In this document: positions 1 through 37,801 of the stretch, in pieces
Layout of the letters: each line of letters begins with the position of its first letter
Position numbering within the stretch: the first letter of the stretch is position 1
Assembly (NCBI GenBank): GCA_019057635.1
Contig: DXJL01000025.1
Coordinates: forward strand, 1-37,801
DNA length: 37,801 bases
Origin: Candidatus Heimdallarchaeota archaeon
Lineage (GTDB): Archaea; Asgardarchaeota; Heimdallarchaeia; Hodarchaeales; Hodarchaeaceae
Reading direction: 5' to 3'
Program-made: the position numbers and the translations under genes
Notes under the pieces: model-generated
Seen by the model: the letters and a program-made list of their open reading frames with translations, nothing else
Told to the model about the DNA's origin: nothing
Databases searched by the model: none

Positions 1-489
1 AATATTACCAATATCATCGAAAGGGTTATTAGCGGTAGTGGTGGTGGTAGTAGTTGTAACATCGGTGGTAGATTCACCACCAGAGGCATCATACCAAATT
101 TCCAGAACTGTCACACGAAAATAAAGATCTTTACCATCGCCATACGCATTTACAGCAGTAAATTCTTTTTCCACATTCACAGTTGCACCAACGATTCCTT
201 CCTTAAAGGTTAAAACATAACCTGCTTCAGCATCAGGATATAAGGCTAATATATTAGCAGGTACGGTGGATTCAGTACCAAGATATACATGATAAAATGT
301 ATTATCTTCTGCAGGATCTCCCGAGTAATCAGAGGTTTCAAAGCGAAAGTAATGGACATCAACTACGTCTCCCCAGTCAGCAGTTACGGCTGCATTGGCT
401 GATTCTGCAGTATTTACCCAAAAAGTTAGTAAGAGAACAAAAACGGCCGTTTTAGTAAGAGATCTTCGTTTAAATGATGAATAAAGCAT
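1..489 (-). CDS. Secreted/surface protein with FKBP-type PPIase-like domain and Thr-rich linker (3' end outside window)
   Basis: Not in the ORF track. Manual translation from ATG at 489: MLYSSFKRRSLTKTAVFVLLLTFWVNTAESANA (signal peptide), then VTADWGDVVDVHY...FKEGIVGATVNVEKEF...AYGDGKDLYFRVTVLEI (FKBP-like pattern), then STTDVTTTTTTTT. The frame is open to position 1. Confidence 0.7.
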   Translation of the reverse strand, partial: MLYSSFKRRSLTKTAVFVLLLTFWVNTAESANAAVTADWGDVVDVHYFRFETSDYSGDPAEDNTFYHVYLGTESTVPANILALYPDAEAGYVLTFKEGIVGATVNVEKEFTAVNAYGDGKDLYFRVTVLEIWYDASGGESTTDVTTTTTTTTANNPFDDIGNI

Positions 490-718
490 ATTTATAGTAG
501 TTTATAAAAAATCTATATCTTTTATGTTTGTACGCACAAATCTTCGCTCGCTGTTCTCTAGTGTCGAAGGATAAGTTAGCAGGGAAACCAATCATAATAC
601 TTATCACAGAAGCTCTTTTAAGAATCGAATGCTGAAAATGAATAAATACTTCCAAATTTGATGGAACAGCTAAATCTTATTGAAGCTAGAAATAAAGAAC
701 ATAAAAAGAGGTTTAATA

Positions 719-1498
719 ATGCACGATCAATCATCAGAATTAGTTATTCGAACAGATGCGGATCAAACCATTTGTGAATGCACCCGTGATATCTCCCCCG
801 AATGGATTGTTGTTGGTTTTCCTGGTCACGGTTTGGTAGGCAATATTGCAGCTAAACACATCATTAGTGAACTGGATTTAGAGTGGATCGGTTCTATACG
901 TTCTCCATTGATACCTCCAGTATCTGTGTTCATTGATGGAGTACTGGCATATCCTTACCGAATATATGGTCGTAAAGACAAGAAAATTGGAATTCTCATA
1001 GGTGAATCTCCCTGTCCTCCCCAAGCATATTACTATCTAGCACGAGCAATGATGCAATGGGCGAGGAGTAATGGTACCAAACAGGTTATTTGTTTAGATG
1101 GATTTGTAGCTGATCCTCGTGAGAATAAATCAGACGAGGTCTATCTGGTTTGTGAACCTCAAGTCTATCAAGAGAATGAAGAGCTAAAAAGTCATAATTT
1201 CCCAAAACCACATACTGGTTTTATTTCTGGTTTATCAGGAGCAATTATGAATGAGGCTTTACTGAGTCCTATTGAAGGAATTTCTCTTTTAACACCAATC
1301 TCAACTCCTTATCCTGATCCTGGTGGAGCAGCACGGCTTATTGAAGCATTAAGCAAGATTAAAGGTCTTAATATTGATGTTACAAAACTCTTAGGGGATG
1401 CAGAAAAGATACAGAAATCTTTAATGGAACTCTCGGACAAGAATCGTCAAATTTCTCAACAAGAAACACTAGGACCCAGTAAAGGCCTTTACGTTTAA
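719..1498 (+). CDS. Proteasome assembly chaperone, PAC2/PbaB family
   Basis: VGFPGHGLVGNIA and YPDPGGAARLIEAL motifs; C-terminal GLYV is an HbYX motif. ATG at 719 preferred over the track's TTG at 680. Confidence 0.88.
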   Translation: MHDQSSELVIRTDADQTICECTRDISPEWIVVGFPGHGLVGNIAAKHIISELDLEWIGSIRSPLIPPVSVFIDGVLAYPYRIYGRKDKKIGILIGESPCPPQAYYYLARAMMQWARSNGTKQVICLDGFVADPRENKSDEVYLVCEPQVYQENEELKSHNFPKPHTGFISGLSGAIMNEALLSPIEGISLLTPISTPYPDPGGAARLIEALSKIKGLNIDVTKLLGDAEKIQKSLMELSDKNRQISQQETLGPSKGLYV

Positions 1499-1505
1499 TA
1501 AAAGG

Positions 1506-2021
1506 TTATTCCTCAACCTTATGTGCCCAATTGGCAATTGTTGCCCATTTGTCAAAATACGGGCGTAAGGCCTTAACCAATTTAGATTTTAGATTCTTTT
1601 GTTTCTTTTTATCTAACTGCTGGAGTTCTGAATATGGAAGACTAAGAACCCAGTAATTTTCTTTGGACATAATTTTCTCTTTTTTCAATATTTCAAGAAA
1701 TTGATCAGAGCGAATGATGAAATGATGCTTTTCTAAGGTTTCATCTTCAGTAGGTAGACGGAAACTCAATATTAAGAAGCTCTCATTGTTCATAAAAAAA
1801 GAAATTTCTAACTTCCACACAATTTTCTGTTTCTCTCTTCTCCCTGTACATACTTTAATATCCGCATACCTTACATGTTGATTTTTATCAGAGCGGACAA
1901 TCATATCCACTTTTCCTGTGCTAGCATAAGGACTGAAAGATTCAACACCTAATTCAAATAGCTTGATCTGGGTATCTAACTCATCTAAACCTCCTGTTTC
2001 AAAGTACACGTTGTTATCCAT
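1506..2021 (-). CDS. Hypothetical protein, possible PD-(D/E)XK nuclease fold
   Basis: 171-aa ORF. GKVDMIV...YADIKVC resembles the D...(D/E)xK motif. Confidence 0.5.
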   Translation of the reverse strand: MDNNVYFETGGLDELDTQIKLFELGVESFSPYASTGKVDMIVRSDKNQHVRYADIKVCTGRREKQKIVWKLEISFFMNNESFLILSFRLPTEDETLEKHHFIIRSDQFLEILKKEKIMSKENYWVLSLPYSELQQLDKKKQKNLKSKLVKALRPYFDKWATIANWAHKVEE

Positions 2022-2208
2022 GAGAAAGAATGCCCCAAAGTAGTTACTTCTAAGACTATGCTTAATGGTTTTATATATATTCCAATTTGTATCAATGCTT
2101 CTAATAATACATTTACAAAAATAATCAAGAGAAGTAAAAATAAAAATCTTTTGAAATTATTTTCCTTTGAGGCTTTTTCGCTTCTCTAATTAATTGTAGG
2201 AGATATAA

Positions 2209-3183
2209 CTAGGGTTGACTAGAGTTGATTTTAATTCTTTGCTGACACATTGGACACTGATTGAATACTTTTAACCATTCTAACAAATGTGTTCGATGAA
2301 AGACATTTCTACATTCGGGACATATCACTTTTTGTTCACGTGAACCAACAGACTGCCGACATATTACACAATAATCTTGGGTTTCAGTAATGCTCCCCCA
2401 CGAATATGTATCTGAATCATGATGAACTTGAACATCCCCCACGATAATTATATTTTCCCCTGTATCATCTCGTTTCAGTGTTCCATGTAATTCCCCATTG
2501 TCAAGAGCATGTTTTATAACCCGTTGTACAAGGGATGAGTCAACCATTAATTCAGGAAGGTCTTTTTGAATACAATAGAATAAGTATCCCAGTTCAACTT
2601 CATTTTGAGGACGATTTATTCGCTGATTAATGCTGGAGAACAAAAAGTTTCTTGTTTTGGCTAATAATATAAGATTTTGGTGTTTTTTATCAATTTCAAG
2701 CAGGACATCCTCCGCAGAGTCGATTACAACTTGTAGGAGTTGTTGTACCTCAGAGGATTGAAAGGGATGTGCAGATAAATACGTTTCACGTTTAGATTGC
2801 TCTAGGAAATCAGAAATCGTTTCATTATATCCCTGTACCTGACGTAACACTTTATCAACGTTCACAAGTAACTGAAGGGGTTCAATCATATCAACTGAAA
2901 CAAAAATTTGTTGAATATCTAACCTTCTGTCGTTGAGTTCCCCAAGATAACGTGACACTTCTGTGAAAAAAGGTTGGCGAAGAGATTGGTTTATTATATG
3001 GCCAAATATAACACTAAGAATTATTATTATTACTATTATCAATTGGTTATTGAATGTACTCATACCCGTATTAAAGAACATGAAAAGAAAAATAAGCCCT
3101 GAAATTGTGGCCAAGAAAAGAATGATATTGCCTGTTGTCTTTTCTCGTGATAAACGGGAAAGTTTACTCACACTAGTCGTCAT
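2209..3183 (-). CDS. Membrane-anchored RING-finger protein (putative E3 ligase): 2 TM helices, helical region, PCI/wHTH-like segment, C-terminal RING
   Basis: Two N-terminal hydrophobic segments; C-terminal CVIC-x12-CPEC-x4-H-x2-H-x3-W-x6-CPMC. ATG at 3183 preferred over TTG at 3225. Confidence 0.82.
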   Translation of the reverse strand: MTTSVSKLSRLSREKTTGNIILFLATISGLIFLFMFFNTGMSTFNNQLIIVIIIILSVIFGHIINQSLRQPFFTEVSRYLGELNDRRLDIQQIFVSVDMIEPLQLLVNVDKVLRQVQGYNETISDFLEQSKRETYLSAHPFQSSEVQQLLQVVIDSAEDVLLEIDKKHQNLILLAKTRNFLFSSINQRINRPQNEVELGYLFYCIQKDLPELMVDSSLVQRVIKHALDNGELHGTLKRDDTGENIIIVGDVQVHHDSDTYSWGSITETQDYCVICRQSVGSREQKVICPECRNVFHRTHLLEWLKVFNQCPMCQQRIKINSSQP

Positions 3184-3296
3184 GTAGCCACCGAATAGGT
3201 CTAAGGGAATGAGTCGAAGCTTCAAATAATAACGGCCATTGAATTAATAAAAAGTAGACTAGTTAATAATTCCGCAATAATTTTCATATTTTGAAA

Positions 3297-4271
3297 CTAT
3301 TCACCCAAAAAAGACACGCTGTGATCCGAAAGGACTAAAGAATTCGTTATGTCGTGTTTTACAAATGAATTCGGGAGAACTACTGAATTTTGTACTTTTA
3401 CTCCATCAAGTATTGAACAAAAGTCTCCAATTACTGAATTTGTTACTTTATTAGGCGTTGGGTTTTCTACCTCCTTCCCAATGAGATTACCATTGGAATC
3501 TTCTAATTCAACACTTGTTAAAAATTCGAGATTAGTGTTCCATAAATCATAGGCATTACTGATGTGATAAACTTGTGATGCAATCTTTCCTCCAACTCTT
3601 TTGCCCAGATTAATTAGTTTCATGATTGCGGGAGCTAATTCGTACTCATTTCGAATTGATTTGTCAGTTTCCTTTAATGCATCAAATATAGCAGGTGTAA
3701 AGATATAAAGAGCTGCTGAGTTTAAGTTACTCAATACTTCGGCCCTTGTCAGAGGTTTCTCACGAATATTCCACACACGTCCATTACTATAATCAACTGT
3801 GGAACTTTTACGCATCTGTTCATAATTCATCTCCTCTAGTGAAAGTGTGATAATATTACTTTCATTTAGATGAGTTTTTGATAACTTCTCTAAATAATCT
3901 GCTGAAAATAATGAATCACCAGCAAGCACAATGAAATTATCATGCTCTACATACTTCTCTATTTGAAGTACTGCATGTCCAGTTCCTAAGGGTTCTTTTT
4001 GGATAATAAAACGAAATTTGAGATCAGGATAGACCGTGTTAAGTATTTCTTGAATTCGTTGTTCTTCTGGCTTAATAACAACTGAAATTTTGTTGATTCC
4101 AGCCAATAGCAACCTTTTAATTGAATGAAGAATTATGGGAATGTTAACAATTGGAAGTAACGGTTTGCTAATCAACTGAGAAAAGGGATACATACGAGTC
4201 CCCCTTCCTGCAGCTAAAATATAAGCTGAATGGGTTCTAGTATCTATTCCTTCTTGGTTACTCATTATCAA
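3297..4271 (-). CDS. Sugar-phosphate nucleotidyltransferase (RmlA/GlmU/MPG-like)
   Basis: ILAAGRGTRM, KPLLPI, QKEPLGTGHAV, GD and EKP motifs; C-terminal hexapeptide-like repeats. Confidence 0.9.
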   Translation of the reverse strand: MIMSNQEGIDTRTHSAYILAAGRGTRMYPFSQLISKPLLPIVNIPIILHSIKRLLLAGINKISVVIKPEEQRIQEILNTVYPDLKFRFIIQKEPLGTGHAVLQIEKYVEHDNFIVLAGDSLFSADYLEKLSKTHLNESNIITLSLEEMNYEQMRKSSTVDYSNGRVWNIREKPLTRAEVLSNLNSAALYIFTPAIFDALKETDKSIRNEYELAPAIMKLINLGKRVGGKIASQVYHISNAYDLWNTNLEFLTSVELEDSNGNLIGKEVENPTPNKVTNSVIGDFCSILDGVKVQNSVVLPNSFVKHDITNSLVLSDHSVSFLGE

Positions 4272-4360
4272 AAAGATTTAAGGGAGGAGATTTAATATAC
4301 TTACGTATCTCCTTTCCCTTGAAGTTCAATCTTACTAAACTGAAGGAGCCAAGAAAATCA

Positions 4361-5143
4361 ATGGTTCGTCTCAAAGCGGTCTATTTCATTACTGATGATG
4401 GGTTTAACATTTATAATCAATCCTTTGAGTCAACAGATCAAGATCAAGATATGGTTAGTAGTTTAATATTGGCATTACAAACATTCGGGAAGGAAGTTAT
4501 GTCAGAAAATGTTTTACAGACGGTGGGTTTTAGGGATGTTAGCGGGAAAAACACCGATATCGAAGGGAAAGACACAGAGGGGACACGAATGATTCTTGAA
4601 CAGGGGGTTAAAGTGAATGCTATCTGTTTTGTTGTCCTTGATAAGGATAATGCAGAACGAGAAGAATACATCTTACGTGGACAACTTCTGAAAATTATAA
4701 AAGAAGTCGAAGAAAAATATTCTGAAGAATTAAAGGATCCTATCTTTAGAAAAAACGCTTTCACAGGGTTAGAAACGCTTATTAATACCCGTTTCTTCCG
4801 TGACAAAATGTCTCGTATTTACAAACAGCAATACGCTAGTTTAAATGAATATTTAAAGTATCCAAGATCCCTCCTATTCGAACTGACGCCAAGAGGAATA
4901 AAGACCTACAATTTCTACCGTGACTATCCAGAGGTTCAGCAAAAAATGAAAATTATTGCTGTAGAAGAGTTAGATGGGCTTATTGACGATATAGAGGAAC
5001 GGAGTAGTATGATATCCTTTCAAGATTGTATTGAACGCTTTGGAACTGATCGAAGCGGGGAAATTCTTGAATTACTGAAATTGTTGACAAGAAAGGGGGT
5101 ATTTGACGCGTATAACTTTGAACGAGTGAGTATCACCGCGTAA
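4361..5143 (+). CDS. Longin-like domain protein with C-terminal winged helix
   Basis: N-terminal AVYFITDDGFNIYNQSF...DMVSSLILALQTFGKEV longin pattern; C-terminal ILELLKLLTRKGVF. ATG at 4361 follows AAGGAG. Confidence 0.7.
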   Translation: MVRLKAVYFITDDGFNIYNQSFESTDQDQDMVSSLILALQTFGKEVMSENVLQTVGFRDVSGKNTDIEGKDTEGTRMILEQGVKVNAICFVVLDKDNAEREEYILRGQLLKIIKEVEEKYSEELKDPIFRKNAFTGLETLINTRFFRDKMSRIYKQQYASLNEYLKYPRSLLFELTPRGIKTYNFYRDYPEVQQKMKIIAVEELDGLIDDIEERSSMISFQDCIERFGTDRSGEILELLKLLTRKGVFDAYNFERVSITA

Positions 5144-5156
5144 GTGATCAAGTATA

Positions 5157-6032
5157 TTAAGATCCCCTCATATCCTTCAATGCTTTTAAGATTAGTGCAG
5201 TTGTTTTCTTACTCTCCTTCTCCATTCCCTTAATTGCCGAAATCAACTTAGTATCTACAGCTAAATTAATTTCATTCTTTATGACTTCAGGTAATTGAGT
5301 AACGGACTGATTTAATCTCTCTACTACTTGAGATAATTTTTGAATACTACCATCTTGTACCACAAGTCGCTCGGTGACTGATGTTTTAAGCTCATTTACT
5401 GAGTTTTCGAGATTTATGTTAATATGATCACGTAAGGATGCTAATTCAACTTGGATTATCGCGCTCACCCTATCTCGAAGATCGGCCACTGTTGCTAGTT
5501 GATCAGTCTGATTTTCGATCAAAGAATTTAGATTACTTTCCATCGTTTTTAAGTCATCAGAGATAGATACGAAGCTATTAATACTCACTTCATACTGATT
5601 ACTTGTTTTTTCAGTGGAATTATGAACCATAGTGGTTAAATTTTCTGATAATACCTTCATCCGTCCCACAACATCATCGACGTAACCAGCTTTTATAGTA
5701 TTAAGATCTTCTTCAATTTTCCTCTCTGTAGATTTGAAAGTAGTCTCTAGTTCATTTAATGTTGACTCCAGTGTGGTAAGGACAGGTGGTAGTTGAGCGA
5801 TAGAGGCGAGAAGTTCTGGATTAAGTCCCTCATAAGACTCCTGCACATGTCGAATGATGGTTCGAGCACTTTCTTGGAATTTTGAATCAATCGCTAGGGC
5901 AACATCAGAAAAATTACGAATGGAGGTTTCAAGTTCTTGTCGGATTTGAGAAACATCCTGACTCTGCTGAAGCATTTGAAAGATCTGCATACTTACGTCA
6001 AATATTTGTTTCAGGCTTTCTTCGATTCCCAA
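5157..6032 (-). CDS. All-helical coiled-coil protein of unknown function
   Basis: 291 aa with heptad periodicity throughout, no Trp or Cys; TTG start. Confidence 0.75.
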   Translation of the reverse strand: MGIEESLKQIFDVSMQIFQMLQQSQDVSQIRQELETSIRNFSDVALAIDSKFQESARTIIRHVQESYEGLNPELLASIAQLPPVLTTLESTLNELETTFKSTERKIEEDLNTIKAGYVDDVVGRMKVLSENLTTMVHNSTEKTSNQYEVSINSFVSISDDLKTMESNLNSLIENQTDQLATVADLRDRVSAIIQVELASLRDHININLENSVNELKTSVTERLVVQDGSIQKLSQVVERLNQSVTQLPEVIKNEINLAVDTKLISAIKGMEKESKKTTALILKALKDMRGS

Positions 6033-6188
6033 GTTCTCACTTCACTCTTCTATCCCAATATTGATTGGTAACAGGTGGTGATAATTTTACTAAAGGTGTA
6101 TCTACAATAAGTTTTCTATTTATTATTGGACTACGAAGTAATTTAAATCCATACAAACACGAGATATAAGTATATAACGTATTAGATT

Positions 6189-7196
6189 TCATTTAAGTCG
6201 TCTTAGTAATACAATATATCTATCATTCTGCAAAATAGCATTATTTAATCTGTGAATTAGGACAATTGTCTCGGAATACACAAATTGTCTGAAATCATTT
6301 CCTCTAGCGAGCTGAAATTCTTTTTGGATGTCTTTCACAACAGAAAAGGATATATTTGGAATCCTAGATTCTAAATCACCTGGTCCCAGATTATATTGCT
6401 GGAGGACTGAAGTACTGATGCGTATTGTGTCCTGTAATGTACGATTTCCATTGAGATAGTCTGATGTATTGGATATATATTTTTTTATGATGTTTTGAAT
6501 AATTAATTCTTCTGAAGCATCCAATTCTATCTTACTCTGTAATGGGAACATCTTTTTTAAGTTCTGCAATAATCTGGCTGCAGGCGCTTCTCGTAGAAGC
6601 TTAAAAATCAAATCTTTAATTTTTATACATGGAAACTGTATGATTTCATGAGAATTAGGGTGTGAAATTTCTTGTGTTAGAGCATATCTTTGAATTTCTT
6701 TACACCCATGGAGATAAAAAGTGGGGAAGGCTAGATTTGATAAATTCGCATAAGAATTCATTAGTGCGTCAATGGACTCAATTATACCCCATTTGTCAAT
6801 TAGACTTTCATACCTATTGAAATTTTTAATTATTTCTTTATTCTTTCCTACTAGGGTAGAAGTATCATCAAATTGTTCAGTTTGATCGATAGTATCAGAT
6901 ACTCCAATAATTTCAGTAAGTTTGAGATCTAACTTTTCTACAAGATCCATAAAAACGGGTTTTGCTTCTTTTAACGTTAACAAATTAGGCAAAGCTGAAT
7001 GAACTGTTCTTAATTCCTTGTACAATCCATCAGGGATATTTTCTCGGTTACTGATATACGAACTGAGTGTAATAATCAAATTCAAACTGGTTAGATTTAA
7101 ATTGATTAGGAAATCTAATTTGTTCTCTAGCACTTCAAGAGGTCTCTGATTTGAAGAATGACCTTCTGGGGGATGTTGATCTTTATTAAAATTCAT
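6189..7196 (-). CDS. Hypothetical helical protein directly downstream of the tubulin-like gene
   Basis: 335-aa ORF with GAGGT SD, starting 43 nt after the tubulin-like stop codon; no recognised motif. Confidence 0.75.
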   Translation of the reverse strand: MNFNKDQHPPEGHSSNQRPLEVLENKLDFLINLNLTSLNLIITLSSYISNRENIPDGLYKELRTVHSALPNLLTLKEAKPVFMDLVEKLDLKLTEIIGVSDTIDQTEQFDDTSTLVGKNKEIIKNFNRYESLIDKWGIIESIDALMNSYANLSNLAFPTFYLHGCKEIQRYALTQEISHPNSHEIIQFPCIKIKDLIFKLLREAPAARLLQNLKKMFPLQSKIELDASEELIIQNIIKKYISNTSDYLNGNRTLQDTIRISTSVLQQYNLGPGDLESRIPNISFSVVKDIQKEFQLARGNDFRQFVYSETIVLIHRLNNAILQNDRYIVLLRRLK

Positions 7197-7239
7197 AGTG
7201 ATAATTTACCTCTTTACATATCTACTCAAATGATCTATA

Positions 7240-8610
7240 TCATTTTTTTGCCTGGTTTTGTTCAGGTGTAATATAGTAGCCAAACAATTTTTCGAGATCG
7301 CTTACGGCATCCTCTAATTCTTGTTTTGTTGTACCTTTTGAGCGTTTAAACCAGTGTTGTTTCAATTCTGAGTCACCACTGTGTAAACGTATCAACGCTT
7401 TTGCTTCTTCTAATATATCATATAATTCTGGTATTCGTGGTAGGCCAAACAACAACAAAAGAGAGGCTCGTGCTTTCTCATCATCATAGGCACAATAAGT
7501 TGGGGAAATACTTGCACCTTTAGCCAAAAAAGGACTAAGAGCTTTTTTCAATAATGGATCAAATTCAACTCGTGCAATTTCTTTAGGTCCACTCAATACG
7601 GAAAATACTGAGGAAGCAGCGGGGTTTGTTCCCATATTAGTTAAACTGCAATGTGCTGCGGTGTACTCAACTGCTGCGGCTAATTGGTGCCCTACTTCTC
7701 CTACTTCAGGGAAAATGGATAAATCATCAAACATCGCGGGAACAACCACACTATCCAGTTTGAGTGCGAAATCTCCGATATCTGTGGTGGGTAAGACCTC
7801 TTTACCTAGCTCAGGTACGCCTGGTGAGAGCATTTCTGCAATAGATTCAAGAGCTAGCGGATTTATAAGTTCAACAAATGCTTCTTCCATCTGAACGGGA
7901 AGAGGGGTTGTAGTTTGACCTAAAACATTCGGTCTGGTCACATTACTATCTAATGCTGTGAGATCCAGTCCCTTCTCCCGAGTTAATAAATCAACCGCTT
8001 CTCCCCTTTGCATACTTAACACGCGACTCAACATAGTATTATTTGAAAGGAGAAGGATTAGATCAGGACCCATGTTTCCTTCCTCTAATTGTAATCGAAG
8101 AAGTTTTGATAAAGCCCATACACTGTTCACAGCTTCAGATGATTGGTTTACGAATGGCAAAACTCCAAAGACATAAATGAAAATTTTTCGCTTCTCTTGC
8201 TCTGCAAACCTTTTTCGCAACAGGCGAATTAAGGCGGGAGTGCCTCCACAACCTGTTCCTCCTCCAAAACTTGTGAAAATGCAAAAACCACTGATTCCTT
8301 CATAGCCCAATGCCTGCAATTGATTTAAAATAATATCTTCCGAATTAATCACTGATTCATACCCAGCAGAGAATTTTCCACCCACCCCAATTTCTGCATC
8401 TGAATAAAGCAAAGTACGCTTTGATGAAATAGAGTACTTTTTTCGTGCTTTTAATAAATCTCCTCTATCTGTATTCATCACTAAATATTCACGTATACGT
8501 TGTGGAAGTTCTCCTTTCTTGGATTTAGCTAAGTAGCTACCTACTAAATTACTTCCGCATTCTCCGATTCCTATAGCAAAAATTTCACTTTCTGTTTCTT
8601 CCATCGTCAT
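7240..8610 (-). CDS. Divergent tubulin/FtsZ-superfamily GTPase (CetZ-like)
   Basis: T1 AIGIGECGSNL, T2 MNTD, T3 GVGG, T4 signature SFGGGTGCGG, VLPF, LLSN, H7 IN, T7 TTDIGDF, plus helical C-terminal extension. Confidence 0.93.
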   Translation of the reverse strand: MTMEETESEIFAIGIGECGSNLVGSYLAKSKKGELPQRIREYLVMNTDRGDLLKARKKYSISSKRTLLYSDAEIGVGGKFSAGYESVINSEDIILNQLQALGYEGISGFCIFTSFGGGTGCGGTPALIRLLRKRFAEQEKRKIFIYVFGVLPFVNQSSEAVNSVWALSKLLRLQLEEGNMGPDLILLLSNNTMLSRVLSMQRGEAVDLLTREKGLDLTALDSNVTRPNVLGQTTTPLPVQMEEAFVELINPLALESIAEMLSPGVPELGKEVLPTTDIGDFALKLDSVVVPAMFDDLSIFPEVGEVGHQLAAAVEYTAAHCSLTNMGTNPAASSVFSVLSGPKEIARVEFDPLLKKALSPFLAKGASISPTYCAYDDEKARASLLLLFGLPRIPELYDILEEAKALIRLHSGDSELKQHWFKRSKGTTKQELEDAVSDLEKLFGYYITPEQNQAKK

Positions 8611-8624
8611 ATCTGATCCACCTA

Positions 8625-11600
8625 TTATTTTAGCACCATGCCAGATTTAATTTCAATAAATAATTTCATCACTAATGATAAATACGCTCCAATGACTTTG
8701 TTATGGGGATAAGTCTCCATAATCTTCTTGGATATCTCTTTAAATTGTCTTTTATTCTCTTCAGTGTTATCTGTGGGTAAGTAACGAGCACGAAACATTC
8801 GAAAAGCACTATGCCATCGATTTAATTGAATAGACACCTTTTCCCACTCCTCCCGCTGGCTTTCAATTCTTGGGAAAAGATCTAATATAAATCGTAAATC
8901 ATGTGAATTCATTACGTCTGCTCGATCTTCAACTAATTTTGACAAAGGAAATATTTTCTCCGATGCTTCATCGGAATACTTTTTGAAAACCTCTTGAATG
9001 TTTGAATAATAGTCTAAAGTCCCTAATTTGGTCTGTAAATTCGAATTTAGATCTTTTTCGAATACTTTCATTATTTCAACTACAACGGCCCTTATTTGAC
9101 TTAGTCTAATAATTGCCTGAGTCAAATGATGGACATGATTAGTGGTAGCAATTCGTTGGAAATCACTTAAATATGCAAAGTCAATTCGGTCATCTGTACG
9201 TATATCAATCTGAAAAGAAGCGAATAAATACTCAATTGTGTCTTGGATCTCTGCAATATATCGCTCTCCAGTTGTACGAATTGCATTACAGGCATTATTA
9301 TCATTTTGTAACTTATCTATTTCCACAAAAACCTCAGTAATTTCTCTCAGATGGACATCTTCCTGATGTTTAACTATGACTTGTGAAAAAACTTCAATAT
9401 ATCCTCCAACAAACTCAATTATATTGATACCTACTTCCTTGAGGTCATTAACATTTTTCAGGACTTTTCGTGATTCTGAGACTCCATGGGATAATAAAAC
9501 CGCAACAATTTCTGTATCATAGAAATATATCAATTCCCTCAGATTATGAGCTAACCTCTCGTGAGAAACTTCTTCTGGTTCAAAATTGTAGATTTTTTGT
9601 TCTGCTGCAAAAACACTATCACTGAGTGGAGAGATTTCATGAATTCGAGGAAGACTGACTCTTAACCAATTATAGAGATTCTGGTGTAATTTTGTAAGAG
9701 AATCCTTTGCTAATTGCATGCTTTCGAGACTGTAACTTTCATAGCTATCAACTAAACGTACGATATCCTTGTGCGTTTTTATTTCCTCTAATTTTTTCTT
9801 CATCAGCCCAAGTGGTTCTTCGAAAAATGCAGAATATTGAGGGGGGAGTTTGGAATAATCTTGTATATGCGATGTTATTTCTCGATTCATTAATTCAGTC
9901 AAAGTAGAAATCTTTCTGTCAATGTATGTTAATAATTGCCAATATTCCGTTAATGCTTCTGAATAGTCCAAATTCTCGAAATCACTATCTGTTGTGTAAC
10001 TAACGCTACTCGTTCCAGATTTCATTAATCTGAAAAGTCTTTTATCCACAGCTTCCAGTCCATCAAGTTGTTTTTTTAATTCCACCAAAATTTCTGTTTT
10101 CATTTCTTCAATGGAGCCTAAAAACGTAACATATTCACGAACGATGGCTTCAATATTCCCTATCTCAGCATGACTGTCGATTAATTTTACTATTTCATTT
10201 CGTTTCTCTCTAAGATCAAACCGTGTTTCGATAGGAATTAACGGAAAAGAAATACCTTTGATATTTTCCCGAATACGTGTAGAGACTTTATATTTCCAAA
10301 TCGAAATCTTCTCAAACTCATCTAATAGATTCTTGATTTTATCTTGAGTGGAAATCTCTATTTCTTCTCTAATCGATTTAAGATCTTCTAATTCTAATTT
10401 AGGGACATGAGATTTTAGTTTTGGCGGGATAGTCTCCAAAGTAGTGATTTGGTTGCTGATTGGATGAATTTCGCGATCAATTGCAAGCCAGATCTCACGT
10501 CGTATCTTGGCGGATAATTGATTCAATTTGTCTATTTCTTTTACAAGATCACGAACTTCTTTTTCGTCTTCACTTACATACTCCCGCAGATGTTCTATTT
10601 CCTCTTTCAAATCATCAGGTAATACAGCCTTCAAGCTTTCACGAGTGTCATAAAGACTTATTAGATTTTGACGTAAATTTTGTTGCGCTGGTTTCGAGAA
10701 ATAAGCAACTAATCGTGCTTCCCAATCCTTAATTTCTCTGGCTTTTGTTACTAATTCTCCAGGAGAAAGTACTTCAAAATCTTTCACAGTGGGAATCGGA
10801 GGCCCGTCAGTTAAACTAATAGCCTCCTGAATATGGGGATTTTCAAGCATCCTGAAGAAATAATTTTGGCATTCAGCTGCAAGTGCAAATCTGAAGTCGT
10901 AGTAACGTTTCACTAATTCTACCCACATTTGAAGTTCGTTTGTCTTCTCAGTTTCTTTTTCAATGCTTCGAACGTCATTTATAAAATCTTCAGGGATTGG
11001 AAATTTCATAACTTGTAGCGTTTTCGCAGCATTAATCAGTTCAGCCGTGCTAACCAATTTTTTCAATGCAATAATTAACTTTGAATGCCATGAACGAATT
11101 CTTTCAATATCTTGTATAATAACAGGTATTTCAGCCGCAGATACATCAATATTTGGTACCGAAACCATGGAAGAATCGATTTCGTCGTCCCCAATTAGTT
11201 GAATAATTCTCCCAATTTGATCTTCGGTTTCTGTCTTCAATGAAATCTCATAAGTTCTTAAAGAATTGATGAATTCATTTTTCAGAACGCTTAGCCTCTT
11301 TTCTAATTCGATCAGCTTTTCTACTGAGGTACTTGAATCTGCATCACTTTGAATTTCCTCTATATGTAGTTTAAGCGTTTCTATATTGCTTGAAATCTGT
11401 ATACCGATCGAAGAAATCGTTCCAAGATGTTGATGCAGAGTTGATGCCATACGAACAATTTCGGCTTGGATTTTTCCTTCTGTTCCCTTTCTTCTCTGTT
11501 TCAAATAAGCATTTTCTGCTTCTAAGTTACTGTAAAGTTCCAATAGGTCTGAAATTGTCATTACATGAATACTTGCCTTTGAAGTCTGGCTAGAGATACG

Positions 11601-12146
11601 AATTTTCTCCTCATCGAAGTTAACAAATTTACCATATAACTCAATAATTTCGCGATTGAAAAGAAAAATGGAAATATTTTTCCCTTTCAATACTTCGGCT
11701 ACCTTATTATATATTGTAACTACTGAATTGCTAAATTTCAGGACAAGTGCAGTTTCTAAACTAGGGATTTGAATGCTCTTAATGTTCTCAGTCTCTTGGG
11801 GAACAAATTTGGCAATTTCTTTGATATTTTTTGCGAGATCAAAGTAAATTCGTCTAAATCCTGCAAGAACTGTATTCAAAAGGTTCTCTGTAGTTTTATT
11901 GTACCGGTTTTTCTTCTGAGAAAGGGATTTCCTCAATCCCCTCCTCTTAAAAAAGCCTGCAGTTGTTAAATCTTTCTCTAGTTTTTGAATCTGTGTAATT
12001 AATTTTTGGGATTCATTTAAAGAAGAAATTACCTGTACGGTGGGGTCGATTGATCGTAATTCTGTTGCCACAACACCTAATTCATGAAGATCTATTTTAG
12101 ATACAAGAGAATCTTCCGTCGTTTCCAAAGACATGATATTCAACAT
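8625..12146 (-). CDS. Large all-helical repeat protein (spectrin/EzrA-like rod, inferred)
   Basis: 1173 aa, Glu/Lys/Ile/Leu-rich, recurring helical units of about 60-80 aa separated by Pro-containing linkers. No P-loop and no TM segment seen. Stop is 14 nt before the tubulin-like start. Confidence 0.85.
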   Translation of the reverse strand: MLNIMSLETTEDSLVSKIDLHELGVVATELRSIDPTVQVISSLNESQKLITQIQKLEKDLTTAGFFKRRGLRKSLSQKKNRYNKTTENLLNTVLAGFRRIYFDLAKNIKEIAKFVPQETENIKSIQIPSLETALVLKFSNSVVTIYNKVAEVLKGKNISIFLFNREIIELYGKFVNFDEEKIRISSQTSKASIHVMTISDLLELYSNLEAENAYLKQRRKGTEGKIQAEIVRMASTLHQHLGTISSIGIQISSNIETLKLHIEEIQSDADSSTSVEKLIELEKRLSVLKNEFINSLRTYEISLKTETEDQIGRIIQLIGDDEIDSSMVSVPNIDVSAAEIPVIIQDIERIRSWHSKLIIALKKLVSTAELINAAKTLQVMKFPIPEDFINDVRSIEKETEKTNELQMWVELVKRYYDFRFALAAECQNYFFRMLENPHIQEAISLTDGPPIPTVKDFEVLSPGELVTKAREIKDWEARLVAYFSKPAQQNLRQNLISLYDTRESLKAVLPDDLKEEIEHLREYVSEDEKEVRDLVKEIDKLNQLSAKIRREIWLAIDREIHPISNQITTLETIPPKLKSHVPKLELEDLKSIREEIEISTQDKIKNLLDEFEKISIWKYKVSTRIRENIKGISFPLIPIETRFDLREKRNEIVKLIDSHAEIGNIEAIVREYVTFLGSIEEMKTEILVELKKQLDGLEAVDKRLFRLMKSGTSSVSYTTDSDFENLDYSEALTEYWQLLTYIDRKISTLTELMNREITSHIQDYSKLPPQYSAFFEEPLGLMKKKLEEIKTHKDIVRLVDSYESYSLESMQLAKDSLTKLHQNLYNWLRVSLPRIHEISPLSDSVFAAEQKIYNFEPEEVSHERLAHNLRELIYFYDTEIVAVLLSHGVSESRKVLKNVNDLKEVGINIIEFVGGYIEVFSQVIVKHQEDVHLREITEVFVEIDKLQNDNNACNAIRTTGERYIAEIQDTIEYLFASFQIDIRTDDRIDFAYLSDFQRIATTNHVHHLTQAIIRLSQIRAVVVEIMKVFEKDLNSNLQTKLGTLDYYSNIQEVFKKYSDEASEKIFPLSKLVEDRADVMNSHDLRFILDLFPRIESQREEWEKVSIQLNRWHSAFRMFRARYLPTDNTEENKRQFKEISKKIMETYPHNKVIGAYLSLVMKLFIEIKSGMVLK

Positions 12147-12402
12147 TCCAGAAATTTAGAACCTAGTCTTCTTTGATAATTTCTATACTAGGATGTTCTT
12201 AAATAATGAAATAATATTGTCAAAATATAACTTTCCATTCAAAAAGAACAGAATGCCTAATTAGAATGGACTGAATGAAAACATGAATAAACTGATAATA
12301 CTGTTTTTATTATTTCCATTATGATTTCTGATATAACACCAAATTTTTTTTAGAACTGGCCAATTCGAGGAAAAGACGGAAAAAGAAAGCAGGTGAAGCA
12401 GA

Positions 12403-13227
12403 CTGAACATAAGCACGGCCAATGCACTTTTAGTTTCAATAGGGAATGAACTACTTTCTGGACAGACAGTTAATACAAATGCAAATTATCTTGCGAAAGA
12501 AATGACCCAAATGGGGTTTTCTGTCTTAAAAATTATTACAATTCCTGATTCAAAGGAAATCGTCTCCTCAGAAATTAAAAAATCATTATCTGAGGGTATC
12601 TACAGAGTTATATTAATTACAGGTGGTTTAGGTCCAACTTGGGATGACTCAACCGCGAGTTTCTTGGCTGAGACTTTAAATGTTCCTTCTATATTAAACT
12701 CTGAGGCATTAGCCCTTGTTACTCAGCGTTATAAAGAACTATATGAACAAGGATTAGTTGAGTCGGCAAAGATAACATCAGCTAGAAAAAAAATGGCTTA
12801 CCTACCTGAAGGAACTAATACCATCTATAATCCTGTTGGAGCAGCTCCAGGAATCATTTATAAAGATTCTATCAACAATACAATGCTTTACTGTTTACCT
12901 GGAGTTCCTAAAGAAATGAAGGCTATGTTCTCAATCCTTATCCCTGAATTAAAAATGATTAGTGCACTTGAAGAATCCTTTTACTTTGAAACCGAATTCT
13001 TTACCTCTTTCACAGATGAATCCATACTAGCTCCCTTTTTATTAAAAATAAGAGAAAAATATGATGTATGGATAAAATCTTTACCAAAATCTTATCAGGA
13101 AGAAGAAAATATTCATCTTATTATTTCAAGTAAAGGAAAAACTCAAAAAGAAGCTAAATCATTAGTATTTAAAGCGCGTGATTATCTTTCTGAGTTAATC
13201 TCAGGAGGAGAAATAGAGGAGATCTGA
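12403..13227 (+). CDS. cinA: CinA-like molybdopterin-binding domain protein (competence/damage-inducible)
   Basis: In-frame extension upstream of the track's ATG (12502) reads ALLVSIGNELLSGQTVNTNANYLAKE. Also ITGGLGPTWDD, GAAPG and LPGVPKEM. Start is probably CTG at 12403. Confidence 0.85.
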   Translation: MNISTANALLVSIGNELLSGQTVNTNANYLAKEMTQMGFSVLKIITIPDSKEIVSSEIKKSLSEGIYRVILITGGLGPTWDDSTASFLAETLNVPSILNSEALALVTQRYKELYEQGLVESAKITSARKKMAYLPEGTNTIYNPVGAAPGIIYKDSINNTMLYCLPGVPKEMKAMFSILIPELKMISALEESFYFETEFFTSFTDESILAPFLLKIREKYDVWIKSLPKSYQEEENIHLIISSKGKTQKEAKSLVFKARDYLSELISGGEIEEI

Positions 13228-13246
13228 TTACCGAATCTAACCGAGC

Positions 13247-13258
13247 TTTTTTTTTTTT
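13247..13258 (+). terminator. Oligo-T terminator after cinA
   Basis: Run of 12 T about 20 nt after the stop codon, typical of archaeal intrinsic terminators. Confidence 0.6.
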
Positions 13259-13370
13259 GCGAATCATCATATAACTGACAATTTTTAATGTGTAAGTATA
13301 TTTAAATTTTTAAGTGATCTTGGACCTCACTTCTTTCAGAAAACTGTCCTTTCAGGCATGTGGATATTAA

Positions 13371-15677
13371 ATGTCGAATAATAATAGTAAAACTCTAACA
13401 TTGAAAGTAGCTGAAGCCAATCAAAGTGATGTTGGACGCGGATTAGTACGTGTAGACTATGCAATCATGCGTGATTTTGGTTTAGAAACTGGTGATATCG
13501 TTGAACTTTCCAGTGAGAGAGCTGGAGCACGTAAAACGGGTGCATTAGTAATCCCAGGAAGGCGTGAAGATCGTGGAAAAAAAATCATTAGATTGGATGG
13601 ATTGATTCGAGGGAATGTGGGAACCAGTTTAGGTGAAACCATCACTGTTAAACCAATTAAAAAACGTGTTGCAAAGAAAATCACAATAGCACCAGCAGAG
13701 GAGCGGATTCGATTGTTAGTACGATCCGAAATAATTCGTGAACGACTTCAAAACCGTCCAATTTCGCGTGGGGACCTTCTTGTAATAACTGGACAAATCC
13801 GTAAAATCCCACCCTCAGGTGCATCTACTGGGGTTGGTATGGATGATTTCATATCACGTTTCTTTAATACTACTAGTAGTCCTGTTAGTTTAGGTGAAAT
13901 TAAGGTAGTCGTAGCTTCCACGGATCCTGAAGGAATAATAATTATTGGAGAAAGCACAGAAGTAAGGATCATAGAAGAAGCGCCTAAAGACCTTCGCATG
14001 CTACCCAGAGTAACTTATGAGGATATTGGAGGACTTTCAGAGGAAATCAAACGAGTTAGAGAACTGATTGAGCTGCCTATGAAGCATCCAGAACTTTTCC
14101 AGAGATTAGGCATAGAACCTCCCAAAGGTGTTTTATTACATGGACCACCTGGTACTGGAAAAACATTGTTAGCAAAAGCTGTGGCAAACGAATCAGGGGT
14201 TAATTTTGTATCTATTGCTGGACCTGAAATTATGTCCAAATTTTACGGAGAGAGCGAACAACGAATCAGGGAAATTTTTCAACAAGCAGAAAAAGATGCA
14301 CCAAGTATTATTTTCATAGATGAACTTGATTCTATTGCTGTTAAACGTGAAGAAGTTACGGGGGAGGTAGAGAGACGAGTAGTTGCTCAATTGCTTGCTC
14401 TCATGGACGGTTTGAAAAGTAGGGGGAAAGTTATTGTAATCGGAGCCACAAATCGACCGAATGCATTGGATCCTGCGTTAAGACGTCCAGGGAGATTTGA
14501 TAGAGAAATTGAAATTGGGGTGCCAGATCGCAATGGTAGATATGAAGTTCTGCTTGTCCATACACGTGGAATGCCAATCGCTCAGGATGTGGATTTAAAG
14601 GAGTATGCTGCAAAAACACATGGATTTGTTGGCGCAGATATCTCTGCCCTTACAAAAGAGGCTGCTATGCATACCCTCAGGAAAATATTACCACAAATTA
14701 ATTTCGATAAACCGTTAACACCAGAAATTCTCTCTATACTCGTTGTTTCCAAAGAAAATTTTGATGAGGCATTAAAGATAACAGAACCTTCCGCAATGAG
14801 AGAAGTAATGCTTGAAATTCCGAACACTCGCTGGGAAGATGTAGGAGGATTAGGAGCTGTCAAACAACAATTGATAGAATCAGTAGAATGGCCTATCAAT
14901 CATCCTGATATTTTTGACAAACATGGGGTTAACCCTCCTCATGGTATACTTCTTTATGGCCCCCCTGGAACTGGAAAAACCTTACTAGCTAAAGCTGTGG
15001 CAACAGAGAGTCAAGCTAATTTTATTGCGATACGTGGTCCTGAATTACTTTCTAAATGGGTAGGAGAAAGTGAAAAAGCTGTTCGTGAAATTTTCCGTAA
15101 AGCCAAACAAGCTTCTCCCTCGATTATTTTCTTAGATGAGCTTGATGCAATTGCTCCCCGACGAGGAGCTTTTAGTGGAGGAAGCTCTGTTATGGAAAGT
15201 GTAGTCAATCAAATTCTATCCCTTCTTGATGGGTTAGAAAGTCTACAAGATGTAGTAGTCTTAGCAGCCAGTAATCGACCAGATATGATTGATCCTGCAC
15301 TACTACGTCCAGGGAGATTTGATCGTTTATTACTTGTTCCTCCACCCGATGTGGAAAGTCGAATCAAAATTTTCGGCATTCATACAAAGGGGATGATAAT
15401 AGGAAAAGATGTTGATCTAGATACTTTTGCTTCGGATCTTGAAGGATATGTTGGGGCCGATATTGCTGCTATTTGCCGTGAAGCTGTCATGATTGCACTA
15501 CGTGAAGATTTGGAAATTAAGGAAATCTCTTTGAGGCATTTTAATGCCGCAAAGAACGTAATTCATCCAAGTGCAAATGATCAAATCGTCAAGGAATTTG
15601 AGGAACTTGAGAAAAAATTATTGGGTAAGTCAGAAATTGCTCGTAAGGATATCTTAGACATAAGAGGATATCTTTAA
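13371..15677 (+). CDS. cdc48: Cdc48/p97/VAT AAA+ ATPase
   Basis: N-domain with DVGRGLVR, two GPPGTGKT Walker A motifs, FIDELD/FLDELD Walker [12 protein letters not shown] second region of homology, C-terminal GYL. Confidence 0.97.
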
Positions 15678-15713
15678 CTTTCCTTTTACTCCTTAATTTT
15701 GGTCCAAAATCTA

Positions 15714-16649
15714 TTAATCTTGTGATTTGGGCTTATAAATATCTAAAGGCCATTGACGCTTAATGAGTTTAGTTAAAACTTGCGAACTGAACTCACCAAT
15801 TTCTATAGATGCACTTGCGGTATTCATAAGGCGTTCTGCTATTAATTTAGATCGGACAACAGAATCTGAATAACCTATTATTAACCCAACAACCAACGGA
15901 TGATTTTTCACTACTACTAATTGCAAATCGGAAGCAATTATTACTTCCATTCCTGCAGGTTCTTTTAGAAGATCATGCATAGTTTCTGAAATGCTCTTGT
16001 TGAATTCGTTAAGGATTTCGTTCCCAAGGGAAGTATACTTAGTAGTCCAGATTTTATGTGAATCTAAATCAATTAGAATAACAACTCTTAATTTACATTT
16101 AAACACTGATTCAGACCCTACTACAACATCAGCTAACCAATCAAATGCATCGTAAAAATTCTCACCCGTCTTTGCAGATATTCTGAAAAGCCCAACTGGT
16201 CGAGACGAACGGGTGGCGAGTGTTAAATCTAAATCTTGTACGATAGTATCAAAAGCACGGGCACCAGGAAGATCAATCTTGTTTGCTATGAATAAGACTG
16301 GAGCTTGTTCATTTTGTTTCATGGATTCCCAAAAGGCTGCCGAAGCTTCAGTAATTCGAAGATCTGCACTATCTAGCACAAATACAATCGCATCTGCTTT
16401 TTCAAGTGATGGTTGCCAAAGTAAATTGCGATAGATTTCCTGTCCCCCAAGATCTATTAAACTAAACATAATTTGACGATATTTTACGGTTCGATAGTTA
16501 ACACCCAATGTCCTGGTTGTAGGTATAAACTCGGAACGTAACAGTCGATTTACAATGGTAGTTTTACCCGCACTGTCAAGACCAATAATGACAATTTGAT
16601 GCTGTTGTTGGTCTTTTCCTTTGAATATTCTTCTGAGAATGCTCGACAT
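15714..16649 (-). CDS. Arf/Sar-like small GTPase fused to a C-terminal roadblock/longin-like domain
   Basis: N-terminal amphipathic MSSILRRIFK, GLDSAGKTT, TLGVN, DLGGQ, NKID, SAK; extra ~130-aa alpha/beta C-terminal domain. Confidence 0.88.
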   Translation of the reverse strand: MSSILRRIFKGKDQQQHQIVIIGLDSAGKTTIVNRLLRSEFIPTTRTLGVNYRTVKYRQIMFSLIDLGGQEIYRNLLWQPSLEKADAIVFVLDSADLRITEASAAFWESMKQNEQAPVLFIANKIDLPGARAFDTIVQDLDLTLATRSSRPVGLFRISAKTGENFYDAFDWLADVVVGSESVFKCKLRVVILIDLDSHKIWTTKYTSLGNEILNEFNKSISETMHDLLKEPAGMEVIIASDLQLVVVKNHPLVVGLIIGYSDSVVRSKLIAERLMNTASASIEIGEFSSQVLTKLIKRQWPLDIYKPKSQD

Positions 16650-16867
16650 CGTTTCTTCACAAACGTTGAATATTTTAGGTAACTCAAGGTAAAAAAACTA
16701 AGTGTTTTGTAAGTGCTTTTCGACTTTGTTGATATTATATAATTACTGATAACCTTCTACTTACTAAAGGCTGTGGAACAACCACCAATATCTTCAATAT
16801 CTACGCATAATTAGATTTTTAAAAGAATACCTTTTAAAAAATTCAGTATAATTGAGATGGATTACTA

Positions 16868-17821
16868 ATGACAACCCGCGTTCCCGAAACACCAGAATAT
16901 AAACAGCTACGCCGAACTATGGATGATATTAAAACGCTTAAAATCCAAGGAGCAACAAATGTAGCAATTTATGGAGTGAAAGCATTCGCTAAACACGCTG
17001 AAACTGTCCCTGTAAAAGATGATGATTTATTAGCTCATCTTGAACCACTAGTTGAAGAAATAAGCTTTGTTAGAGTAACTGAGCCTGCGCTAAGAAATGG
17101 TCTTCGATACGTTATGACTGGAATAAGACGTGAAGGAAAAGAGGTTGCCTCAGAACTAGGTCAGGCATATGTAAAACTGATTGACGACGCCAAAAAGCGT
17201 ATTTTTAAAATTGGTGCTGAACGAATTAGAGATGGATCCAGGGTCTTCACACATTGCCATTCATCAATTAGTGTTGGTATATTCTTAGAAGCTGCAAAGC
17301 AAGGAAAAGATTTCGATGTAATTAATACGGAGACGAGACCCCTTTTCCAAGGTCGAAAAACAGCCAGAATTCTTGCTAAACAGAATATTCGGGTAACCCA
17401 TGTTGTAGATTCTGCAATGCGGTGGGCTATGAATTCTTTCAATCCTCATATGATATTTTTAGGTGCAGATGCAATTACGGTTGAAGGTGTTGCTCTTAAT
17501 AAAATTGGTTCCCGTTTATGTGCGCTAGCATCAGAAGAAGAACACATCCCTCTTTATATTTGCACCTCTCTTCTTAAGTATGATCAAGCTACAAGTATTG
17601 GCCGCTTAAGTGAGATTGAAATGCGCTCACCTCTTGAAATATGGGATGAAGAGTGTCCTGAGGGAGTTAAGGTTCTTAACCCCGCATTTGAAACCATAGA
17701 TAGACGTAATATTTCTGCTTACATTACCGAAGCGGGTTTGATTCCACCTCAATCCGTCCATCAGACTTTTCGGAGAATTTACGGCTCACAAATTCATGAT
17801 TTTCAACAGTTATGGAGTTAA
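16868..17821 (+). CDS. e2b2: Ribose-1,5-bisphosphate isomerase (eIF-2B alpha/beta/delta family)
   Basis: IQGATNVA, THCHSS (catalytic Cys), ETRP, GAD (catalytic Asp), NKIGS and NPAFE motifs. Confidence 0.85.
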   Translation: MTTRVPETPEYKQLRRTMDDIKTLKIQGATNVAIYGVKAFAKHAETVPVKDDDLLAHLEPLVEEISFVRVTEPALRNGLRYVMTGIRREGKEVASELGQAYVKLIDDAKKRIFKIGAERIRDGSRVFTHCHSSISVGIFLEAAKQGKDFDVINTETRPLFQGRKTARILAKQNIRVTHVVDSAMRWAMNSFNPHMIFLGADAITVEGVALNKIGSRLCALASEEEHIPLYICTSLLKYDQATSIGRLSEIEMRSPLEIWDEECPEGVKVLNPAFETIDRRNISAYITEAGLIPPQSVHQTFRRIYGSQIHDFQQLWS

Positions 17822-17876
17822 TATTAGTCCCATAACAAATTACGCACATATTGGTAAAAGGAGAAGGCTGTAAAGA

Positions 17877-18233
17877 TTAACGATTATCTGGCCCATCACC
17901 AACGAAGTATCTATCGTCTTCTATAAATCCGACTTTTTCCAGTTCATCGTGTATTGTATTCACTATTATAGCGATCTCAGAATCATCATCCTCGTAGGGC
18001 CACACTGTAAATCCTACCAGTATCTCCGCGTAGTTGTTTTCCTCATCGAAATTATCAAGATCAACATCAAATTTTCTTGCAGTGCCTTGAAATTCCTTCT
18101 CTAAGGATTCTTCCACTTCAACAAGGTTCGAATCAGCAAAATCAAAAGTTAGGGTTTCCTCTCCCTCACGAAACATACCATTAAATAAGTAATAGAAAGT
18201 AATCGCAGATGTTATTGTTTCACGATAAACCAT
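17877..18233 (-). CDS. Small, highly acidic hypothetical protein
   Basis: 118-aa ORF, very Asp/Glu-rich, GAGG SD upstream. Confidence 0.7.
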   Translation of the reverse strand: MVYRETITSAITFYYLFNGMFREGEETLTFDFADSNLVEVEESLEKEFQGTARKFDVDLDNFDEENNYAEILVGFTVWPYEDDDSEIAIIVNTIHDELEKVGFIEDDRYFVGDGPDNR

Positions 18234-18372
18234 TCTTAACTTCCTCTAATGAAAATAAAATGCTTGAGGCTCTAGTCACAAATTCGATCCTAAAAACTCA
18301 TTGTTTTCCATAATGTTCATGAATTGTTAAATTTTATCATTATGGAAAGCGAAAATATATCTTTTCTTCGTG

Positions 18373-19626
18373 TTAAAGCCCAAGAAATTTATCTAATGTC
18401 GACCTATTTAATAGCGGACTTTTTCGTTGATAATACTTCATCGGAATCGATAATCTTTTTGAAATGAAATGGATAGCCGTTTCTAGTGAGGAAAAGGACT
18501 TTGGTTCATTAGTGAGCGCTTTGCGCATATTTTCACGGACTTGCCATACTCCTAGGGGTATGGCATATCCATCACCCACTTCCCGAAAAGCTAGCACTGC
18601 GGCTTTACGACGCATTTGTATAAGCTTCTCCTGTACTGCTAACCTTGCTGCATAGTAACCTCCTACTGTATTAGACGCATAAGACGTTCGTCCTTTTGGT
18701 CCCTCTATATCGGTCAAAATAGTTGGTTTTTTTCCCTCTAGATTCCAGGCGCTTTTCTGTTTCCACGCTTCGTGGTAATTAAAAAACCAGTCGTGTTTTG
18801 GTATAAATAGAATCCAAAAATCATTATCTAGATAGCTATTGTGATAAACAAGGACAGAAGATACCTGGGAGAAATCATGTATTTGTTCTCTGAGTTGATT
18901 CCCAATAATATCATCAACCGCGGTGATACTCCAACGTGTTGGCACAAAACGTCGGTTTTTTTTCAGCCCAAGTAAACCAGATGAAAACAGTTTAGTGATT
19001 TGAGTTACAGTATGTTTTCCTCTATACAATTGTGATATAGCATCATTAGAATACATATCTGTATCGGATACTATTTTATCAGTGTTATAAGCAATTTTGG
19101 GTGTGGAAGTAATCTGAACTGACGAGATTTGGACATGAGCACCCATAGGCTGATTAAATCGACTAAAACTCATCCCAATTTTCGGACGTTTGTCAAATTT
19201 TATTTCCAAATCTACAGGGATTGAAGATTGTACCTGATCTTGTGTGATTTCAATAATCCGTGTAGGATTAGAGGCACTTTTTACCTCTATCGGGGGGGCT
19301 ATGAATCGTAGAAGTTGAGCACGAAAACCAACAATATCTGCCATTGACATATTTGTTTTCCAATGATCAGGTTCATCTACTATTTCAACCACATCGGATC
19401 CAAGAGTAGCCATGGGACCTACCCTTACTTTAGGATAACCATATCTACCAACAAATATGCTAGGGGGGCTAGGGCCATAATAATCATTTTTTAATTTAGG
19501 GATAGCCTTTCTCAAAGGAATAAGGGCCTGTGATCGTAAAACAATGGGGCAGAATGTCAGACCACATAACATCTTCCCTCCTTTACATCGTAAACATTCC
19601 TCTTGAGTTGCAGGGACAGATACCAT
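18373..19626 (-). CDS. nreA: Nre-family DNA repair protein with C-terminal PIP box
   Basis: N-terminal CLRCKGGKMLCGLTFCP, SPPSIFVGRYGYPKV, VPTRWSITAVDD, GGYYAARL, PLGVWQVRE; C-terminal RSTLDKF. ATG at 19626 preferred. Confidence 0.92.
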   Translation of the reverse strand: MVSVPATQEECLRCKGGKMLCGLTFCPIVLRSQALIPLRKAIPKLKNDYYGPSPPSIFVGRYGYPKVRVGPMATLGSDVVEIVDEPDHWKTNMSMADIVGFRAQLLRFIAPPIEVKSASNPTRIIEITQDQVQSSIPVDLEIKFDKRPKIGMSFSRFNQPMGAHVQISSVQITSTPKIAYNTDKIVSDTDMYSNDAISQLYRGKHTVTQITKLFSSGLLGLKKNRRFVPTRWSITAVDDIIGNQLREQIHDFSQVSSVLVYHNSYLDNDFWILFIPKHDWFFNYHEAWKQKSAWNLEGKKPTILTDIEGPKGRTSYASNTVGGYYAARLAVQEKLIQMRRKAAVLAFREVGDGYAIPLGVWQVRENMRKALTNEPKSFSSLETAIHFISKRLSIPMKYYQRKSPLLNRSTLDKFLGL

Positions 19627-19688
19627 AATATGTCGCCTGTTAATCCATAAGAATTCTTTTGACCTTGTGATTTTAATCATTATATTTA

Positions 19689-21068
19689 CTAAAACAATAC
19701 TTGTTGAAGAGGAGTTGATGACTTAATAACTTTAATGTCTTGAAAATTACCTCGTTCTCCTAATTTCAAGGCCCCGTATTTTCCGTCATACCCGTATGGA
19801 TAGAAGGTAAAATTTCCTTTCTTTACGTGTTTGAGGGCATTTAAAATCGTCTCATCAATTTGGCCCGACAATTTTGCTTCCATTTCATCTAAAGTCATTT
19901 TCCATAATATGCTTTCTGGACCAATGATTGAATTAATGTGTTGATAATCCCTGATTAACGATTTTGCTGTTTTGGTTTTTACGTTTCTTGCCTTGGAGAG
20001 AATATCTATTAGTGGTACCATACGAATAAACTTTTGTTTAGGATTGATATCATTAAGATTTCTTTGACCACCTTGTGCTTTACTGATTTCCATGCACCTT
20101 TGAAAAACACCAATTGTGAGTGATTTATGACAGATAGGACAAATATCATTTTTGGGAACATATTGAGGTGAGAAATAACAATATTGAGAGTCATCATGAA
20201 GTCCGGGCTTCTTTCTTCCACTTCGATGGCCTGTTAAAAAGAATCTCCCTTCTTCTGGAGGAAATTCAACGGTATAATCTACTTTATTATTCCGTAAACA
20301 TTTAATTATTTGTGAATAAGTTATTTTTGAAACGTTTAGTACAGTAAATTCTCGTCCCATACGATGTAAAGCGCTTGAATGAGCATCAGAATTTGATATG
20401 AGTGTTTTATTGTCAAGTTCTGGAATTAGTCCTAAAAATTGAGGATCAGCAGACAGTCCAGTTTCCACTATCTTTATTCGACTAGAAGCAGTACCAAAAA
20501 AATCAGAAAGGCGTGTCAATTTTATATTTGAGCCAAAAACACCTTGTGGGGTCATTATATGGGCTGGAATAAATTCAATTAACGGGTCAATTTCGAGAAT
20601 CTGAAAAATCCTGTGAGAGACCTGAACTTTTGATTCGCACTTAACATAAGGTCTGGCCATTTTTTCGTGTTTAACACCCCACCTGTTTAATAAATCCCTG
20701 AATGAGTCAACAGTAGTAAAATTTGGGAATAAAAACACAATATGAACTATTTTTGAATGTTTTTGAACAGGTAGAGTGAATATTATTTCAGTTTGAAGAA
20801 TGAAACGTGTATTAAAATTCCCTTCAAGATAAAAAATCCCAGGTGAATCTTCGATAACAACTTCTTTTAGAATCTCGGTCCAAATGGTGAATTGACAATC
20901 TCCTGTTCCTATTAAATCGATTCCTTTCAAAGGCATGGTTTCATTAGTTTTAATTAAATGATTAACAGCCTTTTTCTTATTTTCTGAATACTTTTCGGGA
21001 GTTAATTTTAACGCTTGAGTTCCACCTGCAAATACAGAATGAGCATGCAAGTCGGCTGTAAGTTCCAT
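19689..21068 (-). CDS. PHP-domain endonuclease Q (EndoQ)-family protein
   Basis: ADLHAHS, GTGD, PAHIMTP, ETGLSAD, SNSDAHS, GREF, CPICHKSLTIGV and GYDGKYG motifs. Confidence 0.88.
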   Translation of the reverse strand: MELTADLHAHSVFAGGTQALKLTPEKYSENKKKAVNHLIKTNETMPLKGIDLIGTGDCQFTIWTEILKEVVIEDSPGIFYLEGNFNTRFILQTEIIFTLPVQKHSKIVHIVFLFPNFTTVDSFRDLLNRWGVKHEKMARPYVKCESKVQVSHRIFQILEIDPLIEFIPAHIMTPQGVFGSNIKLTRLSDFFGTASSRIKIVETGLSADPQFLGLIPELDNKTLISNSDAHSSALHRMGREFTVLNVSKITYSQIIKCLRNNKVDYTVEFPPEEGRFFLTGHRSGRKKPGLHDDSQYCYFSPQYVPKNDICPICHKSLTIGVFQRCMEISKAQGGQRNLNDINPKQKFIRMVPLIDILSKARNVKTKTAKSLIRDYQHINSIIGPESILWKMTLDEMEAKLSGQIDETILNALKHVKKGNFTFYPYGYDGKYGALKLGERGNFQDIKVIKSSTPLQQVLF

Positions 21069-21070
21069 GA

Positions 21071-22387
21071 CTATTCACTCACAGGTTTCAACCGTAATTC
21101 ATTATTTGGTGGGCCAGATTCTATTTTGTGTTCCAATATTTGATCCCCAACAAGCTTCAATAACCCAACACCACGGATTGAGTCACCTACCATAAATAAT
21201 GCTGTTTCATTTGAACTACTTACCGCCCATTTTAATACAATCGAATTGAATCCATGTTGAGAAAGTACTAGTTCGATAAGAGAGGTACGAAACAAGCGTT
21301 CACATATCTCATGTATAACCGAAAATATCGTACAGACAAAGGCGTGTTTTTTGCCTGCATTGATGTCACTCAGTCGTAACGATTCAATCTTCGACAAATC
21401 ACAGGCACACCTCAATAATGAAGCATTTGATATAATTGGCGAAAAATTTCTTAAAATATCATAGCTTAGGTTGAGGAACAGATTGTTCTCGATATCACCT
21501 GATTTATCCTCATAATGAGTGACAAATGTTGACATGTGTAAGGTCGTTCTGGGGGAACCTTGAATATCTAGATCCCACAATATTTCACGAAAGCTTCGAA
21601 ACAAACTTCCAAGCCGTCCTTTTCCTGAACTGAACGCTAAAATAAAATTGTTTTCAATGGCAATCAAGTAAAATTGTTGCTTACTTTGGGTTTTCCCATG
21701 AATTTCGATAGGAAGTGCATCAAAGAATGTTCCATACTTTTTAAGTTCCTCACCATAATTCTTCAAAAGATATGGTATTTTGTCCACGAGAGAGATTATT
21801 TCTGGTGTGAGAACTATGTTATGTATGGCTCTAATCGTTCCATCTGAAACAATAACTGTTTCTTTGTCTGTACAAATGGCACTAATTCTATCCTGAACAA
21901 TGTTGTCAATTCTCGTAAGTAGTATTTTCTTTATGTTTGTAAATACATCATTTAAGTTGAATTTGCTTTCATTTTCTTCAGTATTAATCTGAATATCATG
22001 AATTGCATTTTGGAGAATATTTGTAAACGCATAAGAGTGCTGTAACAACTTATCCTGATGTGACCGAGGAATAAATAACATGAAGCTCTCAATTCTATTT
22101 TTTCCACGAACTGAGGGATCATCAATTGAAAATGAATGTATAAGTACTCTACCCTGTATTCCAGTTACATTAATAGGAATAATGGCCGTATCAGGTTCTC
22201 CTGTAGGTTCTCCTACTCCAACGGCCATTGTGAAGAGAGTTGTGGTTACTCCTTGAAGGATTATCTTGGGGATCTCAATATTATCAGCCTTGAATGATTT
22301 GAGTAATGGACCATGTTCCTCATCGAAGATAATATGTGCAAGAAAGAATTGTACATTGGAAGCTGTTGATTCTTGCAGATCCTTCAT
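21071..22387 (-). CDS. uDENN/longin-like N-terminal domain protein with degenerate roadblock-like C-terminal region
   Basis: FLAHIIFDEEHGPLL (FD-x3-GP) and FSIDDPSVRGKNR (folliculin/DENN-like RG-x2-R); two G-x-G-x-L motifs in the C-terminal half. Confidence 0.6.
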   Translation of the reverse strand: MKDLQESTASNVQFFLAHIIFDEEHGPLLKSFKADNIEIPKIILQGVTTTLFTMAVGVGEPTGEPDTAIIPINVTGIQGRVLIHSFSIDDPSVRGKNRIESFMLFIPRSHQDKLLQHSYAFTNILQNAIHDIQINTEENESKFNLNDVFTNIKKILLTRIDNIVQDRISAICTDKETVIVSDGTIRAIHNIVLTPEIISLVDKIPYLLKNYGEELKKYGTFFDALPIEIHGKTQSKQQFYLIAIENNFILAFSSGKGRLGSLFRSFREILWDLDIQGSPRTTLHMSTFVTHYEDKSGDIENNLFLNLSYDILRNFSPIISNASLLRCACDLSKIESLRLSDINAGKKHAFVCTIFSVIHEICERLFRTSLIELVLSQHGFNSIVLKWAVSSSNETALFMVGDSIRGVGLLKLVGDQILEHKIESGPPNNELRLKPVSE

Positions 22388-22437
22388 GATTTTTTAACTC
22401 ACATTATCAGACTAAAGAATTTTTAATCTACACAGTT

Positions 22438-22743
22438 TTAACTATCTTTCTGGCTTATTTTCTCTATGATGTCAGCCCATTCCTCTTCTTTTTTAGATTT
22501 CTTAGGTTTTTTTAAAATATCTTTTACACCAAGAATATCTAATGCCCATTGTCGATCATTTTCTCTCTTTCGTTTTTTCTTTTTTTGACGATATTCGGCA
22601 GCGTCTATCCATGTCTTCAATGCTGCTTCTTGTATTCCACATTCAGTGCATACATATATTTTTTCTTCTGGATTCCAGTATAAAGTTCCTTTAGTACAAT
22701 TTCGACAAGGAATGCGTGAATCACGTACAGTAGGTCTGGACAA
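22438..22743 (-). CDS. Zn-ribbon protein with basic helical tail
   Basis: CRNC...CTECG followed by Lys/Arg-rich helices. Confidence 0.75.
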   Translation of the reverse strand: MSRPTVRDSRIPCRNCTKGTLYWNPEEKIYVCTECGIQEAALKTWIDAAEYRQKKKKRKRENDRQWALDILGVKDILKKPKKSKKEEEWADIIEKISQKDS

Positions 22744-22749
22744 TGATCG

Positions 22750-23241
22750 TCAATCCTCTATTGATAGAACTTCATCAATCTCTCCCTTTGAAATTGTATA
22801 GCCCGAGATTTCAGTTTTTAATAACTTCAATTTAGGCGTTTGACTTAAGATCTGATATATCATATCTACTCCAGGCCCCAATATTAATTTCAATAACTCA
22901 AGATCTACATAGGGGTCTGTTAAGACCCCTATAAAGGCAATATCCCCTACTGCACTTAGGACTAGTTTATTGTCTTTACTTTCTGAAGTGAATGAAATCC
23001 AAGGGGAGCTACCAATCTCATGACCAATATCAACCATATTTGATTGTATTCCAGCCACTAATGAACATAAAATTATACTACTTTCTTTTCCTAAAGTTCC
23101 TGCTAAATTAACTTCTTCGATTAGTAGCCCATCACTATCTACACAAAACCCAGAGTATATTCCATCAATTGAGTTTACTATATCAGTTAACACACCTTTG
23201 ATGGTTTTGGTGTGTTTTATATCGCCATTCGTTAAAGACAC
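22750..23241 (-). CDS. Roadblock/LC7 (MglB-like) domain protein
   Basis: IDGIYSGFCVDSDGLLI...DLELLKL pattern; GTG start. Confidence 0.8.
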   Translation of the reverse strand: MSLTNGDIKHTKTIKGVLTDIVNSIDGIYSGFCVDSDGLLIEEVNLAGTLGKESSIILCSLVAGIQSNMVDIGHEIGSSPWISFTSESKDNKLVLSAVGDIAFIGVLTDPYVDLELLKLILGPGVDMIYQILSQTPKLKLLKTEISGYTISKGEIDEVLSIED

Positions 23242-23326
23242 AAGTAATTCGCCTTGTTCAATTGTGTGACTTATTAAACTGATCTTTCTTTAATATTTCT
23301 AGTTATGCACTAAATATGTAGAATGT

Positions 23327-23341
23327 AAAGAGATTTAAAAT
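23327..23341 (+). promoter_or_regulatory. BRE/TATA promoter of the SRP RNA
   Basis: Purine-rich AAAGAGA followed by TTTAAAAT, about 25 nt upstream of the predicted 5' end. Confidence 0.6.
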
Positions 23342-23362
23342 AATCCACTTGTAAACCATAAA

Positions 23363-23665
23363 TGGAGTGGTAGGCGGCTGATCTAGCGGCTCAGCTGAAT
23401 CGTAACGCTATATGACGAGCTAACTCCAAATCGAGGAGCTGAAACTTAGTGAGGTTTCTCAGTTATTGTAATGAGAGATCCTCCTTCATGGTGGCTTCTA
23501 GTGGAGATTCTTCTGGAGAGAAGAATAAGAAAACAAGGTCAAAACGGGATAGGCTTGGGAAAGAGCATCTCTAAGACCGAGAAGTTACGCTTGAAGGGCC
23601 GGGGTCTTGAACACGATTGAGTTCGGCCGAGCGAAAGTGGATGTTTCGAAGTTTGGTCCACTCCA
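23363..23665 (+). ncRNA. ffs: Signal recognition particle (7S/SRP) RNA
   Basis: About 303 nt, GC-richer than its flanks. Terminal pairing TGGAGTGG/CCACTCCA (helix 1); helix 6 ATTCTTCT-GGAG-AGAAGAAT; helix 8 GGGAT-AGG-CTT-GGGA-AAG-AGCA-TCTC with the SRP54-binding symmetric loop; Alu-like CGTAAC. Confidence 0.9.
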
Positions 23666-24050
23666 CTACTTTCTGTTAACGAAGTCCTTAATCTAAATTA
23701 CTATATCAATCAAAAACAAAATCGATCATCTCACTTTTTGCTATTAACTATAGCTTTGAAATGAACTAGTTAATCATAGCACATCCTGATAGTGAATTTA
23801 ATAAATTTATGGATCGACCACTGTCAATACAATAGTTAGAAATTATTCAAGATTTATCTATGATTGAGGATTATCTAGTTTCATCAATTAATTGATCTAC
23901 ATCAAATTTCATAGGAGAAAAATATTTCTATTTTTCGGAGAAAGGTTTTTAAACATCAACGACAACAATATCAACAGAAACAAAAACAACAACAAAGCAA
24001 TTATAACCCCTAAAAACGAAAAAAAACCAAGAAAAAGAGTGAAATAAACC

Positions 24051-24323
24051 TTGATGCAAGTTCAAGAAATAAATGAAGGAGTAAACACTGAAATTTTACC
24101 GATTAATGCTTATTCGGTTCCAACCAGTGCAAAAATGATCTTTGAAATCCTAAACCGAGATGGACCCCTTACATCTGGGGATATTGAAAAAAAATGTAGT
24201 TATTCTGACCGAACGGTCAGGAATGCGCTTAAAAAACTGATAAATATCGGTCTCGTTCGCAAAGTAGCTAACTTTACAGACATGAGAACATCTCTTTTTC
24301 ATGTTCAGGGAAGCGCTAATTAA
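24051..24323 (+). CDS. Small winged-HTH transcriptional regulator (MarR/ArsR-like)
   Basis: PTSAKMIFEILNRDGPLT...YSDRTVRNALKKLINIGLV...DMR pattern. Confidence 0.85.
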   Translation: MMQVQEINEGVNTEILPINAYSVPTSAKMIFEILNRDGPLTSGDIEKKCSYSDRTVRNALKKLINIGLVRKVANFTDMRTSLFHVQGSAN

Positions 24324-24331
24324 TACTTTCT

Positions 24332-24964
24332 TCAACCTTTTTTTTCCACAGTTTTAAGAAAAACATCACCAAAGTGATTTAGAAGTGTTTGCCAGACCCA
24401 ATGTACGGGCAAACCTACAACATTATAATAATCTCCTCTTATTTCCGTTATTAACAAACTACCAAGTCCTTGAATTGCATACGCCCCAGCTTTCCCAATC
24501 CACTCGTTATGATTTAAATAAAACTCAATTTCATTACTAGAGAGATGACGAAATTCAACTTCAGTAGAAATTACCTGTTTATATATTTCTTGTAAGGGAT
24601 AAACAACAATGGTACAACCAGTAAGTACTTGATGACAATTGCCTGATAGGGATTTAAGCATCTGTTTAGCATGCCTCCTATCCTTAGGCTTACCAATTAT
24701 CTGTTTCAATGGATCGATCACGATTGTATCGCAACCGAGAACAATATACCTTCTATACTCGGATTTAATTCTCGAACCGACAGTTTTAGCTTTTTTGATT
24801 GAAAGCTCTGTCACATAAGATTCTGGAGTTTTTACAGATACCATTTCATCGATTTGACTTGGAATGATTAGATATTCTAAGTTAATTTGAGAGAGGACAC
24901 GAGCTCGTGCAGGTGAATTACTTGCAAGGATAAATTGGGGGAATGATTCAGTCATAGAAATCAA
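24332..24964 (-). CDS. maf: Maf-family nucleoside triphosphate pyrophosphatase
   Basis: ILASNSPAR, DE, KA, GCDTIV, GKP, GKAGAYAIQG and GDYYNVVGLP motifs. Confidence 0.93.
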   Translation of the reverse strand: MISMTESFPQFILASNSPARARVLSQINLEYLIIPSQIDEMVSVKTPESYVTELSIKKAKTVGSRIKSEYRRYIVLGCDTIVIDPLKQIIGKPKDRRHAKQMLKSLSGNCHQVLTGCTIVVYPLQEIYKQVISTEVEFRHLSSNEIEFYLNHNEWIGKAGAYAIQGLGSLLITEIRGDYYNVVGLPVHWVWQTLLNHFGDVFLKTVEKKG

Positions 24965-25117
24965 TTAGCTATGAATAGTAAAAAACTCATAAGTAAATCC
25001 TCCAAATTTGTATGCAATTCTTTTTATAATCCCTTTGTTAGATTTTTCTTGTCATTCACAAAACGAACATAAATTTTTTAATTAATTCTATTATTACTTG
25101 CATAGGAAAGATATTTC

Positions 25118-26506
25118 ATGCCTCACGCAAATGACACACTTCCACCACCTCCTTTTAAGATTAAAATGATTGAACCGATTCAATTGACTACTGTGGCAGA
25201 GCGAAAAGAATATTTGAAAGTCGCAGGATATAATATTTTCAATATTCCGGCCGAAAAAGTCTATATCGATTTATTAACTGATTCAGGAACCTCTGCGATG
25301 TCTGATTATCAATGGTCAGGATTAATGCTAGGGGATGAATCATATGCTCAATGCAGAAATTTTTTCAATCTAGAAACCGTAGTAAAAGATATTACTGGCT
25401 TTAAATTTGTCATTCCAACCCATCAGGGACGAAGTGCTGAAAATCTGGTATGTTACGCCCTTAATTTAGATAAAACAAAATCGGCAGTATCAAATCAATT
25501 TTTTGACACGACAAGAGCAAATATTGAATCTGTAGGAGCAAAAGCTCATGATTTGGTTATTCCAGAGGCATATAATACATTAATACATCATGATTTTAAA
25601 GGAAATATGGATACAGAAGCTTTAGAAAAACTTCTTACTCAAAAATCCAATATAGTAGTGATTATTGTTACTGTAACAAATAACACAGGAGGAGGACAAC
25701 CCGTTTCCTTAAAAAACATAGTAACCGTTTCAAAAATAGCTAAAAAATATGATATCCCTTTCTTCTTAGACGCAGCACGTTTTGCCGAGAATGCCTACTT
25801 TATCAAATTACGGGAAAAGGAGTATTCAGATCTTACTCCAAAGGAAATTGCGCAGAAAATGTTTTCTTACACAGATGGTTGTATGATGAGCGCAAAAAAA
25901 GATGGTCTTGTAAACATTGGAGGCTTCATTGCTCTCAACAACGAAAAGACCTACACTCGTATAAAAGAGAGAATGGTTATTACCGAAGGATTTCCAACAT
26001 ATGGAGGCCTTGCTGGAAGAGATCTCGAGGCATTAGCCAGAGGGTTAACTGAAGTACTTTCTGAAGATTATTTGAAATATCGATATCAACAACTACAATA
26101 TTTAGGAAACAAGTTAGAAAAAGCAAATATTCCTATTTTGTTACCAGTCGGAGGACATTCTATCAATCTTGATGCCTTAAGATTTTTACCTCACATTCCT
26201 CAATCACTTTTTCCAGGTTGGGCTCTCACAATTGCCCTATATGAGAATTACGGGATAAGGTCTGTAGAACTAGGGTCCGTGATGTTTGCCTATCAAAAAG
26301 AGGATAATACTTGGGTATATCCGGAATTAGAATTAGTTAGATTAGCTATACCACGAAGAGTGTATTCAAGAGAACACCTCGATTATGTGTGTCATTCAAT
26401 TATTGAGCTTTACAAATTAAAAGAGCAAATTAAGGGTCTGAAAATGACTCACGATCCGGGTCTCTTACGTCACTTCAACGCAATCTTTGAACCAATTGCC
26501 AAGTAA
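25118..26506 (+). CDS. tnaA: Tryptophanase (beta-eliminating lyase, PLP-dependent)
   Basis: IDLLTDSGT, GDESYA, HQGR, DAARFAEN, MSAKKD (PLP Lys), RLAIPRRVY. C-terminal LRHF has the tryptophanase His rather than the LRFF of tyrosine phenol-lyase. Confidence 0.9.
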   Translation: MPHANDTLPPPPFKIKMIEPIQLTTVAERKEYLKVAGYNIFNIPAEKVYIDLLTDSGTSAMSDYQWSGLMLGDESYAQCRNFFNLETVVKDITGFKFVIPTHQGRSAENLVCYALNLDKTKSAVSNQFFDTTRANIESVGAKAHDLVIPEAYNTLIHHDFKGNMDTEALEKLLTQKSNIVVIIVTVTNNTGGGQPVSLKNIVTVSKIAKKYDIPFFLDAARFAENAYFIKLREKEYSDLTPKEIAQKMFSYTDGCMMSAKKDGLVNIGGFIALNNEKTYTRIKERMVITEGFPTYGGLAGRDLEALARGLTEVLSEDYLKYRYQQLQYLGNKLEKANIPILLPVGGHSINLDALRFLPHIPQSLFPGWALTIALYENYGIRSVELGSVMFAYQKEDNTWVYPELELVRLAIPRRVYSREHLDYVCHSIIELYKLKEQIKGLKMTHDPGLLRHFNAIFEPIAK

Positions 26507-26606
26507 AGGTCATTAAGGACGCTAAAGGAGGAGAAGGTATCTCCGAATTATAACCTAAGCGATCTTAATTATTCCTTCCCGAAATGTTGTATAAAATCCC
26601 TTTTAT

Positions 26607-26819
26607 TTACGCAATCAGTCTACGTGAAATGTAGTCAGTTAGTTTCTTATCTCGAGGAATACGGGTTACGAATGCATCCATACCGCACTCGTTACATTTG
26701 AGACGTAAGGTACTATGATTGACAATAGTATTAATACTATTTGTGTGGCACCAGGGACAAACCAATTCCATCTCGGCTTGATGGTGTAAATCTACATTTT
26801 CTTGAATTTCAATTGTCAT
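26607..26819 (-). CDS. Small Zn-ribbon protein
   Basis: CPWC-x17-CNECG; strong SD GGAGGT upstream. Confidence 0.8.
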   Translation of the reverse strand: MTIEIQENVDLHHQAEMELVCPWCHTNSINTIVNHSTLRLKCNECGMDAFVTRIPRDKKLTDYISRRLIA

Positions 26820-26846
26820 ACTTTTACCTCCATTTAGTGTTTGAGG

Positions 26847-26964
26847 GGAAAACTTCCAAAGCTGGACTTGTTTTCCGATATAGCTAGGCTATACCACACT
26901 GAAACTTTCGTTTCAGGATACTTTCCTTGAAGCAACCCATGTGAAATGGAATCCTATCAAGGAA
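26847..26964 (-). promoter_or_regulatory. Structured 5' leader (four hairpins); candidate cis-regulatory RNA
   Basis: Four adjacent inverted repeats, one closed by a GAAA tetraloop on the minus strand, lying between a TTTTTATA box (~26988-26995) and the SD of the Zn-ribbon gene. Confidence 0.6.
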
Positions 26965-27104
26965 TTGATTATTCATTTTTCGAGTATAAAAATATTGTTG
27001 TAATTTTGTAATATATTACTAACAGAACATTTGTTGGTGAAAAAAACCACTACGAGATCAGTAAGTTTATCTAGTTACAAGCAAGTTTTGGTAATTGATC
27101 GTGG

Positions 27105-27818
27105 ATGGCCTTGAGTAAAGAAAGACTAAATCGCCCAAAAATAATTCTATCTACAGCAATAAGCCTTGATGGTCAAATAGCTACTTTAACAGGAGATGAT
27201 AAGCTATCCAATGCTGAAGATTGGAAAAGAGTACATCATCTTAGAGCTAAAAGTGATGCGATAATGGTGGGAAGTGGAACTATTTTAGCTGATGATTCTA
27301 AATTAACAGTTAAACCAGAGTATTTCAAACCAGGGTATAGTATTAACAATCCTACACGAGTGGTAATTAGTTCTAGTGGAAATATCCCTCTTGATGCTAG
27401 AGTCATAGCTTTTCGTCCTGAAATACCCACAATTATTGCCACTACATCTAAATGTCCACCTGCTCAGAAAAAGAATTTTCTTAGAGAAGGATGTGAAGTG
27501 ATTATCTGCGGGAAAGGACCATTGGTCAATTTAAAACAGCTAATGTCGATTCTATTTTCAGATTTTAATATAAGAACAGTATTGTTGGAGGGGGGGAGTA
27601 AGTTAAACGGTAATATGCTTGCAGAAAAGCTGATTGATGAGATTCACGTTGCCATCGCTCCAGTTCTTGGAGGAACTGGAAAACCATTCTTTTCATTACC
27701 TTATACCGTAAGTTCTTTCACCCAACCACCTTTTTTTGAAATTTTAGAAAATAAGATTATAGGGGATATGATCTGGCTCTACCTAAGAATCTGTTATGAG
27801 TCTAGTAGAATGATATAA
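27105..27818 (+). CDS. ribD: RibD C-terminal-type pyrimidine reductase (riboflavin pathway, ArfC/RibG-like)
   Basis: AISLDGQIA, VHHLRAKSDAIMVGSGTILADD, LEGGSKLN, LIDE and APVLGG motifs. Confidence 0.9.
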   Translation: MALSKERLNRPKIILSTAISLDGQIATLTGDDKLSNAEDWKRVHHLRAKSDAIMVGSGTILADDSKLTVKPEYFKPGYSINNPTRVVISSSGNIPLDARVIAFRPEIPTIIATTSKCPPAQKKNFLREGCEVIICGKGPLVNLKQLMSILFSDFNIRTVLLEGGSKLNGNMLAEKLIDEIHVAIAPVLGGTGKPFFSLPYTVSSFTQPPFFEILENKIIGDMIWLYLRICYESSRMI

Positions 27819-27836
27819 CAAAAATGGATGATCTTC

Positions 27837-28709
27837 TTAGATTGGGAGAAGAAAACTCAAAACTCCGTATATGACGCAAATAGCGAGCGGATTGGATTTG
27901 AATGATCCCAGTGACTTAATAGCGTAGTATATTAAAATTAAACTCCACAAAATTACCATTATTTCAATACCGAAAAGGAGAGCGTCAAATAAAAAGCTTG
28001 TTCCTCCTTCTGGTGAGATTATTTCCATTTCCCCCAAAGATTGAAAGATTATCTGCCCTCCTCGGGAGACAAAAAACATATTATAGATGATTGTAATGAA
28101 CTGATAAATTATCATGGGAATCTGTGCCCATCCTACAATAGTGGCCATGGTTTTGTAATTTCGCGCTTTTGAATCAATATCTGAAGCAAATATCTTGTGT
28201 AGTAACCACAAAATTAAACTCAATACCAACCAATTCATCAAAGTGGAGATTGGAGTGAAAATCGGCAGTAAAACCTTGTAAAGTTCCATATACTCTGATA
28301 AATTGATCTCCTCTGTCCCGGGAAGAAAATTGAAGAATGAATCAGAAAAAATGATCTCATACTTACTAAAGAAAATTCCTAGGGCAATAGCTGTGAGAAT
28401 ACCTACTAGTAAATTTACCAAAAGTGGTTGGGAGTAATTTGGAGACAATACGATTTGTGGCATTTCCTCTTTTGGGGTAAGTAAAGCACCACGAAAATTA
28501 TCTAAAAACGGTCGTCGAGAGGTGATTTCCATCGATTTTGTCATAACGTAAGGTATAGCCCCTTGAAGAGGAGTCGAATCTCCAATTTTTGGTATTGGAG
28601 CTCCACAATAAGCACAAAACGTAGCATTTTCTAATAATTTCTTGCCACAATTCCCACAGAATTTCATTATTGGTGTACTCTTATTAAAATTCATTGAAAC
28701 CATCCTCAT
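27837..28709 (-). CDS. Zinc-ribbon plus Yip1-domain membrane protein
   Basis: FCGNCG...FCAYCG followed by about 5 TM helices with a Yip1-like pattern (ALLTP...YKTMATIVGWAQIP...LWSLILIYYAIK). Confidence 0.8.
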   Translation of the reverse strand: MRMVSMNFNKSTPIMKFCGNCGKKLLENATFCAYCGAPIPKIGDSTPLQGAIPYVMTKSMEITSRRPFLDNFRGALLTPKEEMPQIVLSPNYSQPLLVNLLVGILTAIALGIFFSKYEIIFSDSFFNFLPGTEEINLSEYMELYKVLLPIFTPISTLMNWLVLSLILWLLHKIFASDIDSKARNYKTMATIVGWAQIPMIIYQFITIIYNMFFVSRGGQIIFQSLGEMEIISPEGGTSFLFDALLFGIEIMVILWSLILIYYAIKSLGSFKSNPLAICVIYGVLSFLLPI

Positions 28710-28937
28710 GTGAATATGGAAAAATACGATTAATAACCTTCTCTATCTCATCCTCAAGAAAAAGATTGTTTTGAGGCTATCATAAATGAATTTATATCAA
28801 GGAATAATTTAGCAGAGTTTGAAATTCTTTAATTCGTTTAATATTAACAAACCTCTAATCCAGAATGTGTGAACCAACAATAATAACAGATTATATACCT
28901 AATTGGTAGAAAAAAATATTATAAATGGTTTAAACGA

Positions 28938-29255
28938 TTAATATGATCGATCTTTTAGAACAACGATTGTAAAACCAGCCGATTCATCAGGAGTGATGAT
29001 AATTTCTGATTGAGGCATTTCCACGTACACACTCTGTAACTTTCCGTGATTTAATGCGTCTGAGACACTACGTACTTTTTTTACAAGCGATGCAACATGG
29101 GCAGAAACACGTTCTGCATCAGATTGCGGTAAATTACTTTGTAACGGTAAACCGTCCTCATCACAAACTAGAATGCCACGTACACCTTGTCTTGCTGCCA
29201 GTCTTTTAATTGTATTCTGTAAGACTGAAGGAATGACATATTCTTCACCAGACAT
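28938..29255 (-). CDS. Roadblock/LC7 protein (dynein light chain roadblock-like)
   Basis: TIKRLAARQGVRGILVCDEDGLPLQSNL...EIIITPD...FTIVVLK. Confidence 0.88.
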   Translation of the reverse strand: MSGEEYVIPSVLQNTIKRLAARQGVRGILVCDEDGLPLQSNLPQSDAERVSAHVASLVKKVRSVSDALNHGKLQSVYVEMPQSEIIITPDESAGFTIVVLKDRSY

Positions 29256-29272
29256 TTTTCATTCACCAATAT

Positions 29273-29623
29273 TTATTTATCTTTAGAGGTGAGTGTCATT
29301 TGACTACTCTCTCGTTTAACTAGTGCTATAATAATAATCTCAGAATCATAATCAGGTATTATCTCTACGTCACCGACTTCTAATTCAAGTCGGATACTTC
29401 GAGCAATCTCCTGGGAGATTTCTTTTGAAATATATTTTACTTTTCCTACAAGAGAAGCAACGTGTGCGGAAACTCTCTCTGTATCTTCACCAGGAAGACT
29501 TGATTGTAACGGTAATCCATCAGTATCACTTAAGACTGCTCCATATACTCCCTTGTGTTTCCCAACGGATTCTATTACTTTTTCAAGCGCTTGATGTGAT
29601 AAATAACCTGCACCTTGGGACAT
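29273..29623 (-). CDS. Roadblock/LC7 protein, tandem paralog
   Basis: HKGVYGAVLSDTDGLPLQSSL; shares ERVSAHVASLV with its neighbour. Confidence 0.88.
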   Translation of the reverse strand: MSQGAGYLSHQALEKVIESVGKHKGVYGAVLSDTDGLPLQSSLPGEDTERVSAHVASLVGKVKYISKEISQEIARSIRLELEVGDVEIIPDYDSEIIIIALVKRESSQMTLTSKDK

Positions 29624-30050
29624 TGTTAATCATTATCCAATCTACTTATCATTCCTTAAAACCTTTTGCTTTTAATCTATTCCCAAATTTATCCAGTTTT
29701 CTTGATTAAAAAGATGAGTTCAAACGTCGTAGTCTGCAATGAATGAGTGCATTCAGATCTTTGGTCGAAAGTAACAAAAAAAAAGCTCTAATAGATATAA
29801 AGAATTAAAATCTATCTAATTGGTGTTTGAACAAACGTTTCATTCCATTAATACTCAAGAATACACAGTAAACTGAAGTTTTGCTGTGTTGTCTGACAAA
29901 TTTAGTCATGAAGTATTTTAAAATGATTTGTAGGAAGATTTCATCTGTACTCCATATGTAGATGGACAGCTTGTGGATATTTTCCTCAGTTCTGAAAGGT
30001 CAATGCTTTTATGTGAAGTAAATCTGAGCTTTCTTAGGAGAATTGTTTCA

Positions 30051-30512
30051 ATGCATTCTTCAGACAAAAATAGTAGCATTTCAGAAGAAAAGTTTGATGA
30101 GAAGTTAGATACACTCCTCACTACGGTTAATTCACTAGTCACTACCGTTAATTCAATATGTGGTCAAATTAATATCATAGATCAAAGAATAGCTGTATTA
30201 GAAGGATCTTCACACCAAGAAATTGCAACCGTGGCTGTTTCAGACTCACGAGACCCAAGAACGACCCCTCAAGTGAATTTTGATAATAAAGATGAAATGT
30301 TAAAAAGAGCTTATAATGTGCTTGCTCAAGCTCCCCGACCTCTAACTACGCAAGAAGTGGCAGATAGGATAGGCCGAAGTAGAAGTACTACCAGTCAATA
30401 CCTCAATGAACTTCATCAGAGAAATCTATTGCTAAAAACTTATGGAACTACACCTGATAAGTCTAGAAATGTTGTCTTCAGACCTGTAAATCAGAATGAA
30501 GATGAGATTTAG
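30051..30512 (+). CDS. Coiled-coil plus winged-HTH transcriptional regulator
   Basis: PLTTQEVADRIGRSRSTTSQYLNEL HTH. ATG at 30051 with AGGAGA SD preferred over GTG at 29973. Confidence 0.82.
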   Translation: MHSSDKNSSISEEKFDEKLDTLLTTVNSLVTTVNSICGQINIIDQRIAVLEGSSHQEIATVAVSDSRDPRTTPQVNFDNKDEMLKRAYNVLAQAPRPLTTQEVADRIGRSRSTTSQYLNELHQRNLLLKTYGTTPDKSRNVVFRPVNQNEDEI

Positions 30513-30606
30513 GCCAAGATATTAGGGATATTTATCCCTGAATTTATTTTCTAATGTACCTTAAGTTCCTATTTTGTATAAAAAAAAGAACTCCGAAGAG
30601 AGAAAT

Positions 30607-31140
30607 CTAGGAGGTATATTCTAAGATATTCTTCCCAAGCTTATCAAATGCGGCTTCTACACCTTCACCAGATTTCGCACTTGTTTCAATAAATGGAATT
30701 CCAAGGCTCTCGGCAAGTTTTTTCCCTTCATCTGTGGAGACTGTTTCTGCACCTTCCTCACGTAAATCTACTTTGTTAGCGAGGAGGACAACAGGGACAT
30801 TTCTATCGCGTCCAGAGTTTTTCCACATATCATTTAACCATATTTCTACATTGTCAAATGTTTGACGGCGGGTTACATCATAGACGACAACCCCACCAAA
30901 AATTTTCGTATAGTATGCCTGTACGACATCTTTGAACATTGGTTGTCCAGCTAAATCCCATATTTGCCATCTTATCTGAGTTTCTTTAAGGGTTGTATCA
31001 TGAAGGGCAAAATCTGCTCCCATAGTACTCAAATAGTCAGTTTCAAATCCTAAACCTAAATACCGCTTGCGAATAGACGTTTTTCCAACAGCTCCATCGC
31101 CTACTAATACGATTTTCCATAAACGAACATCTTCACTCAT
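30607..31140 (-). CDS. Rab-like small GTPase
   Basis: GDGAVGKTS, YLSTMGADF, QIWDLAGQ, VVYDVT, NKVD and ETSAK motifs; no C-terminal Cys prenylation motif. Confidence 0.93.
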   Translation of the reverse strand: MSEDVRLWKIVLVGDGAVGKTSIRKRYLGLGFETDYLSTMGADFALHDTTLKETQIRWQIWDLAGQPMFKDVVQAYYTKIFGGVVVYDVTRRQTFDNVEIWLNDMWKNSGRDRNVPVVLLANKVDLREEGAETVSTDEGKKLAESLGIPFIETSAKSGEGVEAAFDKLGKNILEYTS

Positions 31141-31167
31141 TTATTTCACCTTTCTTTTAATTTAACT

Positions 31168-31917
31168 TTAATTGGGTATTTTTAATGTGATGCAAGTGTC
31201 ACCTACCCATTGTGTGAAAGTAATTTCTCCTTTAAATATCCGTTCCACATATATTCTATAATCTTCCGCTGCAACTTCAGTGGGAATTATTAAAAACGAA
31301 TCTTTATTCTCAATAGGCTGTACACGAATCATAGGTTTCTCAATTTTTAAAGCATCGTTAGCAGTAGCGAGTTCTAGCTCTAATAGGAATAGAAAGTCTC
31401 TTGCTTTAATATCATCAAAACCATATTTTATCATATTGTTATCTGGTGCTAGATCAAGAAGTACTCTACTCCATTCACCGATCCAATACTCATCGGTAAA
31501 CCAGTGTTCCAAATACTCGTTTTGTCTGGCTCTAAGCTCACTCAACACAACCATGTAACGAATCATCCCTTCTCGAACGCGTCTCATCAAATCAAGGCCT
31601 GGTTTGTCATAGAGCTCATTGAGTTTAGCTCTTTCCTTGCTCAATAAAACCTTAATTTTGACAATTTCTTCTAATTGCTTATCTGAAGCAATTGGAACAT
31701 ATTTAAACACTTTTTCAAGCCATTTAATTGTCGAATCAACCTCAGGTTTACTTACTTCAGTACCACGAACTCTTGCTAGAATTTCTTGAACTAGACTCTT
31801 ATTCTTGATTATTTTCTCATAGTCATGCTGAGGGGATATTCGACGTTCCCTAATCACGTCTTCAACCTTTAAACTTGCATAGTCCGTGTGTTGTCTAACC
31901 AACCTTAATTTCGCCAT
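31168..31917 (-). CDS. Hypothetical protein adjacent to the Rab-like GTPase
   Basis: 249-aa ORF; its stop is 27 nt before the Rab-like start. Confidence 0.75.
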   Translation of the reverse strand: MAKLRLVRQHTDYASLKVEDVIRERRISPQHDYEKIIKNKSLVQEILARVRGTEVSKPEVDSTIKWLEKVFKYVPIASDKQLEEIVKIKVLLSKERAKLNELYDKPGLDLMRRVREGMIRYMVVLSELRARQNEYLEHWFTDEYWIGEWSRVLLDLAPDNNMIKYGFDDIKARDFLFLLELELATANDALKIEKPMIRVQPIENKDSFLIIPTEVAAEDYRIYVERIFKGEITFTQWVGDTCITLKIPN

Positions 31918-32056
31918 CTTTGTATACGTTTTGGAAAGTATGATCGTTTTAAATCCGTTTAGAACCCTTATTATTCTAGCACATATATATCATCTGATGC
32001 AGCTAGGATAAAGTATCTTTATGGGAACAAGAAGTCTGAAAACTTAGCTTCTTTCT

Positions 32057-33748
32057 TCATTCGATATTCGGAGTGATTTTTCGAACGTATCCCCGCCTTG
32101 TTAATTCCTCAAGTACTTCTAACTCCGTACTTTGATCTCGAAAAGTAATCTTTGCGGCCGACTCTGGAGTAAGAGTTTTAGACGCAAAAAGAGCTCTAGC
32201 AGTTGGACGGAGCTTTTCTGGAAGATCAAGTAAGCCCAAAGCATCAAAACCTTGTATTTGTACATATTTTGGGGGTTCGGTACAAGAACAGAGAGAACTT
32301 CCTATTTCTTCTTCGATACTCAGTTTTTTAGGCCTTGGATTTATTCCCAAGTTCAAAAGAAATTCATGCCTTTGATTATGAGAGGTAGTAAATTCATAAT
32401 AGAGTAGATTATGAACGCTAGTATCAGCAATATTTTCTGTTACATACTTCTGAAAGGTTTCCTCAGGATCTACTTTCAACTGTTGACTATTCTCACGAAA
32501 ATTGAGAATATTCTCCCGTAGTTGAGAATTCACTGTATGTATCTCAAAGATCCACTCCTCAAAAACATCGCTTACAACTGCTTTTGCCCCAACAAATCCA
32601 CCTATCTTTCCAGTGTTTGAAAATTCAATTAATGCCCCATGAAATTCCTTTTCAAAGCGATTTGTAAATGTTAATAATAAATTAGAAAGTGTTTTATCCT
32701 CCTTAGTGCTATAAAGTATACCTATAATGCTTTTTCCGTACTGAAAGTCAATGTATGAATTTCCATTATCAATACCTAAGAGGTCACCTCGTTTTCCTGC
32801 TGTTTCAGATATCATATGAGCAATACTGCTTAATGCCGCCGTAATCAATGCGGGATTCTTCATTTCATCTTGAGCTTTGCCAAAAAAATGATAATACATA
32901 ATTGATCCAGAGTACCTATCCGTCATAAATAATGCTTGTGGAGAAATGATTGATTTAGGCTCTAAAGTACCAAGATTTCGAATTTCCACGGCACTCTTCA
33001 ATTTATTAATGAAATCAAGGTAGATTTCATTCACTCCAGAGTTAGGGTTCTCTATGCCAAAAACACCTCGATCTGTAAAATCATGAATATCTTGGATCCA
33101 AGGAATGACATAAAATATTGGTCCACGTACTTTGTTTTCGATTTTCTTCAAAAAAACATCCACTTTTTCTAGAATCATTGGGGGATGAACCATATTCAAG
33201 ATCAATAATGTTGGAACAGTGAGGAAATGAAAAAAGTTTTGTATAGAAGATCTGGTTAAATTTATTGAAGGAAATTTATCAGTCGAGAGAAACCATACCA
33301 TTTCACTTTCCAGTAGGGTCGCCATCGTAATTGAGTTTTCTTCTAAGGTTGTAGGGATAATAAACACTAATATGTCAATAATGTCTTTAAAAAATAAAGA
33401 ATTTACTCGATGTCTAATCTTACCTGGTAGACCGTTTTCGTTAATTTGACAACCTGCGGAAGGAAGTACTCTGACAAAGGATCTTTGATCTTCTTCTTCA
33501 TGCAAAAGAAGGGATTCATTAACTAAAATATCATCGGAGATCTCGCTAATGAATTCAGTACTGTTAAAGTGTGATTTACCATATTTAGAAAGACTGTACC
33601 GTAATTTTTCTGTCAGAGAAAAGTCAACAATTAGTATTCTCGTGCCAGGATTTGATTTTGCGTATGATAAGAAAATATTTAGGGCAAGGGTTTGTTTACC
33701 TACACTTGAAGTTCGTGAATAAATGCTAATTACCTTTGGAAAGTCCAT
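32057..33748 (-). CDS. Degenerate MinD/ParA-like domain fused to a longin-like domain and a C-terminal winged helix
   Basis: VISIYSRTSSVGKQTLALNI...RILIVDF, then ILNMV and IPW (MinD-like); ALFMTDRYSGSIMYYHFF...PALITAALSSIAHMISE (longin-like); VLEELTRRGYV (wHTH). Confidence 0.7.
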   Translation of the reverse strand: MDFPKVISIYSRTSSVGKQTLALNIFLSYAKSNPGTRILIVDFSLTEKLRYSLSKYGKSHFNSTEFISEISDDILVNESLLLHEEEDQRSFVRVLPSAGCQINENGLPGKIRHRVNSLFFKDIIDILVFIIPTTLEENSITMATLLESEMVWFLSTDKFPSINLTRSSIQNFFHFLTVPTLLILNMVHPPMILEKVDVFLKKIENKVRGPIFYVIPWIQDIHDFTDRGVFGIENPNSGVNEIYLDFINKLKSAVEIRNLGTLEPKSIISPQALFMTDRYSGSIMYYHFFGKAQDEMKNPALITAALSSIAHMISETAGKRGDLLGIDNGNSYIDFQYGKSIIGILYSTKEDKTLSNLLLTFTNRFEKEFHGALIEFSNTGKIGGFVGAKAVVSDVFEEWIFEIHTVNSQLRENILNFRENSQQLKVDPEETFQKYVTENIADTSVHNLLYYEFTTSHNQRHEFLLNLGINPRPKKLSIEEEIGSSLCSCTEPPKYVQIQGFDALGLLDLPEKLRPTARALFASKTLTPESAAKITFRDQSTELEVLEELTRRGYVRKITPNIE

Positions 33749-33878
33749 AATATCCCCATCAGGGTTTCTAAATTATGTCACGTTAAAGAATGTGATGATT
33801 GTGGTTACTCGGAAAGGTTAACTGGTTCATATAATTGGTAGGAAAAGGTTTTAATTCCAGATTTATTAAGATACACAG

Positions 33879-34418
33879 CTAATATTTGTAAAAACCTTCT
33901 CCTGATTTACGACCAAGTTTTCCAGAACGAACCATTTTTCTTAAAAGGGGGGCAGCCTGAAACTTCACTCCTAATTCGTCCTTAAGATAATCTAAAATGT
34001 GGAGTATGGTGTCTAAACCTATTAAATCAGCTAAAAATAGCGGACCCATCGGATGGGCTAGACCTAGTTTGATTGCCTTATCAATATCTTCGGGTGTTCC
34101 AAGATTATCTTGTAACATAAAAACACCTTCATTTATAACTGCTGCAACAAGACGAGTTGTGGCAAAACCAGGTAAATCGTTTATTATAACTGTTTCCTTT
34201 CCAATCTCTTTACAAAAAACCAGAGACTCATCACATGTATCATCAGAAGTGCGATCACTCCGTATAACTTCTACTAGTTTCATCATCAAAACAGGATTGA
34301 AAAAATGTAAGCCAATAAATCTCTTTTGACGTTTTTCAGGAAGTTTAGAGGCTAAATCAGTAATACTAATAGCAGAAGTGTTAGATGCAAAAATACATTT
34401 AGTGGCGCAATTAATCAC
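33879..34418 (-). pseudogene. N-terminally truncated 3-hydroxyacyl-CoA dehydrogenase
   Basis: FASNTS, GLHFFNP, PGF, HPMGPL-x2-AD-x-IGLD and LGRKSGEGFY are present. The N-terminal GxGxxG NAD-binding part (~100 aa) is absent and there are in-frame stops just upstream. Confidence 0.75.
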
Positions 34419-34582
34419 ATGCTTATTAGCTTTTTTCTGACTATGGTATTGTCATAGAGAGAACTATTATTAATAGAAGTGTTCTACAGTGGATTTACAT
34501 GTACTGCAAATAATAATAAGAAACCATATCCTTTCTAAAAATTGAATAGACTATCTTAAAATATTACTGAGGCCTCCAGTTC

Positions 34583-35407
34583 ATGAATTTAGAGACACAA
34601 GAACAACCCCCAAATGTACGATTATCTTTGGACGAAGTAGGGATCACTGATTTTCGAACTCAAATTTCTATCACCAGAGGGACAAAGATTTATCGCTATA
34701 CTTCTAATATTACCGTAGTAATTGATCTACCTCCCTCAAAAAAGGGAGCTCATATGTCTAGATTCATCGAATCGATTTCAGAAATACTTTCAAGTAAGAC
34801 TGACTCCTTTTTCTCCTTAGAAGAAATGTCTATCCAAGTTCTCCAAGAATTAAATACTCGTCATCCATTCGCAACAGGAATGATCGCTTTAACGTTCGAA
34901 TTTTTTACTCCTCGAATTACACCAATATCGAAAAAGAATTCAATGGAAAACTATCAAGGGCGACTGGTAACACATTGGAAAAAAGGCATAGTAACACACG
35001 AACTCTCACTGGGTACATCTGGAAGTACAGCATGTCCTCATGCCTTAGTGAACAACGAATTCAATAGAACTCATATTCAACGGGCATATGCAGAGCTTAC
35101 GTTAAAAGGAAAGACATCTGAAATTCCTGATATGGAGATAATTAGTAAAATTATTGATCAAAGCTTTTCCGCCCCTTCCTTTTCACTGTTAAAAAAAGAA
35201 GATGAGCAATGGGTAGTAAATAGAATGTATGAAAACCCACTTTTTGCAGAGGATGTAACACGAAATCTCTTAATAAAGGCAGTTCAGGAATTTAAAGAGT
35301 TAAAACTCGATATAATTGCAATTACGACATCGATGGAGTCCATTCATAAACACAATGTTATCTCAAAAGGAAGTACAAGTACTAACTCTGAAACTAAGGC
35401 CAATTAG
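34583..35407 (+). CDS. mptA: GTP cyclohydrolase MptA/FolE2 family
   Basis: KGAHMSRF, TACPHA, THIQR, LLKKEDE, ENPLFAED and ESIHKHN motifs. Confidence 0.9.
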   Translation: MNLETQEQPPNVRLSLDEVGITDFRTQISITRGTKIYRYTSNITVVIDLPPSKKGAHMSRFIESISEILSSKTDSFFSLEEMSIQVLQELNTRHPFATGMIALTFEFFTPRITPISKKNSMENYQGRLVTHWKKGIVTHELSLGTSGSTACPHALVNNEFNRTHIQRAYAELTLKGKTSEIPDMEIISKIIDQSFSAPSFSLLKKEDEQWVVNRMYENPLFAEDVTRNLLIKAVQEFKELKLDIIAITTSMESIHKHNVISKGSTSTNSETKAN

Positions 35408-35436
35408 CCAAAGAAAACAAAGAAATAACCCTTAGA

Positions 35437-36810
35437 TCATTCCTTTTTATCAGAATCTTTGAATATTTTGTCTCTAAACATCCTTGCGGCTGAAAATATA
35501 CCCGCGCTTCCAGCATTAACTGCAGTTTTACCCACTTTTTTACCAACCGTTAGGGCAATGTCTGTTTTTGATATTTCTCCGCTCTTCACTCTTTCCATAT
35601 AATCTTTTAGCTCATCATAGGGGGGGAGAAAATCAAGCCGAATTATATCCGCTTCCCAGTACCCTCTCCCTCGTTGGAAAAAGTATGTCAATGTTACAAT
35701 ACCAAAGATGATGAAGGAAAAGATGGAGGTGATGTCATGATAGGCTTCAGAAAAACTAAGTTCTGCAAATAAGTCTTCATAGATACCAGCAGAGTTGTTC
35801 AGAATTTGCAGCTGGATTAAATGAAATCCAAGTGCCAAGCCAAGATAGATAAGAACTATGCCTTCACCCCCTACAAAACCTACAAAACGACCTATTCGAA
35901 AAGGATCATCGCTCTTCACATTTTTTACCTGTCCCGATTCATCTATTGTTACACCCGTAAGTTTAATTCTACGAGAGATACCTTGTGCACTATAAAGGAG
36001 AGCAAAAGCAACAAGTAAGAAATCAAATGTGGTAACTATATTTTCAGACCCACTGATTGAAGTTAACACGATCATTAGTTGATTGGGCAAAATCATGATG
36101 AAGAAAAGGCCTAAAACAGAGTTAAAAATATCATCAGAAAAAAATACCCCTTGTACGATTAATATTACAAGTGCAGAAACAGCAACTGCAAAGATGCCTA
36201 AAATGAGATAGCTAGTTCTAGAATCCATCATTCCGACATAAATCATCAGACCATTACCAATGAGAGAAAAAACTGCAATTACAGTCAAAAGCCCAGAAAA
36301 AATTGATTTTCTCTCGGTCTTAGGCTTACCCAAAAACAAAATACTGCCTGTTACTTTATTTGAAAACATTCCTTTAGCAAATGCGAATGACGCGACAGGG
36401 ATCAAGAAAGACCAGGCAAAGAAGGCTAATAGGGGAAAAACTTCAATGAAAAAATCAGTTAATTCGCTCAAAAGAGCTATATCTGTTGAGAATAAAGCGA
36501 GTACAAAAACGACTAAAACAATACCAAACATTAAAAATAAACGGTAAATAAATTTTAATCTCTTAGCAATAAGACCAGAGAGAATGAAACCTACAGCAAG
36601 GCTCATTTCAAGGCTGAATGCGAGATCGATTAAGTCTGGCGTTATCAGTTCAGACGCTTGCTCTTGCATGACAACTAAACCTGTTGTAACAATCGATGTT
36701 ACAAATAAAATAACAGAAAATAGAATAAATTGGCGGGAAAGGAGAATGCGTAATCCTCCGAACAATGTAGCCTTGAGATAATCCCAGAATGCTTTTTCGA
36801 CATAACTCAG
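35437..36810 (-). CDS. Polytopic membrane protein (about 10-11 TM) of unknown function
   Basis: Many hydrophobic segments. The frame is open upstream of the track's TTG (36765) to a CTG at 36810 preceded by GAGGT. Confidence 0.78.
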   Translation of the reverse strand: MSYVEKAFWDYLKATLFGGLRILLSRQFILFSVILFVTSIVTTGLVVMQEQASELITPDLIDLAFSLEMSLAVGFILSGLIAKRLKFIYRLFLMFGIVLVVFVLALFSTDIALLSELTDFFIEVFPLLAFFAWSFLIPVASFAFAKGMFSNKVTGSILFLGKPKTERKSIFSGLLTVIAVFSLIGNGLMIYVGMMDSRTSYLILGIFAVAVSALVILIVQGVFFSDDIFNSVLGLFFIMILPNQLMIVLTSISGSENIVTTFDFLLVAFALLYSAQGISRRIKLTGVTIDESGQVKNVKSDDPFRIGRFVGFVGGEGIVLIYLGLALGFHLIQLQILNNSAGIYEDLFAELSFSEAYHDITSIFSFIIFGIVTLTYFFQRGRGYWEADIIRLDFLPPYDELKDYMERVKSGEISKTDIALTVGKKVGKTAVNAGSAGIFSAARMFRDKIFKDSDKKE

Positions 36811-36927
36811 TGTAAGAACCTCAACACGCTATAATCAAAAGGCCGTTTATATCCTCTTCGAACTAAGAGGTTATTCAATTATTTTTTCTTAGCTAACTTC
36901 ATTTTTCAATGTTTCTGGGGTAAAATT

Positions 36928-37254
36928 ATGGAATTGACACAATTAGCTGCTGAAGTTGATACTTTCATCGACAAACATGGCGGATACTGGGATCCAGCTT
37001 GGCTTCTTTCTGCCCTGACTGAAGAACTTGGTGAATTGTCGCGTGCTATACAAATTTTTGCTGGAATAAGGAATACGGGGGCATCAACCGTATCTCCTGC
37101 GATGATTCAGAATATTGAAGAGGAAAGTGGTGATTTGCTGTTTGCTTTACTTTGTTTAACAAATAATTTTAACGTAGATTTAGAAAATGCGCTGTTAAAC
37201 ACGCTTAAAAAATACAGGGAGCAGGAATCTGGCACATATAATGCCGATAGCTGA
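36928..37254 (+). CDS. MazG-like nucleotide pyrophosphohydrolase
   Basis: LTEELGEL...IEEESGDLLF acidic motifs; GGYW motif of the YpjD-like subfamily. Confidence 0.88.
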   Translation: MELTQLAAEVDTFIDKHGGYWDPAWLLSALTEELGELSRAIQIFAGIRNTGASTVSPAMIQNIEEESGDLLFALLCLTNNFNVDLENALLNTLKKYREQESGTYNADS

Positions 37255-37314
37255 TAATATATATTCCAGTATTTGGAAGCAGAGATCGAACATAAATTTT
37301 ATGGAAATGAGATT

Positions 37315-37801
37315 ATGGCAAGTACAATAAAACTTGTGGCTGGAATCATCATTGTTCTAATAGGATTTCCAATTTTCCTTGGTGGATCTGCAATTCTACT
37401 CGTTACACCCATATTTGCAGATGATCAGGGATATTTTGTCTCAGAAAGTTATCAAATTACTGAGGATGATGTTACTGCGATTCGTTTGGATATTCCATTA
37501 GACGATGTTCAGCTAGGTATAAGGATTGATCCTTCGAATTTTGTAACTCTCAAAGTAAATGCTTTCGGGGAAACAAATGAAGAAGTATTCTTGGGATTAA
37601 CAACTGATGAGCAGGCTGATGTTTTTTTAGAAAATGTTTCGTATCTAGAAATTACAAACTTAGACTTCTCAACTGCCTTTCCATTTGACTCAGAGGAAAA
37701 TGGTCCAGCAATAAGCATGGTACCAGTTATTAGTAGTAATCCAACAAGAATTCCTAGTTCTACTGATGCCGATTGGTTATTAGGAGGAGAAGAATTAGGA
37801 A
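37315..37801 (+). CDS. Membrane-anchored protein (3' end outside window)
   Basis: Manual translation: MASTIKLVAGIIIVLIGFPIFLGGSAILLVTPIFADDQGYFVSESY...VFLGL; the frame is open to the window end. Confidence 0.75.
   Translation, partial: MASTIKLVAGIIIVLIGFPIFLGGSAILLVTPIFADDQGYFVSESYQITEDDVTAIRLDIPLDDVQLGIRIDPSNFVTLKVNAFGETNEEVFLGLTTDEQADVFLENVSYLEITNLDFSTAFPFDSEENGPAISMVPVISSNPTRIPSSTDADWLLGGEELG

Follow-up and report, generated by a model that had tools for sequence, protein, structure and literature searches.

The locus raises the question of whether a tubulin-superfamily GTPase gene and the co-oriented genes beside it encode a filament system in an Asgard archaeon, and which of these genes belong together. 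The stretch of DNA analysed (the window; 37,801 nt) carries four minus-strand open reading frames, A (1173 aa), B (456 aa), C (335 aa) and D (291 aa), which start with ATG in the case of A, B and C and with TTG in the case of D. They are separated by gaps of 14 nt (A-B), 43 nt (B-C) and 156 nt (C-D). An earlier note on this DNA had described four co-oriented frames with these gaps and two SD motifs, and the coordinates below confirm all of it; its assignment of the host to the Asgard archaea agrees with the labels of the nearest relatives, which are Hodarchaeales or Heimdallarchaeota. The features of the locus are as follows.

12147..12501, no strand: intergenic region, 355 nt, AT-rich, separating gene A from a divergent MoCF-domain gene
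8625..12146, minus strand: gene A, 1173 aa, first gene of the conserved module
8617..8623, minus strand: SD-like AGGTGGA, 6 nt before the B ATG, within the 14-nt A-B gap
7240..8610, minus strand: gene B, 456 aa, tubulin/FtsZ-superfamily GTPase of an Asgard-only clade
7208..7212, minus strand: SD-like GAGGT, 11 nt before the C ATG
6189..7196, minus strand: gene C, 335 aa, third gene of the conserved module
6033..6188, minus strand: C-D spacer, 156 nt, AT-rich, poorly conserved
6040-6045, minus strand: SD-like GTGAAG within the C-D spacer
5157..6032, minus strand: gene D, 291 aa, predicted helical, genus-specific

The intergenic region at 12147..12501 contains TATA-like strings, e.g., TTATATTT about 85 nt before the gene A ATG, and is likely the promoter region of the A-B-C module. 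The divergent gene beyond it has a MoCF_biosynth match (Pfam), and at the other side a convergent gene ends 13 nt from the end of gene D. The flanking genes carry housekeeping-type domains, including a CDC48-like AAA ATPase and a nucleotidyl-transferase-like gene, and the GC content is uniform across the window (0.34-0.39). Among the neighbours scanned with Pfam, no secE, spt5 or sepF family was found near the GTPase gene, as had been noted before.

The conserved unit is three genes, A-B-C, not four, and it is real and partly in print. A homologue of A was located upstream of B on the same strand at 77 of 80 related loci (the three misses have no upstream flank), and a homologue of C was located downstream of B at 70 of them. 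The 10 loci without C comprise three that lack the flank and seven that represent a second paralogous cassette; the second Hod cassette consists of A' and B' without C. Because dozens of other genomes contain homologues of A, B and C in this order, the three are real genes and not chance open reading frames. Most A-B and B-C gaps measure 0-20 nt across loci, and some genes overlap. The two nearest relatives have 4-10 kb of other genes, including one for an IetA-like AAA ATPase, between A and B, which shows that these two need not be tightly coupled. Across classes, A and C stay in place and on the same strand, whereas all other neighbours differ. B was found in 114 of the 301 sampled Asgard genomes (about a third) and C in 113; of the 30 families, both genes were found in the same 9 and neither in any of the remaining 21, and C always adjoins B. 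Within positive families the module is near-universal (e.g., 66/76 and 18/20), and within the window's genus its context is fixed and chromosomal. The module thus exists with its order and tight spacing kept, and B and C are inherited together. The proposal that the GTPase has A and C as conserved neighbours is upheld by the counts at the 80 loci and, for C, also by the phyletic pattern.

The synteny proposed for four genes held for the collinear A, B and C and failed for D, which was present in 19 of the 301 Asgard genomes, all belonging to the window's genus (g1). Unrelated neighbours are also conserved within this genus. Two genomes of the same order outside g1 both contain B, and one contains C; D was found in neither. 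D is unrelated to A, B, C and a 311-aa protein (hhalign probability <=1.8%), its Pfam matches are all sub-threshold, and searches against PHROGs and PADLOC gave only weak coiled-coil matches (E 0.0026). In an alignment with five relatives, four have ATG where D has its TTG start, and the C-D spacer ranges from 92 to 302 nt in relatives. D may be a local accessory or a mere neighbour that stands outside the conserved module.

The product of gene B matched Pfam Tubulin (PF00091) over residues 9-170 at 62.7 bits (cut-off 33; E 7.5e-17) and a CetZ profile over residues 9-195 using hhalign (probability 99.7%, E 1.6e-25, 29% identity over 169 columns). CetZ proteins are archaeal tubulin-like proteins of cell shape. 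The best profile matches of B in the PDB were CetZ1, CetZ and CetZ2, followed by OdinTubulin, BtubB and tubulins, with a profile E of 1.8e-11 for 4b46. The entries 4B46 and 4B45 were confirmed as CetZ1 and CetZ2 of H. volcanii, and 3ZID is presumably a CetZ of Methanosaeta. The following features were placed within gene B.

8026..8586, minus strand: N-terminal GTPase domain, residues 9-195, homologous to the CetZ GTPase domain
8242..8265, minus strand: nucleotide-binding signature GGGTGCGG, residues 116-123, from the family alignment
7771..7788, minus strand: putative T7-like loop TTDIGD, residues 275-280, placed by alignment

The canonical tubulin/FtsZ nucleotide-binding signature is GGGTG[ST]G, and in B a Cys replaces its Ser/Thr. 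The resulting GGGTGCGG is invariant in 15 of 15 aligned B-family members, as are GIGECGSN and T-T-D-x-x-D, the last corresponding to T275, T276, D277 and D280. Together with the Pfam Tubulin match, the invariant signature confirms the tubulin/FtsZ GTP-binding loops that had been read in the 456-aa protein. The putative T7-like loop TTDIGD aligns with TD.GDF of CetZ chain 3zid in a stretch that is not significant by itself, and relaxed hhalign puts the T7-like region of B elsewhere than this alignment does. With T substituting for N, TTDIGD is compatible with the T7 hydrolysis motif NxDxx[D/E], which activates hydrolysis in the neighbouring subunit (PMC12583498). Compared with CetZ, B has an extra, indel-rich insertion of about 40 residues (residues ~196-240) and an extra C-terminal extension of about 55 residues that is conserved in the family. 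The C-terminal 260 residues of B gave no alignment to CetZ_C at normal stringency, at which hhalign stops near residue 195; a relaxed alignment of the C-terminal halves of B and CetZ was colinear at low confidence.

Within the tubulin superfamily, sequence comparison placed B in a clade of its own that is strongly conserved. CetZ_C (PF21011) had no match in the window's B at E <= 1 (Pfam) and none at 1e-4 in the B-family representatives P0042 and P0121, in a scan of 57 proteins (55 of them the nearest outsiders to the B family) of which 30 carry the domain. FtsZ_C (PF12327) and Tubulin_C (PF03953) likewise had no Pfam match in B, and Tubulin_C had none anywhere in the window's own genome. In a 79-row tree, the 28 CetZ_C-bearing rows formed a clade that excluded the 17 B-family rows (SH-aLRT 95), and the same clade was obtained (SH-aLRT 86) in a 71-row tree from which 8 long-branch rows had been removed, both being quick trees without bootstraps. 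The branching within the B family groups sequences by lineage label. Three identities were rejected for B, namely canonical FtsZ (TIGR00065 at 30.1 bits against a cut-off of 295.2, and no FtsZ_C), bona fide CetZ (no CetZ_C, and branching outside the CetZ_C clade) and true tubulin (no Tubulin_C). The TIGR00065 score also bears out the description of B as a tubulin-superfamily GTPase other than canonical FtsZ. A search of 1.84 billion representatives gave 149 matches to B at E <= 0.001, with the B-family representatives at 701 and 472 bits, the next protein at 146 and the remainder below 80. The named homologues carry Asgard-lineage labels in nearly all cases. One B-family cluster includes three members labelled Bathyarchaeota or Thermofilum, and one public record calls a B homologue 'CetZ'.

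The B clade is most likely the published 'Asg.Tub' group, a CetZ-like group of Asgardarchaeota (Santana-Molina, del Saz-Navarro and Devos 2023, PMC9871819), and probably also the 'CetZ-related Asgard archaeal clade' that serves as an outgroup in bioRxiv 10.64898/2026.02.15.705738. In the available portions of the former paper, Asg.Tub is described as Asgard-only and placed between CetZ and tubulins in an unstable position; its C-terminus has no match in any other tubulin/FtsZ family, and its neighbours are unknown genes, mostly with coiled-coil regions (PMC9871819). B is similarly near-wholly Asgard-labelled, has the same placement and no C-terminal family match, and its neighbours A and C are helical and of no known family. 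The papers, in the portions available, treat the GTPase only, as a tree branch or outgroup, whereas the A-B-C module, its distribution, the partner families and their function are not defined there. The earlier description of the system as undescribed is therefore only partly right: the clade that the GTPase forms outside CetZ in both trees is very probably the Asg.Tub already published.

The partner proteins A and C had no Pfam or NCBIfam family above cut-off and no recognisable functional motif; D was equally free of matches above these cut-offs, in line with the claim that none of the three has a recognisable enzymatic motif. The model of A consists of helices only, in multiple bundles (mean pLDDT 83.3, pTM 0.39), and A had no PDB sequence match (best E 0.022) and no significant fold match to solved structures. 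Its homologues range from 900 to 1185 aa; Thor-type homologues lack the central residues ~380-680, and conservation is highest over residues 1041-1160. The C family has a size of about 355 aa, the window copy having 335 aa, and no significant sequence or fold match to C was found in the PDB. The model of C (mean pLDDT 78.6) has a bundle of three helices at the N-terminus and, over residues ~120-335, a C-terminal domain predicted with high confidence (blocks mostly >90); this domain contains an EAP.ARL motif that is invariant in an alignment of 21 homologues. The two partners had been described as helical, which fits the all-helical model of A; the model of C is helical for the most part but also has three short strands. 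A search for proteins that fuse A with B or B with C found none, which counts weakly against a partnership.

We consider it about 60% probable that A-B-C is a GTP-driven filament system, separate from FtsZ-based division, with A and C as dedicated partners. B would bind GTP and assemble head-to-tail into protofilaments in which, as in FtsZ, CetZ and tubulin, the T7-like loop of one subunit would complete the active site of the adjacent one; we infer polymerisation from the motifs. Judging by the shapes of the models, A could be an elongated scaffold or filament-binding rod and C a smaller regulator or adaptor, with the three proteins together making up a filament system in the cytoplasm. Identity between Hod- and Thor-type sequences is 52-57% for B, 19-34% for A and 24-32% for C, and the high conservation of B may reflect the whole-surface constraint expected of a polymer subunit. 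A named but experimentally unstudied GTPase and its two helical partners would in this way make a candidate Asgard filament system.

The closest parallel to the proposed working of the module is offered by BtubA/BtubB of Prosthecobacter, which are operon-encoded with BtubC, a helical non-enzymatic protein that stabilises the filament (PMC9871819). BtubA/B are true tubulins with Tubulin_C that form a heterodimer, whereas the module has one GTPase without Tubulin_C and two partners that are unrelated to TPR proteins (Pfam), unlike BtubC. The Asgard true tubulins (OdinTubulin, AtubA/B) share the superfamily and phylum of B and group weakly with it in the non-CetZ_C part of the trees (SH-aLRT 87-92), but they carry Tubulin_C. 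Among the 301 genomes, 7 were found to contain them; these belong to families f4, f8 and f25, and B was found in none of those families. The FtsZ polymer is regulated by helical proteins such as EzrA, in which a bundle of three helices is repeated. The likeness of these units to the bundles of A and to the N-terminal part of C is generic only: the fold match to EzrA chain 4uy3 (Z 7.1) is no better than the noise seen among helical bundles, neither A nor C showed homology to EzrA, and B is no FtsZ by its TIGR00065 score and lack of FtsZ_C.

It is possible, if unlikely, that B forms no filaments and instead serves, under the control of GTP, as a switch or assembly factor in a discrete complex with A and C, within which its GTPase is activated. 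The C-terminal half of B, which is unique in matching none of CetZ_C, FtsZ_C and Tubulin_C, the indel-rich insertion and the constant company of A and C would all suit such a complex. Divergent tubulin relatives in non-filament roles, e.g., Misato, provide a precedent, Misato being mentioned in the available text only as a divergent eukaryotic relative (PMC9871819). However, both T7-like acidic residues and all nucleotide-binding loops are invariant across classes, as is typical of GTPases that an adjacent subunit activates, the very high level of conservation along all of B would suit a polymer that has multiple interfaces, and the second Hod cassette does without C.

A filament system with dedicated partners also has to be weighed against B being a divergent CetZ that controls cell shape alone, with A and C unrelated and adjacent by chance, which we regard as improbable. 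CetZ is the nearest characterised family, with the GTPase domain closest to that of B and an apparently similar T7-type stretch, and the public record labelled 'CetZ' points the same way. Against this, B has the ~40-residue insertion and ~55-residue extension and no CetZ_C, which 30/57 of the scanned proteins carry, and it branches outside the 28-row CetZ_C clade in both trees. B also has dedicated conserved neighbours: A and C are constant in position and strand across classes while other neighbours vary, and the phyletic pattern of C is the same as that of B. The genomic contexts of CetZ and of the CetZ-like groups are reported to be unrelated (PMC9871819).

A role of the module in cell division, replacing a lost FtsZ paralogue, is very improbable. 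The window's genome does have one canonical FtsZ besides B (a single FtsZ_C match, on another contig), but FtsZ_C copy number does not track the module: one match was found in 21/21 genomes of the module-positive own genus, two in 26/26 genomes of the module-positive Thor family f11, and one in 26/26 genomes of the module-negative family f3 of the same class.

A TubZ/TubR-type partition system was rejected, as the locus has no adjacent DNA-binding adaptor by Pfam and lies in a chromosomal context conserved within the genus, and A, B and C have no PHROGs or PADLOC family. The broader idea that the module is a TubZ- or PhuZ-like DNA segregation or defence system of an integrated mobile element is the least credible of all, for although TubZ and PhuZ GTPases in small operons segregate plasmid or phage DNA (PMC12583498) and the A-B junction in two relatives is a variable gene insertion site that took up the IetA-like AAA ATPase, A, B and C had no PHROGs or PADLOC match, no DNA-binding Pfam domain was found in A, C or D, the GC content is uniform and the chromosomal context fixed in the genus, and the module is near-universal in positive families, with a B branching that follows lineage labels.

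The four genes considered here lie on the minus strand of the window as follows.

8625-12146, minus strand: gene A, ORF of 1173 aa encoding a giant helical protein
7240-8610, minus strand: gene B, ORF of 456 aa encoding a tubulin-like GTPase
6189-7196, minus strand: gene C, ORF of 335 aa
5157-6032, minus strand: gene D, ORF of 291 aa with a TTG start

The ORF listing agrees with the earlier note in giving four co-oriented minus-strand ORFs with gaps of 14, 43 and 156 nt, and the SD motifs reported there for the second and third genes were located 6 nt before the ATG of B (AGGTGGA) and 11 nt before that of C (GAGGT). A 355-nt AT-rich region upstream of A is common to A and a divergent MoCF-domain gene, a convergent gene lies 13 nt from the end of D, and GC content varies little along the window (0.34-0.39). 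Scanning with a sigma-70 promoter and terminator model, which is not applicable to archaea, gave fewer promoter-like sites than in shuffled sequences. Membrane-grade hydrophobic segments are absent from all four proteins. Elsewhere in the window, a 338-aa RING-H2 protein (2209-3225, minus strand) carries its zinc finger at the C-terminus (Pfam zf-RING_2, E 1.4e-6) and a hydrophobic stretch at the N-terminus, and its gene position is kept across the genus.

Gene order was compared by tblastn of the window's proteins against the best 80 of 124 loci found in relatives by a scan of species-representative genomes. A was upstream of B on the same strand at 77 of the 80 loci, the three misses having no upstream flank, and C was downstream of B at 70, with three of the misses lacking flank and seven falling in a second cassette described below. 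At one locus, L004, just a 51-aa piece of A was seen, 10 kb off. ORF sizes across the loci were 895-1185 aa for A, ~440-466 aa for B, and ~335-380 aa for C, and gaps within the module were mostly 0-20 nt, with some overlaps. D was found at 15 of the 80 loci, every one among the 16 close Hodarchaeales-type loci, where unrelated neighbours (RING, nucleotidyl-transferase-like, MoCF, and CDC48-like genes) are also kept. Of the four genes grouped in the earlier note, A, B and C kept their order, whereas D was limited to the window's genus. In Thor-type loci C is followed by a conserved 468-aa gene, which was considered as an equivalent of D and ruled out, as it has CoA-binding and succinyl-CoA-ligase-like domains. 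Thor-type loci also keep a divergent ~635-aa gene upstream of A with weak WD40 beta-propeller matches (e.g., L027:5150-7063, minus strand) and a gene of ~209 aa.

Among 301 sampled Asgard genomes, 114 had B at E <= 1e-60. The positive families were f1 (18/20), f2 (2/2), f10 (1/1), f11 (66/76), f13 (1/1), f17 (15/19), f19 (4/4), f20 (5/5), and f28 (1/1); B was not found in the 21 other families of the sample (e.g., f3, 0/29; f14, 0/68). C was detected in 113 of the 301 genomes, in the same nine families and no others, and adjoins B every time. D occurred in 19, all of the window's genus; it was not found in the two genomes of the same order outside that genus, both of which carry B and one of which carries C. 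By the synteny and the phyletic patterns of B, C and D, it is A-B-C that forms the conserved unit; D is local, either a genus-level addition or a mere neighbour. Alignment of the C-D spacer among relatives did not reveal a conserved promoter-like box, and a look-up of RNA runs for the locus returned none. True tubulins (with Tubulin_C) were present in 7 of the 301 genomes (families f4, f8, and f25), making B far commoner than they are in this sample. Families f4, f8, and f25 contain no B-family protein and the nine B-positive families no Tubulin_C; as just three families are tubulin-positive, this mutual exclusion may be due to chance.

The assignment of the 456-aa protein to the tubulin/FtsZ-type GTPases holds: B matched Pfam Tubulin at 62.7 bits (cut-off 33), with no other match above threshold in the Pfam scan, and reached 30 bits on the FtsZ equivalog model (cut-off 295). 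A single-sequence search of PDB sequences gave as top matches 3zid (E 3.3e-7), a CetZ structure, and 4b46 (E 1.2e-5). The profile of 15 B-family members gave 4b46 (E 1.8e-11), 3zid (E 2.4e-8), and 4b45 (E 1.1e-6), followed, among the best 60 of 70 matches at E <= 0.001, by OdinTubulin-type chains, BtubB, and eukaryotic tubulins. 4B46 and 4B45 are CetZ1 and CetZ2 of H. volcanii according to legends in PMC9856176. Invariant in the B-family alignment are GIGECGSN, GGGTGCGG, and T-T-D-x-x-D; the family is further marked by conservation of a C-terminal extension (residues ~403-446) and by a region rich in indels (~196-240). A profile search among longer proteins scored no fused forms of B, which is weak evidence.

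The B-family profile was further searched against 1.84 billion cluster representatives and returned 149 proteins at E <= 0.001, no more. These comprised two full-length B-family representatives (701 and 472 bits) and some fragments; outside the family, the best scorer was a single outlier at 146 bits, and the remaining proteins scored below 80 bits. The 472-bit cluster is labelled mainly Baldrarchaeia and Odinarchaeota, with three members labelled Bathyarchaeota or Thermofilum. A Pfam scan of 57 proteins (the 55 nearest full-length outsiders and the two representatives) found CetZ_C in 30 and FtsZ_C or Tubulin_C in none, and the two representatives had the Tubulin domain alone. Profile-profile comparison aligned B with 16 CetZ proteins at a probability of 99.7% and E 1.6e-25 (169 columns, 29% identity), though no further than B residue ~195; with relaxed settings, the alignment continues colinearly past this point at low confidence.

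A phylogeny of the GTPase had been suggested in the earlier note. A quick maximum-likelihood tree with 79 rows grouped all 17 B-family rows in a single clade (SH-aLRT 100). This clade fell outside one of 28 CetZ_C rows (SH-aLRT 95), and its place among non-CetZ_C proteins, six Asgard true tubulins included, had weak support of 85-92. In a second tree, from which eight flagged long-branch rows were removed, the family was still monophyletic (SH-aLRT 97), its sister was a pair of unnamed metagenomic proteins (99), and support for the CetZ_C clade was 86. Both trees are quick ones with SH-aLRT values and no bootstraps, and the deep branching order is unsettled. The metagenomic pair, P0125 (457 aa, 146 bits against the B-family profile) and P0137 (491 aa, 66 bits), is the sister group in both trees (SH-aLRT 85 and 99), and its genomic context could tell if A- or C-like partners predate the B family.

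The B family is very probably the CetZ-like Asgard group named Asg.Tub. In Santana-Molina et al. 2023 (PMC9871819), the place of Asg.Tub between CetZ and tubulins is unstable, its C-terminus has no match to any other family, and it is flanked by 'unknown genes', most with coiled-coil regions. The term appeared in one paper only in the literature searched, where nothing was found on the partner genes A and C or on a function. Bench work exists on Asgard actin and true tubulins; none on a B-type GTPase was found in the same literature.

For the partner proteins, A had no family match in Pfam and NCBIfam scans, and the A and C profiles gave nothing below E 0.02 against PDB sequences. The model of A consists of helices alone (mean pLDDT 83.3, pTM 0.39). 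It had no significant fold match in Foldseek (best row E 0.016, TM < 0.12), and its VIA matches, with Z up to 9.9, were on single helical bundles and inside the noise range for helical proteins. Regions of A common to all lineages are the N-terminal ~360 and C-terminal ~490 residues, the best-conserved part being 1041-1160; residues ~380-680 are absent from Thor-type proteins. An EAP.ARL motif is invariant in the alignment of C homologues. In the model of C, the N-terminal part is a generic three-helix bundle, and the C-terminal domain has 10-residue blocks mostly at pLDDT > 90; with the whole model, Foldseek returned nothing at E <= 0.001, and VIA rows up to Z 8.4 span just the bundle. Searches of the ESM Atlas gave a Thor-type cluster of hypothetical proteins as the sole match to A (0.81) and no usable match to C. 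Complex prediction for B with C scored 0.00, which weighs neither for nor against binding.

Judging from sequence, B would form a GTP-driven filament served by two dedicated partners, A and C, because its nucleotide-binding loops are intact, its T7-like loop holds two invariant acidic residues, B is conserved much more strongly than A or C, and co-inheritance is strict. The module as a replacement for a lost FtsZ paralogue was rejected: FtsZ copy number does not track the module, so a replacement division role is unsupported. None of A, B, and C matched a phage (PHROGs) or defence (PADLOC) family. Tentatively, at a probability of about 0.3, A-B-C may be a self-contained cytoskeleton of the tubulin superfamily, the third in Asgard archaea and apart from FtsZ and true tubulins, in which B filaments would be bound lengthwise or bundled by A, and C would cap, nucleate or anchor them via domains of previously unseen fold. 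Hodarchaeales are among the closest prokaryotic relatives of eukaryotes, the Asgard archaea being the nearest such relatives. Were the third-cytoskeleton reading true, Hodarchaeales would structure the cell interior by means of a tubulin relative, together with accessory proteins unparalleled in studied organisms, and lineages with true tubulins may have replaced A-B-C. A GTPase conserved more than its neighbours, with two partner families without known relatives, makes a defined set of three proteins to approach by biochemistry and cryo-EM. According to bioRxiv 10.1101/2025.02.26.640444, transcriptomes and proteomes are now available for Hodarchaeales isolates; if these isolates carry the module, expression and localisation are directly testable.

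A second, paralogous cassette was seen at seven Hodarchaeales-type loci (L050, L067, L072, L074, L075, L077, and L081), in the order 311-aa gene, A' (~1140 aa), and B' (~445 aa), without C. In the 301-genome sample, two B matches were present in 8 of the 19 positive genomes of the window's genus, and one in the window's genome. The idea that the 311-aa gene is C or D in a shifted position was rejected (hhalign probability of about 0.1% or less), and so was kinship between its product and A, C, or D, or among those three (at most 1.8%). At L067, L072, L075, and L077, an ORF of 727-740 aa lies directly downstream of B' on the opposite strand; that of L075 (739 aa, the only one scanned) has a Gtr1/RagA-type GTPase domain.

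The A-B junction looks like a variable insertion site, as it holds inserted genes in the two closest relatives (L003:6166-9774 and L004:1-10000); in the window this junction corresponds to the 14 nt between A and B (8611-8624). The L003 insertion carries a 1202-aa ORF of no known family. The L004 insertion (~9.8 kb) carries a 773-aa ORF homologous to it (61% identity), a 563-aa ORF, and a 425-aa AAA ATPase with PADLOC IetA matches (E 2.6e-34).
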